Below are positions 1-64,000 of a DNA stretch of 64,000 bases, piece by piece. The first letter of the stretch is position 1; each line of letters starts with the position of its first letter. The notes under the pieces were generated by a model. That model saw nothing but the letters and a program-made list of their open reading frames with translations. It had not been told where the DNA came from and did not search any database. The stretch covers positions 160,001-224,000 of the forward strand of contig JBBRLX010000003.1 of the NCBI GenBank assembly GCA_038231135.1, in the 5' to 3' direction. Both the position numbers and the translations under genes were made by a program. Origin of the DNA: Candidatus Eiseniibacteriota bacterium (GTDB taxonomy: Bacteria; Eisenbacteria; RBG-16-71-46).

Positions 1-2430
1 GGCCCGGGCCGCGGAGTCGCGCACCGCCGCGGCCGTACTGTCGCTCGCCTGCTGGGCCGCGATGCGGGCCCAGTCGGCGGTGTGATCGCGCGTGCACATC
101 GTGGTGGGGCTCGTGCCCTTGAGGAACGGGACGCGCATCGGCGACGGGCAGTCGCTGCGGGCCCGGCCTCCGCTCCAGGGATCGATCCAGGACAGTTCCA
201 GGCTCGGCTCCGCGAACGGCGTGGGCGGGAAGTCGCCGATCAGCCGGTCCATCACCGCGGCCCACACCGGCAACGCGATCTCGGCGGCGGGGCGGCCGAT
301 GCTCTGCGGCTGGTCCCAGCCCACCCACACGCCCGCCACGACGTCGGGCGTGAAGCCCACGAACCAGGCGTCGTGATAGTCGTTCGTGGTGCCGGTCTTG
401 CCGCCCAGCGGCCGGGTGAAGCCGAATCGCGATCGCAGAGGATAGGACACCCCGAAGATCACCACGTCCTCGAGCAGGCCGGTCATCAACTCCGCGGTCT
501 CGCGGGGCAGCACGGTCACCGCCGCGGGCGCCGCTCCCGCCTTCGCGGCGGCGCCCGAGCCGGGCAGCGCCCGCACCGGCGTCGCCGGATGGCGCACGCC
601 GCCGTTCGGAAACGTGGAGTAGGCGTCGGTGAGCGCGGCCAGCGTGACCTCGTTGGTGCCGAGTCCGACGCTCGCCACGGGCTTCATGCCGGGCAGGCCG
701 AACCGTTGGGCCACGCGCACCACCTGACCAGGCCCCACGGCCTCGACGAGGTTCGCGGTGGCGACGTTCAGCGACTTGGCGAGCGCCTTCGCGAGCGTCA
801 CCGAGTCGTGATACTCGCCCTCGTCGTTGCGCGGGCTCCATGGCCCCTCGGGCGTGGGGAACTCGCGCCTGAGGTCGGGCACGGTGGAGGCCGGCGTGAA
901 CCGCGGCCCGCCGCGGCCGGGATCGAGCGCCGTGGCGTAGACCACGGGCTTGATCGCCGAGCCCGGCTGGCGCAGGGCGTGCGTCGCACGGTTGAACGTC
1001 CCCGGGCCCGGATCGCGCCCGCCCACGACCGCGCGGATGAAGCCGGTGGTGGGGTCGATCGCGACGAACGCGCCCTCCAGCGGCTCCTGCCGGCGGCCCA
1101 GCAACCGCTCGATCGACGTGATCGCATCGGGCAGCACACGCTCGGCGTCGTCCTGCCACACCAGGTCCATCGTCGTCAGCACGGTGAGCCCGCGCTGCTC
1201 GAGCGCCTGCTTCGGCAGCCTGGCACCGAGCCATTCGCGCACCGCGCCGGTGAACGACGGGAACCGCTCGCGCTCGGGAACGCCCGGCCGCGCGCCGAGC
1301 GGATGGGTCTTCGCGCGCGCCGCGATCGCGGCCGAGATCACGCCGGTCTCCGCCATGTCGGACAGCACCGCGTTCCGCTTCGCCCGCGCGCCGGCGGGGT
1401 TGCGCAACGGGTGATACACGTTCGGAGCGGGGATCATGCCCGCGAGCAGCGCCGCCTGATCGAGCCCGAGCGAGTCGACCGGAACTCCGAAGTACCAGCG
1501 GCTCGCCTCCGCGATGCCGTCGATCTGGACGCCGCCGCCCTGACCCCAGTAGACCGAGTTCAGGTACATCTCGAGGATCTCGTCCTTCGACAGCAGGCAC
1601 TCGAGGCCCAGCGCGATCAGCGCCTCCTGCAGCTTGCGGCCGACCGTGCGGCGGGGGGTGAGGAACAGCGCGCGCGCGAGCTGCTGTGTGATCGTGCTGC
1701 CGCCCTGCCGCACCTGCCGTGCCCCGACGTTCGTCACCAGCGCGCGCAGGTTCGAGCGCAGGTCGATGCCCATGTGCCGCCGGAACCGGCGGTCCTCCGA
1801 CGCGATCACCGCGAGCTGCACCACGCGCGGGATGCGCGCCAGCGGCACCCAGGTGCGGCGGACCCGCTGGGCATCGTCGATGTGGGCGACGAACACCGGT
1901 TCGAGCCGCGGCGGGTGGCTCAGATCGGGCGGCCGCTGGCCAAGGATCGCACCGAGCCGCTCGACGGCCGTGATGCTGCCGTTGGCGATCACGACGCGCA
2001 CGCGTTCGGGCCCGCCGTGCCCTGCTGGGTCCGCCGCGTCGTCGAAGCCGCGCAGCGCGATCTCCACGCCGCGGCCGCTGGGCGCCCAGGTGCCGGGGAC
2101 GCGCGCGGGCGCGGACGTCCGGCGGTAGTCGCGGGCGTCGAGGTGCCGTTGCAGGAAGCTCATCGGCAGGTGGCGCCCGGTGACCAGTTCGACGCCGTCC
2201 GAGTAGAGACGCGACGGGAAGCTCCAGCCGGGGCCCGCGGCGCGGCGCTCGTGGAACGCGTGGACCTGGACGGCGAAGCGCGCGAACCCGGCGGCGCCCA
2301 GCGCCAGCAGCGCGGCCACGATCACCAGCAATGCCGCCACACGGTGGTGGGTGGTGGCGGCCGGCGCCCCGCCCGCCGGGCCCCGCCGCCATCCACGTAT
2401 TCCCTCGAGCTGGCGGCGCCACGCGCTCAT
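1..2430 (-). CDS. Class A bifunctional penicillin-binding protein (PBP1B-like transglycosylase/transpeptidase), 3' end outside the window
   Basis: Hand translation from the ATG at 2430; absent from the ORF track because there is no stop in the window. N-terminal TM, WSFPSRLYS, SEDRRF, GGSTITQQLAR, SKDEILEMYLN (GT51 motifs), RQPGSAIKP (SxxK), GGKTGTTNDYHDAWF (KTG). Confidence 0.93.
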   Translation of the reverse strand, partial: MSAWRRQLEGIRGWRRGPAGGAPAATTHHRVAALLVIVAALLALGAAGFARFAVQVHAFHERRAAGPGWSFPSRLYSDGVELVTGRHLPMSFLQRHLDARDYRRTSAPARVPGTWAPSGRGVEIALRGFDDAADPAGHGGPERVRVVIANGSITAVERLGAILGQRPPDLSHPPRLEPVFVAHIDDAQRVRRTWVPLARIPRVVQLAVIASEDRRFRRHMGIDLRSNLRALVTNVGARQVRQGGSTITQQLARALFLTPRRTVGRKLQEALIALGLECLLSKDEILEMYLNSVYWGQGGGVQIDGIAEASRWYFGVPVDSLGLDQAALLAGMIPAPNVYHPLRNPAGARAKRNAVLSDMAETGVISAAIAARAKTHPLGARPGVPERERFPSFTGAVREWLGARLPKQALEQRGLTVLTTMDLVWQDDAERVLPDAITSIERLLGRRQEPLEGAFVAIDPTTGFIRAVVGGRDPGPGTFNRATHALRQPGSAIKPVVYATALDPGRGGPRFTPASTVPDLRREFPTPEGPWSPRNDEGEYHDSVTLAKALAKSLNVATANLVEAVGPGQVVRVAQRFGLPGMKPVASVGLGTNEVTLAALTDAYSTFPNGGVRHPATPVRALPGSGAAAKAGAAPAAVTVLPRETAELMTGLLEDVVIFGVSYPLRSRFGFTRPLGGKTGTTNDYHDAWFVGFTPDVVAGVWVGWDQPQSIGRPAAEIALPVWAAVMDRLIGDFPPTPFAEPSLELSWIDPWSGGRARSDCPSPMRVPFLKGTSPTTMCTRDHTADWARIAAQQASDSTAAAVRDSAARA

Positions 2431-2437
2431 GCGCGCG

Positions 2438-3487
2438 TCAGCGAGTCGGAGTCCGCAGCGCGCGGCGTTCGGCGGTCAGGCCTTCGTGGCGGCCCTGGAT
2501 GAACTGCATCGCCTCGGCCACGTCCTCGCGGCTGCCGACGACCAGCGGCGTGCGCTCGTGCAGCGCCGCGGGCGCCAGCTCCATGATGCGGCGCGCGCCG
2601 TCCGTGGCCGTGCCGCCGGCCTCCTCGGCGATGAACGCGAGCGGCGCCGCCTCGTAGAGCACCCGCAGCTTGCCGCGGGGGTTCTTCGTGTCGCCGGGGT
2701 AGAGGTAGATCCCGCCGTACAGCAGGTTGCGATGGAAGTCCGCCACCAGCGAGCCCACGTAGCGCGAGCTGTAGGGCCGGCCGTTCGCCGCGTCCTCGGC
2801 CTTGAGCCAGTCGACGTAACGCTTCACGCCGTCGTCCCAGCGGCAGTAGTTGCCTTCGTTGACGCTGTAGATGTGGCCGCGGTCGGGGATGCGAATGCGC
2901 GGGTGCGACAGCAGGAACTCGCCGAGGCTCGGCTCGTACGTGAAGCCGTGGACGCCGTCGCCGGTGGTGTAGACCAGCATCGTGCTCGAGCCGTACATCA
3001 CGTAGCCCGCTGCGAGCTGGCGGCGGCCGGCCTGCAGGCAGTCCTCGAGCGTGCCCACGCCCTTGCGCGTGAGCCGCGGCAGGATCGAGAAGATCGTGCC
3101 GATGTTGACGCCGGCGTTGATGTTCGACGACCCGTCGAGCGGATCGAAGTTCACCACGTACTTGCCGACCGGCTTGTCGGCGTGGACGGGGACGATATCC
3201 TCGTCCTCCTCCGACGCCAGCACCGCGAGCTGGCCGGTCGAGCCGAGCACGTCGCGGATCACCTCGTGGGCGAACATGTCGAGCTTGGTGACCTTTTCGC
3301 CGTGGACGTTCTCGTCGCCGGTGTAGCCGAGGATGTCGACGAGCCCGGCGCGCGTGACCTCGCGGTTGATCATCTTGGCCGCGAGCGCGACATCCGACAG
3401 CACGCTCGTGAACTCGCCGCTGGCCTCGGGGTGAATCGCCTCCTGTTGCAGGATGAACTGCGACAGCGTCACCGCGTGGTGGGGCAT
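2438..3487 (-). CDS. fbp: Fructose-1,6-bisphosphatase class 1
   Basis: C-terminal part of ORF 2438..4270 from MPHHAVTLSQFI; ENVHGEKVTKLD, ASEED, FDPLDGSSNI, GTIFSI, RYVGSLVADFHRNLLYGG, KLRVLYEAAP. Confidence 0.96.
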   Translation of the reverse strand: MPHHAVTLSQFILQQEAIHPEASGEFTSVLSDVALAAKMINREVTRAGLVDILGYTGDENVHGEKVTKLDMFAHEVIRDVLGSTGQLAVLASEEDEDIVPVHADKPVGKYVVNFDPLDGSSNINAGVNIGTIFSILPRLTRKGVGTLEDCLQAGRRQLAAGYVMYGSSTMLVYTTGDGVHGFTYEPSLGEFLLSHPRIRIPDRGHIYSVNEGNYCRWDDGVKRYVDWLKAEDAANGRPYSSRYVGSLVADFHRNLLYGGIYLYPGDTKNPRGKLRVLYEAAPLAFIAEEAGGTATDGARRIMELAPAALHERTPLVVGSREDVAEAMQFIQGRHEGLTAERRALRTPTR

Positions 3488-3495
3488 GCTTGGCC

Positions 3496-4890
3496 TCAGT
3501 CCGACAGGCCCGAGACGTCCTCGGGGCCCTTGAGCGCGTGGGCGCCGCCACCAACGTTCGGGAACGAGCCGGGGACGAACGGCGCGTGCTGCTCGGCCAT
3601 GGCGCGCGTGGCGTTCACGGCGAGCCGCGTGATCAGGAACGTGAACTTGTCCTCGAGCGTGCGGCCGATCGCGGCGCGCACCTCGGCGGGCAGCGACCAC
3701 AGCTCGCGCTTGAACTGCCCCAGCGCCTTCTTGCGCGTCTTGTAGAAGAACTGCTCGTCGGTGTCGCTCGGCTTGCGCTCGTCGGCCGCGCTGGTGCGGA
3801 GCTGCTCGTAGATCGCCTGCTTGAGCGCGGCCGGGAACGCGGGGTGATCGAACAGCATGTTCTGGAACTCGGTCGCCAGATGGATCTCGCACGCGCCGAG
3901 CTTCGGGAACCGGTCGAACAGCTCGGGCGGCAGCGTCGACGCCCCGTGCTGCACGGCGCCGGCCATGCCGTAGCGGGTGCGCGCGATCTCGGAGCAGCGT
4001 TCGAGCGCCGCGAAGTCGATCTTCACCAGCGCGATCGAGCCGTCGGGCAGCGGCACGCCGCCGTGGCTGGTGCCGGTCTGGATCGAGATCTTGCTGATGC
4101 CCTCGGCGCCCGGCGCCGTCTTGGCGAGCGCGCGCTGGAACACGGTCATGAACGCTTCCAGCTCCTCGGGGGTCGAGTTCTTGCCCCCGACCTCGCCGAT
4201 CTCGCCGCCCACCGACACGGTGACGCCGGCCGGCTGGTGCTGGCGGATGAACGCGGTCAGCTCGGCGCACAGCCCGCCGTTGAGCTGCTGCTGCGCCTCG
4301 TGGCCCTGCTGCGTCAGGTCCACCAGCGTCGAGGTGTCGACGTCGATGTTGTAGAACCCGAACTTCACCGCCTCGTGCGTGAGGTCCTTGACCGCCTGCA
4401 GCTCGGCCGCGGGGTCGGCCACGTACTTCTTCGCGTTGATCTGGAAGTGATCGCCCTGGATGAACACCGGGCCGCGCCAGCCTTCGCGCAGCGCCGCGGC
4501 GATCACCACGAACGTGTATTCGGCGGGACGCTGGCCGGTGTAGCTGATCTCGGAGCGGGCGATCTCGCAGATCACGGCGCCGGCGTCGAGCTTCAAGCGG
4601 GCGCGGAACAGCGCGCGCGCGGTGTCGTAGGTCAGGCCGCGGATGTTGATCGCCGGCACGGTGAAGTTCGTGGGGGTCTCACCACGGCCGCGGGCGAGGT
4701 AGAGGCCGTGGATCGACGCCGGGTAGATGCCGGCGGACCGGGCCTGCTCCATCACCCCGGCGCGCGCCGCGTCGCGAATGGCGGCAGGGCCGAACACGCC
4801 GGTCCAGACCAGCCGGTCGAGCGCCTCGGTGTTGTTCGATGCCAGTGCCGCAACGGCGTGGGAAACCTGTTCGAGCGACGTGAGTTCCAT
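3496..4890 (-). CDS. Class II fructose-bisphosphate aldolase family protein (long form, 464 aa)
   Basis: TVPAINI, QGDHF, GEIGEVGG, GTSHGG and VQHGASTLP metal/substrate motifs; 8 nt upstream of fbp. Confidence 0.85.
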   Translation of the reverse strand: MELTSLEQVSHAVAALASNNTEALDRLVWTGVFGPAAIRDAARAGVMEQARSAGIYPASIHGLYLARGRGETPTNFTVPAINIRGLTYDTARALFRARLKLDAGAVICEIARSEISYTGQRPAEYTFVVIAAALREGWRGPVFIQGDHFQINAKKYVADPAAELQAVKDLTHEAVKFGFYNIDVDTSTLVDLTQQGHEAQQQLNGGLCAELTAFIRQHQPAGVTVSVGGEIGEVGGKNSTPEELEAFMTVFQRALAKTAPGAEGISKISIQTGTSHGGVPLPDGSIALVKIDFAALERCSEIARTRYGMAGAVQHGASTLPPELFDRFPKLGACEIHLATEFQNMLFDHPAFPAALKQAIYEQLRTSAADERKPSDTDEQFFYKTRKKALGQFKRELWSLPAEVRAAIGRTLEDKFTFLITRLAVNATRAMAEQHAPFVPGSFPNVGGGAHALKGPEDVSGLSD

Positions 4891-5003
4891 GGGGGTCGCG
4901 CTCCTTGGACGGAGGCCGTGCGAGGCCTAAGGGATCGAGATGGGAGCTGAGGTTGCTGCTACGAGCGCGGGGAGTATAGACCGGCTCCCATGCGCGGGCC
5001 AGC

Positions 5004-6251
5004 CTACGTGCCCAGTACCAGCACGCCCTTCTGCGTCTCGCGCAGCTCGGGGAACCGCAGCGGATCGAACGTGCCGATGCCGGGCGCGCGCTTCCAGCTC
5101 AGCAGCTCGGCGAGATCCTGCGTGCACGCGGCGGCCATGCCCATGCCGTGGCCGGTGAATCCGGCGCAGATCGCCAGATGGTGCTCGGCGTCGAGCCAGC
5201 CGACCAGCGGCCGCCCGTCGCGCGCGAACCCCATCGTGCCGGCCCAGCGGTGCTCGATCGCAACCGGTTCGGGCACCAGCTGGCGCAGCCCGGCTTCGAT
5301 CGCGTTCTGGATCGTGTCGGTGACGATCTCGTCGTAGCCGGTCTCGGTGTCGAGATCGACGTCACGCCACCCGCCGATCACGAGCCGGCGGTCGGGCGTC
5401 TGGCGCCAGTACTGATAGCCGTAGTGCGCGTAGCTCGGCCGTGGCGCCACCACGCGGTCGAGCGGCGCGGTCGAGATCACCTGGCCACGCCGCGGCTGGA
5501 TCACGCGATCGAGCGCGGGCAGCAGCCGCGGGGCGTAGGCGTTCGTGCATAGCACCAGCGAGCGCGCCCGCGTGATGCCGTGGTCGAGCCGCACCTCCCA
5601 CACGCCGCCGCTCCAGCGCGCGCTCCGCACCGGCGAGTTCGCGAAGATCCGGGCGCCGCGCTCGATCGATGCCCGCGCGAGGCCGTGCAGGAATTTGACG
5701 GGATGGAACGCGCCGTCCTCCTCGATGAGGAACGCCCCCGCGAAGTGCTCGCGCGCGGCGTCGGGCACCGCGTCCTCGAGCCGGACCTCCGTCATCGGGA
5801 AGCCTTCCGCCGCCAGCAGCGGCAGCGAGCCGCGCAGGTCCTCGGTCTCCTCCTCGCCGCGCGTGAGGCGCAGGCTGCCCGAGGCGCGGTAATCGCATTC
5901 GATGCCGAGCGTCTCCGCGAGCTGGCGGACGCGCTGGTGCGTGCGCCGGCCGATCTCGAGCATCGCCCGCGCGCCGGTGCGGCCCCAGAACGCCACCTGT
6001 TCGCTGTAGGGCTCGGCGGGTGCCACGAGCAGGAAGCCCGCGTTGCGCCCGGAGGCGGCGCCGGCAATGGGTCCGGAATCGAACACCGCCACCGTGGCGC
6101 TCTGTTCGTTCAGCGTGTGCGCGAGCGTCAGGCCGGCGATGCCGCCGCCGACGATCGCGACATCGGCGTCGAGGTCACCTTCGAACGGCGGCAGCGACAG
6201 GGCGGCGTCGTGCCACCACAGCGGGGTCGTGGATACGGGGTGGGAGGACAT
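5004..6251 (-). CDS. FAD-dependent oxidoreductase (DAO/PuuB family)
   Basis: DVAIVGGGIAG, ASGRNAG, HRWAG, GFTGHGMGMA. Confidence 0.88.
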   Translation of the reverse strand: MSSHPVSTTPLWWHDAALSLPPFEGDLDADVAIVGGGIAGLTLAHTLNEQSATVAVFDSGPIAGAASGRNAGFLLVAPAEPYSEQVAFWGRTGARAMLEIGRRTHQRVRQLAETLGIECDYRASGSLRLTRGEEETEDLRGSLPLLAAEGFPMTEVRLEDAVPDAAREHFAGAFLIEEDGAFHPVKFLHGLARASIERGARIFANSPVRSARWSGGVWEVRLDHGITRARSLVLCTNAYAPRLLPALDRVIQPRRGQVISTAPLDRVVAPRPSYAHYGYQYWRQTPDRRLVIGGWRDVDLDTETGYDEIVTDTIQNAIEAGLRQLVPEPVAIEHRWAGTMGFARDGRPLVGWLDAEHHLAICAGFTGHGMGMAAACTQDLAELLSWKRAPGIGTFDPLRFPELRETQKGVLVLGT

Positions 6252-6398
6252 GAGTCAACGATTGTGCACGGCCCCGGCGCGCCGCACAAGCGGCCCCGGC
6301 GCTGCCGGCGGCGTTTGAGCGCGGGAGGCGGGATCATTACTCTGAAGGGGAGCGGCCGGCGCGATGCCGGCGCCCCATGGCGTTCCCGAGGATCCCCG

Positions 6399-6899
6399 AT
6401 GCCCACGACTACGGTGTGCCGCCTGCACGTGAACGGCGACCTCCGGGACTGCCTCGTCACTCCGCATTCGACGCTGCTCGAGGCGCTGCGGTACGGCCTG
6501 GGCCTGACCGGATCCAAACAAGGCTGTGACAAGGGCGACTGCGGGGCGTGCACCGTGCTCGTCGACGGCACGCCGGTGCTGAGCTGCATCTCGCTCGCGC
6601 TGGCGTTCGACGGCGGGCCCGAGGTGACGACGATCGAAGGCGTTGCGGACCACGGCCGCGCGCATCCCCTGCAGGACGCGTTCGACGTCACCGGCGGGGC
6701 CCAGTGCGGGTTCTGCACGCCGGGCATCCTGCTGAGCGCGCTCGCGCTGCTGCGCGCGACTCCCGAACCCACGCGCGACGAGATCGCCCGCGCGCTGTCG
6801 GGCAATCTGTGCCGCTGCACCGGGTACACGAAGATCTACGAAGCCGTCGAGCTCGCGGCCCGCACGCTGCGCGACGCCGCGAAGCCGGCGGCGCGGTGA
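6399..6899 (+). CDS. 2x[2Fe-2S] small subunit of a xanthine-dehydrogenase-family enzyme (HcrC/CoxS-like)
   Basis: GCDKGDCGACTV...SC, QCGFCTPG, GNLCRCTGY; start MPTTTVC at 6399. Confidence 0.93.
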   Translation: MPTTTVCRLHVNGDLRDCLVTPHSTLLEALRYGLGLTGSKQGCDKGDCGACTVLVDGTPVLSCISLALAFDGGPEVTTIEGVADHGRAHPLQDAFDVTGGAQCGFCTPGILLSALALLRATPEPTRDEIARALSGNLCRCTGYTKIYEAVELAARTLRDAAKPAAR

Positions 6900-9523
6900 G
6901 CAGGCCCCGGGCATCGCAGCCGGATCCCGCGGACGGTGCGCGCCACCCGGCTCCGCCGGGTCCCGCCGCCGCGGAGCCACGCGCGGACGCGGCGGCGACG
7001 ACGCCCGGCATGGCGATCCCCGCCGACCGTCTGATGCCGAAGCAGGATCGCCTCGAGCCGCCGGTGTGGCCCGAAGGCCGCGCCCAGTCGCCGGGCGGCG
7101 GGTTCGCCGTGATCGGCAAGCGCAACCGCAAGATCGAAGGGCTCGCCAAGGTCACGGGCCGCGCCGTGTACGCCGACGACATCACGCTGCCGCGCATGCT
7201 GCATGCCAAGCTCAAGCGCTCGATTCACGCGCACGCGCGCATCGTGTCGATCGACGCCGCCGCCGCGCTCGCGCTGCCGGGTGTGCATGCCGTGATCACC
7301 GGCAAGGACCTGCCGGTCTACTTCGGCATCATCCCGTGGACCGAGGACGAGCAGGCGCTGTGCGAGGACAAGGCGCGCTACGTGGGCGACGCGATCGCCG
7401 CGGTCGCCGCCGACAGCGAGTACCTGGCGGACGAGGCGCTGAAGCTCATCCGGGTGGAATACGACGTGCTGCCCGCCGTCACCGACATCGACACGGCGCT
7501 CGAACACCCGGAGTGGAAGGTGAACGAGCGGGCGCGCGACGGGAACATTTCGAAGCAGGTGCGGCTCGAGTTCGGCGACGTCGACGGCCGGCTCGCGGCG
7601 AGCGACGTGGTGGTGGAGGGCGACTACTGGTACGAGGGCTCGACGCACGCGCCGATCGAACCGCACTGCGCGGTGGCCGAATACGACGCCACCGGTCTCC
7701 TCACCGTGTGGTCGAGCACGCAGGTCGCGCACTACCTGCATCGCGACCTGGCGAAGGTGCTGGGGCTCGCGACCCAGCGCGTACGCGTGATCCAGCCGGT
7801 GGTGGGCGGCGCGTTCGGCGGCAAGAGCGAGCCATTCTCGCTCGAGTTCTGCGCGGCGAAGCTGAGCATGATCACGGGCCGGCCGGTGAAGATCCTGTAC
7901 ACGCGCGAGGAGGTGTTCTACGCCCACCGCGGCCGCCATCCGATGCGCCTCCACTATCGCACCGGCGTCACCCGCGACGGCACGCTCACCGGTGTCGATG
8001 CGCGCATTCACATCGACGGCGGCGCGTATTCGTCGTTCGGCCTCGTCACCACGTATTACTCGGGCCAGCTGCTGACGGCGCCCTACCGCATGCAGGCGTA
8101 CCGCTTCGACTCGACGCGCGTGTTCACGAACAAGCCGTGCTGCGGACCCAAGCGCGGCCACGGCTCGGTGCAGCCGCGGTTCGCGTTCGAATGCCAGATG
8201 GACAAGCTGGCGGAGGCCCTCGGCATGGATCCGATCGAACTGCGCCGCCGGAACTTCCTGGGCGCCAACTCCAGCACCGTCAACGGTATGCGGGTCACGT
8301 CGAACGGATTCCTCGAATGTCTCGATGCGGTCGAGCGCGCATCGCGCTGGGGCGAGCGGCACCGCCGGCTGCCCTACGGCCGCGGGCTCGGCGTTGCCGG
8401 CAGCATGTACATCAGCGGCACCAACTACTGCATCTATCCGAACGAGATGCCGCAGTCGGGCGTGCAGCTCAAGCTCGACCGCAGCGGCCGCGCCACGGTG
8501 TTCTGCGGGTGCTCGGACATCGGGCAGGGCGTGGACTCGGTGCTCGCGTACATCGTGGCCGAGGAGCTGGGGGTGGAGCTGCGCGACATCCGCGTGGTGG
8601 CTGCCGACACCGATCTCACGCCGGTCGATCTGGGCAGCTATTCGAGCCGCGAGACGTTCATGGTCGGCAACGCGTGCCTCGACGCGGCGCGCAAGCTGCG
8701 TCACCAGGTGGCGGAGTCGCTGGCCGAGCGCTGGGGCTGCACGGCGTCCCAGGTGACGCTCGCCGCCGGCGTCGCGTGCTCGACGCGCGACCCCGGCCGC
8801 GAGTGCATGAGCGTGAAGGCGGCGTTTCAGCTCACCGAGGCGCGCCACGGCACACTGGGATCGGTCGGCTGGTACCAGAGCCCCAAGCTCGGTGGCGACT
8901 ATCGTGGTGGCACCATCGGCGCGTCGCCGGCGTATTCGTTCACCGCTCACGTGGCCGAGGTGGCGTGCGACGTGGAGACCGGGCGCGTGCGGGTGGAGAA
9001 GATCTGGATCGCCCACGACTGCGGGCGCGCGCTCAATCCCGTGACGGTCGAGGGCCAGATGGAAGGCAGCGCCTACATGGGCTACGCCGAGGCGCTGCTC
9101 GAGGAGCACACGTTCAAGGCCGCCACCGCCGCCCATGGCGCGGGACTGCACGGTGGTCCGTCGCTGCTCGACTACCGCATCCCCACCTCGCTCGACACGC
9201 CCGCGCTGGAATCGCTGATCGTGGAATCGATCGATCCCGAAGGCCCGTATGGCGCGAAGGAGGCGGGCGAGGGGCCGCTGCATCCCAGTGTGCCCGCGAT
9301 CGCGAACGCGATCCACGACGCGCTCGGTATCCGCTGCGACCGGCTGCCGTTCTCGCCGCCGAGCGTGCTGCGGCTGCTGCGCGCCGGCGATCCGCGCGCG
9401 GCGTGGGAACGCGCGCGCACGTCGGGGGCGGGGACGGCCGCGGCGCCGGGCGCGGTCACACCCGCCGCCGGCACGGCCGCGTCCTCCCGCGCCGGCGGCG
9501 CGAACGGCGGTGGCGGATGCTGA
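6896..9523 (+). CDS. Molybdopterin-binding large subunit, 4-hydroxybenzoyl-CoA reductase alpha (HcrA)-like
   Basis: GTGA overlap with the upstream stop (start could also be the ATG at 7010 or 7034); KVTGRAVYADD, GGAFGGK, KRGHG, SDIGQG, VEGQMEG, GAKEAGEG. Confidence 0.9.
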   Translation: MSRPRASQPDPADGARHPAPPGPAAAEPRADAAATTPGMAIPADRLMPKQDRLEPPVWPEGRAQSPGGGFAVIGKRNRKIEGLAKVTGRAVYADDITLPRMLHAKLKRSIHAHARIVSIDAAAALALPGVHAVITGKDLPVYFGIIPWTEDEQALCEDKARYVGDAIAAVAADSEYLADEALKLIRVEYDVLPAVTDIDTALEHPEWKVNERARDGNISKQVRLEFGDVDGRLAASDVVVEGDYWYEGSTHAPIEPHCAVAEYDATGLLTVWSSTQVAHYLHRDLAKVLGLATQRVRVIQPVVGGAFGGKSEPFSLEFCAAKLSMITGRPVKILYTREEVFYAHRGRHPMRLHYRTGVTRDGTLTGVDARIHIDGGAYSSFGLVTTYYSGQLLTAPYRMQAYRFDSTRVFTNKPCCGPKRGHGSVQPRFAFECQMDKLAEALGMDPIELRRRNFLGANSSTVNGMRVTSNGFLECLDAVERASRWGERHRRLPYGRGLGVAGSMYISGTNYCIYPNEMPQSGVQLKLDRSGRATVFCGCSDIGQGVDSVLAYIVAEELGVELRDIRVVAADTDLTPVDLGSYSSRETFMVGNACLDAARKLRHQVAESLAERWGCTASQVTLAAGVACSTRDPGRECMSVKAAFQLTEARHGTLGSVGWYQSPKLGGDYRGGTIGASPAYSFTAHVAEVACDVETGRVRVEKIWIAHDCGRALNPVTVEGQMEGSAYMGYAEALLEEHTFKAATAAHGAGLHGGPSLLDYRIPTSLDTPALESLIVESIDPEGPYGAKEAGEGPLHPSVPAIANAIHDALGIRCDRLPFSPPSVLRLLRAGDPRAAWERARTSGAGTAAAPGAVTPAAGTAASSRAGGANGGGGC

Positions 9524-10533
9524 CGCTGCCCGCGTTCGAATGGGTGCGCCCGCGCACGCTGGACGAATTGCTCGGCCACCTGTCGCGCCACGGCGACGAG
9601 AGCCTGATCGTCGCCGGCGGGACGGACGCCGTGCCCAACCTCAAGCACCGCCTCCACGAGCCGCGCTATGTGGTTCACATCGCGTCGATTGCCGGGCTCG
9701 ATGCGCTGGGCGAAACGGCGGGCGCGCTCGAGGTCGGGGCACTGGTGCCGCTCGCCCGCATCGCGGCCGATACCAGCGTGCGGCGCGATTTCCCGTCGCT
9801 CGCGCGTGCGGCCTCGCTGGTCGCGGGGCCGCAGCTGCGCAACATGGGCACGGTCGGCGGCAACCTGTGCCTCGACACCCGCTGCACCTACTATAACCAG
9901 ACGCTGTTCTGGCGCGAGGCGCTCGGGTTCTGTCTCAAGAAGAGCGGCACCGTGTGCCACGTGGTGCCCACCGGCAAGCGTTGCGTCGCCGCGCACTCGT
10001 CGGATGTCGCCCCGGTGCTGATCACGCTCGGTGCCGAGGTCGAGATCGCGAGCGCCGCCGGCCGCCGCATGCTGCCCGTGGACGAGTTCTTCGTCGCCGA
10101 CGGCGTGCACAACAACGTGCTCGGGCCGGGCGACGTCGTCACGCGGATCCGGGTGCCCGCAGAGTCGCGCGGCATGCGCGCCGGCTATCAGAAGCTGCGG
10201 CCGCGGGAGGCGATCGACTTTCCGATGCTGTCCGTGGCGTTCGCGGCGCGGATGACGGATGGGGTGTGCGACTCGGCGCGCCTGGTGGTGAGCGCGATCG
10301 CGGCCAAGCCGCGCGTCATCGGCGGTGTCGACGCCGCGGTGCGTGGCCGCGCGATCGACGCGGCGCTCGCGCAGACGCTGGCGGACATGGCGCATCGCCA
10401 GTGTCATCCGCTGATCAACGTGCCCTACGATCAGGACTATCGCCGCGAGATGGTGCCGGTCTACGTGCGCCGCGCGGTGCTCGAAGCCGCCGGCGAATCC
10501 GTGGGCCCCGTGGCGCCGGGAGGCGGAGCATGA
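9517..10533 (+). CDS. FAD-binding subunit with [4Fe-4S] insertion (HcrB-like)
   Basis: AGGTD, LRNMGTVGGNLC, four-Cys insertion RC-x15-C-x7-C-x8-C (RCTYYNQ...FCLKKSGTVCHVVPTGKRC). Confidence 0.9.
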   Translation: MLTLPAFEWVRPRTLDELLGHLSRHGDESLIVAGGTDAVPNLKHRLHEPRYVVHIASIAGLDALGETAGALEVGALVPLARIAADTSVRRDFPSLARAASLVAGPQLRNMGTVGGNLCLDTRCTYYNQTLFWREALGFCLKKSGTVCHVVPTGKRCVAAHSSDVAPVLITLGAEVEIASAAGRRMLPVDEFFVADGVHNNVLGPGDVVTRIRVPAESRGMRAGYQKLRPREAIDFPMLSVAFAARMTDGVCDSARLVVSAIAAKPRVIGGVDAAVRGRAIDAALAQTLADMAHRQCHPLINVPYDQDYRREMVPVYVRRAVLEAAGESVGPVAPGGGA

Positions 10534-11405
10534 GCTTCGGCGATCTTCCCGGCCGCACGCGTGACGCCGACGTGTGGGAGGCGCTCGCCGCCTGGCGTGC
10601 CGCGCGGCGGCGGTTCGCGCTCGCGACCGTGGTGGAGTCGCGCGGCTTCACACCGCGCAAGGCCGGTGCCCACATGCTGCTCGCGGACGACGGCGAGACC
10701 GTCGGCACGATCGGCGGGGGCGCGATCGAGCACGCGGTGCTGGAGCGGGCCCGCGCGCTGCTGCACGCGGATCCGGCCGAACGCTCCGACCGTGGCATCG
10801 TGAAGAAGCATCTCACCCAGGAGCTGGGCATGTGCTGCGGCGGCGAGATGTCGGTGTTCATCGAGGTCGTGGAGCCCGCGCCGCGGCTGTGGCTGTTCGG
10901 CGCGGGGTACATCGCCAAGCCGCTGGCCGCGATCGCCGCCGGCTGCGGCTTCGAGGTGACGGTGGTGGACGAGCGGCCCGACTGGCTCACGCCCGAGCGG
11001 TTCCCGACCTCGCGCATCGCGGTGCAGTCAGCCGATGACTTCGCGCGCGCGCTCGACACCGCGGCTGCCGATTACGCGGTCGTGGTGACGCACGATCACG
11101 CGCTCGACCAGCGGCTGGTGCAGGAGCTGCTGCGGCGGCCGCTCAAGTTCCTCGGCATGATTGGCAGCGTGCCCAAGCAGCGGAAGTTCGCGCTGCGGCT
11201 GCGCGCGCGCGGGTTCGCGGACGCCGACATCGCGCGGTTGCGCACGCCGCTCGGCGTGGCGATCGGCGCCGGCACCCCCGAGGAGATTGCGGTCAGCGTG
11301 ATGGCGGAGCTGATCGCCGCGCGCCGTGGCGTGGCGCTCGAGCCGGGCTGGGTGCCGCCCGTGCGGCGCGCCGGCGCGGATGCGACGCCCGCGACGATGG
11401 AGTAG
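10530..11405 (+). CDS. xdhC: XdhC/CoxI molybdenum cofactor insertion chaperone
   Basis: GFTPRKAGAHM, GTIGGGAIE, LGMCCGG, FGAGYIA, VVTHDHALD, GMIGS, TPEEIAVS; ATGA overlap. Confidence 0.92.
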   Translation: MSFGDLPGRTRDADVWEALAAWRAARRRFALATVVESRGFTPRKAGAHMLLADDGETVGTIGGGAIEHAVLERARALLHADPAERSDRGIVKKHLTQELGMCCGGEMSVFIEVVEPAPRLWLFGAGYIAKPLAAIAAGCGFEVTVVDERPDWLTPERFPTSRIAVQSADDFARALDTAAADYAVVVTHDHALDQRLVQELLRRPLKFLGMIGSVPKQRKFALRLRARGFADADIARLRTPLGVAIGAGTPEEIAVSVMAELIAARRGVALEPGWVPPVRRAGADATPATME

Positions 11406-11449
11406 TCTGCGCGCATCGAGACTCGTCGTCGTCATTCAGGGAGGCGCGC

Positions 11450-12118
11450 ATGATCGTCGGAATACTGCTGGCCGCGGGAGCATCGACCCGCATGGGGTCG
11501 CCCAAGGCGCTGGTCGCCACGCGGGACGGCAGCTTCCTGTCGCGGGGCATCCGTCACTTGTGGAGCGCCTGCGATCAGGTGGTCGTCGTGCTCGGTTCCA
11601 ACGCCAGGAAGATCCAGGAATCGGTGGAGCAGGAGTTCGCGACGCTGGTGGAGCGCGGCGAGCTGCACCAGGAACTGGCGGCGGCGCATCGCCACGGCGC
11701 CGAGGGGCTCGAGGTGCACTTCATCGACAATCCCGACTGGCGCAAGGGCATGTACTCGTCGGTGCGGCTTGGCCTCAAGGAGGCGTTGCGCGCGAAGCCC
11801 GCGGCGGTCCTGCTGCTGCCGGTCGACCATCCGATCGTGAAGCCGAAGACCATCGGAGTGCTGTCGGCGATGATCCAGTCCGCGATCACGGCGTGCGCGG
11901 CCAAGGAGCGTGCGGCGTTCGCCTACGCGCTGGTGCCGCGTTATCGCCGCCATCGAGGCCATCCCGTGGCGATGTCGCCGGCGCTGGCCGCCGCGGTGGT
12001 GAAGGACGTGGCCGCGGACAATCTCAGCGACGCGATCCGCAGCCACGCTCGGCTCGTGGGCTATCTCGACGTCACGGACGCGGGCGTGGTCCGCAACGTG
12101 AACCGCCGCGGGGACTGA
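11450..12118 (+). CDS. Nucleotidyltransferase, MocA-like molybdenum cofactor cytidylyltransferase
   Basis: LLAAGASTRMGSPKAL, NPDWRKGM, PVDHP, RGHPV; GGAGG RBS; follows xdhC. Confidence 0.82.
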   Translation: MIVGILLAAGASTRMGSPKALVATRDGSFLSRGIRHLWSACDQVVVVLGSNARKIQESVEQEFATLVERGELHQELAAAHRHGAEGLEVHFIDNPDWRKGMYSSVRLGLKEALRAKPAAVLLLPVDHPIVKPKTIGVLSAMIQSAITACAAKERAAFAYALVPRYRRHRGHPVAMSPALAAAVVKDVAADNLSDAIRSHARLVGYLDVTDAGVVRNVNRRGD

Positions 12119-12173
12119 GGGCAGTCCCGGGGGGCGCCTGGCGCCGGATGCGGGCGAGGCAGCGGAGGCAGGG

Positions 12174-12950
12174 GTGGCGGACGATTGGAACGGCGCGTCG
12201 TACGACCGGCTGTCGGACCCGCAGTTCCGCTGGGGGCTCCAAGTCCTCGACCGGCTGACGCTCGCCGGTGACGAAACCGTGCTGGACGCGGGGTGTGGCA
12301 GCGGGCGCCTCACCGAACGGCTGGCGCAACGGCTGCCCCGCGGCCGCGTGCTGGCGGTCGACCGGTCCGCGAGCATGCTGGCGGCCGCAGCGCAGCGGCT
12401 CGCCGCTCATCGCGATCGCGTTCGTCTGATCGAGGCCGATCTCCAGGCGTTCGTCGCGCCGGAGCCGGTCGACGCGATCTTCAGCACCGCCACGTTCCAC
12501 TGGGTGCTCGATCACGACCGGCTGTTCCGCAACCTGTTCGCATCGCTCGCGCCTGGCGGTCGGCTGGTGGCCCAGTGCGGCGGTGGACCCAACGTGGCCC
12601 GGCTGCACGACCGCGCCTGCCGCTTGATGACCCTCCCCGAGTACGCGCCGCATTTCGGCGGCTGGCGTGAGCCGTGGAGTTTCCAGGATCCGGATTCCAC
12701 CGCGGTGCGCATGCGGCATGCGGGGTTCGTGGACGTGGTCACGGGGCTCGAAGCCCAGCCAACCCCGTTCACCGACGTCGGCAGGTTCCGGGACTTCATC
12801 ACGACGATCGTGCTGCACCACCATCTCGAGCCGCTGCCGGAATCCGCGCGCGCGGGTTTCATCGACAGGCTGGTTGCCGAGGCCGCGACGGATGTCCCAC
12901 CGTTCACGCTCGACTACTGGCGGCTGAACCTGAGCGGGAGGCGGCCGTGA
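12174..12950 (+). CDS. Class I SAM-dependent methyltransferase (trans-aconitate methyltransferase-like)
   Basis: WNGASYDRLSDPQ, VLDAGCGSG, FSTATFHWV, QCGGGPN. Confidence 0.85.
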   Translation: MADDWNGASYDRLSDPQFRWGLQVLDRLTLAGDETVLDAGCGSGRLTERLAQRLPRGRVLAVDRSASMLAAAAQRLAAHRDRVRLIEADLQAFVAPEPVDAIFSTATFHWVLDHDRLFRNLFASLAPGGRLVAQCGGGPNVARLHDRACRLMTLPEYAPHFGGWREPWSFQDPDSTAVRMRHAGFVDVVTGLEAQPTPFTDVGRFRDFITTIVLHHHLEPLPESARAGFIDRLVAEAATDVPPFTLDYWRLNLSGRRP

Positions 12951-13028
12951 CCCGACTGCGTTCGCGGTGCTTCGCGTGACCGAGCGCCTGCCCGTGATCG
13001 CGACGCCGGTCGCCGGTCGCCTGTCACC

Positions 13029-13883
13029 ATGAAGGAGGGACGCGCCAGCATGACCGCGCGGCGCGTGGCGATGCGCCGCGCCGCGCATCAACTGCTCGAC
13101 CACCCCCGGGTGCTCGAAGACCCGATCGCGCTCCGCATCCTCGATGACGAGAGCCGCAAGGCGGTCGAATCGGACGCCGCGGGCTTCGAGGGCGGCCGGA
13201 TGGCGCCCTATCTGCGCGCGTTCCTCGTGGCCCGCAGCCGGCTCGCGGAGGACGAGCTGGCCGTGGCCGTGGAACGCGGAGTCCGGCAGTACGTGGTGCT
13301 CGGCGCCGGGCTCGACACGTTCGCGTATCGCAATCCCCACGAGGCGAGTGGACTCCATGTGTTCGAAGTCGATCATCCGTCGACGCAGGACTGGAAGCGG
13401 GAGCGGTTGCGGGACTCGGGTCTGGAGATCCCCGCATCGCTCACGTTTGCGCCCGCCGACTTCGAGCACCGCACGCTGTCACAGATCCTCGCCACCGCGG
13501 GGTTCCGGGAGGACGAACCCGGCTGGTTCTCGTGGCTCGGCGTCACGATGTACCTCACTCATGCCGCCGTCCGATCGACGCTGCAGTTCGTGGGCGCGCT
13601 GCCCGCGAACAGCGGGATCGTGTTCGACTACGGCCTCGACCCCCGGCTGCTGAACTTCGCGCAGCGGCTGATCCGCCACGCGATGGCGCAGCGCGTCCGC
13701 GCCGCGGGCGAGCCGTGGCTCAGCGCGTTCGAACCGGCGAAGCTGATCGCGGAACTGCGCACGCTGGGATTCCGCGACACGCAGGATTGGGCGGACACCG
13801 ATCTCAACGCCCGCTACTTCGCCGATCGCAGCGACGGACTGCGCGTGGGTAGTGTCGCGCGTGTGGTGGTGGCGGCGCGGTAG
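13029..13883 (+). CDS. SAM-dependent methyltransferase (leucine carboxyl methyltransferase-like family)
   Basis: SMTARRVAMRRA, QYVVLGAGLDTFAYR, FEVDHP, WLGVTMYL. Confidence 0.88.
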   Translation: MKEGRASMTARRVAMRRAAHQLLDHPRVLEDPIALRILDDESRKAVESDAAGFEGGRMAPYLRAFLVARSRLAEDELAVAVERGVRQYVVLGAGLDTFAYRNPHEASGLHVFEVDHPSTQDWKRERLRDSGLEIPASLTFAPADFEHRTLSQILATAGFREDEPGWFSWLGVTMYLTHAAVRSTLQFVGALPANSGIVFDYGLDPRLLNFAQRLIRHAMAQRVRAAGEPWLSAFEPAKLIAELRTLGFRDTQDWADTDLNARYFADRSDGLRVGSVARVVVAAR

Positions 13884-14296
13884 TCCTTCGGAGCGGCCCT
13901 GCGCCGCCCTCGGACCAGGGCGATCATGAGCCGCGCCGGAATTCGTTCAAGCCATCCCGACATCCGATCGGACTGGAGATGACGGGTGCAAACTGACTGA
14001 ACTCGATGCGAAAAGGTTTCTTACCTGAATCGTATAGCTTCACAATCAGAGGACCCACGATATTCCCGTGCCCCGTGCGGTTGTAGGCCCCGTTTGGCTC
14101 GACTAGTATTCGGGTGTTCGCGAATAGCGGAAGCTAGCTTCGAACGGCACGCGCCACCGAATGGAATCCCTCGTGACGACAGAAATAAACTGCGCAGGCT
14201 GGGGGATCTCAGCCTTGATCGCCGATGACCGCCGAGCCTCGCGGTCGATCGGACTCGCATGAGTCGTAGCCCAGCGTCCGCCGCCAACCGTCGTCC

Positions 14297-14312
14297 GGGG
14301 GGGGGGGGGGGG
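14297..14312 (+). repeat. G16 homopolymer run
   Basis: 16 consecutive G counted directly, ending 19 nt before the ATG at 14332. Confidence 0.9.
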
Positions 14313-14331
14313 ACACTATGAGCGCCGTCGT

Positions 14332-14766
14332 ATGAGACGGGCCACTCCGCGCCAGCGGAAATTCGCCGAGCGTCTCATGGCTCAAGAGGCGCGGGATTCC
14401 AGGTCGTCGCGCTCGACGGCGCTCGCGGCGTTTCACGTCTGCGAGAAACTCGGCCCGCCGCTCGCGACCCTCGCGGGGAACATCGGGTTTCGTGCGCTGC
14501 TGTCACGCGCGCTCGCGCTGGCCAGCGACGAGGTCCCGTGGCTGCGCACGGTGCATGTCGAAGACGATGGCTCCCTCGGGGGACTGGATGGACTCGAAGC
14601 GCGCGTGAGCCCCAAGGAACTTGCCGATGGCGAAGTCGTCCTGCTCGCCCATCTGCTCGGATTGCTGCTGGCGTTCATCGGCGAGGACTTGACGCTGCGG
14701 TTGACGCGCGAGGTCTGGCCGAAAGTTTCTCTCTCCGATATGACGGTTGCCAAGAGGAGCTCATGA
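14332..14766 (+). CDS. Hypothetical helical protein coupled to the KaiC-like ATPase
   Basis: 144-aa ORF with protein-like composition (VCEKL..PLATLAG..GFRALLSRAL, LLGLLLAFIGEDLTLRL); ATGA overlap with the next gene. Confidence 0.75.
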   Translation: MRRATPRQRKFAERLMAQEARDSRSSRSTALAAFHVCEKLGPPLATLAGNIGFRALLSRALALASDEVPWLRTVHVEDDGSLGGLDGLEARVSPKELADGEVVLLAHLLGLLLAFIGEDLTLRLTREVWPKVSLSDMTVAKRSS

Positions 14767-16340
14767 TGAAAAAGCTCGCTGTCGCTGCCAATGGCAAGCC
14801 GCCAGGAACGAAGCCTGTCAAACGATCCGCCAGAGTCGCGATCCACACACTGCCGACGGGCGTGCGCGGCCTCGACGAGATCCTGGGCGGCGGGATTCCG
14901 GAATTCTCGTTCAACATCATCGCGGGCACCCCGGGCTGCGGCAAGACCACGCTGGCACATCAAATCGTGTTCGCCAACGCGACGGCGAAGAATCCCGCGC
15001 TGTATTTCACCGTGCTCGGCGAACCCGCCATGAAGATGCTGCGGTACCAGCAGCAATATACGTTCTTCGATGAGACCAAGCTGGGCAGCGCCGTTCGATT
15101 CATCAACCTGAGCGACCTGGTGATGGAACAGGACCTGAACGCTGTGCTCGCGGAGATCATCAAGCGGGTCACTGCCGCGAATCCCTGCGTCGTCGTGGTG
15201 GATTCGTTCCGCACCGTCGTGCGCAGCGCGAATCCCGATGCGAGCGAACAGGAGATGCAAGCGTTCGTTCAGCGCCTGGCCCAGTTCCTGACCAGCTGGG
15301 AGGCCACGACGTTCCTGGTCGGCGAGTACGTGCCCGAGGAGATGCGTGACAATCCGCTGTTCACGCTCGCCGATGGCCTGTTGTGGCTGTCGCAGATCAC
15401 GGAGCGGAATTCCGTCGTACGCAAGCTGCAGATCATCAAATTGCGCGGGCAGGCATCCACGCCGGGGTTGCACACGTTTCGCATCAATGACAACGGCATG
15501 CAGGCGTTCTCGCGCACACTGGGATTGCACGGTGCCATGCTCAACCCGTTGCGGGGCAAGCGGCGGCTCTCCGTCGGCATTCCCGAGCTGGACAAGATGA
15601 TGAACGGAGGCCTTCGCGAGGGCGACAGCCTGCTCGTGGCCGGGCCCTCCGGGACGGGGAAGTCGGCGCTGGCCACCCAGTTCATCGCCGCGGGGTTGCG
15701 TGCGGGCGAGCCCGCCGTCATGGCGCTGTTCGAAGAACGCCCGCAGGGTTACACGGATCGCGCCGACAGCCTCGGTCTGAAATTGCGGGTCCAGGAGAAG
15801 AAGGGCAAACTTGAACTGCTCTATCTGCGCCCGCTCGATCTGTCGGTGGATCAGATCACCCAGGAGATTCTCGATGCCGTCAAGCGGGTCGGCGCCAGGC
15901 GGCTGGTGATCGATTCGCTGGTCGGCATCGAGATGGCGCTGGCGCCCGGGTTCCGGGCGGACTTCCGGGAGTCGCTCTACCGCCTGATCGTGGCGCTGAC
16001 CGCCGCCGGAGTCACGATCCTCACCACGGTAGAGGTGGAGGATTCGTTCACCGCGCTGCAGCTCAGTCACTACACCGTGTCGTTTCTCACCGATGACATC
16101 ATCCGGCTGCGGTACGTGGAGATCGACGGCCAGCTGCGCAAGGTGATGGTCGTGATCAAGATGCGCGGCGGCAATCACAGCAAGGACATTCGCGAATATG
16201 TCATCACCGACCGGGGCGTCGTGGTCATCCTGCCGCGGACCACGGAGTACAACGGGCTGATCACCGGCATTCCCACGCGTACCGGCCCGCGTGCGACGCA
16301 GGCGGACGAGTCAGCGCCGGAACCGAAGGCGACCCGATAG
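14763..16340 (+). CDS. KaiC/RAD55-family double-domain RecA-type ATPase
   Basis: Two Walker A motifs (GTPGCGKT, GPSGTGKS); TGVRGLDEILGGG; GIPELDKMMNGG; FEE; YVEIDGQLRKVMVVIKMRGGNHSKDIREY resembles KaiC CII; GAGGAG RBS. Confidence 0.9.
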   Translation: MMKKLAVAANGKPPGTKPVKRSARVAIHTLPTGVRGLDEILGGGIPEFSFNIIAGTPGCGKTTLAHQIVFANATAKNPALYFTVLGEPAMKMLRYQQQYTFFDETKLGSAVRFINLSDLVMEQDLNAVLAEIIKRVTAANPCVVVVDSFRTVVRSANPDASEQEMQAFVQRLAQFLTSWEATTFLVGEYVPEEMRDNPLFTLADGLLWLSQITERNSVVRKLQIIKLRGQASTPGLHTFRINDNGMQAFSRTLGLHGAMLNPLRGKRRLSVGIPELDKMMNGGLREGDSLLVAGPSGTGKSALATQFIAAGLRAGEPAVMALFEERPQGYTDRADSLGLKLRVQEKKGKLELLYLRPLDLSVDQITQEILDAVKRVGARRLVIDSLVGIEMALAPGFRADFRESLYRLIVALTAAGVTILTTVEVEDSFTALQLSHYTVSFLTDDIIRLRYVEIDGQLRKVMVVIKMRGGNHSKDIREYVITDRGVVVILPRTTEYNGLITGIPTRTGPRATQADESAPEPKATR

Positions 16341-16349
16341 CGGGCGCCC

Positions 16350-18404
16350 ATGGCGGCACCGAGAGCACGACGCGCCTCCGCGACACCCCCGGCCCCCGGG
16401 CTGCCATGCTCTTTGGAGTCACTCATCGAACACGCGCCCCTGCCGATGGCCGCCGTGCGGGGAGCGGGTCATGTCGTATCCGATGTGAATCCCGCGTTCT
16501 GCCGGCTGGCGCGGAAGTCCCGTGAGGAACTCGTCGGAAGCTCATTCCGCGAACTGTTGCCGGAGCCGGAGTACTGCCTGACGCTGCTCGACCGCGTCTA
16601 TAGCACGGGACTGCCCGAGAGCCACACGGAGCAGCAGCACTTCAACCCGAACTCGATGTTCTGGTCCCTCGCGTTGTGGCCGATGATGGCCGATGGCCGC
16701 CCGTCGGGCGTCGTCGTGCAGGTGACCGAGACGGCGCAGTTTCACGAGAGCGCGATCGCAATGAACCAGGCATTGATGCTCGGCTCCCTGCGCCAGCACG
16801 AGCTCACCGAAGCCGCGGAAGTGGCGAATGCCGAGCTGCAGGCGGAGATCGCCGAGCGCAAGCGGGCGGAGGATGCCGGGCGCGTCAGCGAAGAGCGGTA
16901 TCGCTCGCTGTACGACACGGTGCCGGTAGCGGTGTTCGCCTGTGACCGGGACGGACTGATTCAGAGCTACAACCGCCGCGCCGTCGAATTGTGGGGACGG
17001 GAGCCGAAGCGCGGAGACCCTGCGGAGCGGTACTGCCGGTCGGCAAGCCTGGCGCTGCCGGAGAACACGTTCTCCCCGCCCGAGATCAGCCCGATGATGG
17101 AGGTGCTCCGCACCGGCATTCCCGCGCTGAATGTGGAGATGCTCGTCGAACAGCCCGACGGCTCGCGCGTTCCCGTGATCGTCAACTTCGCCGCGCTGAA
17201 GGACGCCCACGGCAAAATCTCGGGGGCGATCACGGCGTTCGACGACATCCGCGAGCGCAAGGAGGCGGAGACGGTGCTGCGCGACGCCGTGGAGCGCAAG
17301 AATGAGTTCCTCGCGATGCTGGCCCACGAACTCCGGAACCCGCTTGCGCCGATCCGGTTCGCCTTGGAAATCGTGAAGCGCGCGGACGGCAAGAGTGATC
17401 TGACGCGCAGTGCGCTCGGCACGATGGAACGCCAGCTGGGACAGATGACCCGGCTGGTGGACGACCTGCTCGACGTGGCCCGCATCAGCCGGGGCAAGCT
17501 CGACCTGCAACTCGAGAAGCTCGAGCTGGCCTCGATCATTCACCCGCTGGTCGAAGTGTTCCTCCCGATGTGCGAGTCGGCCCGCCAGCAGTTGACCGTG
17601 ACGCTGCCGCCGCGCCCCATGTATCTGCGCGGCGATCCGGTGCGGCTGGCCCAGGTGTTCGGCAACCTGCTCAACAATGCCAGCAAGTTCACGGCAACCG
17701 GGGGTCGCATCTCGCTGGTCGCGGAACAGCGAGACGGCGACGTGGTGGTTACCATCAAGGATTCCGGCATCGGTATCTCCACCGTAAAGCTGCCGATGAT
17801 CTTCGAGATGTTCGAGCAGGGCGATCAGACGCAGCGGTCGCACGGCGGCCTGGGCATCGGCCTGACCCTGGTCCGGCGGCTGGTCGAGATGCACGGTGGT
17901 TCGGTGCGGGCTTTGAGTGCCGGGCCGGACCTGGGCAGCGAGTTCGTCGTGCGCCTGCCGGCGCTGACCGGGAAGGCGAAACCGTTGCCCGCGGGGCCCG
18001 TTGTCCGCGAGGCGAATGCCCTGGCGGCGCGCCGCATCCTGGTGGTGGACGACAACCACGACACCGCGGAGTCGCTGGCGATGCTACTGAGCATGAGCGG
18101 TCACGAGACGCACACCGCGTTCGACGGCCTCGAGGCCGTCGAGGCCGCGGAGACGTTCAAGCCGGACGTCATCCTGTGCGACATCGGCATGCCCAAGTTG
18201 AATGGCTACGAAGCCGCTCGACGGATTCGGGAACAGCCGGGCGGCAAGGCGGTCGTGCTGGTGGCGATGACCGGCTGGGGGCAGGACGAGGACCGGATGA
18301 GGACCGCGGCTGCCGGCTTCGATGCCCATCTCGTGAAACCGGTGCAGTACGGCACCCTGGCGAAGCTGATGGCCGGTTTTCCGGTGCTCCCGCACCTGAA
18401 CTGA
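16350..18404 (+). CDS. Hybrid sensor histidine kinase (PAS-coiled coil-PAS-HisKA-HATPase-REC)
   Basis: LAHELRNPLAP, NLLNNASKFT, DSGIG, GLGIGL; C-terminal REC (ILVVDDN, DIGMP, HLVKP). Confidence 0.93.
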   Translation: MAAPRARRASATPPAPGLPCSLESLIEHAPLPMAAVRGAGHVVSDVNPAFCRLARKSREELVGSSFRELLPEPEYCLTLLDRVYSTGLPESHTEQQHFNPNSMFWSLALWPMMADGRPSGVVVQVTETAQFHESAIAMNQALMLGSLRQHELTEAAEVANAELQAEIAERKRAEDAGRVSEERYRSLYDTVPVAVFACDRDGLIQSYNRRAVELWGREPKRGDPAERYCRSASLALPENTFSPPEISPMMEVLRTGIPALNVEMLVEQPDGSRVPVIVNFAALKDAHGKISGAITAFDDIRERKEAETVLRDAVERKNEFLAMLAHELRNPLAPIRFALEIVKRADGKSDLTRSALGTMERQLGQMTRLVDDLLDVARISRGKLDLQLEKLELASIIHPLVEVFLPMCESARQQLTVTLPPRPMYLRGDPVRLAQVFGNLLNNASKFTATGGRISLVAEQRDGDVVVTIKDSGIGISTVKLPMIFEMFEQGDQTQRSHGGLGIGLTLVRRLVEMHGGSVRALSAGPDLGSEFVVRLPALTGKAKPLPAGPVVREANALAARRILVVDDNHDTAESLAMLLSMSGHETHTAFDGLEAVEAAETFKPDVILCDIGMPKLNGYEAARRIREQPGGKAVVLVAMTGWGQDEDRMRTAAAGFDAHLVKPVQYGTLAKLMAGFPVLPHLN

Positions 18405-18524
18405 GGGGCCCCCGCACCTTTCGGTGAACCTGCGCCGCCGCGGTGCTCGATCGAGCGCACGGCGGTTTGGCGTTCCCGGCCGGGAGAACTCATCGAGTAG
18501 GATGCGCCTAACCAGGCCCGCTCG

Positions 18525-20072
18525 ATGGAGAACCTCATGGCCGACAACGCGCATGTCGCCGTAGTGCCGATCGATCCGCCCCAGACCGCCGCCGCGGTCG
18601 AGGAACGCTCGAAGCTCCAGAAGCACTTCGGACGCTTCGACATGCTGTTCTTCCTGGTGTGCACGCTGGTCGGGCTCGACACGCTCGGCGCCGTCGCCCG
18701 CGCCGGCCCCGTCGGCGTCACCTGGATGACGTTCCTCGGCGTGTTCTTCTTCGTCCCCTACGCGCTGCTGATCGCCGAGCTCGGCTCCACATTCCCCGAC
18801 GAGGGCGGCTGCTACGTATGGACGAAGCTCGCGTTCGGCCGGTTCGCGGGCGGCGTGTGCACGGTGCTCTACTGGCTGTCGAATCCGATCTGGCTCGGCG
18901 GGCTGCTCAGCATTACCGCGGTCGCGACCTGGAATTCGTTCTTCGGCCACCTGAACCACGCCGGCGAATACGTGTTCTCCACGATCTTCATCTGGATCGG
19001 CGTGTGGGCGGCGATCCTGTCGTTCCGGATCGGGAAATGGATCCCGACGCTCGGCGCGTGGGCCCGCATCGTGCTGCTGTCGTTCTTCACGCTGAGCGTG
19101 TTTCTCTACGCGCTCCAGCACGGTCTCCACGTGCCACGGCTCGGACAGTTCGGCCCCACCTATGCCTCGTTCATCGCACTCGTGCCCGTGCTGTTCTTCA
19201 ATTTCGTCGGCTTCGAGCTGCCGAGCGCCGCGGGGGAGGAGATGAAGCACCCGCAGCACGACGTGCCGTTCGCGGTGATGCGCTCGGCGGTCCTGGCGAT
19301 CCTGCTCTACGCCGTGCCGATTGTTTCGATCCTCATGGTGGTGCCGTCCGAGCGCATCACCGGGCTCTCGGGTTTCATCGATTCGATGAAGCTCGTGTTC
19401 ACGGTCTACGGCGGCACGATCACCGCGCACGGCGCCGAGTTGTCGGGCGCGGGCTGGGTGCTCGGCAGGATCGCGGCCGGCCTGTTCCTGCTCGTGCTGC
19501 TGTCGAGCGGCACGTCGTGGATCATGGGCGCCGATCGCTCCCAGGCCGTCGCCGGTTACGACGGCGCGGGCCCGCGCATCCTCGGCGTGTTCTCGAAGCG
19601 CTACGGCACGCCGGTCGTCGTCAATCTCCTCACCGGCATTCTCGCGACTGCCAGCATGGTGCTCGCGTTCGCCGTCGCCGGCGGCAGCCTCGAGAAGTAC
19701 TTCAACGCCGTGCTCACGATCGCGCTGCTGTTCACGACGCTGTCGTACGCGTTCATATTCCCGGCTCTGATCCGGCTGCGCTACACCCATCCCGACGTGC
19801 CGCGACCCTATCGGGTCCCGTTCGGCAACTCCGGAGCCTGGGTGTGCGTGATCCTGACCACGTTCTGGGCGCTGTTCGCCTCGCTCGTCGGATTCTTCCC
19901 CGGACTGTTCGACGGGGCACTGCTGAACGATCACGACCTGCCGCTGGGATTCACGCGTGGCGAGTTCCAGCTCGTCGTGTTCGTGCCGTTCGTGCTGGCA
20001 ATCGCGACAGGTGTGGCGTTCTATGCGATGGGGCGAAAGACGCGGGAGGCGGTGGTGGGGGCGAGACCGTGA
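18525..20072 (+). CDS. APC-family amino acid/polyamine permease
   Basis: About 12 hydrophobic segments; AELGSTFPDEGG, FVGFELP, LRYTHPDVPRPYRVP. Confidence 0.88.
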   Translation: MENLMADNAHVAVVPIDPPQTAAAVEERSKLQKHFGRFDMLFFLVCTLVGLDTLGAVARAGPVGVTWMTFLGVFFFVPYALLIAELGSTFPDEGGCYVWTKLAFGRFAGGVCTVLYWLSNPIWLGGLLSITAVATWNSFFGHLNHAGEYVFSTIFIWIGVWAAILSFRIGKWIPTLGAWARIVLLSFFTLSVFLYALQHGLHVPRLGQFGPTYASFIALVPVLFFNFVGFELPSAAGEEMKHPQHDVPFAVMRSAVLAILLYAVPIVSILMVVPSERITGLSGFIDSMKLVFTVYGGTITAHGAELSGAGWVLGRIAAGLFLLVLLSSGTSWIMGADRSQAVAGYDGAGPRILGVFSKRYGTPVVVNLLTGILATASMVLAFAVAGGSLEKYFNAVLTIALLFTTLSYAFIFPALIRLRYTHPDVPRPYRVPFGNSGAWVCVILTTFWALFASLVGFFPGLFDGALLNDHDLPLGFTRGEFQLVVFVPFVLAIATGVAFYAMGRKTREAVVGARP

Positions 20073-20142
20073 GCGCCCGGCCTGCCGCGAAGCGCCCGAT
20101 CGCTGTTGACGGTGCTGACGCGACCGCGAAAGGAGCATGCTC

Positions 20143-20316
20143 ATGGCCTGCGATCAGAGTCTTGCGCAACGCCTGCGCGAACTGCTCGCCGACGAGCACG
20201 ACGTCACCGAGAAGAAAATGTTCGGTGGCCTCGCACGCTGTGCATCGAGTATGACGGTCTCGAGTGTCGGTCGAACGTCGAATGAAGAATTCTTGAGCAC
20301 GGAGGTGATCACATGA
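20143..20316 (+). pseudogene. Truncated TfoX/Sxy N-terminal domain gene
   Basis: AGGAG RBS, then MACDQSLAQRLRELLADEHDVTEKKMFGGLA (TfoX_N-type start); similarity ends at about 20235 and the frame stops at 20316. Confidence 0.65.
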
Positions 20317-21125
20317 ATCCGAACAAGGCGTTGTGGGAAAAGGGCGACTTCACGCGTATCGCCGAAAGCATGAGAACGAGCGGAGAGTCGCTCGTCAGGA
20401 GCCTTGGAGTGACACCGACTCTCAAGGTCCTGGATCTCGGGTGCGGCGATGGAACGACCGCGATCCCGGCAGCGAAATTCGGCGCCGAAGTGCTGGGCGT
20501 CGATATCGCGAGCAATCTCGTCGAGGCCGGGAACCGGCGAGCCCGGGAGCATGGACTCACGAACATCAGGTTTCAGGAAGGCGACGCCACGAATCTCGAG
20601 GGGCTGAACGATCGGACGTTCGACCTCGTCATGAGTATCTTCGGAGCCATGTTCGCGCCCCGGCCGGCCGATGTGGCGAAGGAGATGGTGCGCGTGACCC
20701 GGCCCGGGGGCCGGATCGTCATGGGCAACTGGATTCCGAACGACCCGACGTTGGTGGCGCAGATCCTGAAGATCAGCTCCGCCTACACCCCACCGCCACC
20801 GGAGGGTTTCGTCAGCCCGATGACGTGGGGAGTCGAGGACCATGTGGTCGAGCGATTCACGGGCGCCGGGGTTCCGAAACAGAAAGTTTCATTCGCCCGG
20901 GACACGTTCACGTTCAACTTCAACCGCCCACCCTCCGATCTCGTCGCCGAATTCAAGAACTACTACGGGCCCACGATGAATGCATTCGAAGCGGCGGAGA
21001 ACACCGGCCGGGCCGCGGATCTGCAGCGGGAGTTGGAGGCGCTGTTCAACAGCCAGAACCAGAGTCCGAATCAGGATGCGACCTCGATTCCGGCGACGTT
21101 CCTTCGCGTTACCGTGGATGTGTAA
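20313..21125 (+). CDS. Class I SAM-dependent methyltransferase
   Basis: VLDLGCGDG, FQEGDA, SIFGAMFAP, RPGGRIVMGNW; GGAGG RBS. Confidence 0.9.
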   Translation: MNPNKALWEKGDFTRIAESMRTSGESLVRSLGVTPTLKVLDLGCGDGTTAIPAAKFGAEVLGVDIASNLVEAGNRRAREHGLTNIRFQEGDATNLEGLNDRTFDLVMSIFGAMFAPRPADVAKEMVRVTRPGGRIVMGNWIPNDPTLVAQILKISSAYTPPPPEGFVSPMTWGVEDHVVERFTGAGVPKQKVSFARDTFTFNFNRPPSDLVAEFKNYYGPTMNAFEAAENTGRAADLQRELEALFNSQNQSPNQDATSIPATFLRVTVDV

Positions 21126-21230
21126 GCCTGGTCGCGCGAGATTGAGGCGGATCGTGATGAGAGGCATGATGGCGGCCTTGGCAACCCCGGTCGTGGATGC
21201 GACAGGCTCGCCGGCGCGTGGTTTCGAGGA

Positions 21231-21497
21231 GTGAACTCGCAGAAGGAGCTGTTCGGGGATACGCTGCGGGTCATCCTGCGTGCGACAAAGCCGCCAGACG
21301 GATTCCGCGACTTCGCCTACACGACGATCATGGCGGCGACGGTGCCGTGCATTCTGGTCAACGCTGCCCAGTCGCCGGCCATCAAGTTCGTCGCGCTTCG
21401 GGTGGACGGTGAACCGTACCGGAAGTATGGCGGTGTCTTCGCGACGGCTCGATTCCGGAGCGGACCGAAGAAGCGGGACTTCACGGACCTGAATTAG
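21231..21497 (+). CDS. Hypothetical protein or gene fragment (88 aa)
   Basis: ORF fills the gap and has ordinary composition, but no motif; overlaps the 3' end of the Rieske gene. Confidence 0.3.
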   Translation: MNSQKELFGDTLRVILRATKPPDGFRDFAYTTIMAATVPCILVNAAQSPAIKFVALRVDGEPYRKYGGVFATARFRSGPKKRDFTDLN

Positions 21498-21843
21498 GTT
21501 CCGCGGAACCCCCCATCCCGCACCATACCGCCCCATCCCGCTCCTCGATCAAGAGCTTCGTGAGCCGCCCGCCCTCGCACGGGCCCGCGACGCACACCCC
21601 CGTCTCGGGGGCGTAGCGCGCCCCGTGGTGGCAGCACACGAGCGCGTCGTAGTCCTCGTCGAAGAACCGTGCGTCGCCGAAGTCGAGCGGGAGGGTTTCG
21701 TGGCGGCAGGAGTTCACGTAGGCGTATAGCCGGCCGTGAAACCGTATGGCGAACGCGTCGCGCGATACGCCGTGAACGGTGATCGTGAACCTCAGCCCCG
21801 CGCCTTCGCCGAGTTTGCGCGCGTCGCCCAGAATCATCTGCAT
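21481..21843 (-). CDS. Rieske [2Fe-2S] ferredoxin-like protein
   Basis: YVNSCRHE (CxH), LVCCHHGARY (CxxH), GVCVAGPC. Confidence 0.88.
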   Translation of the reverse strand: MQMILGDARKLGEGAGLRFTITVHGVSRDAFAIRFHGRLYAYVNSCRHETLPLDFGDARFFDEDYDALVCCHHGARYAPETGVCVAGPCEGGRLTKLLIEERDGAVWCGMGGSAEPNSGP

Positions 21844-21889
21844 ATTGGAACACTGGCCGATCCGCCGGGGTCGTGGCAAGATGCCTCAC

Positions 21890-22459
21890 ATGCCGCCCAC
21901 CCGTCCCATCCTCGCCGTCTACGGCAGCAGCACCGTGCAACCGGGCGATGCCGCCTACCGGCTCGCCTACGAGCTGGGGCGCGCCGCGGCCGAGGTGGGC
22001 GCCGACGTGATGACAGGCGGCTACCACGGCGCGATGGAGGGGTGTTCCCGGGGCGCCCACGAGGCGGGCGGTCACGTGATCGGCGTCACGGTCGAGCTGT
22101 TCGAACACCGCTCGCCGGTGAACGCATTCGTGCGCGAACGGGTGCACACGGCCGATCTCTACGATCGTCTCCGCCAGCTCGTGGATCGCGCGGATGGGTT
22201 CATCGTGCTGCCGGGCAGCATCGGCACCCTGAACGAGCTGTTCCTCACCTGGACGCTGGTGGCGGTGGGCGGCCGGCCGGCGGTGCCGATCGTCCTGCTC
22301 GGCAGCCACTGGCAGGCGTTCGTCGACGCGCTGCGTCATCCCGACATGGTGGTGCCGCATCTGTTCCAGCACCTGCGTGTCACGGAAGACCCCGCGGATG
22401 CCGTGCGGCTGGCGCTCGAGCCGTCGAAGGTGAACGGTCCGCGCCTGGGCAACGGATGA
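21890..22459 (+). CDS. LOG family (Rossmann-fold nucleotide-binding) protein
   Basis: AVYGSS, TGGYHGAME, LPGSIGTLNE. Confidence 0.85.
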   Translation: MPPTRPILAVYGSSTVQPGDAAYRLAYELGRAAAEVGADVMTGGYHGAMEGCSRGAHEAGGHVIGVTVELFEHRSPVNAFVRERVHTADLYDRLRQLVDRADGFIVLPGSIGTLNELFLTWTLVAVGGRPAVPIVLLGSHWQAFVDALRHPDMVVPHLFQHLRVTEDPADAVRLALEPSKVNGPRLGNG

Positions 22460-22502
22460 GCGCGCGCACCGCATTCAGCGCGGTCGCCGCCCCGGCGGAA
22501 CG

Positions 22503-23681
22503 ATGACGACCAGTCCCGTGACGCACGATCCGCTGCTCGAATGGCGGTCCGAGTTCCCGACCGTGGATGCCACGCTGCACTTCATCTCGCACTCGCTGGG
22601 CGCGATGCCGCGGGGAGTGGACGACGCGCTGAGCCACTACGCCCACATGTGGCGGGAGCGCAACATCCGCGCGTGGCACGAGGAGTGGTTCGCGCTGCCC
22701 ACCGAGGCCGGCGATCTGCTCGGACTCATCCTCGGCGCGCCGGCAGGGTCGGTGACGATGTTCGAGAACAGCACCAGCGCCCAGAACCTCGCGCTGTCCG
22801 CGATCGCGTTTACGGCGCCCCGCAACCGGCTGGTCTGCTCGGCCGAAGACTTTCCGTCGGAGCTCTACCTCTACGAAGGGCTGGTGCGGCGCGGCGCCGA
22901 GCTGGTGCGCGTTCCCGCGCGCGCGGACCGGCTCATGGTCGAGGCCGACATCATCGCCGCGATCGACGAGCGCACGGCGCTGGTGGCGGTGTCGCAGGTG
23001 CTGTTCCGCACGGCACAGATCCTCGACCTGGCGCCGATCGTCCGGCGCGCGCACGAGGTGGGGGCGCTGGTGATGATCGACGCCTACCAGGCAGTTGGCT
23101 CGGTGCCTGTGGACGTGACCGCGCTCGGCCTCGACTTCCTCACGGGTGGATCGGTGAAGTGGCTGTGTGGCGGGCCCGGGGCCGGGTACCTGTACGTGAG
23201 GCCGGAGCTGGCGCGGTCGCTCGAGCCGGCGGTGACGGGGTGGATGGGGCACGAGCGGCCGTTCGATTTCGACTCGGGGCCGGTGTCGCGGCATGACGGC
23301 GCGCGACGGTTCTGGACGGGTACGCCCGGCATCCCGTCGATCACCGCGGCACGCGAGGGCTACCGGGTCATCGAGCGCATCGGCGTGCCGGCGATCCGCT
23401 TCAAGTCGCTGCGCCAGACGGAGCGCATGCTGGCGCTGGCCGACGAATACGGCTTCCGCGTGGGGTCGCCGCGCGACGCCACCGTGCGGGGCGGCACCGT
23501 GGTGCTCGACGTGCCGAACGCGGCGCAGGTGTGCGCGGCGCTGCTCTCGCGCGACGTGCTGCTCGACTTCCGCCCCGGCGTCGGACTCAGGCTGGCGCCG
23601 CACTTCTATACCCGCGACGACGAAGTGGATCTCGTCATGCAACGCGTGCGCGACGAGGTCGCCGCGGCCGCAAAGAACTGA
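22503..23681 (+). CDS. PLP-dependent class V aminotransferase, kynureninase-like
   Basis: ISHSLGAMP, DFPSE, DAYQAVG, GGSVKWLCGGPG (PLP Lys), GTP. Confidence 0.82.
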   Translation: MTTSPVTHDPLLEWRSEFPTVDATLHFISHSLGAMPRGVDDALSHYAHMWRERNIRAWHEEWFALPTEAGDLLGLILGAPAGSVTMFENSTSAQNLALSAIAFTAPRNRLVCSAEDFPSELYLYEGLVRRGAELVRVPARADRLMVEADIIAAIDERTALVAVSQVLFRTAQILDLAPIVRRAHEVGALVMIDAYQAVGSVPVDVTALGLDFLTGGSVKWLCGGPGAGYLYVRPELARSLEPAVTGWMGHERPFDFDSGPVSRHDGARRFWTGTPGIPSITAAREGYRVIERIGVPAIRFKSLRQTERMLALADEYGFRVGSPRDATVRGGTVVLDVPNAAQVCAALLSRDVLLDFRPGVGLRLAPHFYTRDDEVDLVMQRVRDEVAAAAKN

Positions 23682-23745
23682 CGAACCGGGCGCCATGGCG
23701 CCGCACGCCGGACGCATGCAGCCATCACGGACAGGAGCGACACCC

Positions 23746-24546
23746 ATGACCACCACAACGGAAGTGCGGCCGCGGCCGCTTGCGATCGTCACCGAGCCGG
23801 CCGTGTATCTCGTGGGTCGGCAGGTCGTCGACGCGGCGGAGGTCGACCAGTTTCTCGCCGATCACGCGGCCACGTGGACGACCGATACCGAGGTCGGCGG
23901 CGAGGCGCTGGCCGAGATGGCGGGCCGCGTATGCTACATGTCCTACGGCAGGGGCCGGAAGACGAATCGCGAGTTCCTGCAGCACATCGTCGACGTCGGC
24001 CACGGCTCGGTGCTCGAGCACGCGGTGTGGAGCTTCGTCGTCACCGGCGTGTCGCGGTCGTTCACGCACGAGCTGATCCGCCACCGGCACTTCTCGTATT
24101 CGCAGTTGTCGCAGCGCTACGTCGACGAATCGGAATCGGCATTCGTCGAGCCCGACGTGATCGCGGCCGACGCCACGCTGCACCAGACGTGGTGCGATGC
24201 CGTCAACGCGACTCGGGCCGCGTATGACCTGCTCGTGCACGGGCTGCAGGATAAGTTCCTGGAGGTCGAGGATCGCACGCTGCGGCGCAAGCTGGCGCGC
24301 CAGGCGGCGCGGTCGGTGCTGCCCAACGCGACCGAGACCAAGATCTTCGTGTCGGGCAACGCGCGCGCGCTGCGGCACTTCATCGAGCTGCGCGGCAGCG
24401 AGCACGCCGACGTCGAGATCCGCAAAGTCGCGGTCGCGATCCTCAAGCTCATGCAGCGGGAGGCGCCCGGCATGTTCGGCGACTACACGCTCGTGCCGCT
24501 GCCCGATGGCAGCGAGGCGACACACACGGAGCACCCCAAGGTGTGA
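23746..24546 (+). CDS. thyX: FAD-dependent thymidylate synthase
   Basis: AGRVCYMS, GHGSVLEH, SRSFTHELIRHRHFSYSQLSQRY, ARSVLPN, HADVEIR; AGGAG RBS. Confidence 0.96.
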   Translation: MTTTTEVRPRPLAIVTEPAVYLVGRQVVDAAEVDQFLADHAATWTTDTEVGGEALAEMAGRVCYMSYGRGRKTNREFLQHIVDVGHGSVLEHAVWSFVVTGVSRSFTHELIRHRHFSYSQLSQRYVDESESAFVEPDVIAADATLHQTWCDAVNATRAAYDLLVHGLQDKFLEVEDRTLRRKLARQAARSVLPNATETKIFVSGNARALRHFIELRGSEHADVEIRKVAVAILKLMQREAPGMFGDYTLVPLPDGSEATHTEHPKV

Positions 24547-25358
24547 CGGACGTCCGGCACACCACGCGTCTCCCGATCGTGCGCGTGACGGACGGCACGC
24601 CGGAGCCGCTCGATGACAGTGTGGCGGTCGAGCGGGCGCTCGAGATCCGGGTGGGTGGCCGCACGCTCGCCGTCACGCTGCGCACGCCGGGAGACGATCG
24701 GGAGCTGGCGCTGGGATTCCTCGCGTCGGAAGGGGTGATCACCCACCGGGACGACGTCGCCGCCAGCCGGGAGCGCCCGGCAGAGTGCTCGGACGAGCCC
24801 GACGTCATCGACATCGTGCTCGCGCCCGGCACCGTGCTCGACTGGACGCGCCTCGAGCGGAACTTCGCGGTCAGCTCCGCGTGCGGTCTGTGCGGCCGCG
24901 CGCATCTGGACGCGCTGCGCACCGGGCTCACGCCGATGCCGGTTACCACGTCGTTCGCCCCGGCGCGGCTGTCGGGGCTCACGGCGCGGGTGCGCGAGGC
25001 GCAGGCCGGCTTCTCGGCGACGGGCGGGCTCCACGCGGCGGTGGTGTGTGACGACGCGCTCGAGCCGCTGGTGCTGCGCGAGGACGTCGGCCGGCACAAC
25101 GCCGTCGACAAGGTGTGCGGCTGGCTGCTCGAGTTCGGGCGCTACCCGGCGGACTCGGGCCTGCTATGGGTGAGCGGCCGCGCGGGCGCGGAGATCGTGC
25201 TCAAGGCCGCGCGCGCGCGGATCCCGGTGCTGGCCGCGGTGGGCGCGCCGTCGTCGCTGGCCGTCGAGCTGGCGGAGGCCGCGGGGATGACGCTGATCGG
25301 ATTCCTGCGCGATGCGCGAATGAACGTATACTGTGGGGCACACCGGCTCGGCGGGTGA
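24543..25358 (+). CDS. fdhD: Formate dehydrogenase accessory sulfurtransferase
   Basis: RTPGDDRELALGFL, SSACGLCG, TGGLHAA, EDVGRHNAVDK, SSLAV. Confidence 0.95.
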   Translation: MTDVRHTTRLPIVRVTDGTPEPLDDSVAVERALEIRVGGRTLAVTLRTPGDDRELALGFLASEGVITHRDDVAASRERPAECSDEPDVIDIVLAPGTVLDWTRLERNFAVSSACGLCGRAHLDALRTGLTPMPVTTSFAPARLSGLTARVREAQAGFSATGGLHAAVVCDDALEPLVLREDVGRHNAVDKVCGWLLEFGRYPADSGLLWVSGRAGAEIVLKAARARIPVLAAVGAPSSLAVELAEAAGMTLIGFLRDARMNVYCGAHRLGG

Positions 25359-25460
25359 CGGACATCCTGCCGCGGGGTGCGATGCGGAGAGAGACCACGT
25401 TTGGCGCGGCTCCGCGCGCGGGCCTGATTCCAATCCCGCGCTGCGGTAGGATGCCACCAC

Positions 25461-27167
25461 ATGACCTTCGCCGCCATCGACCTCGAAGTCCATCGCTTCG
25501 TCCATCAGCTCGGCCGCCAGCTCGCCGACACCCGCAACCCGGACAAGGTGCTGCGTCACGCGCTGCGCGCGTGCTCCGAGCACTTCGGCGCCGAGCGCGC
25601 GGTGATCGCGGTGCTCGAGCCGGGCATGGCCATGGCCGAGGCGCTCGTCGTCCACCCCGAGGGCGCGGCGTGCGACCTCGCGCTCGTCACGGCGCTGCTG
25701 CGCCGCGAGCAGCCGCCGATCCCGAGCGGCACCGTGGTGGCGCGGCTCGCGCGCCGCGGCCGGGCGTGGGGGATGATCGTGCTCGACCGCGACGGCAACC
25801 GGTTTCCGGACGGCGCGCCACGCGCGCTGGCGCTGGTGGCCGAGGAGTTGTCGGCGATGCTCGAGCGGCTGGACCGCGAGCGGCTGTCGGAGGTGCGCGC
25901 GCGCATCGACGGCAAGATGATGCGCGAGCTGCCGCCCAAGGATCTCTACTACCAGATCCTCGACGGGCTCCATCAGCTCACGCGCTACGATCATTCGGCC
26001 GCGCTGTGGATCTGGAACCCGGCCACGTCCGAGCTGGAGCTGGTGGCGGAGCAGGTGGCGTTCGAGAAGGGCAAGAGCACGCTGATCGGTTCCCGGGCGT
26101 GGCTGGCGGACGATCTGGCCGCGGTGCTGGGGGATGGCGTGGTATTCGGGTTCGACCGCGACGGCGACGGCTGGCTCGAATGGACCGGCTACGGCGTCGT
26201 GCCGCTGGCCGCGATGCTCGATTCGAGCGGGCTCGGCACGCCACCGCGCCCCAACGAGGGTGCGATGCTGTGCGCGGCGCTCGGCACCCGCGAGGGGCCG
26301 CTCGGCATCCTCAAGCTCGCCGAGCTCCACGTCGGCTCGTTCGCCGAGTGGGAGCGCGCCGCGGTCGAGCGGTTCACGCTGCTCGCGTCGCTGGCGCTGC
26401 AGCGCGCGCGCACGATCGAATCGCTGCAGGCCCGCATGATCAAGGTGGAGCGCCAGAACGCGCTGGCCAACCTGGCGCGCGGCGTCGCACACGACGTCAA
26501 CAACGCGCTGGGCGAGGTGCTGCCGCTGGTGCAGCAGATCCGCAGCGACCTCGAGGCCGGCCGGCTCGAGCCGCGGCTGCTCGCCGACGATCTCGACCGC
26601 GTCGAGAGTTCGCTGCAGGTCACGCGCGGGATCTTCGGGCGCATGCTGCGGTTCGCGCGCGGCTCGGCCCGCGTGTCCGCCACCGGCGACGTGATCCGCG
26701 CGCTCGAGAGCACCTGCGACCTGATGCGCGACGGCATCGCGAAGCAGCAGGTCGTCCTGCACATCGAGGCGCCGGACACGCTGCCGCGGGTACGGTGCGC
26801 GACCAGCGACCTCGAGCGCGTGTTCCTGAACCTGATGGGCAATGCCCGCGACTCGATGCCGGGAGGCGGCACGCTCGCGCTGCGGTTGCGGCTCGACGCC
26901 GGGGTGGTCGAGATCGTGATCGAGGACACCGGCACCGGCATGTCGCCCGAGACGCTGGCCGAGATCGAGCGCCCGTTCTACACCACGAAGGAGCACGGCA
27001 CCGGGCTCGGGCTCTCGACCTGCCGTTCGATCGTGGCCGAGGCCGGCGGCGAGCTGGCGATCACGAGTTCGCCGGGGCACGGGACGCGCGTGACGGTGCG
27101 TATTCCCGCCGCGCTGGGCGACCGGCCCGCGGGCGATACGCCGACACCTGCGGCGGGAGAGCCCTGA
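25461..27167 (+). CDS. Cytoplasmic GAF-domain sensor histidine kinase
   Basis: Two GAF-like segments, no TM; AHDVNNAL H-box, NLMGNARDSM, DTGTG, PFYTTKEHGTGLGL. Confidence 0.88.
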   Translation: MTFAAIDLEVHRFVHQLGRQLADTRNPDKVLRHALRACSEHFGAERAVIAVLEPGMAMAEALVVHPEGAACDLALVTALLRREQPPIPSGTVVARLARRGRAWGMIVLDRDGNRFPDGAPRALALVAEELSAMLERLDRERLSEVRARIDGKMMRELPPKDLYYQILDGLHQLTRYDHSAALWIWNPATSELELVAEQVAFEKGKSTLIGSRAWLADDLAAVLGDGVVFGFDRDGDGWLEWTGYGVVPLAAMLDSSGLGTPPRPNEGAMLCAALGTREGPLGILKLAELHVGSFAEWERAAVERFTLLASLALQRARTIESLQARMIKVERQNALANLARGVAHDVNNALGEVLPLVQQIRSDLEAGRLEPRLLADDLDRVESSLQVTRGIFGRMLRFARGSARVSATGDVIRALESTCDLMRDGIAKQQVVLHIEAPDTLPRVRCATSDLERVFLNLMGNARDSMPGGGTLALRLRLDAGVVEIVIEDTGTGMSPETLAEIERPFYTTKEHGTGLGLSTCRSIVAEAGGELAITSSPGHGTRVTVRIPAALGDRPAGDTPTPAAGEP

Positions 27168-27168
27168 G

Positions 27169-28299
27169 GTGGCGCGCGCCAGACTGCTGGTGGTCGACGA
27201 CGAGCCGGGCATGCTGCGCGCGGTGGAGCGCGTGCTCGCCCCGCTCTACGACGTGACGACGTCGCGGCTGCCGGTGCTGGCGCTCGAGGTCGCCTCCGCG
27301 CCGGGAGCGACGTTCGACGTCGCGATCCTCGACGTGCGCATGCCCGGCATGGACGGTTTCGCGCTGATGGCCCGGCTCGCGGTCCTGCAGCCCGGCATCA
27401 GCGTGATCCTGATGACCGGCAGCGCCGACGAGCGTGACGCCCGGCTGGTGCGGGCGATCCGCGAGCGGGCGTTCTTCTTCCTGACGAAGCCGTTCGACCG
27501 CGACGTGCTGCTCACGCTCGTCGAGCGCTGCCTCGAGTTGCGGCGGCTCGACGTCGCGAACCGGGCTCACGTCGCCGAGCTCGAATCGGAGCTGGCGGCC
27601 GCGCGCGTGTTCCAGGAGAGCCTGCTGCCGCCGCGGCACGGCGAAGGTGGCGGCGTGCGGATCGCCGCGTACTGGGAGCCGACGGAGACGCTGGGCGGAG
27701 ACTTCTTCGACTACACGCTCGACGGCACCGGAGCGACGGTGCTGATGGCCGACGTGTCGGGACACGGCGCGCCGGCGGCCATGCTGGCGGGCATGGTGAA
27801 ACTGGCGTTCCGCGCCGTGGCGGGGAAGGTGCAGGCAGCCCAGGTGATGGATCGCGTCGGCGGGTGCGTGAAGCTGTTCCCGCCCGACCGGCACCTGACC
27901 GCGATCGCGGTGCAGTTCGGGCCGGTGCCGGGCGCCGTGAAGTACGTGAACGCGGGGCACCCGCCCGGGCTCCTGGTCCACAGCGGCCGCATCGAACGGC
28001 TGGAGTCGTCGGAGGCGCTGCTGCATCCGGCATTGCAGCGGAACACCGACACGGTCCCCTGCGAAGCGCGGCTCGAACCCGGCGACCGGCTGGTGCTCTA
28101 CACCGACGGCATCACCGAGACCCGCAGCCCCGCCGAGGAGGAGTTCGGCGCCGAGCGACTGGAGCGGGCGGTGATTGCCGCCGCGTCCGAGAGCCTCGAC
28201 AACCTGCTCCACCGGGTGCGCGCCGAGTTGGAGACGTTCCGCGACGGGCGGCCCGCGTCGGACGACGTCACGATGCTGGTGCTGGAGCGGACCGCGTAG
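27169..28299 (+). CDS. Response regulator with PP2C/SpoIIE (RsbU-like) phosphatase output
   Basis: LLVVDDE, DVRMPGMDG, TKPF; GGDFFD, ADVSGHG, NAGHP, YTDGITE, DDVT. Confidence 0.92.
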   Translation: MARARLLVVDDEPGMLRAVERVLAPLYDVTTSRLPVLALEVASAPGATFDVAILDVRMPGMDGFALMARLAVLQPGISVILMTGSADERDARLVRAIRERAFFFLTKPFDRDVLLTLVERCLELRRLDVANRAHVAELESELAAARVFQESLLPPRHGEGGGVRIAAYWEPTETLGGDFFDYTLDGTGATVLMADVSGHGAPAAMLAGMVKLAFRAVAGKVQAAQVMDRVGGCVKLFPPDRHLTAIAVQFGPVPGAVKYVNAGHPPGLLVHSGRIERLESSEALLHPALQRNTDTVPCEARLEPGDRLVLYTDGITETRSPAEEEFGAERLERAVIAAASESLDNLLHRVRAELETFRDGRPASDDVTMLVLERTA

Positions 28300-28303
28300 C
28301 CCG

Positions 28304-29611
28304 TCAGTGCGCGGCCGTCACCCCCGGCTGCGGCCGCGCGTTCCATAAAATCAGCATCAGTACCGCGCCGATCGCCGCGAAGCCGATCATGCTCGGCGCC
28401 CAGGCGCCCCAGCCGTACAGGTCGACCAGTTTGCCGATGCCGTAGCCGGCGAACGCGCCGCCGATGTACTGCATGCCGTCGAACAGCCCGGCCGCGGTGG
28501 CGGCGGCACGCTGGCCGCCGAAGTCCATCGACGCGGTGCCCGACAGCATCGAGTGCACCATCGAGATGCCCATCGAGTTCACGATGAACGCGCCGATGAT
28601 CCAGCCGATCGAGGTCTGGTGCCACACCACCCACAGCGACGCGACCATGAGCGCGTAGCCGATGAACGCGACCGGGGGCCGGCGGGCGCCGAACGTCTTG
28701 TCCGACAGCAGTCCGGCGATCACCGCGCCGACGATGCCGGCGCCGACGATGATGAACGCGCCGGTGCGGAAGATCGGGCTGTCGAGCTTGAGATGCTGGG
28801 CCTCCTGCATGTAGCGCGGGAACCATTCCTCGAAGCCCTTGCGCGCGAGTCCGGTGCAGAACTCGGCGACCGCGATCGTCAGCGCGATCGGGTTCGTGAA
28901 CACCTTGCGCGCGACGTAGCCGAACGTGATCTTCTCGGTGTCGCCGCTGGTGGCGTCCTGCGGGTCGAACGCCGGCAGGCCGGCGTCGGCGGGCGTGTCC
29001 CGCACGACGAGCGCCGTGAAGATCAGCATGATGCCAATCGCGATCGCGGGCAGGAAGAACTTCCACTGCCACGGCAGCGCCACCACGAACGGCAGCGGCA
29101 GGATCGCGTATACGCCGGTGCGGCCGAGCTGGATCATCGAACCGAAGATCGACGAGAACACGCCACGCTCGCTGACGTGGAACCAGCCCGAGTTCACCTT
29201 GATCAGCGCGAGCGCGCTGTAGGACTGGAAGTACATGTTCAGCGTCCACATCGTCGTCAGGTAGCCGAGCAGCAGCGTGCCCGTGCCCAGGAATCCGAGG
29301 TAGGCGCCAAGGCCGAACAGCAGGTTGAACACGAACGCGCCCGAGGCGCCGATCAGCATCGCCCTGCGCCCGCCGAGACGGTCGGCGATCGGACCGTTGA
29401 ACAGCGCCGAGACGCCGTAGACCAGCGTGGCCACCGAGATGATGCCGCCGATCTGGGCCTTGCTCCAGCCGTAGGTGTCGGACAGCGCCTTATTCGCGAA
29501 CGAAAAGTTGTAGCGGCCCATGTACATGGCCGCGTACGTGAGTCCGAGCGTGAACCAGTTCTGGATCCGGCGGGTGCGGAAGGCGGCCGTGTACGTCGGG
29601 CGCTCGAGCAT
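28304..29611 (-). CDS. MFS transporter (GlpT/UhpC organophosphate-like)
   Basis: YAAMYMGRYNFS, GPIADRLGGRR, WFHVSERG, AGLLSDK; about 12 TMs. Confidence 0.88.
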   Translation of the reverse strand: MLERPTYTAAFRTRRIQNWFTLGLTYAAMYMGRYNFSFANKALSDTYGWSKAQIGGIISVATLVYGVSALFNGPIADRLGGRRAMLIGASGAFVFNLLFGLGAYLGFLGTGTLLLGYLTTMWTLNMYFQSYSALALIKVNSGWFHVSERGVFSSIFGSMIQLGRTGVYAILPLPFVVALPWQWKFFLPAIAIGIMLIFTALVVRDTPADAGLPAFDPQDATSGDTEKITFGYVARKVFTNPIALTIAVAEFCTGLARKGFEEWFPRYMQEAQHLKLDSPIFRTGAFIIVGAGIVGAVIAGLLSDKTFGARRPPVAFIGYALMVASLWVVWHQTSIGWIIGAFIVNSMGISMVHSMLSGTASMDFGGQRAAATAAGLFDGMQYIGGAFAGYGIGKLVDLYGWGAWAPSMIGFAAIGAVLMLILWNARPQPGVTAAH

Positions 29612-29738
29612 GCGCAGCTACCTCGTGGGCGTTCGAAGCGAAGCCCGGCTCCCCACGGGGCGCCGGAGGACAAGGAGATCCTCGCTTGTACTCCCGCATT
29701 ACCGGGAAATCAAGGTCCGAACGCGCTATCATGCGCGC

Positions 29739-30257
29739 ATGGGCACCCTGGCCGCCTGGCTGAGTCGCGAGCTCGAGTGGGATTCGCTCGAATGGCTCGG
29801 GCGCCGCTACGTGCTGCGCGCGGGCGGGGACGAGGTGGCCCGGCTGACGACCACGGGACTGTTTCGGCGCGCCGCCGAGTTCGAAGCGCCCGGTGTGCGG
29901 TGGCAGATCCGGTCCACGCGCTGGCTGCTGCCCGAACTGCGAGTCCTGGAGGACGGCAGGCCGATCGCCACCTACCGCGGCCGCTGGTTCGGCGGGGGCA
30001 CGCTCGAACTGCTCCACGACCGTTCGGTCTCGGCCGCCGGCGTCTCGCGGAACTGGCAATGGCGTCGCCGCGGGCTGCGTCGCCGGCAATTCCTGGAGGA
30101 CGGTGTGCCGGTCGTGAGCCTGTGGCGGAAGCTGTCGTGGGCTCGACGGCGTGTTGGCGCGCGCGTGGAACGCGACTCGTTGCCGGAGCGTGACGCGCTC
30201 ATCCTCGTCGCGGCGGGGTTCTATCTGATGCTGCGGACGCGACGCGGACGTCCATGA
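29739..30257 (+). CDS. Hypothetical protein (possibly LURP-one/Tubby-like)
   Basis: Beta-rich Trp/Arg ORF ending in a hydrophobic helix (DALILVAAGFYL); TATCAT 6 nt upstream of the ATG. Confidence 0.6.
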   Translation: MGTLAAWLSRELEWDSLEWLGRRYVLRAGGDEVARLTTTGLFRRAAEFEAPGVRWQIRSTRWLLPELRVLEDGRPIATYRGRWFGGGTLELLHDRSVSAAGVSRNWQWRRRGLRRRQFLEDGVPVVSLWRKLSWARRRVGARVERDSLPERDALILVAAGFYLMLRTRRGRP

Positions 30258-30344
30258 TAGTTCTCAAGAATTGCTGAAATAACTCCGATAAATCGGCATT
30301 CCCCGCCCCCCTCCGCCCTCCAGTACGTACCGAAGGAGGTCACG

Positions 30345-32699
30345 GTGTTTCGTTTCTCGACGCGATTCGCGGCCCTGCTCGCCGTTTGCATCACGCTGTC
30401 GCAGTCTCACCCGGCCATGGCAGGCACCGTTCGATTCGCAACGCACGTCCGACCCACCGCCACGGCGGCCGGGCATGCGATCGGCACGAGCATCGCGGCA
30501 CGGGGCGCCATTCAACTCACTCCGTTCAGCTCGGCCCTGTTCGCCGGGGATTCGTTCTTCGGCACGGCGTCCCTCCAGAACCCGAATGGGGATCCGCTCG
30601 CCGGCGCGGCCGTCCAATTCACGATCTTCGGCGGGCCGAACGCCGGGAACCCGGGGAGCGGCCCCGCGGTTACCGACGCGGACGGCCTGGCCGGTTTCGA
30701 CTACATGAGCACGCGCAACGGCGTCGACTCGCTGGTCGCGACGTTCGTCGATGCGTCGGGGACGCTGCAGACCTCGAACGTCATTACGGTCGAATGGGCC
30801 GGCGGCGACGACTGTCCCGCGTTCACGGCGCCGACGCCGGCGGACCGGTCCACGGTCGTGGTCCACGCGGGAGATCCCATCGCGCTGGATGTACGCGCCA
30901 CCGACGCGAATCCGGGGGACACAGTGACGCTGGCCGCACTCGGCCTGCCGGCATCCGCCACGTTCAGCCCGGGAGAGGGCAATCCGGCGAGCGGCAGCTT
31001 CCGGTGGACGCCGTCCTATGCGGACCTGGGCCGGCATGTTCTCACGTTCAACGCGTCCGACAACGCCGCCGCGGCGTGCACCACGTCGACCGGCGTGACG
31101 ATCGATGTGCAATGCCCGCTCAACAACCGGGCCCCGGAGTTCACGGCGCCGGCCTGCGGCGCGACGGTGGTGACGCTCGCCGGCCAGCTGGTGACGCTGC
31201 CGGTCGCGGTGCGGGACGCCGACACGGGCGATGCGGTGACCCTGACGGCGTCGGGGCCGGGAGCGCTCGTCGCCGTGACGCCGGGAAATCCGGCGTCGGG
31301 CCGGTATGAATGGCGAACCGGCGCGGCCGACATCGGGGTGCACGTGATCACGCTCACCGCGACGGACCGGTGTGGCGGCACGTCGGATTGCAGCACCACG
31401 GTGCGTGTGGACGACCCGCAGGTGTGCCCGCGGTTCATAGCGCCCACGCCGGCGGAGGGTGCGGTGCTGGCGGCCACCGCGGGTGCCGAGTTCTCGCTGC
31501 CGGTGCGCGCGGCCGACGCGAACGCCGGTGACCGGTTGACGCTGAGCGTCGACGGAGCGCCCGCGGTGACGTTTACGACGTCGCCCGGCAATCCCGTGGA
31601 CGGCACGCTCTTGTGGGCGCCCACGCGGGCAGACCTCGGGCAGCACGCGATCACGTTCACGGTGATCGATCACGCCGCCACGCCATGCGCGGTGTCACGC
31701 ACCGTCCAGGTGCTCGTCGCGTGCCCGGCGGGCAATGCGGCGCCCGTGTTCACGGCGCCGGCGTGCGGCGCCACGCTCGAAGCCGCGGCCGGCCAGCCGC
31801 TGTCGTTCCCGGTGGCCGCTGCAGACCCCGACGCCGGCGATGCCGTGACGCTCGCGATGACGGGAGCGGGCGCGCTGACGATCGTGCCCGGGAATCCCCC
31901 GACGGCCCGGTTCGACTGGACGCCAGCCGCTGCGGATTCCGGGTCGCGCACGCTGGCGTTCACGGCGACCGATCGCTGCAGCCTCACGACCCGCTGCGAG
32001 GTCACGGTGCACGTGATGGCGAACCGCCCGCCCGACGGCTCGGCCGTGCGACCGTCGATCAGCGTGCTGTGGCCCGCGAACCACAAGCTGGTCCCCGTCA
32101 CGCTCACCGGCGCGACCGATCCCGACGGCGACTCGGTTCGCGTCGAGATCACCGGGATCACCCAGGACGAGCCGCTGACCGGAGGCAAGGGCGCGGAGTG
32201 CGGCGATGCGGTGATCGCGGCCGGAGTCCCCAGCCTGCGCGCCGAACGCTCGGGCGACAACGGCCGGGTGTACGAGATTCGCTACCGGGCGACGGATGGC
32301 AGGGGCGGATTCTGCGAGGGCGCGGTGCACGTGTGCGTGCCCCACGACAACGGTTCCGGCGGAGGCTGTGTCGACGACGGCCAGCGGTTCTCGTCGCTGG
32401 GTCTGTGCGGGCCGTCCTCGTCGGCGGTGATGAATCCGGTGACGGCGGTGAGCCTCGACGTGGCCGACCTGTCGAGCCGCGACGTGACGCTCGAGTACGC
32501 GCTGCCGGCCGATGCCGACGTGCGAATCGCGGTCTACGACATCACCGGCCGCCGGCTCGCGCTGCTCGAGGATGCCCGCCGGGCTCAGGGCACGTACGCC
32601 GTGACGTGGCACGCGGGTGGCCTCGCACGTGGCGTGTACTACTGCCGGATGACCGCGGGGGATCGCACGGTGACGCGGGCCGTGGTGCTCGCGCGCTGA
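30345..32699 (+). CDS. Secreted multi-Ig/cadherin-like repeat protein with C-terminal FlgD/T9SS-like domain
   Basis: AGGAGG RBS, signal peptide (PAMA), Ig-like domain, four ~100-aa repeats, LWPANHK domain, C-terminal VRIAVYDITGRRL...LARGVYYCRM. Confidence 0.85.
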   Translation: MFRFSTRFAALLAVCITLSQSHPAMAGTVRFATHVRPTATAAGHAIGTSIAARGAIQLTPFSSALFAGDSFFGTASLQNPNGDPLAGAAVQFTIFGGPNAGNPGSGPAVTDADGLAGFDYMSTRNGVDSLVATFVDASGTLQTSNVITVEWAGGDDCPAFTAPTPADRSTVVVHAGDPIALDVRATDANPGDTVTLAALGLPASATFSPGEGNPASGSFRWTPSYADLGRHVLTFNASDNAAAACTTSTGVTIDVQCPLNNRAPEFTAPACGATVVTLAGQLVTLPVAVRDADTGDAVTLTASGPGALVAVTPGNPASGRYEWRTGAADIGVHVITLTATDRCGGTSDCSTTVRVDDPQVCPRFIAPTPAEGAVLAATAGAEFSLPVRAADANAGDRLTLSVDGAPAVTFTTSPGNPVDGTLLWAPTRADLGQHAITFTVIDHAATPCAVSRTVQVLVACPAGNAAPVFTAPACGATLEAAAGQPLSFPVAAADPDAGDAVTLAMTGAGALTIVPGNPPTARFDWTPAAADSGSRTLAFTATDRCSLTTRCEVTVHVMANRPPDGSAVRPSISVLWPANHKLVPVTLTGATDPDGDSVRVEITGITQDEPLTGGKGAECGDAVIAAGVPSLRAERSGDNGRVYEIRYRATDGRGGFCEGAVHVCVPHDNGSGGGCVDDGQRFSSLGLCGPSSSAVMNPVTAVSLDVADLSSRDVTLEYALPADADVRIAVYDITGRRLALLEDARRAQGTYAVTWHAGGLARGVYYCRMTAGDRTVTRAVVLAR

Positions 32700-32759
32700 C
32701 GGCACGGGCGCGGGGCGGATCCGCGCGCGGTGACTCGTGGGGCGTGGCCGATCGTTCGG

Positions 32760-33536
32760 CTACGCCCCGAGCCGTTCCCGGAGTTCCCGCGCCCGCACGC
32801 GGCTCACCGGCACCTCGGTGCGCGCAGCGTCCTTGAGCTGCAGCCGGTAGGTGCCGGCGAAGCCGGGCTTGAGCGCGACGGCGAAGTCCAGGTTCACGAT
32901 CGCGTTGCGATGCACGCGGGCGAACCGGCGCGGATCGAGCTTCGCCTCGAGCTGGTCGAGCGTGAAGTTGACGTAGTGGCGGTCGCCGTCGGTGGCCGCG
33001 AACACCAGCTTGTCCTCGGCGCCGAACCACAGCACGTCGTCGGATTTCAGGATCAACTGGCGCACGCCGACGCGCACCGTGAAGCGCTCGAGCGGGTCCG
33101 TGGCGTCGCGCCGGCCGCGATCGAGACCCTGCAGCAGCGCGTCGAGCCGCGCCGTGAGGTCCTGGGGACGCGCGAGGTCGCGCCGCGCGCGATCCAGCGC
33201 CTCGATCAGGCGCCCGGCCCGGAATGGCTTGAGCAGATAGTCGCAGGCGTTCTCCTCGAACGCCTGGACCGCATAGTGATCGAACGCCGTGAGGAACACG
33301 ACCGCCGGGCGCGGGTCGAGCGACCGCAGCAGCTGGAAGCCGTCCTCGCCCGGCATCTGGATGTCGAGCAGCAGCAGGTCGGGGCGCGATTCCGCGATCC
33401 GCTCGCGTGCCTCCGCCGCCGACCCGGCCTCGCCGGTGACGCTCACGCCCTCGGCCCCGTCGAGCATGCGCCGCGTGCGCGCCCGCGCCAGCGGCTCGTC
33501 GTCCACGATCAGGATGCGCAGCGGCGTCACGGTCAT
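32760..33536 (-). CDS. LytTR family DNA-binding response regulator
   Basis: IVDDEPLAR, LDIQMPGEDGF, TAFDHYAVQAFE, DYLLKP, FARVHRNAIVN, VPVSR. Confidence 0.95.
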   Translation of the reverse strand: MTVTPLRILIVDDEPLARARTRRMLDGAEGVSVTGEAGSAAEARERIAESRPDLLLLDIQMPGEDGFQLLRSLDPRPAVVFLTAFDHYAVQAFEENACDYLLKPFRAGRLIEALDRARRDLARPQDLTARLDALLQGLDRGRRDATDPLERFTVRVGVRQLILKSDDVLWFGAEDKLVFAATDGDRHYVNFTLDQLEAKLDPRRFARVHRNAIVNLDFAVALKPGFAGTYRLQLKDAARTEVPVSRVRARELRERLGA

Positions 33537-33555
33537 CGGAACCCCGGAATGCCGG

Positions 33556-35793
33556 CTACCACGTCAGGCCGAATCCCACGACGGCGATCCGCCGGCTGAA
33601 GTAGGACAGGTTGTCGGTACGCTGCGAGTAGTCGGAATTGTAGACGTAGTCGAGCACGTTGTGGACATCGAGCACGTTCATGCCCTCCACGTAGAATACA
33701 CACGTGCTGCTGCCGGGCAGCGAGCCCATCGCGGGCAGCGAGAACAGCTTCGTGAGCCGCACGTCGAGCCGCCGGTAGTCCGGCAGCCGAGCGGACTGGT
33801 TCTCGCCCTCGACCGGCCGCCAGATGCCGCGGCCGGCATCGTAGAACCGGCCGATCACCGGCGTATACGCGCGCCCGGTGGAATAGCTGTAGCGGCCGCC
33901 CACCTGCCACAGCCGGGGCAGCGCCCACTCGAGCACCAGGGTTCCGGAGTGCGGCACGCCGTAGGCCGACGGCTCCTCGCGTGGGTCGTCGCGCTCGCGC
34001 CGGCGGCTGTCCTGATAGCCATACGAGATCCAGCCGGACACGGGCCCGAGCTGGCCCCGCACGATCGCGTCCACGCCGCGCGCGTAGCCGGTGCCGTCGC
34101 TCGAGTAGAACGTGCTGTCCGACTGGGTGACGAGATGCCGGTAGTCCTTGCGATAGGCTTCGACACGGGCGTTCCAGACCGCGGTGTTCCACTCGTAGCC
34201 GGCGATCCAGTGATCGGCTTCGAGCGGGATCAGGTGGGGATTGCCGTAGACCGGGTCCAGGAATTCCGTATCGGCCGGCTGGTGATAGCGCCCGGTCGCG
34301 ACCCGCAGCGTCTGGTGATCGTCGATCCGCCACGCCACCGACGCGCGCGGGTCGAACGTCCAGCGGTCGGCCAGCGACACGTGATCGGCGCGGGCGCCGA
34401 GCGTGGCGTAGATCGGTCCGACGAGGCGCACCTTGTCCTCGACGTAGGCGCCAGGCACGTCCTGGGAGGGCCGCGTGGCGCGGAACCGCACCGGTGCGCC
34501 CGCGGCGAGATCGGAGCTGTCGGCGGGCACGGCGCCGCTGAGGTCATCCTGCCGGCGGCGCCAGTTGCCGCCGAACGACACCTCATGGCGCGGCGACGCG
34601 GCCCATACCGCGTCCACGTTCGCCTGCTCGTGGGCTTCGCGATCGCTCACGTCCGTCGGACCGAACGCCCACTGCGACCGGTAGCGCTGGATCGACACCT
34701 GGCCGTGGATCGCGAGAACGCCCAGCGCCGCCTCCTGAAACTGGAGCGCGAGCAGGTGATTGTGCGAGTGGCGGTCGTAGAGTCCCTGGAAGTTGCCGCT
34801 CTGCGTGACGAGCCCGACGCGATCGGCGGACCCCAGGTAGAGCAGCGACACGCGGCCGGTCGGGGAATGGCGGTACAGCAGCCGCACGGCGCCGTCGGCG
34901 CTCGCGGGCGCGTTCACGTAGCCGAGCCGGGTGGGGTAGAGGCGCTCGAGCAGCTTCACGTCCGAACCACGCACGGTGCCGACCAGCGACAGCTTGTCCG
35001 GGATCAGCGCCCAGCTGCCCGACACGTTCCCACCCACGATGTTCGCGCCCGCCGAGATCGTGCGCAGGTTCATGGGGTCCGCCGTCTCGATGTCGAGCAC
35101 GCCCGACAGCACGCCGCCGTACTTCGCCGAGAACCCGCCGCTCGAGAAGAACGCGCTCTTGAGCATGTAGGAATCGAACGCCGAGAACAGGCCACCCGAG
35201 GCGCCCTCGTAGTGGTAGGGGTGGCCGATCTCGCCGCCATCGAGCCGGATCAGCGTCTCGCGCGGATCGCCGCCGCGAACGTACAGCGCAGCGCCTTCGT
35301 CGGGGGCGTTGATGCTCGGCAGCGCCCGCAGCGACTGGAACACGTCCGCGGCGCCGCCGGGAGTGGTGACGACGTCCATGCGCCGCAACATGGCGCCTTC
35401 GCTCTTGCCGGCCTTGCCGAACGTGGACGCCGCGACCACGACCTCGGCCACCGGCACCGGCTCCTCGGCGAGCACGATGCGGACGCGGGCCGGTGCGCCG
35501 GCGATCACGGCCTGCGCCTGTCCCGGCTGATAGCCGACCTGGGAGCACACGATCGTGACCGGTCCGTCGGGCAGCTCGAGTGAGAAGGCCCCTGCGGTGT
35601 CGGTGACGGCGCCGAGTTTGAGCGCCGCCACCGTCACGTTCGCGTATTCGATCGCCCGGCCGCGGTGATCCACGACGCTGCCGGTGAGCCGCGCGGCCAG
35701 CGCCGGCGTCACGGCCGCCGCCAGGATGATGGCGGCCGCGAACGCGCTCGCGACGATCGCGCGGGTTCCGGCGTTCGGGTTCTGCTGCGTCAA
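33556..35793 (-). CDS. TonB-dependent receptor with N-terminal carboxypeptidase-regulatory-like domain
   Basis: Inferred TTG start overlapping the upstream stop; signal peptide; plug motifs LYVRGG and GGFSAKYGGVLSGVLDI; barrel motifs FDPRAS, GYARG, RLPDYRRLD; C-terminal Trp. Confidence 0.9.
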   Translation of the reverse strand: MTQQNPNAGTRAIVASAFAAAIILAAAVTPALAARLTGSVVDHRGRAIEYANVTVAALKLGAVTDTAGAFSLELPDGPVTIVCSQVGYQPGQAQAVIAGAPARVRIVLAEEPVPVAEVVVAASTFGKAGKSEGAMLRRMDVVTTPGGAADVFQSLRALPSINAPDEGAALYVRGGDPRETLIRLDGGEIGHPYHYEGASGGLFSAFDSYMLKSAFFSSGGFSAKYGGVLSGVLDIETADPMNLRTISAGANIVGGNVSGSWALIPDKLSLVGTVRGSDVKLLERLYPTRLGYVNAPASADGAVRLLYRHSPTGRVSLLYLGSADRVGLVTQSGNFQGLYDRHSHNHLLALQFQEAALGVLAIHGQVSIQRYRSQWAFGPTDVSDREAHEQANVDAVWAASPRHEVSFGGNWRRRQDDLSGAVPADSSDLAAGAPVRFRATRPSQDVPGAYVEDKVRLVGPIYATLGARADHVSLADRWTFDPRASVAWRIDDHQTLRVATGRYHQPADTEFLDPVYGNPHLIPLEADHWIAGYEWNTAVWNARVEAYRKDYRHLVTQSDSTFYSSDGTGYARGVDAIVRGQLGPVSGWISYGYQDSRRRERDDPREEPSAYGVPHSGTLVLEWALPRLWQVGGRYSYSTGRAYTPVIGRFYDAGRGIWRPVEGENQSARLPDYRRLDVRLTKLFSLPAMGSLPGSSTCVFYVEGMNVLDVHNVLDYVYNSDYSQRTDNLSYFSRRIAVVGFGLTW

Positions 35794-36665
35794 GGCTTGG
35801 CCTTCGCCGCGTGATCGAGCTCCGGCAGCAGCGTGTACTTCACCCAGCCGTTGGACGGATTCGCCGCCAGCGCCTTGTCGTAGAACGCGCGCGCCTGGTC
35901 GTAGAGAGCGAGTTCGACGCACGCCCGGCCGGCCCACAGGAAGGCGTCGTCGGCGCCCCAGCGGATCGCGTCGGGGCCGCCGGCCTTCTCGGCCGCATAC
36001 AACTGCTGCGCATGGGCGAGCCGGACGAGCGCCTTGTCGGGGCCGCCGCCCACGAACCGCGGCACGTGATAGGTGTTGATGCCGTCGAGCAGCGCCACCC
36101 GCGGGTTCGCGGGCTCCAGTGCCGCCGCGCGCCCGAGGGTCTCGACGATCTGGGGCCCCAGCGCCATGGCGCGCGTGGGATCCAGGCTGATCTCGAGTCC
36201 CTGCAGCCCGCCCTCGAGCGCGATCGCGTCGGCGAACTTGGGCTGGATTGCGATCGCCCGGTCGAGCTGGTCGAGCCCGTCCTTGCAGTAGCGGGCGGCG
36301 GCTTTCGCATCCTTCATCAGGCGCGGAACCAGCCGGTAGTCGGCGAGCGCCACCCAGTAGTGGAGGGCGGCCGACTTGGGGCTGGCCGCGGCCAGCGCCT
36401 CGAGCTGCGCGCGGGCCGCGAGGATCGAATCGGTACTGCCATAGACCGCGCGCATCAGCGCGATGCGCGCGGTCGCGAGGTCGGCCGGCGCCGCGGGCGC
36501 CGTGGCGGCCGCGACCACGGTCGAGTCCCGCGCCGTGGATGCGGCGACGGCGGCCGCCGTCGGGGTGGCCGCGGTGGCGGTGACGGCCGTGCAGGCGCAC
36601 GGAGGGTTCGCCGCGCCGGCGAGTGCGGCGGCGGCAACGATGGACAGAACGCGAAGCAACGTCAT
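35790..36665 (-). CDS. Exported TPR/helical-repeat protein
   Basis: Signal-like N-terminus, Ala/Thr linker, TPR-like repeats (LDRAIAIQPKFADA, LGRAAALEPANPRV, YDKALAANPSNGW); 4-nt overlaps with both neighbours. Confidence 0.82.
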   Translation of the reverse strand: MTLLRVLSIVAAAALAGAANPPCACTAVTATAATPTAAAVAASTARDSTVVAAATAPAAPADLATARIALMRAVYGSTDSILAARAQLEALAAASPKSAALHYWVALADYRLVPRLMKDAKAAARYCKDGLDQLDRAIAIQPKFADAIALEGGLQGLEISLDPTRAMALGPQIVETLGRAAALEPANPRVALLDGINTYHVPRFVGGGPDKALVRLAHAQQLYAAEKAGGPDAIRWGADDAFLWAGRACVELALYDQARAFYDKALAANPSNGWVKYTLLPELDHAAKAKP

Positions 36666-37792
36666 GAGGGTCTCCAGGCTGGTGTGGTGGTGGATGTGGG
36701 TCGGAGTGGCAGGGTGATCGTGATGCGCGCGCCGTGGCCGGGAGCGCTCGTGATCTCGAGCGCGTGCGGCGGCCCGGCGGCGCGCAGGCGCTCGCGCACC
36801 GAGTGGAGTCCGAACCCGTTGCCGCCGGGATCGGCAGCGGCGCTCATGCCGGGGCCGTCGTCCACGACCTCGAGCACCAGCACGTCGCCGTCGCGGCGGG
36901 CCACGATGCCGATCGTGGCGCCCTCCGCCCGCGGCGACACGGCGTAGCGCACGGCATTCTCGACCAGCGGCTGCAGCATCAGGCCGGGCACGGCGAAGCC
37001 GTCGAGGCCAGGCTCGATCGATTCCTGGATGCGCAGCCGGGTCCCGAACCGGGTGCGCTCGATCTCGAGGTACGCGCGCACGAACTCCAGCTCGTCGGTG
37101 AGCGGGCGATGTTCCTGCTCCGAGGCGCGCAGCGTGTGGCGGAACATGTCGGCCAGCCGCGTGACGGTGTCCTCGGCCTCGGCCGGCGACTCGCGCACCA
37201 GCGCGGCGATGGTGTTGAGCGTGTTGAACAGGAAGTGCGGCTGGATCTGGGCGCGCAGCGCGCGCAGCTCGGCGCTCGCCAGCTCGGCGCGCATGTGTTC
37301 GATCGCGCGTGCCCGAGTCATCGACTGGCGGTAGAACGCGATCGCGTAGGCGACGCCGCCGATGGTGATCGCGAACAGGACCGAATAGGCCCCCGAGCGC
37401 AGCACCGCCTCGGGGCTGCCGAGGAACCCCGGCATCACGAACGCCTGGATGAGCGCCGCGGCGACGTAGGAGCTGACGACGCTCGTCACCAGGTAGGCCG
37501 GCGCCTCGATGCGGATCGGCAACACGCCCGGGCCGCGCATCCGTCGCAGCCACGGCAGCCCCCACAGCTTGAGCGCCACGAGCGCGAGCCGGATGACGTA
37601 CGCGAACACCAACGAGATCTTGAACGCGGCCCAGTACGCCGACCGTGTGCCGCCGTACAGCGTGCCGAAGAACAGCGCGAACGCGATCGCATAGAGCGGC
37701 TGCTGCCACAGCGCCTCCCACAGGCGCTGGGCCCGGCGGGGGCGGGGCGCCGGGGCGTCGTCGGCGCAGTCAGCGGTACGGGGGTTCGTCAT
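36662..37792 (-). CDS. LytS/YehU-type membrane sensor histidine kinase
   Basis: About 4 TM segments; LRAQIQPHFLFNTLNTI, LEIERTRFG, LQPLVENAVRY, DDGPG, GFGLHSVRERL. Confidence 0.94.
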   Translation of the reverse strand: MTNPRTADCADDAPAPRPRRAQRLWEALWQQPLYAIAFALFFGTLYGGTRSAYWAAFKISLVFAYVIRLALVALKLWGLPWLRRMRGPGVLPIRIEAPAYLVTSVVSSYVAAALIQAFVMPGFLGSPEAVLRSGAYSVLFAITIGGVAYAIAFYRQSMTRARAIEHMRAELASAELRALRAQIQPHFLFNTLNTIAALVRESPAEAEDTVTRLADMFRHTLRASEQEHRPLTDELEFVRAYLEIERTRFGTRLRIQESIEPGLDGFAVPGLMLQPLVENAVRYAVSPRAEGATIGIVARRDGDVLVLEVVDDGPGMSAAADPGGNGFGLHSVRERLRAAGPPHALEITSAPGHGARITITLPLRPTSTTTPAWRPS

Positions 37793-37798
37793 GACTGC

Positions 37799-37868
37799 AG
37801 CTTAGGGTCGGCCCCGCCGACCGGCTACGCCCGGGGCGATGAACGGTCGCGCGGGGCCGATGAACGGT
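37799..37868 (-). promoter_or_regulatory. LytTR-type direct repeat (ACCGTTCATCG x2, 21-bp period) plus -10 TAAGCT, likely leaderless promoter of the kinase operon
   Basis: Identical 11-mers at 37837-37847 and 37858-37868; TAAGCT at 37804-37799 lies 6 nt before the ATG at 37792. Confidence 0.8.
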
Positions 37869-37892
37869 GGCGTGGGGCGCCGAAGGCCTGCG

Positions 37893-39097
<1,205 letters not shown>

Positions 39098-39101
<4 letters not shown>

Positions 39102-39754
39102 GGCGCCAGCCGCTCCCAGGTCCACAGCTCGCCCGCGCGGCGGTAGAGTACCCGGTCGTGGAGGCGGTGCGGGCGGTTCTGCCAGAACTCGATCGTGTCC
39201 GGGGCCAGCCGGTAGCCGCCCCAGTGTGCCGGACGCGCGAGCGGGGTGTGACGATGCCGTTCGATCAACTCGCGGACGCCAAGCTCCAGCTCCGCGCGAC
39301 TCGTGATGGGACGGCTCTGCGGCGAGGCCGCGGCGCTCAGACGGCTCTCCAGCGGCCGGGAGGCGAAATAGGCGTCGGACTCCGCGGCGGTCACCCGGCG
39401 CACCGCGCCCTCCACACGCACCTGGCGTCCCAGCGGATGCCAGTAGAACACCAGCGCCGCGAACGGATTCTCCGCCAGTTCCTGGCCCTTGCGGCTCTCG
39501 TAGTTCGAGTAAAACGTGAAGCCGTGTGAGTCGGCGCCTTTCAGCAGCACCATGCGCGCCGACGGACGTCCGCTCGCATCCGCGGTGGCCAGCGTCATGC
39601 TCTCGGCGTCGGGTACGCGCGCCCGCGCTTGCGTGAACCATTCATCGAACAACGCAAAGGGGCCCGGGGGAAGGGGTTCGCAATCCAGATCGCCTGTCAG
39701 GAGCTGCGGCCGGGCGGGGGATGGCGTGGGGTCCGGAGCGTCGCCGTGCGTCAT
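39098..39754 (-). CDS. pdxH: Pyridoxine/pyridoxamine 5'-phosphate oxidase
   Basis: [71 protein letters not shown]. Confidence 0.96.
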
Positions 39755-39792
39755 GGATCTCCTCGGGAAGGCGGGAATCGAACCGGCGATGC

Positions 39793-39861
39793 ACGATAGC
39801 CCAGCATCCGGGTGCGCACCAGCGCCGGCCGCTGAACCGTCGCCCGGCACCGACGAACGGT
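39793..39861 (-). promoter_or_regulatory. Second LytTR-type repeat pair (ACCGTTCGTCG ... ACGGTTCAGCG, 21-bp period) plus -10 TATCGT upstream of pdxH
   Basis: 11-mers at 39851-39861 and 39830-39840 (1 and 2 mismatches to the first pair); -10 at 39798-39793; repeat-to--10 offset 32 nt here versus 33 nt in the first promoter. Confidence 0.68.
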
Positions 39862-39870
39862 TTTCCACGG

Positions 39871-39900
39871 TTGACAGCTTGGAATGCGTGGGTTAGCGAT
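39871..39900 (+). promoter_or_regulatory. Possible sigma70 promoter of the outer membrane protein gene
   Basis: Perfect TTGACA at 39871-39876; only a weak -10 (TAGCGA) at 17-nt spacing. Confidence 0.35.
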
Positions 39901-39959
39901 AGATGGCATTCGACAGGGTCCCTAAACAGGACTGCAGCTCATCATCACGGAGGAGAACC

Positions 39960-40586
39960 ATGAAGAAGTCATTGATGCTGGTGTTGCTTGCGTTGTCGTT
40001 GTCGGCTGCCGCGGCGTCCGCGTCGCCCGGCGAGTGGATCGGTGGAGTTCAGGGTGGCGTGCACATTCCATCGAGCGACTACGGGGATCGCGCGAAGGCC
40101 GGGTGGGTCGGCGGCGCTCTCCTGGACTACATGTTGTCCGACATGGTCGCCGTCGGCGCGCAGGTCGACTTCAACAGCACCAAGGCCAAAGACGAGTACG
40201 TCAATGCCGTAAATGTACTTATTGCCCCCGACCACGTAGATGACATCAAGCTCACGATTCTCAACTATGGCGTGCACGGCAACCTCTATTTCATGAGAGA
40301 GGGAATTGTGCGGCCATATGTCGCAGCAACCGTTGGAGCCTATACTTCAAAGATCAAGACGTCAGGTGGAACAGCTTCTGGTTCGACCGACAATCGCACC
40401 GTCATGGGTTTCGGGGGTGGCGTCGGCATCAAGTTTCAGTCTCCCGGAAATCCCGTCGGGTTCGGAATCGAAGGGACTTATCAGAAGGTTGGCGAGGCCT
40501 TCATCAAAGGGGGCATTGACGCCGACTTCATCAACGTCGTGGGCAAGGTTACGTTTTCGTTCTCAGACAAGTCCCAGGCTCACTGA
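39960..40586 (+). CDS. Outer membrane beta-barrel protein (small 8-stranded type)
   Basis: GGAGGAG RBS, MKKSL signal peptide, alternating amphipathic strands, RPYV, GFGGGVG, terminal VTFSF strand. Confidence 0.85.
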   Translation: MKKSLMLVLLALSLSAAAASASPGEWIGGVQGGVHIPSSDYGDRAKAGWVGGALLDYMLSDMVAVGAQVDFNSTKAKDEYVNAVNVLIAPDHVDDIKLTILNYGVHGNLYFMREGIVRPYVAATVGAYTSKIKTSGGTASGSTDNRTVMGFGGGVGIKFQSPGNPVGFGIEGTYQKVGEAFIKGGIDADFINVVGKVTFSFSDKSQAH

Positions 40587-40598
40587 AGTCTTGCATGC

Positions 40599-40640
40599 CA
40601 ACGGCCCGCTCGGAAGCTCTCTGAGCGGGCCGTTGATTTT
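40599..40640 (+). terminator. Rho-independent terminator between convergent genes
   Basis: CAACGGCCCGCTC (40599-40611) pairs perfectly with GAGCGGGCCGTTG (40623-40635), followed by ATTTT. Confidence 0.8.
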
Positions 40641-40661
40641 ACCGTTACTCGTTCCTGCAGC

Positions 40662-41045
40662 CTAGTTTCGAGTCCAGGTTTTCTGGACGGATGGCGCTTC
40701 ACCAACATGAGAGTTGAGCCGTCGCTCCAGCACAAGGGTGTCCCGCTCTTTCCGGAGAATGAGCATTTCCACCGACGTGTTTCGACTGATGGCGAGGGTC
40801 AGCATTCCATCTCCCTGGATCGAACCGACGATCGGAAGGGCATTCGCCATCCCCGAAATGGTCCGGGCATCTTCCTGATAGAGCTCCAAGATGCTGTCTG
40901 GGCCACTCGATCGCCACGTTCCCGTAAAAGGAAGCGCCCGCTCGCTCTCAGTGGGAGAGCGGCGGGCGATGTTGGTCTTCGTGTCGCAATTCGTGAAAAT
41001 CAGAATAGCCATTCCAATCATTGTAAGTCGTAAACCGCGGATCAC
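40662..41045 (-). CDS. Hypothetical exported protein, possible lipoprotein
   Basis: Hydrophobic N-terminus ending FTNC; FTGTWRS beta-rich body; 6 nt downstream of the PEGA gene. Confidence 0.55.
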   Translation of the reverse strand: MIRGLRLTMIGMAILIFTNCDTKTNIARRSPTESERALPFTGTWRSSGPDSILELYQEDARTISGMANALPIVGSIQGDGMLTLAISRNTSVEMLILRKERDTLVLERRLNSHVGEAPSVQKTWTRN

Positions 41046-41051
41046 GTCAGA

Positions 41052-41429
41052 TCAGCTTTTCTTTGTAACGAGATTCTGATTCACGACCTTCGCATCAAGG
41101 CGATACCATGAGCCGGTTGCTGCGTCGATGATGACCGGAACCAGCCCGCCAAGTATATCCAGAACAACCCAGCCCGCACCGACGGAATTGTTGATCGTGT
41201 ATGTGGCGTCCTCGAACCCCTCGTGTTTGAACGTGATTATGTGAGATTTCTTGTTCGAGAGGTCCAAAGACACCGGCGTGGTGCCCATCTTGTTCCCGTC
41301 CAGCCAAACTTCAGCTCCCGACGGAGTCGTTTGCATAGGCACCGCCGATGTCTTGCTCGCGAAAAGGGCGGCGCAGCTGTTTAGGCCCAACAACAACACG
41401 ACGAGTGCGGCGGCCATGAACGATCGCAT
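41052..41429 (-). CDS. PEGA-domain lipoprotein
   Basis: Lipobox LNSC; TTPSGAEVWLDGNKMGTTP; KHEGF; C-terminal hydrophobic hairpin with IIDAATGSWY. Confidence 0.85.
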   Translation of the reverse strand: MRSFMAAALVVLLLGLNSCAALFASKTSAVPMQTTPSGAEVWLDGNKMGTTPVSLDLSNKKSHIITFKHEGFEDATYTINNSVGAGWVVLDILGGLVPVIIDAATGSWYRLDAKVVNQNLVTKKS

Positions 41430-41583
41430 CGAGACCCCCCTTTTCCGACATCAAAGAGCGCGGCATTGGACTGCTGCCGTCAGGGGCACCTCAGTGGGGT
41501 GGGGTTCAGGATGTCTGATGCCCATGAGCAAGATACATCTAATTTGGATTGCAGCACCATCGTGAAGCGACGCATTGCCGCAG

Positions 41584-42768
41584 CTAGCGGTACGCCGGCA
41601 GTCCGGTGATCGACTCGCCCAGCACCAGCGTGTGGATGTTGTGCGTGCCCTCGTAGGTCTTGACCGACTCGAGGTTGCACATGTGGCGCATCACCGGGTA
41701 CTCGGCGGTGATGCCGTTGGCGCCCAGCACGTCGCGCGCGCGCCGCGCGATGTCGAGCGCGATCTCGCAGTTGTTGCGCTTGGCGAGCGAGATCTGCTCG
41801 GGCTTCACGGTGCCCCGCTCCTTGAGCCGGCCGAGCTGGACGCACAGCAACTGGGCCTTGGTAATCTCGGTCAGCATGTAGGCCAGCTCGGCCTGGATCA
41901 GCTGGTAGGAGCCGATCGGCTTGCCGAACATGATCCGGTTCTTCGAATACTCGGCCGCCGCGTGGAAGCACGCCATGGCGGCACCCACCACGCCAAACGC
42001 GATGCCGAACCGGGCCTGGGACAGGCACCCCAGCGGCCCCTTGAGCCCCGTCACGTTCGGCAGCAGGTTCGCCTCGGGCACGAACACGTCCTGGAGTATC
42101 AGCTCGCTCGTGACCGACGCGCGGAGCGAATGCTTGTGCTTCTGCTCGGGGGCCGTGAAGCCCTTCGTGCCCTTCTCGACCAGGAAGCCGCGGATCGACT
42201 CGCGGCCGCCCTCGACCGGCGCCTTCGCCCACACCACGGCGATGTCGGCGACGGTGCCGTTCGTGATCCACATCTTGGCGCCGTTGAGGACGTAGCCGCC
42301 GTCGACGGGTTTCGCGCGGGTGATCATGCCGGCGGGATCCGAGCCGAAGTCGGGTTCGGTGAGGCCGAAGCAGCCGATCGCCTCGCCGCGCGCCATGCGC
42401 GGCAGCCAGTGGCGCCGCTGCTCCTCGCTGCCGTAGGCGTAGATCGGATACATCGCGAGCGAACCCTGCACCGATGCGAACGAGCGCAGACCGGAATCGC
42501 CGCGCTCGAGCTCCTGCATCGCGAGTCCGTAGGCGGTCGCGGACACGCCGGCGCAGCCGTATTCCTCGGGCAGCGTCGCGCCCAAGAGCCCCATCCCCGC
42601 GATCTCGGGAATCACGTCGGCGGGGAAATACGCCTCTTCGTAGGCGCGCTCGACCACGGGCAGGTAGCGGTCCTCGACCCAGTCCCGCACGTGATCGCGA
42701 ATCTGGATCTCCTCCTCGTGCAGCAGGCTGTCGATGTCGTAGAAATCGACGCCGGTGAAGCGGGGCAT
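41584..42768 (-). CDS. gcdH: Acyl-CoA dehydrogenase, glutaryl-CoA dehydrogenase type
   Basis: ELERGDSGLRSFASVQGSL, GCFGLTEPDFGSDP, KMWITNG, SLRASVT, NLESVKTYEGT; AAGGAG RBS. Confidence 0.88.
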   Translation of the reverse strand: MPRFTGVDFYDIDSLLHEEEIQIRDHVRDWVEDRYLPVVERAYEEAYFPADVIPEIAGMGLLGATLPEEYGCAGVSATAYGLAMQELERGDSGLRSFASVQGSLAMYPIYAYGSEEQRRHWLPRMARGEAIGCFGLTEPDFGSDPAGMITRAKPVDGGYVLNGAKMWITNGTVADIAVVWAKAPVEGGRESIRGFLVEKGTKGFTAPEQKHKHSLRASVTSELILQDVFVPEANLLPNVTGLKGPLGCLSQARFGIAFGVVGAAMACFHAAAEYSKNRIMFGKPIGSYQLIQAELAYMLTEITKAQLLCVQLGRLKERGTVKPEQISLAKRNNCEIALDIARRARDVLGANGITAEYPVMRHMCNLESVKTYEGTHNIHTLVLGESITGLPAYR

Positions 42769-43024
42769 GCGGAACTCCTTGGGATTGGCGAGCGGAGGCC
42801 CCGCGCGGCGGACGCGCGGCAACCCGCTCTAGGCAAAGCGCGGCGAGTATAGGGACAGGCGCGGGCGCCCTCAAATCTCCGCGTGCGGCCTGCGCTCGCA
42901 GGAGCGTGACCGGCTCGCGATCGAGTGGTTCCGCGGTTACGTCCACGGCCATTGAACTGCCGGCGGTCTGCGCGTAGGCTCCGCGCTCCATGACTCGTGC
43001 CCAGCCTACCCGGGGAGGCCTGCC

Positions 43025-44743
43025 ATGCTGCGTTCTTCGTCCGCGGCGCGCCGCTGCGCGGCCGCAATGCTGCTCGTGAGCGTCACCGGTATTCCCGCGG
43101 ACGACGCGACCGCCGCGCGCGGCGTCGCGACCCGGTCCGTGGTGTGGGCTCCGCACGGCATGGTGTGCGCCGCGCAGCCGCTGGCCGTTCAGGCCGGGCT
43201 CGAGGTCCTGAAGCGCGGCGGCACCGCGGTGGACGCCGCGATCGCGACGAACGCCTGCCTGGGCTTGATGGAGCCGACCGCGAACGGCATGGGCGGCGAC
43301 CTGTTCGCGATCGTGTGGGATCCGAAGACGCACAAGCTCCATGGGCTCAACGCGTCGGGCCGCGCACCGCTCGCGCTCACGATCGACAAGGTGCCGCCGG
43401 ACTCGGACGGCACGATCCCGCTGTACTCGCCCTATACCTGGACGGTGCCGGGCTGCGTCGACGGCTGGTTCGAGCTGCATGCAAAGTTCGGCCGCCTGCC
43501 GATGACGGAGCTGCTGGCGCCGGCGGCGGACTACGCCGAGCACGGGTTCCCGTTGTCGCCGGTGATCGCGAGCGACTGGGGGCACTCGGTCGCCCGGTTC
43601 CAGGACTTCCCCGGCTTTCGCGAGGTGTTCATGCCCGGCGGCCGCGCGCCGCTCGAGGGCGAGCGGTTCCGCAATCCGGCGCTGGCGCGGACGCTGCGAC
43701 GGGTGGCGAGCGGCGGGCGCGACGCGTATTACCGCGGCCCGGTCGCCGACGCGCTGGTGAAGTACTCGAACGCGAATCACGGCTTTTTCGCGAAGGAGGA
43801 CTTCGCGCGGCACCATTCCACCTGGGACGACCCGATCTCGACGACGTACCACGGCATTGAACTGTGGGAGATGCCGCCCAACAGCCAGGGTCTCGCCGCG
43901 CTCCAGATGCTCAACATCCTCGAGAACTTCGACCTGAAGAAGCTGGGGCGCGGATCCGCGGACTACTGGCACGTGATGGTCGAGGCCAAGAAGCTGGCGT
44001 TCGCCGACCGCGCGCGCTACTACGCCGACCCCGCGTTCTCGAAGATCCCGATCGACCGGCTGCTGTCGAAGGACTATGCGAAGCAGCGCGCGAAGCTCAT
44101 CGACATGCAACACGCCGCCATCACGGATTCCCCCGGCGAGTTCGCGGCGCTGAACCGCCGCGAGACCACGTTCCTGTGCACGGCGGACTCGAGCGGCATG
44201 ATGGTGGCTTTGATCCAGAGCAACTACACGGGCTTCGGCTCGGGGTACGTCGTGCCGGAGCTGGGATTCGGCCTGCAGAATCGTGGTGCGCTGTTCTCGC
44301 TCGCGAAGGACCATCCGAACCGCCTCGAGCCCGGCAAGCGGCCGTTCCAGACGATCATCCCCGCGTTCGTGACGAAGGACGGCAAGCCGCTCATGGCGTT
44401 CGGGGTGATGGGTGGCGACATGCAGCCGCAGGGCCACTGCCAGGTGCTGGTGAACCTGATCGACCTGGGCATGAACCTGCAGGAGGCCGGCGACGCGCCG
44501 CGGTTCCATCACACCGGCTCGACGGAGCCGACGGGCACGGTCATGACCGATGGCGGAGTGCTCCACATCGAGCCGGGCGTGCCGGAGAGCGTGATCGCGG
44601 AGCTCAAGCGCCGCGGTCACCGGATCGAGTCCGAAGCGGTGGGGGCGTACGGCGGGTATCAGGCGATCTGGCGCGATCCGGTCACCGGGATGTATGCCGG
44701 GGCCACGGAAATGCGCAAGGACGGTTGCGCGCTGGGGTACTGA
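43025..44743 (+). CDS. ggt: Gamma-glutamyltransferase (exported)
   Basis: Signal-like N-terminus; [36 protein letters not shown] nucleophile, [17 protein letters not shown]. Confidence 0.93.
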
Positions 44744-44939
44744 CGGCACGGAGCACCATGGGCCGCTGCCATGGCCCCCGCGCCGCCGCGGGACCGCCTC
44801 GCGACGCGGGCGAACCCACGAATCGAGCCATGCGCAGAGCCGCCAGGAATGGTTGCCGCAGTGGTTTCGGCTCGGGTATTCTTGTGCGTTCGATGCGTGC
44901 GCTGCACCCCGTCCCCCCTTTTCCCTGGAGCGATCCACG

Positions 44940-47075
44940 ATGGCGGCCACCCGCACGACCCCGGCGGCTTCAGCGCGGAATCATGGCCTTACCTCCGACG
45001 ATCTGATCGGGCTGTACCGCACCATGCTGACATCCCGGAAGCTGGACGACGAGGAGATCCGGCTCAAGAAGCTGGACAAGACGTTCTTCCAGATATCGGG
45101 CGCCGGCCACGAGGCGGTGCTGGCGGCGGCCGGGAAGGTCATGCGCCCCGGGTACGACTGGTTCTACCCGTACTACCGCGATCGCGCCCTGTGCCTGCAG
45201 CTCGGGATGACGCCGCGCGAGATGCTGCTGTCGGCGGTGGCGTCGGCCGAGGACCCGAATTCGGGCGGCCGGCAGATGCCCAGCCACTGGGGCCACAAGC
45301 AGCTCAACATCGTGTCCCAGTCGAGCCCCACGGGCACCCAGTTCCTGCAGGCGGTCGGCGCGGCGGAGGCGCTCGTGAAGTACGCCGAGCTCAGCCCCCA
45401 GCACCCGGCGCTCGCCGGCAAGGTCCAGGGCGATGAAGTGGTGTACGTGTCGGCCGGGGACGGCACCACCAGCGAAGGCGAGTTCTGGGAGGCGCTCAAC
45501 ACCGCGTGCAATCTCAAGCTGCCGGTGCTGTTCCTCATCGAGGACAACGGGTATGCGATCTCGGTGCCGGTCGACGTGCAGACCGCGGGCGGGAACGTCG
45601 CGCAGCTCGTGCGCAACTTTCCCGATCTCAAGTGGGTCGGGGAGATCGACGGCAACGATCCCGTCGAATCGTATGGAATCCTGAAGGAGGCCGTCGAGTA
45701 CTGCCGCAGCCGCAAGGGTCCCGCGTTCGTGCGTGCGCTCGTCACGCGGCCGTACTCGCATTCGATGTCCGACGACGACAGCAAGTACAAGTCGAAGGCC
45801 GAACGCGACGCCGAGGCCGGCAAGGACTGCCTCAAGATGTTCGCGCGCCACCTGGTCGACGACGGCGTGCTCACGCAGGACGCGCTCGACACGCTGCACC
45901 TGCAAGTCGAGACCTCGGTGCGCGCGGCGGCGGAAGCCGCGCTGACGAGCTCGCAGCCGGCGCTGTCCACCGTCTCTGACTTCGTGTTCTCGCCCGACGT
46001 CGATCCGGCCTCCGACCGGTTCGCGACCGAGCCCCAGCCCGTCACCGGCTCCCAGCCCGAGACGATGCTCCAGAGCATCAACTACTGCCTGCGCGACGAG
46101 ATGCAGCGCGACGCGCACATCATCCTGTTCGGCGAGGACGTCGCGGACGCCTCGCACGAGGAGGTGCTCGGCGAGATCAAGGGCAAGGGCGGCGTGTTCG
46201 GCGTGACCTGGGGGCTGCAGAAGCAGTTCGGCGGCGCGCGCGTGTACAACTCGCCGCTGGCCGAGGCGAACATCGTGGGCCGCGCGATCGGGCTCGCGAC
46301 GCTCGGGTTCAAACCGGTCGTCGAGATCCAGTTCTTCGACTACATCTGGCCGGCGATGATGCAGATCCGCAACGAGCTGTGCTACATGCGGTACCGCTCG
46401 AACAACGCGTTCTCGTGCCCGGTCGTGATCCGGACCGCGTACGGTGGCTACCTGCGCGGCGGCGCCCCGTACCACAGCCAGTGCGGCGAGAGCATCTTCG
46501 CCCATTGCCCGGGGCTGCGCGTGGTGCTGCCCAGCCACGCGGCCGACGCGGTCGGGCTGATGCGCACCGCGGTGCGCTGCAACGATCCGGTGCTGTTCCT
46601 CGAACACAAGCACCTGTACCGGCAGCCCTACGCGAAGGCGCCGTATCCCGGCCCCGACTACATGCTGCCGTTCGGGCGTGCCCGTGTGGTGCGCGCGGGC
46701 ACCGACGTGACGGTGGTGACGTACGGCGCCATGGTGCAGCGCAGCTACCTCGCCGCGAACGAGCTGGCGGAGGAGGGCATCGAGACCGAGGTGCTGGACC
46801 TGCGCACCCTGCAGCCGCTCGACTTCGAGTCGGTGGCGCGGTCGGTGAAGAAGACCGGCCGCGTGATCGTGGCGCACGAGGACACGCTGTTCTGCGGCTA
46901 CGGCGGCGAAGTCGCGGCCCGCATCGCGTCCGAGTGCTTCATGGATCTCGACGCGCCGGTGCGGCGCGTCGCGGCGCTCGACACTCCGGTGGCCTATGCG
47001 CCGACGCTCGAGGACGTGATCCTGCCGCAGAAGGACACCATGCTGAAGGCGATTCGCGAGATCGCCGCGTTCTGA
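44940..47075 (+). CDS. Fused E1 alpha/beta subunit of a 2-oxoacid (branched-chain/pyruvate) dehydrogenase
   Basis: [34 protein letters not shown] (TPP), HSMSDD; beta half FGEDV, NSPLAE, EIQFFDY, HSQ, LEHK. Confidence 0.93.
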
Positions 47076-47082
47076 CGTCCTC

Positions 47083-47700
47083 ATGGAGCGCGTCGGCATC
47101 CTGATCTTCGACGACGTCGAAGTCCTCGACTTCGCCGGTCCGTTCGAGGTGTTCTCGCGCACGCGCCTCGTGCCGGGCGCGGACTCGCGCCGCAGCCAGG
47201 CGGACGCCCCGTTCGACGTGTTCACCGTCGCCCGCACCCACGCGCCCGTCATCGCGACCGGCGGGCTGGTCGTCACGCCCACGTTCGCGTTCGCGGACGC
47301 GCCGCCCATCGACATCCTCGTCGTGCCCGGCGGGTTCGGCACGCGGCCGCTGCTCGACGACGCTCAGACGCTCGAGTGGATCGCCGCGCGCTCGTCCGCG
47401 GCCCGGCTCACGACCTCGGTGTGCACGGGCTCGCTGCTGCTCGCGAAGGCCGGGCTGCTCGAGGGCCGCCGCGCCACGACACACTGGGCGGCGCTCGACA
47501 CGCTCGCCATGCTCCACGATCCCGCGCTCGTCGAGCGCGAGCGGCGCGTGGTCGAGGACGTCGTGGTCACGTCAGCCGGTGTCGCCGCCGGCATTGACAT
47601 GGCGTTCCGCGTCGTCGAACGGCGCTGCGGCCGCGCGGTGGCCGAGGAGACGGCGCACTACATCGAATACCCGCTCGACCGCGCGAGTCATGTCCGCTGA
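47083..47700 (+). CDS. DJ-1/PfpI family protein
   Basis: [41 protein letters not shown]. Confidence 0.92.
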
Positions 47701-48505
47701 CGAGGAGACCGAGAACCCCGGGCCGGCGCCCGATGCCGCCGGCGTGCGGGAGTTCAACCGGCGGGCGTGGGACACGCTGGTGTCGCGCGGCAACCGCTGG
47801 ACCGTCCCGGTCGATGCCGCGACGATCGCCGCCGCGCGGCGCGGCGAATGGAGCATCGTGCTCACCCCGACCCGGCCGGTGCCGCGCGACTGGTTCCCGC
47901 CGCTCGCGGGACTCGACGTGCTGTGCCTCGCGTCGGGCGGCGGGCAGCAGGCGCCGATCCTCGCCGCCGCCGGCGCGCGCGTCACGGTGCTCGACAACTC
48001 GCCCGCCCAGCTCGCGCAGGACCGCCACGTCGCCGGGCGCGACGCCCTCGAGCTGCGCACCGTCGAGGGCGACATGGCGGATCTGAGCGGCTTCGCGGCG
48101 GCGACGTTCGGACTGGTGTTCCACCCGTGCTCGAACGTGTTCGTGCCCGACGTGCGGCCGGTGTGGCGCGAGGCGTTCCGGGTGCTGAGACCCGGCGGCG
48201 TGCTGCTCGCGGGGATCGTCCATCCGGTGCGGTTCATCTTCGACGAGGCACGCGCCGACCGCGGCGAGCTGGTGGTCCGCCACACGCTGCCGTACACGGA
48301 CCTCGGCAGTCTCGAGCCCGCGGAGTATCGCGAGTTCCTGGCCACGGGCGAGCCCCTGGCGTTCAGCCACTCGCTCGAAGACCAGCTCGGCGGCCAGCTC
48401 GAGGCCGGCTTCGTGCTCACCGCACTGTTCGAGGACACGGCACCCGACTCGGCCATGTCCCGCTACTTCCCGCCGTTCCTGGCGACGCGCGCGATCAAGC
48501 CCTGA
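47690..48505 (+). CDS. Class I SAM-dependent methyltransferase
   Basis: [44 protein letters not shown]. Confidence 0.9.
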
Positions 48506-48666
48506 ACCGCCGCGTCCGCTTCGGAATCGCGCCTCCCCGTGGCATCATGAGGGTTCGCAGCCGCCGCGATTCGCCGCGGCGTTCGAGACCGGCACCGCAG
48601 GCGACGTTCGTCTAGTCCCGTGACCGCGAGGGCTCCGGAACCGGGCATTGGCAGGGGGAACTGGCT

Positions 48667-49626
48667 ATGGGGCGCATCTACGACAGCATTGCCGACACCA
48701 TCGGCCGCACGCCGCTCGTGCGCATGCAGCGCATGCAGCAGGGGTTGCAGGCGCAAGTCCTGCTCAAGCTCGAATCGTTCAATCCCATGTCGTCGGTGAA
48801 GGATCGCATCGGGTACTCGATGATCAAGGACGCGCTGGAACGCGGGACGATCCAACCCGGCGTCACCACGGTGATCGAGCCGACGTCCGGGAACACCGGC
48901 ATCGGGCTCGCGTTCATCTGCGCGACCCACGGCATTCCGCTCGTGATGGCGATGCCGGAAACGATGTCGGTCGAGCGCCGCAAGATCCTGCTGGCGTTCG
49001 GTGCGCGACTCGAGCTCACGGACGGCACCAAGGGCATGAAGGGCGCGATCGCCCGCGCCGAGGAGCTGAAGCAGGAGATCCCGAACTCGATCATCATCGG
49101 CCAGTTCGAGAACCCGGCGAATCCCAGGATCCACCGCGAGACCACCGCCGTCGAGATCTGGGACGACACCGACGGCAAGGTCGATGGGCTCGTCACCGGC
49201 GTCGGCACCGGGGGCACGATCACCGGCGTCGCAGAGGTCATCAAGGCGCGCAAGCCGTCGTTCCGGGCGATCGCGGTGGAGCCCAAGGATTCGCCCGTGT
49301 TGTCGGGCGGCGCTCCCGGGCCGCACAAGATCCAGGGCATCGGCGCGGGCTTCGTGCCGAAGATCCTGCGCGTCGATCTGATCGACGAGGTGGTGCAGGT
49401 CACGAACGACGACGCGTTCGCCGTCGCGCGCCGGTTGTGCCGTGAGGAGGGCGTGATGGTCGGCATCTCGTCGGGCGCCGTGGTGTGGGCCGCGATGGAA
49501 GTCGCGCGGCGGCCGGACATGGCGGGCAAGCTGCTCGTGGCCGTGTGCGCGGACCACGGCGAGCGGTATATGTCGACGCCGCTGTTCGACTACCCGCAGC
49601 CGGCCACCTTGGCCGGGAGCGTGTGA
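48667..49626 (+). CDS. cysK: Cysteine synthase A
   Basis: [57 protein letters not shown]. Confidence 0.96.
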
Positions 49627-49639
49627 TCGGGTCGCGGCG

Positions 49640-50404
49640 ATGCGTCTCGCGGAGGACATCCGCACCATCCGGGAGCAGGACCCCGCGGCCCGCGGCACGC
49701 TCGAGATCCTGCTGTGCTATCCGGGCCTGCACGTGCTGTGGATGTACCGCATCGCGCACCGGCTGTGGCGGCTCGGCGTGCCGGTGCTGCCGCGGTGGGT
49801 ATCGCACGTCGCGCGGTTTCTGACCGGCATCGAGATCCATCCCGGCGCGCGCATCGGACGGAAGGTGTTCATCGACCACGGCATGGGCGTCGTCATCGGG
49901 GAAACCGCCCAGGTGGGGGACGGCTGCGTGATCTACCAGGGTGTCACGCTGGGTGGGACGAGCCTCCACAAGGGCAAGCGGCACCCGACGATCGAGGCCT
50001 GCGTGGTGATCGGGGCAGGCGCAAGCGTGATGGGTAACATCGTGATCGGCCGCGAGTCGCGCATCGGCGCGGGCTCGGTGGTCGTCAAATCCGCGCCGCC
50101 CCGGTCCACGATCGTGGGCGTGCCGGGACGGATCGTGGGGGAGCGCGAGGTGTCGCAGCCGGACCTGGCGCGCGAGCCCGAAATGGATCACATGCCCGAC
50201 ACCACGGCGAAGACGATCACGGCGCTCCACGGCCACGTCCAGGAACTGGCGCGGCAACTCGCGGAGCTGCGGCAGCGTCCCGTCCTGGTCACGACGCCCG
50301 AGGGACTCACCGAGGCCGAGGTCGCGCACGCGTTCCGCGCCATGAGCGCGAGCGCGGGTGACGGAGACCCGAACGCGGTGTTCCTCGAGGGCGCCGGGAT
50401 CTGA
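49640..50404 (+). CDS. cysE: Serine O-acetyltransferase
   Basis: [46 protein letters not shown]-terminus FLEGAGI. Confidence 0.96.
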
Positions 50405-50635
50405 TTCCGGCGCATGAATTACACGATCCACCGCCCGCACGGCCTCCTCGTCGCCCGGCGGATACAAACCAGTGCGCTGCCCGGCTTGCGGTTGCAGCTG
50501 CGGACGCATCCGCGGCACACCGGTTGCTTTACTCCCTCGCGGTGCTTCAACGCGTGACTGTCTCGCGGACCATTCCCCCAGGTCCGTGAGGAAGGGTAGC
50601 GCGCGACGGCACGAAACCATGACGGGAGGATACCC

Positions 50636-50872
50636 ATGAAGCGGATGTCGAATTGGTTCAAGGGGCTGTCGGTCGCGCTCACATCGCTCGCGTGGACCGG
50701 GCTGGCGCTGGCTCAGACGGATCCGTCCTCGGGAACGACCAGCGGAACCACCACCACCACCACCACCAGCACGGCCTGGTACGGGAACTGGTGGGTATGG
50801 GCGGTCGGAGTGGCGGTGTTCCTGGTCGTGGTGATCGCACTGACGAATCGCGGCGGTCGCAGCAGCGCCTAG
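50636..50872 (+). CDS. Small exported, membrane-anchored Thr-rich protein
   Basis: GGGAGG RBS; signal peptide (ALA|Q); (ACC)7 at 50747-50767; WYGNWWVW TM helix; short basic tail. Confidence 0.8.
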   Translation: MKRMSNWFKGLSVALTSLAWTGLALAQTDPSSGTTSGTTTTTTTSTAWYGNWWVWAVGVAVFLVVVIALTNRGGRSSA

Positions 50873-50996
50873 CGGGCAGTCCTGTTGGAATACGCAACGC
50901 CGTTCGGGAGTCGACGAGCTACGGCACTTCGCGGTCCGCCGCAGTCGTCACGACCGGACGGCGTTCGTGTGTCCGCCTCCGCGCCGCGGCGCCGGC

Positions 50997-52490
50997 TCAA
51001 CGCGCGGGCGCCTGAGCCTCGCGGTCGATCCGGGCGAAGTCGATGAAGCCCTTCTCGACGTTGGTGTGGAGCAGCTTCACCTTCACCCGGTCGCCGACGT
51101 CGAGCCCCGTGGCATTGCGCTCCACGCGGCCTTCGACCGGCGGGTGGAAGATGCGCACCCACGTGCCCTTCTCGGATGCGCCGGTGACGACGCCGTCGAA
51201 CTTGTCGCCGATCCGGGAGCTCAGCAGGCACGCCGCCGCGGACTTGCGCACCTGGCGCTCCACTTTCTGCGCGTCGTCCTCCTTCTGCGTGCAGTGGGTG
51301 GCGAGCGCTTCGAGTTGATCGCGGCTGAGCGGCACCGGAGCGCCCGCCAGCGCGGCCTTGAGCAGCCGCTGCGTGATCAGGTCGGGATACCGGCGGTTGG
51401 GCGCCGTGGAATGCGTGTACTCCGTCACCGCCAGGCCGAAATGGCCGGTGATCGGCTCGCCCGGCAGGCTCGCCACGTACTCGCCGCTGCCCAGCAGCTT
51501 GATGATCGACAGCGACAGGTCGGGGAATCGCAGCGCATCCGCCGCACGGCGGCGCACCAGGAACTGGTGCAGCGCCACCGGGTCGGGTTTCTCGGGCAGC
51601 GAGTCGCCCAGCGCGACCGCGATGTCCACGATCCGCGGCCAGCGCGCCGGCGTGCGCACCACGCGGCGCAGCACCGGGAACTTGCGCTGCTCGAGGAACG
51701 CGGCGATCGTGCTGTTTGCCGCGATCATGAAGTCCTCGATCAGGTCGCGCGCCCGGTTGCGCCGCTCGGCCTCGAGCGTCGCCACGGCGTCGCCGTCGAA
51801 CGTCGCCTTCACCTCGAGCGATTCGAATTCCAGCGCGCCCAGGACATGCCGGCGCTCCTTGAGCTTCTGCGCCGCGCGGTCCTGGACCCGCAGGTTGTCG
51901 TCGAGACCCGGCACGGCAGTGAGCGCCGCCGGCGCCGCGCCCGTGCCTTCGAGCCAGGCTCCGACCGACGGATACGCCAGCTTGGCCTGGTTCCGCACCC
52001 GGGCCGGATACACCTCGGACGCCGTCACCTGGCCGTCCGGGCCGACCGTCATCTCCACCACCATCGCGAGCCGGTCGTCGTCCGGATTGAGTGACGTGAG
52101 GTCGGTGCTCAGCCGCTCGGGGAGCATCGGGAAGATCCGGGCCGGGGTGTAGATCGACGTGGTGTTCGCGACGGCGTGATCGTCGACCGCGGACCCCGGT
52201 TCGACGAGCGCGCTCACGTTCGCGATCGCGACGAGGATCCGCAGGGTATCGCCCTCCTGGGGCCGCGCGACCGTGAGCTGGTCGAGATCGCGCGAGTCGT
52301 CGTTGTCGATCGAGCACCACGGCAGGTCGCGCAGGTCACGGGCGGTGGCGCCGTCCGCGGGGTGGGCCGGCAACCGCTGGACCTCGGCCATCACGGCGGG
52401 GGTGAATTCGGGCTGGAAGCCGCGGTCGATCATCGCCTGCTTCGCGATGCGCTGCAGGATGCTGCGCTGGGAACTCTGATTCGGGCTCAT
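50997..52490 (-). CDS. RNB-domain exoribonuclease (RNase II/R family, short form with S1)
   Basis: SIDNDDSRDLDQ, TTSIY, PMLP..LS..SL, LIEDFMIAAN, HFGLAV..YTHSTAPNRRYPDL. Confidence 0.93.
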   Translation of the reverse strand: MSPNQSSQRSILQRIAKQAMIDRGFQPEFTPAVMAEVQRLPAHPADGATARDLRDLPWCSIDNDDSRDLDQLTVARPQEGDTLRILVAIANVSALVEPGSAVDDHAVANTTSIYTPARIFPMLPERLSTDLTSLNPDDDRLAMVVEMTVGPDGQVTASEVYPARVRNQAKLAYPSVGAWLEGTGAAPAALTAVPGLDDNLRVQDRAAQKLKERRHVLGALEFESLEVKATFDGDAVATLEAERRNRARDLIEDFMIAANSTIAAFLEQRKFPVLRRVVRTPARWPRIVDIAVALGDSLPEKPDPVALHQFLVRRRAADALRFPDLSLSIIKLLGSGEYVASLPGEPITGHFGLAVTEYTHSTAPNRRYPDLITQRLLKAALAGAPVPLSRDQLEALATHCTQKEDDAQKVERQVRKSAAACLLSSRIGDKFDGVVTGASEKGTWVRIFHPPVEGRVERNATGLDVGDRVKVKLLHTNVEKGFIDFARIDREAQAPAR

Positions 52491-52600
52491 GGTCGCACTC
52501 TACACGCGCCGCGCGCTCCGGACGAACGGCGGCGACGCTGCCGGCCGGCCGTGGAATCGTGACCCCGGGCGCACAGGTTCGCCCCGGATCCCCTGGGCCA

Positions 52601-53431
52601 TCAGTCCCGGGTGTTCACCCGCGGCGTGGGTGGCGGCTGCGGGTCGCAGGTTGTCGTGGTGTGCGCGAACGCCGGAGTCGTCGCACCGTCGGCACCCACG
52701 TTGGGCGCCATCGAACGCTTGAGCGCCGCGAGCGCCTCGTCGGGCTGGTCGACGAAGCAGAACAGGTTCAGATCCTCGGCGGCGATCATGCCGTGACGCA
52801 CGAACGCGTCGAAGTTCAGGATCTCGCGCCAGTACTCCGACCCGTACAGCAGGATCGCAATCGGCGGCGTCAGCTTGCGCGTCTGCGACAGCGTGAGCAG
52901 CTCGAACACCTCGTCCATCGTGCCGAATCCGCCGGGGAACGCGACGATCGCGCGGGCCAGATGCGCGAACCACAGCTTGCGCATGAAGAAGTAGTGGAAC
53001 TCGAACGACAGCCCGGGCGTGATGTAGGGGTTCGGCCGCTGCTCGTGCGGGAGCCCGATGTTGAGCCCGATCGTGCGGCCGCCGGCGTCGAGCGCCCCGC
53101 GGTTCGCGGCCTCCATGATGCCCGGGCCGCCGCCGGTGCAGACCAGGAACCGTTTCGCCGGCGCGGGCAGGGTCGCGGACCATTCGGTGAGCAGCCGCGC
53201 CAGCTCGCGGGCGTCGCGATAGTAGCGGGCGAGCGGGCCATCCTCGCTCAGCCGGGCGGAGCCGAAGAACACCACCGTCTCGCGCACCCGCTGGCGCCGG
53301 AACGCCTGCATGGGCTGCAGGTATTCGGCGAGGATCCGCAGCGGGCGGCCGTCGTCGCTGTCGAGGAACGCCGCATCGTGATAGGCGAGGGGCGGATTCG
53401 AGGGGTCGCCGGGCGGCTGGGGATCGCTCAT
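52601..53431 (-). CDS. LOG family protein (TIGR00730-like, long type)
   Basis: VFFGSAR, TGGGPGIMEAANRG, LPHEQRPNPY, FHYFFMRK, PGGFGTMDE. Confidence 0.92.
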   Translation of the reverse strand: MSDPQPPGDPSNPPLAYHDAAFLDSDDGRPLRILAEYLQPMQAFRRQRVRETVVFFGSARLSEDGPLARYYRDARELARLLTEWSATLPAPAKRFLVCTGGGPGIMEAANRGALDAGGRTIGLNIGLPHEQRPNPYITPGLSFEFHYFFMRKLWFAHLARAIVAFPGGFGTMDEVFELLTLSQTRKLTPPIAILLYGSEYWREILNFDAFVRHGMIAAEDLNLFCFVDQPDEALAALKRSMAPNVGADGATTPAFAHTTTTCDPQPPPTPRVNTRD

Positions 53432-53531
53432 CGCGCCAGCCTATCATGGGCGGCCGCCGAAATCGCTCCGCCCGAGGCGGCCACGCGGGCGAACGTCGAG
53501 GCGGTCATGGCGGTTCGACCGTCGCCGCCGG

Positions 53532-56018
53532 TCAGTGCGCGGGTGCGACCGCCGCGGCCGGCGCCAGCACCTGCTCCGACTCCTTCACACGCTCGATGCG
53601 CCGCCAGTCGGTGAGGAACGGAACGTAGGCGTGGTTCGCCCAGTCCGATTCGCGATCGACGGCGTGCCGGCTCCCCGGGTCGCCGGAATTACCCGGCGTG
53701 ATGATGCCGTAGGACACCCCGGGCTGCGCGAGATCGACGACGTGACGGAACACCGGCCCGTGCCCGAACCGATTCGTCCACGGCAGCGACGACGCACCGA
53801 CGCACACCGTGCTGTTGTCGCCGTCGGCGCCGATCAGCGGCGGCTCGAACGCGGGGTCGAGGCCCTGGAGCGGGTGGCGGAACCGTGCGCGGTGGGCGCG
53901 GCCCCATTGCCAGTCCGCGATGGACGGACCCAGCATGGGTTCCAGCCGCGCCAGCGCGGTGTCGAGCGCCGCCGCCACCGCGCGCGCCGGCCGTTCGAGG
54001 TGCCCACCCTCGTCCAGCAGCGCTTCGGGCGCCCGGCCATCGAGCGCCGCCATCGTCCGTCCGGGGAGGCCCAGCAGGTGCGAGCGGCGCTGCAGTGCGC
54101 CGTACCACGCGCGGTACAGGGTGGGCGCCACGCGGTCGCGCCGCACGGTCCCGTCCCACGCGCGCAGCGTGTCGAGCGCCGCACGCACCCGGGCCCGGGG
54201 CGGCACGCCGAGCGAGTCAAGATCGCGCAGCAGCCGGGGCACGAACCGCTGCGCCCCGAGCGACACGACGTCGTTCTGCACGCTCGCGAGATCGTCGAGC
54301 GTGATGTGAGGGTCGCCGGCGAGCCGCGTGTCGATCCGTCGTGCGCGGTCGTGGGCCCAGTCATAGCGCGGCCAGTCCGGGGCGCCGGGCGTGCGTACCG
54401 GCAGGTTGTTCGAGTTCACGACGAAGCCGGTGGCGGGCGCCTCCCACGCGGGCATCGCGGCGGGCGCGATGAATCCGCTCCATTCGTGCCGCCCGTCGCC
54501 GGGCAGCACGCCGCGCGCCGCCGGAAACCGCCGGAGCGGCACCCGGCCCACGGCCTGGTAGCGCACGTGGCCGTCGACGTCGGCGGCCACCACGTTGAGG
54601 CCCGGGGTCACCTGATCGAGGTAGCGGGCCGTCAACTCCGCCGCGGATCCCGACCGCTCGAGGCCGATCAGCCTCGCGAGCGAGATCGCCGCGTCGTCGC
54701 AGGCCCATCGCACCGCGAGTGCCAGGTGATGGTGCGGGTCGTACACCAGCACGGGCCCGTGGGGCGTGTAGCGGCGGGTCTGGCCGAACAACGGCACCGT
54801 GAACCCCCCCGGCAGCGTCAGCCGCATCGAGAACGGCGCGGTGCGCACCGGCGCCCAGCCGCCGTTCCAGCGCACGCGCCGGCCGTCCTGGGACAGTGTG
54901 TCCGCATACACGTCCACCACGTCCGCCCCCAACGCGGTGATGCCCCACGCCACGCGGGCATTGCGTCCGCTGACGACCACGGGCACGCCGGGCAGCGCGG
55001 CGCCGATCGCGTCGACGCCGCCCGCGAGCGACACATGGACGACGTGGAGCGGGTCCGGTGATTCGAGCACCAGGTGGGGATCGTTTGCGAGCATCGGCCT
55101 GCCGCTCACACTGCGGCGGGCGCCGACCGCGAACACGTTGCTCGCGCGCAGCTCGGGATCGTCGGTCGCCGGCGAGCGCCACACGCCGAGCGCCCGGCGG
55201 GCTCGCTCAGCCCAGTCGCCGGCCGCGAGCGTGGCGGGACTCGTGCGCGTCCCGGCGGTCGCGGGTGCCGGACCACCGGCGGCGTTCGAGGCGCCGGCGG
55301 CGGCCGGCGGACCGGCGCCGTCGGGAATCGTGCGGTAGGTGAGCGTGTTCTCGAATCGATAGCACGAGTCCACCCAGGCGCGGCCATGCCGTGCGATCGC
55401 GTCGCTCTCCTCGAGCTCCGGAGTCGCGAAATCGAGCACCAGGCCCTGCGACAGGATCATGAGATAGGTGTCCTCGGGCGACCATGGATCGGCGGTCTTC
55501 CCGAGCCGGGTGAACTCGCGCGGCCACGGACGGAGACCGCGCCGGCACTCGTCGATGTAGGCGTTCACGCCGGCCGCGTAGCACTCGAGCGCCGACCGCA
55601 CCGCGGGCTGCTGGCGGTCACGTTCCCAGATGCGGTGGGCGCGGGCGGCCAGCTCGAACAGCTGGGCGCCGCCGTCGTCGTGAAGCTTCGCATTGCCGAG
55701 CCACTGCCACAGCTCGCCGCGCGCGGCGCGGCGGTCGTACTCGAGCTGCCACAGGCGGTCGCGGGCCGTGACCCAGCCCCAGCCGTAGTAGAGGTCGTCC
55801 AGCGTCGATGCGCGCACGTGGGGAATACCCCAGCGATCGGTGACGATCCGCACCGGTTGAGCGGGCCCGGCGGGGGCGGGCTGGGCCGCGGCGGCCAGGC
55901 TGCCGGCTTGCGGCGCCGCGGCCGAGACGGGAGCCCCGGGAAGCGCGCCGAGCACCAGCGCGAGCGCCGCGAGTTTCGCAAGGGCCAGGGCGGGCAGCGC
56001 GGCGGCGGGTCGAGTCAT
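53532..56018 (-). CDS. Penicillin acylase family Ntn-hydrolase (exported)
   Basis: Signal peptide; DRWGIPHV, ARDRLWQL, A|SNVFAVG nucleophile, LANDPHL, NSNN, WQWGRAH, PGNSGDP. Confidence 0.92.
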   Translation of the reverse strand: MTRPAAALPALALAKLAALALVLGALPGAPVSAAAPQAGSLAAAAQPAPAGPAQPVRIVTDRWGIPHVRASTLDDLYYGWGWVTARDRLWQLEYDRRAARGELWQWLGNAKLHDDGGAQLFELAARAHRIWERDRQQPAVRSALECYAAGVNAYIDECRRGLRPWPREFTRLGKTADPWSPEDTYLMILSQGLVLDFATPELEESDAIARHGRAWVDSCYRFENTLTYRTIPDGAGPPAAAGASNAAGGPAPATAGTRTSPATLAAGDWAERARRALGVWRSPATDDPELRASNVFAVGARRSVSGRPMLANDPHLVLESPDPLHVVHVSLAGGVDAIGAALPGVPVVVSGRNARVAWGITALGADVVDVYADTLSQDGRRVRWNGGWAPVRTAPFSMRLTLPGGFTVPLFGQTRRYTPHGPVLVYDPHHHLALAVRWACDDAAISLARLIGLERSGSAAELTARYLDQVTPGLNVVAADVDGHVRYQAVGRVPLRRFPAARGVLPGDGRHEWSGFIAPAAMPAWEAPATGFVVNSNNLPVRTPGAPDWPRYDWAHDRARRIDTRLAGDPHITLDDLASVQNDVVSLGAQRFVPRLLRDLDSLGVPPRARVRAALDTLRAWDGTVRRDRVAPTLYRAWYGALQRRSHLLGLPGRTMAALDGRAPEALLDEGGHLERPARAVAAALDTALARLEPMLGPSIADWQWGRAHRARFRHPLQGLDPAFEPPLIGADGDNSTVCVGASSLPWTNRFGHGPVFRHVVDLAQPGVSYGIITPGNSGDPGSRHAVDRESDWANHAYVPFLTDWRRIERVKESEQVLAPAAAVAPAH

Positions 56019-56155
56019 GGCCGACACTGTGCCATCATCCCCGTCGCGGGGTCGAGCCGGTGGTGAGGCAGCGGCGGCCCCGTGTTCGCGACGGCCTTGG
56101 AAGGGAATGCGCATGGGGCAACGCCGCACGGTGAGGCCGGAAGCTGCGCTGCGTC

Positions 56156-57493
<1,338 letters not shown>

Positions 57494-57649
57494 GGGCCGG
57501 ACGATAGCATGCGCCGCTCCTTGACCGCGACCGGCGCGCCCGCGCACTATTCGATCCTCAGTCTCTCCGGCCGTTCGAGGCTCCCCGATCCCGCGCGGCC
57601 CCGGCGGCCTGGCCCAGAACTCGCGTTCCGCAGCCGTTCCGGAGGTTTC

Positions 57650-58021
57650 GTGCCGACCGAGCCGTCACGGGAACTGGTGACGTTCCCCAATCCCAATATC
57701 GGACGCGACTACGTGATCCGGCACCGCTGCCCGGAATACACTGCCGTGTGCCCCGTGACCGGTCAGCCCGACTTCGGGGAGATCGTCGTGGTGTACGTGC
57801 CCGACCGGCTGTGCATCGAGCTCAAGTCGCTCAAGCTCTACCTGTGGTCGTTCCGGAACGAGGGCCATTTCTTCGAGCAGGTGACCAACCAGATCCTCGA
57901 CGACCTGGTGACGGCGATCCGGCCGCGGCGCATGTCGGTGATCGGCAGGTTCAACGTGCGCGGCGGCATCGCCACCACCGTCGTCGCGCGCCACAATCCC
58001 GAGCGCGCCGCCGCGGTCTGA
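57650..58021 (+). CDS. queF: NADPH-dependent 7-cyano-7-deazaguanine reductase (short, type I)
   Basis: GGAGG RBS plus [41 protein letters not shown]. Confidence 0.95.
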
Positions 58022-58061
58022 GGGCCAGGGAGCACTCAGACCGCATCCACGCACGAGGCCG

Positions 58062-60353
58062 ATGAACACTCAGCTGGCGCTCAGCACGCTCAACCTGGGG
58101 CTCGGGGGACTGGTGTTCCTCCTCGGGCTCGTGATTCTGCGCGAGAACCCGCATCAGCGCGTGAACCGGCTGGTGGCGATGATGCTGTTCTTCGGCGGGT
58201 TCGGCGCCGTGCTCGCCGGGCTCACGTTCCTGCCGGGCCAGTCCGCCCGCGGAACGGTGCCCGACCTTTACCAGAACATGTCCTACGTGTGGGAGTTCTT
58301 CTTCCCCACGCTGTTCGCGTTCGCGAGCGTGTTCCCCGACGAGCGGTCGTTCACCCGCATACCCGAGCTGCGTGCCGGCGGCCGGCGCATCCCCACGCCC
58401 GGGTTCGCGACCCTGGTGTTCGCGCCCTATGTGTTCCACTTCCTGCTGATGGTCGTGATCACCTTCTGGAAGCCGCACATGGCGTTGCCGGCGAGCGGAC
58501 CGCTGCACCTGCTGTCGCCGCTGCTGCAGGTGGCCGGCGTGTTCGGCGGCCTGTTCCTGGTGTTCCACCAGGCGCTGTTCTCGCTCGTGAACCTGGGCGT
58601 CGGGCTCGGCACCATCGCGCTGCTGTTCAGCAGCTGGCGGCGCGCGAAGGTGCCGCGGCTGCGCCGCCAGCTGAGCGCGATTGCGATCGGCATGAGCGCG
58701 TCACTGGTGTGCTACAGCGTGTCGACGCTGGTGCCCGGCCTGTTCAACTTCCGCGTTCCCGACACCTGGCGTTCGCTGCTGACGGTGGTCGCGCTCACGC
58801 TCGGGCCCGGCTCGATCGCGTACTCGATCGTGCGCTACAAGTTCCTCGACACCAAGCTGCTGGCGCGGCGGGGCATCCTGTACGCGCTCGCATCGGGCGT
58901 GCTCGTCGGCCTCTATCTGCTGGTGGTGGGCCGCCTCAACCATTACCTGAGTGCGTTCACCGGGCGCGAGTCGAAGGTGCTCGAGCCGGTGTTCCTGATC
59001 CTCGCGCTCGCGCTGTTCCAGCCGGCGATCGCGCGGCTCGAGGAGCTGCTGGACCAGGTGTTCCTCCGCGATCCGTCGGATTATCGCAACGTGCTGCGCC
59101 ACCTGGGGCGCGAGCTCCAGACCACGATCGACCTCGAGGTGCTGCTGACCCGCACGATCGACACGGTGGCGGAGACGCTGATCCTCGAGCACGCCCACAT
59201 CGTGGCGCTGTCGCCGCGCGGCATGGTGGCGCACACCGGCGCCGGGCCGCCGCTGTCGGGCGCGGCGCACGTGATGCTCGGCCGGCTGCTGCCCAAGGTG
59301 TCGACGCGTCAGAGCAGCTACCGGCTCGTCGAGCGCGTCGAGGGATTGTCGCGTGACGAGCAGACAGAGCTGGTGGGCGGTCTCGACCTGAGCCTGCTGG
59401 TGCCGCTCCAGTGGCGGGGCGATCTCGTGGGTGCGCTGCTGCTCGGCGACAAGGTGCTCGGCACCGACTTCACCGCCGAGGACGTGAACCTGCTGACGGC
59501 GCTCGCCGGCCAGGTGTCGGTGTCGCTGCAGAACGCGCTGCTGCTGCGCGACCGCGTCGCCGTGGCGCGGTTCGAGGAGGAGCTCAATCTCGCGCGGCAG
59601 ATCCAGCGCCGCTCGCTGCTGTCGGAGTTCCCGCCGATGCCGCGCAGCGAGGTGCACGCGATCTACATCCCGTCGAAGCACGTGGGTGGCGACTTCTACG
59701 ACGTGGTGCCGACCCAGGACGGCGCGTTCCTCGTCGCGATCGCGGACGTGTCGGGCAAGGGCGTGCCGGCGGCGCTGCTGTCGGCGATGCTGCAGGCCGC
59801 GCTGCGCACCCAGGCCGGCAGCGAGACGTCGGTGGCGGCGATCCTGCGCAACATCAACGCGCTGCTCTACCGCAGCACCTCGCTGCACCAGTTCGCCACG
59901 TTCTTCCTCGCGCGCATCGACGGGCGTTCACTGCACATGACGTTCTGCAACGCCGGCCACAACTGGCCGCTGGTGCTGCGCCGCGACGGCCGGCGCGAAT
60001 TCCTCGAGCGCGGCAGCACGATCCTCGGCATCCTCGAGCACCTGGACATCGAGGAGGGCAGCATCGACCTGTCGCCGGGCGACGTGGTCGTGCTCTATAC
60101 CGATGGCGTCAGCGAGGCGACGAACTCCAACAACGAGCAGTTCAGCGATCCCCGGGTGTGCGATTGCGTGGCGGCGCTGCCGCGGACGCTGACGGCTCGG
60201 GGGGTGGCGGAGGGGGTGCTGGGGGAACTGCGGGAGTTCCTGGGCTCCGTGGAACCGCAGGACGACATTACGCTGCTGGTGTTGCGGGTCCTGGAGCCGG
60301 TGCCGTCGGTCGCGGTGCTCGAGCCGGTGCCGGAGATCGCGGCGTCTCTTTAG
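58062..60353 (+). CDS. Multi-TM sensor-GAF-PP2C/SpoIIE phosphatase
   Basis: About 9 hydrophobic segments, YSIVRYKFLD, GAF (LLVPL..GALLLGDK..FTAEDVNLL), EELNLARQIQ, GGDFYD, ADVSGKG, NAGHN, YTDGVSEA, DDIT. Confidence 0.92.
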   Translation: MNTQLALSTLNLGLGGLVFLLGLVILRENPHQRVNRLVAMMLFFGGFGAVLAGLTFLPGQSARGTVPDLYQNMSYVWEFFFPTLFAFASVFPDERSFTRIPELRAGGRRIPTPGFATLVFAPYVFHFLLMVVITFWKPHMALPASGPLHLLSPLLQVAGVFGGLFLVFHQALFSLVNLGVGLGTIALLFSSWRRAKVPRLRRQLSAIAIGMSASLVCYSVSTLVPGLFNFRVPDTWRSLLTVVALTLGPGSIAYSIVRYKFLDTKLLARRGILYALASGVLVGLYLLVVGRLNHYLSAFTGRESKVLEPVFLILALALFQPAIARLEELLDQVFLRDPSDYRNVLRHLGRELQTTIDLEVLLTRTIDTVAETLILEHAHIVALSPRGMVAHTGAGPPLSGAAHVMLGRLLPKVSTRQSSYRLVERVEGLSRDEQTELVGGLDLSLLVPLQWRGDLVGALLLGDKVLGTDFTAEDVNLLTALAGQVSVSLQNALLLRDRVAVARFEEELNLARQIQRRSLLSEFPPMPRSEVHAIYIPSKHVGGDFYDVVPTQDGAFLVAIADVSGKGVPAALLSAMLQAALRTQAGSETSVAAILRNINALLYRSTSLHQFATFFLARIDGRSLHMTFCNAGHNWPLVLRRDGRREFLERGSTILGILEHLDIEEGSIDLSPGDVVVLYTDGVSEATNSNNEQFSDPRVCDCVAALPRTLTARGVAEGVLGELREFLGSVEPQDDITLLVLRVLEPVPSVAVLEPVPEIAASL

Positions 60354-60428
60354 CCCTCCCGGTAACAACGTAACAGGCATCGCCGGCACCGCCCGCTCGA
60401 TGGGAACGTCCACTTGCGCCCACATTGG

Positions 60429-60463
60429 CCATCACAGGCGAATCCCATCACAAATGAATCCCA
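60429..60463. repeat. Imperfect 16-bp tandem repeat
   Basis: CCATCACAGGCGAATC / CCATCACAAATGAATC / CCA in the convergent intergenic gap. Confidence 0.55.
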
Positions 60464-60502
60464 GGACCGACCTGCGTGGGTGGCCATGATGGGCTCCTCG
60501 TG

Positions 60503-61036
60503 TCAGCGCGACTCAGGTTGTGACTCAGCCCATTGCAGGGCGCGGGATTCCTCGGGGATGCGGATCGACATGGCGACGGCGTTGAAGACGGAGAACGCGA
60601 TGGCGGTGCGCCAGGCGCCGAACATCAGGGGGCCGGCGAGGAGTTCGGCGGCGACCGCGAGGTAGTTGGGATGGGGGAGGAAGCGATACGGGCCGCGGCG
60701 GATGGGATGGGCGCCGGGGACGACACGGATGTGGACGTTCCAGAATACGCCGAGGCTGCGGATCGCCCAGACGCGCAGCGCCTGGGATGCGAGCCACACC
60801 GCGAGCCATGCGGGCCATGCGGCGGGCGGGGCGACGTCCCGGCGGAGCGCTTCGAGCATCAGCGCCAGGGGATAGAGCGTGTGCAGCGCCACGAACAGCG
60901 GAAAGTGCCCACGGCCGAACTCGCGCGGGTGGCGGCCGGCCAGCGCCCGGGCATGACGCGCCGAAATCACCAGCTCGGTCACCCGCTGGGCGACGAGCGC
61001 GACGAGGAACGCGCCGAGCGCCACCCGCGAATTCAT
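60503..61036 (-). CDS. Isoprenylcysteine carboxyl methyltransferase family protein (BpsB/SrsB-like)
   Basis: QRVTEL..S.RH, EFGRGHF, LRVWAIRSLG..WN, GPYRFLPHPNY, RIPEE; 4-nt overlap with the PKS gene. Confidence 0.9.
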   Translation of the reverse strand: MNSRVALGAFLVALVAQRVTELVISARHARALAGRHPREFGRGHFPLFVALHTLYPLALMLEALRRDVAPPAAWPAWLAVWLASQALRVWAIRSLGVFWNVHIRVVPGAHPIRRGPYRFLPHPNYLAVAAELLAGPLMFGAWRTAIAFSVFNAVAMSIRIPEESRALQWAESQPESR

Positions 61037-62196
61037 GCTTTGGGATCCACCCGGTCGGCGGCCTGCAGCAGCACGTATTCCGACGCGAAGCCCGGTCCGA
61101 GCGCGGCGACGAGCGCCGTGTCTCCGGCATGGACGTCACCAGCGGCGAGCGTGGCCTCGAGCACGAACAGGCACGTCGGCGACGACATGTTGCCGCAGCG
61201 TTCCAGCACCGCCTGCGAGTGGCGCAGGCGCGCCGGTTCGAATGCCAGCGCGTCGGCGTAGGCTTCGATCACCTTGGGGCCGCCGGGATGGGCGACGAAG
61301 TGGTCGAGATCCGCGAGCGTGCGGCCATGCGCTGCGAGGAACTCCTCGATGTCGGCGCGGATGCACTGTCGCACGAACGCGGGGATGTCGCGCGAAAACA
61401 CCACGTGGAGTCCCTGGGCGTCGACGGTCCAACCCATGATGTCGAGCGTGCCGGGCCACAGCGTGCTCGAGCTCGCCAGCACGTCGAGCGCCACGCCGCC
61501 CGTGCCCTCCGCGTTCCGGGGCGGCCGGCGGCCCGGCGCCGTCACGACCGCCGCGGCCGCGCCGTCCGAGAACAGCGCGGTGGCGACGATGTTACGCGCG
61601 TCGCTGTCGCCGGGCTGGAACGCCAGCGTGCACAGCTCGAGCGCGATCATCAGCACGACGGCGTTCGGATCCGAGCGCGCGAACTCCGCGGCACGCGCCA
61701 GCCCGGCGGCGGCGCCGGCGCAGCCGAGGCCCCAGATCGGCACCCGCCGCACGTGGCTCGCGAAACCCGCGGCGGCGGCCAGCCGGGCATCGATGCTCGG
61801 CGTCGCGATGCCGGTGGAGGACACGAACAGCAGATGCGTCACGTCGGCCGCGCCATACCCGGAGCGCTCCAGCGCGCGTTCAGCGGCGTCGCGGGCGAGG
61901 ATCAGCGCCTGGTCGACGTAGGCGGCGCTGGTCTCGCCGAAATCGTGAGGCGTGCGATACCAGTCGAGCGGCATGCAGGTGCGGCGCGAGACGATGCCGC
62001 TGCGGTCGAACACCGCGAGCAGCCGCGACGTGTCGCCCCGCACCACGCGTTCGAACATCTCGGCGACGAATGCCCGCGCCTGCGGCTGCGACACGGTATG
62101 CGGCGGCAGCGCCGTGGCGACGGCGGCGAGGCGCGCGGAGCGGGGCGTGGCGGATGCTTTCGAGCGGCGGGTCGGAGCCGCCGTAGTGAGGTGCAT
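61033..62196 (-). CDS. Type III polyketide synthase (BpsA/SrsA-like)
   Basis: Catalytic triad GLGCAG (Cys), HPGGPKV (His), GNMSSP (Asn); SSTGIATPS, ELCTL, ALFSDG, LGPGF. Start chosen at MHLTT; the ORF is open to 62316. Confidence 0.93.
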   Translation of the reverse strand: MHLTTAAPTRRSKASATPRSARLAAVATALPPHTVSQPQARAFVAEMFERVVRGDTSRLLAVFDRSGIVSRRTCMPLDWYRTPHDFGETSAAYVDQALILARDAAERALERSGYGAADVTHLLFVSSTGIATPSIDARLAAAAGFASHVRRVPIWGLGCAGAAAGLARAAEFARSDPNAVVLMIALELCTLAFQPGDSDARNIVATALFSDGAAAAVVTAPGRRPPRNAEGTGGVALDVLASSSTLWPGTLDIMGWTVDAQGLHVVFSRDIPAFVRQCIRADIEEFLAAHGRTLADLDHFVAHPGGPKVIEAYADALAFEPARLRHSQAVLERCGNMSSPTCLFVLEATLAAGDVHAGDTALVAALGPGFASEYVLLQAADRVDPKA

Positions 62197-62429
62197 GATG
62201 CTCCCAGGGCCGGCCTGCGGGAATTCCCAACGAGATCCGGGTCCAAGGGGGAGCTCGAGACCCGCAAGATCAGGATACCAGTCTCCTGCGGCCCGCCGAT
62301 AATTGGCGGGTGTCATGCCGCGGGGGGATCATGGGGGAGGCGGCCACCGACCGCCGGCGAACTTCCCGCGGTCGAGGGCGGCGACCGGGCGCCGGGCTCA
62401 GGTCGCAAGCAACTTCGCCGGCAGTCCGC

Positions 62430-63992
62430 TCAGCGGGACAGCGCTCCCGGGACCGCGGCGTCGGGGTGCTCGCGGAGCATCGATTGCAACTCGCCGGCCC
62501 GCGCCACGCCCAGCGTGCCGTCGATGCGGTACACGGCGTACCGCACGTCCGCGGCCGCGGTGTCGGAGGGCGCGAACGCCCGCACGAACTCGGCCCGCCG
62601 CACCTGCGGAATCACCAGCCGGACCGCCAGGCCGTCGAACAGCGCCTCGCGGACGTTCTGCTCCCAGTAGGACTCCCGAGCGGCGTCGTGGCCGGCCTCC
62701 CGATCGCGCTCGATCGCGGTGGGGGACCAGAACTTCAGCACGGTGCCATCCGGCAATCCGGCGGCCGACAGATCCGCGAGCGCCCGCTGCGCGATGAGCG
62801 CGCGGTCGACGGTCGCATCCGCGCGCAAGCCGTCGACGAACGGATGGGTTTCGATCGAGTGCACGAGCACGGCGCCGTTCCACGTCCACAGCGCGGCGAC
62901 CGCCGCGAGCGCCACGAGCGGGGCGCGGCCCGCCGGCCGGGCGCCCGCGGACGGCCCGGGTCCCGTTGCGGAGCGCGCGGCGCCCGGACCCGCAACCGCC
63001 GACCACGCTGCCGCGATGCACCATGACACGCCGAGCAGCGGACCGTAGAGATAGTAGTGATACGTGTGGTGCGCCAGCGGCAGCACCGGCAGCAGCGCTA
63101 TCACGAACCAGGCGCCGCCCAGGATCCAGCCGCCGCGGCGCAGCGCCGGACGCCACGCGCCCAGGCTCCACAGCGCCAGCGCCGCCCAGCCCCACGCGAA
63201 CACGTCGGGGTCGATCGCGTCACTGAACCCGCGCACGGTGGCGGCGAATGCGTTCACCGCCCAGCCGGCATAACTGAGCAGGTTGCCGATCATGTGGCCG
63301 CCGATCGCCATGTGATACGCGGAGGCCGCGGCGGAGCCGCCCCGCACGCCGAACACGTCGAGCGCCGCGAGCCACGCCGCGTAGGCCGCGGCCAGTGCCA
63401 CCATCGCGATCGGCACCGGGTCGCGCGGGCTGAGCGAGCGCTCCCAGGCCCGCGTCGCCAGCACGAGCAGCGGAACCGCGACGGCGGTCTCGCGGGTCAG
63501 CAGCGCGAGCGCGAGCCACGGCAACGCGAGCCAGCGGCGCGGGCCCCGGGCGCGCTCGGCGTGGAGCGCGAGCAGCGCGAACAGCCACATGAGCGGCACG
63601 TTGATCGCGGACACCCAGTAGAGCGCCGTATAGAGCGCAGGATGAACGGCGAACCATGCCGTGCCGGCGGCCGCGGGCACGACGGCGTGAAACCGCCGCA
63701 GCCAGCCGTACGCGAGCAGGCACACGCTCGCGTGCACGACCAGGCTCGCGACGTGGTAGGGAACCGGCGCCAGCCCCGCGATCGCCCGCAGCAGTGGAAA
63801 GAACCCGAGGCTCGCGACCGGCCGATACGGTGTGAACAGGGCGGGCAGCAGTCCGGCGGCGCGGGCCAGATGCTGGAAGTCGTCCTGGCTGAAGTAGTAG
63901 CGGAGCGCGCCGCCGAACACCACGGCGAGCCCGGCAGCCAGCACGGCCGCAGCGACCGCCAGCTCCACCCCGCGGACGCGGGTCGGAGCCAC
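62430..63992 (-). CDS. Polytopic membrane protein, GT-C glycosyltransferase-like (ArnT/PMT/TMTC-type)
   Basis: YFSQDDF acidic pair after TM1, YRPV, YHVASLVVH, FAVHP, YWVSA, LALLTRETAV; start is near the window edge and uncertain. Confidence 0.7.
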   Translation of the reverse strand: MAPTRVRGVELAVAAAVLAAGLAVVFGGALRYYFSQDDFQHLARAAGLLPALFTPYRPVASLGFFPLLRAIAGLAPVPYHVASLVVHASVCLLAYGWLRRFHAVVPAAAGTAWFAVHPALYTALYWVSAINVPLMWLFALLALHAERARGPRRWLALPWLALALLTRETAVAVPLLVLATRAWERSLSPRDPVPIAMVALAAAYAAWLAALDVFGVRGGSAAASAYHMAIGGHMIGNLLSYAGWAVNAFAATVRGFSDAIDPDVFAWGWAALALWSLGAWRPALRRGGWILGGAWFVIALLPVLPLAHHTYHYYLYGPLLGVSWCIAAAWSAVAGPGAARSATGPGPSAGARPAGRAPLVALAAVAALWTWNGAVLVHSIETHPFVDGLRADATVDRALIAQRALADLSAAGLPDGTVLKFWSPTAIERDREAGHDAARESYWEQNVREALFDGLAVRLVIPQVRRAEFVRAFAPSDTAAADVRYAVYRIDGTLGVARAGELQSMLREHPDAAVPGALSR

Positions 63993-64000
63993 GGGAGGGG

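What the first reader, a model, noticed from the sequence alone, without database searches (positions are those of the whole stretch)
32760..39861. Candidate undescribed trans-envelope sensing regulon: kinase, TPR protein, TonB receptor and LytTR, plus pdxH and a twin-sensor phosphatase
Seen: six co-oriented genes in two units. Unit 1: pdxH overlapping a membrane PP2C. Unit 2: LytS kinase, exported TPR protein and TonB receptor coupled by 4-nt overlaps, then LytTR after 19 nt. Kinase and phosphatase share a homologous membrane domain, and both units carry the same direct-repeat operator. Known: LytTR proteins bind direct repeats with ~21-bp period; TonB-receptor signalling is classically wired to ECF sigma/anti-sigma pairs, not LytS/LytTR. 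From memory, similar receptor-TPR-kinase-LytTR clusters occur uncharacterised in Bacteroidota (unverified). Inference: an imported ligand or the TPR protein engages both inner-membrane sensors, splitting one signal into an autoregulatory transcriptional loop and a Ser/Thr dephosphorylation branch.
Basis: partly seen in the sequence, partly recalled or inferred. Interest (0 to 1): 0.85.

Follow-up and report, generated by a model that had tools for sequence, protein, structure and literature searches.

The report
Membrane sensor controlling haemophore and efflux
In an uncultivated bacterial group, a membrane sensor kinase and its DNA-binding partner likely switch on, through a conserved double DNA repeat, a relative of a known porphyrin-binding protein, its outer-membrane transporter and an export pump, which together would form a kit for clearing or handling a greasy molecule such as haem.

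Summary
In detail: six genes, the overlaps, the shared four-helix membrane domain (profile E 1e-60) and both 21-bp-period repeats. The window is probably from Ca. Eisenbacteria. The interpretation needs changing. The TPR protein is a homolog of the Porphyromonas haemophore HusA (profile E 7e-31, best fold match), and the receptor family also occurs in husD-husC-husA-husB-like loci, so the pair is a Hus-like module. It behaves as regulated output, not as the sensor. Six relatives keep operator-kinase-regulator with the pair cleanly absent, and elsewhere the pair sits under a winged-helix regulator instead. The repeat matches the AlgR box, has activator-promoter spacing, and at 23 of 41 further sites examined precedes an ABC-2 exporter; in 11 of 40 distant loci that exporter lies in the cluster itself. 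The phosphatase is optional and confined to this lineage. pdxH has the operator only in this genome. Best reading: an intramembrane sensor for a hydrophobic ligand (porphyrin is the named candidate) inducing binding, transport and efflux. The module does not track haem auxotrophy. The scan noted the Hus likeness earlier on another genome. New variant of a known kind.

The parts
32760..33536 (-). LytTR-family response regulator (258 aa), receiver residues D12/D13/D58/T83/K103 present
   Evidence: (PF00072, PF04397)
33556..35793 (-). TonB-dependent receptor (745 aa): CarboxypepD-like N-terminal extension, plug, barrel; no STN domain hit; HusB-like by gene context
35790..36665 (-). HusA-like TPR-fold protein (291 aa) with a signal peptide; likely periplasmic
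36662..37792 (-). LytS-type histidine kinase (376 aa), His186 and N, G1, G2 boxes present
37298..37747 (-). four-helix membrane domain of the kinase, loops of 3-7 residues, no Pfam family
37799..37804 (-). -10-like hexamer TAAGCT, six bases before the kinase ATG; the transcript would be leaderless (inferred)
37838..37868 (-). operator 1: two perfect ACCGTTCATC boxes, period 21
   Evidence: score 37.0; background 99.9th percentile 11.0
37893..39101 (-). membrane-anchored SpoIIE/PP2C-family phosphatase (402 aa), metal-binding Asp motifs present
38607..39056 (-). four-helix membrane domain of the phosphatase, paralogous to the kinase's
39098..39754 (-). pdxH, the genome's only copy found; a conserved neighbour, under the operator only in this genome
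39831..39861 (-). operator 2 (2 mismatches, period 21), followed by a -10-like TATCGT at 39793-39798
   Evidence: score 28.0

Best explanation
This is a conserved kinase-regulator pair with a 21-bp-period double repeat in front of its own genes, and it likely senses a hydrophobic molecule inside the inner membrane and likely switches on a handling kit: a HusA-like binding protein, a TonB-dependent outer-membrane transporter and an ABC-2 export pump. Shown: gene order, homologies, operator positions and which genes follow the operator. Inferred steps: (1) the four-helix domain, which has almost no periplasmic loop, detects the ligand in the bilayer; (2) His186 passes phosphate to Asp58 of the LytTR regulator; (3) the regulator binds the two boxes just upstream of a weak -35 and activates transcription, including its own operon (positive feedback); (4) the exporter moves the ligand out of the membrane, the periplasmic HusA-like protein holds it in its hydrophobic groove and passes it to or from the receptor. 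A porphyrin or haem is the best named ligand (about 0.4); the direction of transport through the receptor is open. The phosphatase is an optional second output carrying a copy of the same sensor. pdxH is a neighbour captured into the unit in this genome.
For: HusA homology: profile E 7e-31 over profile positions 39-219, top Foldseek hit (E 4.6e-6, TM 0.69/0.78), top VIA hit (Z 20.5, rmsd 2.7, 189 aligned, tied within 1 Z with 2pl2 and 7cc7). Order conserved in 37 relative loci: kinase 35, receptor 36, regulator 33; all but one gap are contig ends. Operator at the head of the unit in all 32 scoreable loci: 26 before the kinase, 6 one gene upstream before the phosphatase. Promoter spacing: T at +41 in 30/42, A at +65 and T at +69 in 31/42 each; ATG at +76 in 12 of 45 rows. 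Of 41 further operator rows in 40 fetched regions, 23 precede an ABC-2 ATPase + permease and 6 precede the sensor genes; the genome's own third site does too. In 40 loci from two other phyla: receptor 30, kinase 21, regulator 20, ABC-2 11. Six genomes keep operator-kinase-regulator without the pair; two of them (G147, G026) have the operator on the exporter. Receptor + HusA-like complex prediction: weak support, 0.38 vs best control 0.00, runs agree in at least 67% of contacts, partner pLDDT at least 84; only 18 of 157 solved pairs and both passing mismatches (2 of 215) scored 0.60 or under. Logic precedent: HssRS senses membrane haem and induces HrtBA efflux (PMC11237747, abstract).
Against: No binding, phosphorylation or expression was measured. 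The genome has four LytS/LytTR pairs, so the operator is assigned to this regulator by position and co-distribution only (47 of 55 genomes with the sensor domain have a site, 3 of 16 without). HusA's W130 and L123 are not conserved; V124 stays hydrophobic and Y164 is H/Y/F in 54 of 64 (the alignment has a gap here). The module does not track haem synthesis: hemB in 13/43 with vs 10/28 without in the order, 11/32 vs 29/89 in the second phylum (kin are not independent). 12 of 41 operator rows precede other genes. The sensor has no invariant His or Cys. The distal exporter is of two different ABC-2 subtypes across relatives.
Confidence: 0.55

Rival explanations
1. A plain Hus-type uptake operon: receptor and HusA-like protein import porphyrin or haem as a nutrient, the imported ligand feeds back on the kinase, and the exporter is only a safety valve.
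For: HusA homology. This genome has cytochrome oxidase subunit I, but hemA, hemB, ferrochelatase and HmuY were not found at 93% completeness, so it would need an outside haem source. The plug His191 is conserved in 61/64. HusA and its Flavobacterium homolog bind porphyrins (PMC6173696; 10.64898/2026.04.07.716877).
Against: No association with hemB absence. The exporter, not an importer, is the most conserved distal target and is kept when the pair is lost. No inner-membrane importer or haem-degrading gene was seen in the loci (partial annotation). husAB deletion showed no major role in haem uptake in P. gingivalis (PMC12094164 section 15). No His lies between the FRAP-like and NPNL-like motifs (the motif's role is recalled).
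Confidence: 0.25
2. The ligand is not a porphyrin: this is an envelope-stress or antibiotic-efflux regulon for lipids, lipopeptides or other amphiphiles, and the HusA fold is a general hydrophobic carrier.
For: Near fold neighbours include lipid carriers: a TPAT transporter subunit (8g52, Z 19.3), a bacterial sterol transporter (7t1s, Z 17.6) and TatT (3u64, Z 17.1). A HusA-like gene sits inside a fatty-acid-synthase plus lantibiotic-dehydratase cluster. The exporters score best, below cut-off, to DrrA/DrrB-type models. Two further operator sites precede HlyD + ABC efflux genes.
Against: Both tested family members bind porphyrins (PMC6173696; 10.64898/2026.04.07.716877). HusA is the only natural protein with a full-length profile match.
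Confidence: 0.3
3. One reading: the receptor and TPR protein carry a signal across the envelope to both membrane sensors, splitting it into a transcription branch and a dephosphorylation branch.
For: Tight overlaps and constant order kinase-TPR-receptor-regulator. Twin sensors. TPR-like folds often bind proteins (PMC6173696). P. gingivalis HusA may face the periplasm (PMC12094164).
Against: Kinase and regulator persist with their operator after clean loss of the pair in 6 genomes, five of one genus. The pair occurs under an unrelated regulator. No STN domain. Sensor loops are only 3-7 residues. The phosphatase is in 22 of 31 relative loci with room, in 0 of 40 distant loci, and is often detached from the cluster.
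Confidence: 0.12

Closest known systems
Hus system of Porphyromonas gingivalis (HusA PG2227, HusB PG2226, HusC PG2225, HusD PG2224)
   Same: HusA-fold protein next to a TonB-dependent receptor. The same receptor family occurs with a membrane protein + winged-helix gene pair, in three loci placed directly before the receptor as in P. gingivalis (L287, L294, L295).
   Different: Here the regulator is a LytS/LytTR pair, not HusC/HusD. The protein has an extra C-terminal TPR, lacks W130, and shows no lipobox in relatives. The regulon includes an ABC-2 exporter. HusA homologues were reported as limited to Bacteroidetes (PMC6173696); these lie in other phyla.
AlgZ (FimS)/AlgR of Pseudomonas aeruginosa
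   Same: LytS-type kinase with about 150 N-terminal residues forming four membrane helices, a LytTR regulator, and the core box CCGTTCGTC (PMC4064291, passages).
   Different: AlgZ lacks G1/F/G2 boxes (same paper); this kinase has G1 and G2. The boxes here are a tandem pair at fixed 21-bp period beside the -35, not scattered. The targets differ. Sensor homology to AlgZ was not tested.
HssRS-HrtBA of Staphylococcus aureus
   Same: Works-like comparison: a kinase sensing a hydrophobic ligand at the membrane induces an efflux ABC transporter (PMC11237747, abstract).
   Different: HssS is a HisKA-type kinase with an extracellular domain; this is a PF06580 kinase with no such domain, a LytTR regulator, an ABC-2 pump and two outer-envelope partners.
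TonB-dependent transducers with ECF sigma/anti-sigma (FecA/FecR/FecI type; recalled)
   Same: A TonB-dependent receptor encoded with regulators.
   Different: No STN domain hit, no sigma or anti-sigma gene in the cluster, and the regulators function in genomes lacking the receptor.

Membership tests
HusA haemophore family | HusA helical TPR-like fold and sequence homology | tested here: met
HusA haemophore family | groove residues L123, V124, W130, Y164 | tested here: inconclusive
   V124 position hydrophobic and Y164 position H/Y/F in 54 of 64; L123 position small; W130 position A/G/M; gap in the alignment
HusA haemophore family | binds porphyrin or haem | not testable with these tools
   needs spectroscopy
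HusA haemophore family | lipoprotein anchor (PMC12094164) | tested here: inconclusive
   N-termini read by eye show Ala-X-Ala type signal peptides in relatives; this copy has Cys23/Cys25 without a clear lipobox; no predictor was run
Hus operon | adjacent HusB-type TonB-dependent receptor | tested here: inconclusive
   adjacent receptor present; same family found in husD-husC-like loci; the HusB sequence itself was not held, so orthology is by context
Hus operon | husC winged-helix regulator and husD membrane protein | tested here: not met
   neither lies in this cluster; replaced by LytS/LytTR
LytS/LytTR two-component system | PF06580 + HATPase kinase with His; receiver + LytTR regulator with Asp | tested here: met
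LytS/LytTR two-component system | direct-repeat operator bound by the regulator | tested here: inconclusive
   repeat conserved at the right place; binding not measured
AlgZ/AlgR | CCGTTCGTC box | tested here: met
AlgZ/AlgR | kinase lacking G1/F/G2 boxes | tested here: not met
   DDGPG and GFG motifs present
AlgZ/AlgR | sequence orthology to AlgZ and AlgR | not tested
   sequences not held; best NCBIfam hit BtsR is below its cut-off (149 vs 246)
TonB-dependent transducer (ECF type) | N-terminal STN signalling domain and sigma/anti-sigma genes | tested here: not met
   CarboxypepD-like extension instead; no such genes in the cluster
PP2C/SpoIIE phosphatase | PF07228 with metal-binding Asp motifs | tested here: met
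   E 1e-48; D202, D220, D339, D392/393
PdxH | TIGR00558 equivalog cut-off | tested here: met
   251.7 vs 180

The most novel reading that the evidence does not exclude
A trans-envelope export route without TolC: an ABC-2 pump expels a hydrophobic compound from the inner membrane, a periplasmic HusA-fold shuttle carries it, and a TonB-dependent barrel run outward releases it, all induced by an intramembrane LytS-type sensor whose duplicate also drives a Ser/Thr phosphatase. This would recast the Porphyromonas Hus system as detoxification or export rather than uptake, and give a ligand class for AlgZ-like four-helix sensors.
Probability: 0.2. Interest if true: 0.85.

Novelty: new variant of a known kind. 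Interest (0 to 1): 0.55.

Why it matters
The role of the Hus system is unsettled: deleting husAB barely affects haem supply in P. gingivalis (PMC12094164, PMC11681262). These loci show that the HusAB module is widespread outside Bacteroidota, runs under two interchangeable regulators that both include a membrane-embedded element, and is repeatedly co-regulated or co-encoded with an ABC-2 exporter. That gives a testable alternative role (clearing a hydrophobic toxin). The defined operator, kinase and regulator allow a simple reporter screen for the signal of a four-helix LytS-type sensor; for AlgZ, which has the same layout, the signal was unknown in the 2014 review read here. The one sensor domain fused to either a His kinase or a PP2C phosphatase is an unnamed domain family.

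Tried and rejected
Fold searches with the membrane domain model (pLDDT 93.5) gave no clear match: Foldseek none at E<=0.001, best VIA Z 8.2; inconclusive. The ESM Atlas gave only unnamed clusters for it and generic TPR clusters for the exported protein. A tree of 55 sensor domains clusters kinase and phosphatase copies apart from shuffled labels (3 changes vs 17.7) but is unresolved at depth, with unsettled bootstrap; no within-genome gene conversion was evident. The test of haem auxotrophy as the driver found no association. pdxH as a HugZ-like haem protein was rejected, since it passes the PdxH cut-off. The consensus sigma-70 scan did not call the operator-linked promoters, as expected for activator-dependent promoters; it neither supports nor refutes them. 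No RNA holder was listed. A metagenome scan with the Chondrinema receptor found nothing, and alignment A2 was too diverse to scan with. No complex of the exported protein with a sensor was predicted; the single job went to the receptor pair. P0241 (PNPOx + sensor + SpoIIE fragments) was set aside as a probable frameshift or assembly product. Literature searches for the combination returned nothing describing it; the library lacks most subscription papers.
Full report
OBSERVATION. The six genes, their overlaps and the 19-nt gap are as described. Pfam and NCBIfam give: PdxH over its equivalog cut-off; SpoIIE phosphatase; PF06580 + HATPase kinase; weak TPR hits; a receptor with CarboxypepD-like extension, plug and barrel but no STN hit; receiver + LytTR. 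Catalytic residues of kinase, regulator and phosphatase are present. The N-terminal 150 residues of kinase and phosphatase are homologous (36% identity, E 6e-26; profiles of 32 and 23 sequences, probability 100%, E 1.1e-60). The window is probably from Ca. Eisenbacteria: 10 of 17 named records with relatives carry that label, and they hold the closest matches (47-56%).

THE OPERATOR. Two ACCGTTCRTC boxes at period 21 lie before the kinase (0 mismatches) and before pdxH (2). The genome has one more such site, on contig C35 before an ABC-2 ATPase and permease, and at most one at any other period from 17 to 26. In 71 genomes of the order the pattern gave 93 matches in 50 genomes against 3 for the reversed control. 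The core equals the AlgR box CCGTTCGTC (PMC4064291, passages). Downstream, 42 aligned sites show T at +41 (30) and a TAnnnT-like element at +64 to +69 (A 31, T 31), that is a weak -35 and a -10 with a 17-bp spacer. The ATG falls at +76 in 12 of 45 rows, including this kinase, which suggests leaderless transcripts. This is the layout expected of a LytTR activator (recalled). The weight matrix was trained on these sites, so its scores are not independent; the consensus itself came from the window alone. The genome has four LytS/LytTR pairs, so the assignment rests on position and co-distribution: 47 of 55 genomes with the sensor domain have a site, against 3 of 16 without.

CONSERVATION NEARBY. 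The TPR protein was found in 37 of 60 relatives, counting two weak matches. In 37 fetched loci the kinase was upstream in 35, the receptor downstream in 36 and the regulator after it in 33; all gaps but one (L034) are contig ends. The phosphatase was upstream in 22 of 31 loci with room. pdxH was upstream in 12 and directly after the regulator in 5. All 32 scoreable loci have the operator at the head of the unit: 26 before the kinase, 6 before a phosphatase that runs into the kinase. 18 of 22 phosphatases have their own operator. None of 11 scoreable upstream pdxH genes has one; only this genome does. pdxH is therefore a stable neighbour that has been captured here.

WHAT THE TPR PROTEIN IS. 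An AlphaFold model (pLDDT 95.8) matched P. gingivalis HusA best by Foldseek (E 4.6e-6) and by VIA-align (Z 20.5, rmsd 2.7 over 189 residues, tied within 1 Z with two other TPR proteins). A sequence profile matched HusA at E 7e-31 over most of its length, the only natural protein to do so. HusA binds haem and metal-free porphyrins in a hydrophobic groove without iron coordination, through L123, V124, W130 and Y164 (PMC6173696, parts 1-2 of 8 read). A Flavobacterium homolog also binds porphyrins (10.64898/2026.04.07.716877, parts 1-2 of 4 read). In 64 aligned relatives the Y164 position is H, Y or F in 54 and V124 stays hydrophobic, but W130 and L123 are not kept. Signal peptides look like ordinary cleaved ones (by eye), so the protein is likely periplasmic. 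Other close folds are lipid carriers. The hus operon has husD (membrane) and husC (winged helix) upstream of husB and husA (PMC11681262 passages; PMC12094164 section 15). Our receptor family occurs in that setting: of 38 distant metagenome loci, 17 have a winged-helix gene (HTH_34 in the seed), mostly with a membrane-protein gene, and none of these has the kinase; 4 have kinase + regulator and none of these has the winged-helix gene. Among the 18 with at least 3 kb on each side: HusA-like 13, winged-helix pair 7, ABC-2 5, kinase + regulator 3. A complex prediction of receptor with HusA-like protein gave weak support (0.38 vs best control 0.00; contacts agree at least 67%; partner pLDDT at least 84; such scores were reached by 18 of 157 solved pairs and by both passing mismatches of 215).

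THE REGULON. I fetched 40 regions around operator matches, chosen mostly from those not already tied to the cluster. Of 41 site rows, 23 precede an ABC-2 ATPase + permease, 6 precede sensor genes and 12 precede other genes, among them two HlyD + ABC efflux operons and two DUF2269 genes. The exporters score best, under cut-off, to DrrA/DrrB-type models. In two other phyla, sampled around G160 and G161, HusA-like genes were found in 12 of 201 and 34 of 121 genomes. In 40 fetched loci, the receptor was near in 30, the kinase in 21, the regulator in 20 and an ABC-2 exporter in 11, often between receptor and HusA-like gene; phosphatase and pdxH in none. The kinases there have a four-helix domain distantly similar to ours (probability 76%, E 2e-5; locally shuffled controls at most 3%).

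SENSOR OR OUTPUT. Of 20 regions fetched around sensor-domain matches not tied to the TPR gene, six (five of one genus, so not independent) show pdxH-operator-kinase-regulator with only about 60-120 bases between kinase and regulator. No strong HusA-like match was found in those genomes. Two of them have the operator on the exporter. Together with the swap of regulators, this makes receptor and HusA-like protein regulated cargo, and makes kinase, regulator and exporter the core. The sensor model is four long helices with loops of 3-7 residues (pLDDT 93.5), which leaves little surface for a periplasmic partner. A profile search of 1.84 billion proteins gave 148 relatives. Of the 56 longer ones scanned, every one with an assigned output had SpoIIE or His_kinase, and 13 had no family. 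No fold match was found. The phosphatase is often detached from the cluster, usually without an operator.

THE LIGAND. Porphyrin is the only ligand shown for this family, and this genome has cytochrome oxidase but no hemA, hemB, ferrochelatase or HmuY was found (93% complete). Against a simple uptake role, the module does not track hemB: 13 of 43 versus 10 of 28 in the order, 11 of 32 versus 29 of 89 in the second phylum (kin are not independent). husAB deletion had no major effect on haem supply in P. gingivalis (PMC12094164). A HusA-like gene inside a fatty-acid/lantibiotic cluster keeps non-porphyrin ligands open. HssRS-HrtBA is the functional precedent for membrane sensing followed by efflux (PMC11237747, abstract only). 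Outward transport by a TonB-dependent barrel has one precedent seen here, Oar (PMC6434023, search listing and start of abstract only). NatK/NatR-NatAB and LnrJK-LnrLMN as sensor-exporter pairs are recalled and were not confirmed (one search returned nothing).

NOVELTY. Searches for HusA with LytTR, LytTR with receptor, kinase and TPR, LytTR with the box and searches found no description. Supplements were not read; the homologue survey in the supplement of PMC6173696 may bear on range, and bioRxiv supplements are closed. New here are the exporter as core target, the loss and swap evidence, the twin-sensor phosphatase and the demotion of pdxH. Verdict: new variant of a known kind, interest 0.55; best explanation 0.55; the export-conduit reading 0.2.

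Noticed in passing
G000:C35:42295-42325 (own genome, outside the window): Third operator with a -10-like element and probably leaderless start, ahead of an ABC-2 ATPase (313 aa) and permease (285 aa); the same-genus genome has the orthologous site (L145).
   Followed up: yes
L155:7875-8537: HusA-like gene inside a cluster of fatty-acid synthase genes beside a lantibiotic dehydratase, an M50 peptidase and a TonB receptor on a Chondrinema plasmid; suggests the fold may carry a lipid or lipopeptide.
   Followed up: partly
L137:3376-3840 and L143:1365-1898: DUF2269 membrane proteins directly behind the operator in two genomes; L117 and L127 have HlyD + ABC efflux genes there.
   Followed up: no
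L119, L122, L129: A variant repeat (GCCGTTCGTC-type) ahead of a secreted rubrerythrin-like gene in one genus; may belong to another LytTR regulator.
   Followed up: no
window 39960-41429: Lower-GC stretch (55-60% vs about 70%) starting with an outer-membrane beta-barrel gene, directly upstream of pdxH; a local insertion may explain why the operator precedes pdxH only here.
   Followed up: partly
G000 whole genome: Cytochrome oxidase subunit I is present but hemA, hemB, ferrochelatase and HmuY were not found; hemB was found in only 10 of 57 genomes of this family, so many may be haem auxotrophs.
   Followed up: partly
window 30345-32699 (+): 784-aa secreted protein with repeated Ig-like domains and a C-terminal FlgD-type domain, convergent with the cluster.
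   Followed up: no
window 27169-28299 (+): A second SpoIIE phosphatase with a receiver domain; the genome has at least eight SpoIIE paralogs.
   Followed up: no
L157, L158, L159: Tandem duplicated HusA-like genes with an ABC-2 exporter and the receptor, with no kinase in the locus.
   Followed up: partly
L045 and L047: One genome (G032) carries two full copies of the cluster.
   Followed up: no
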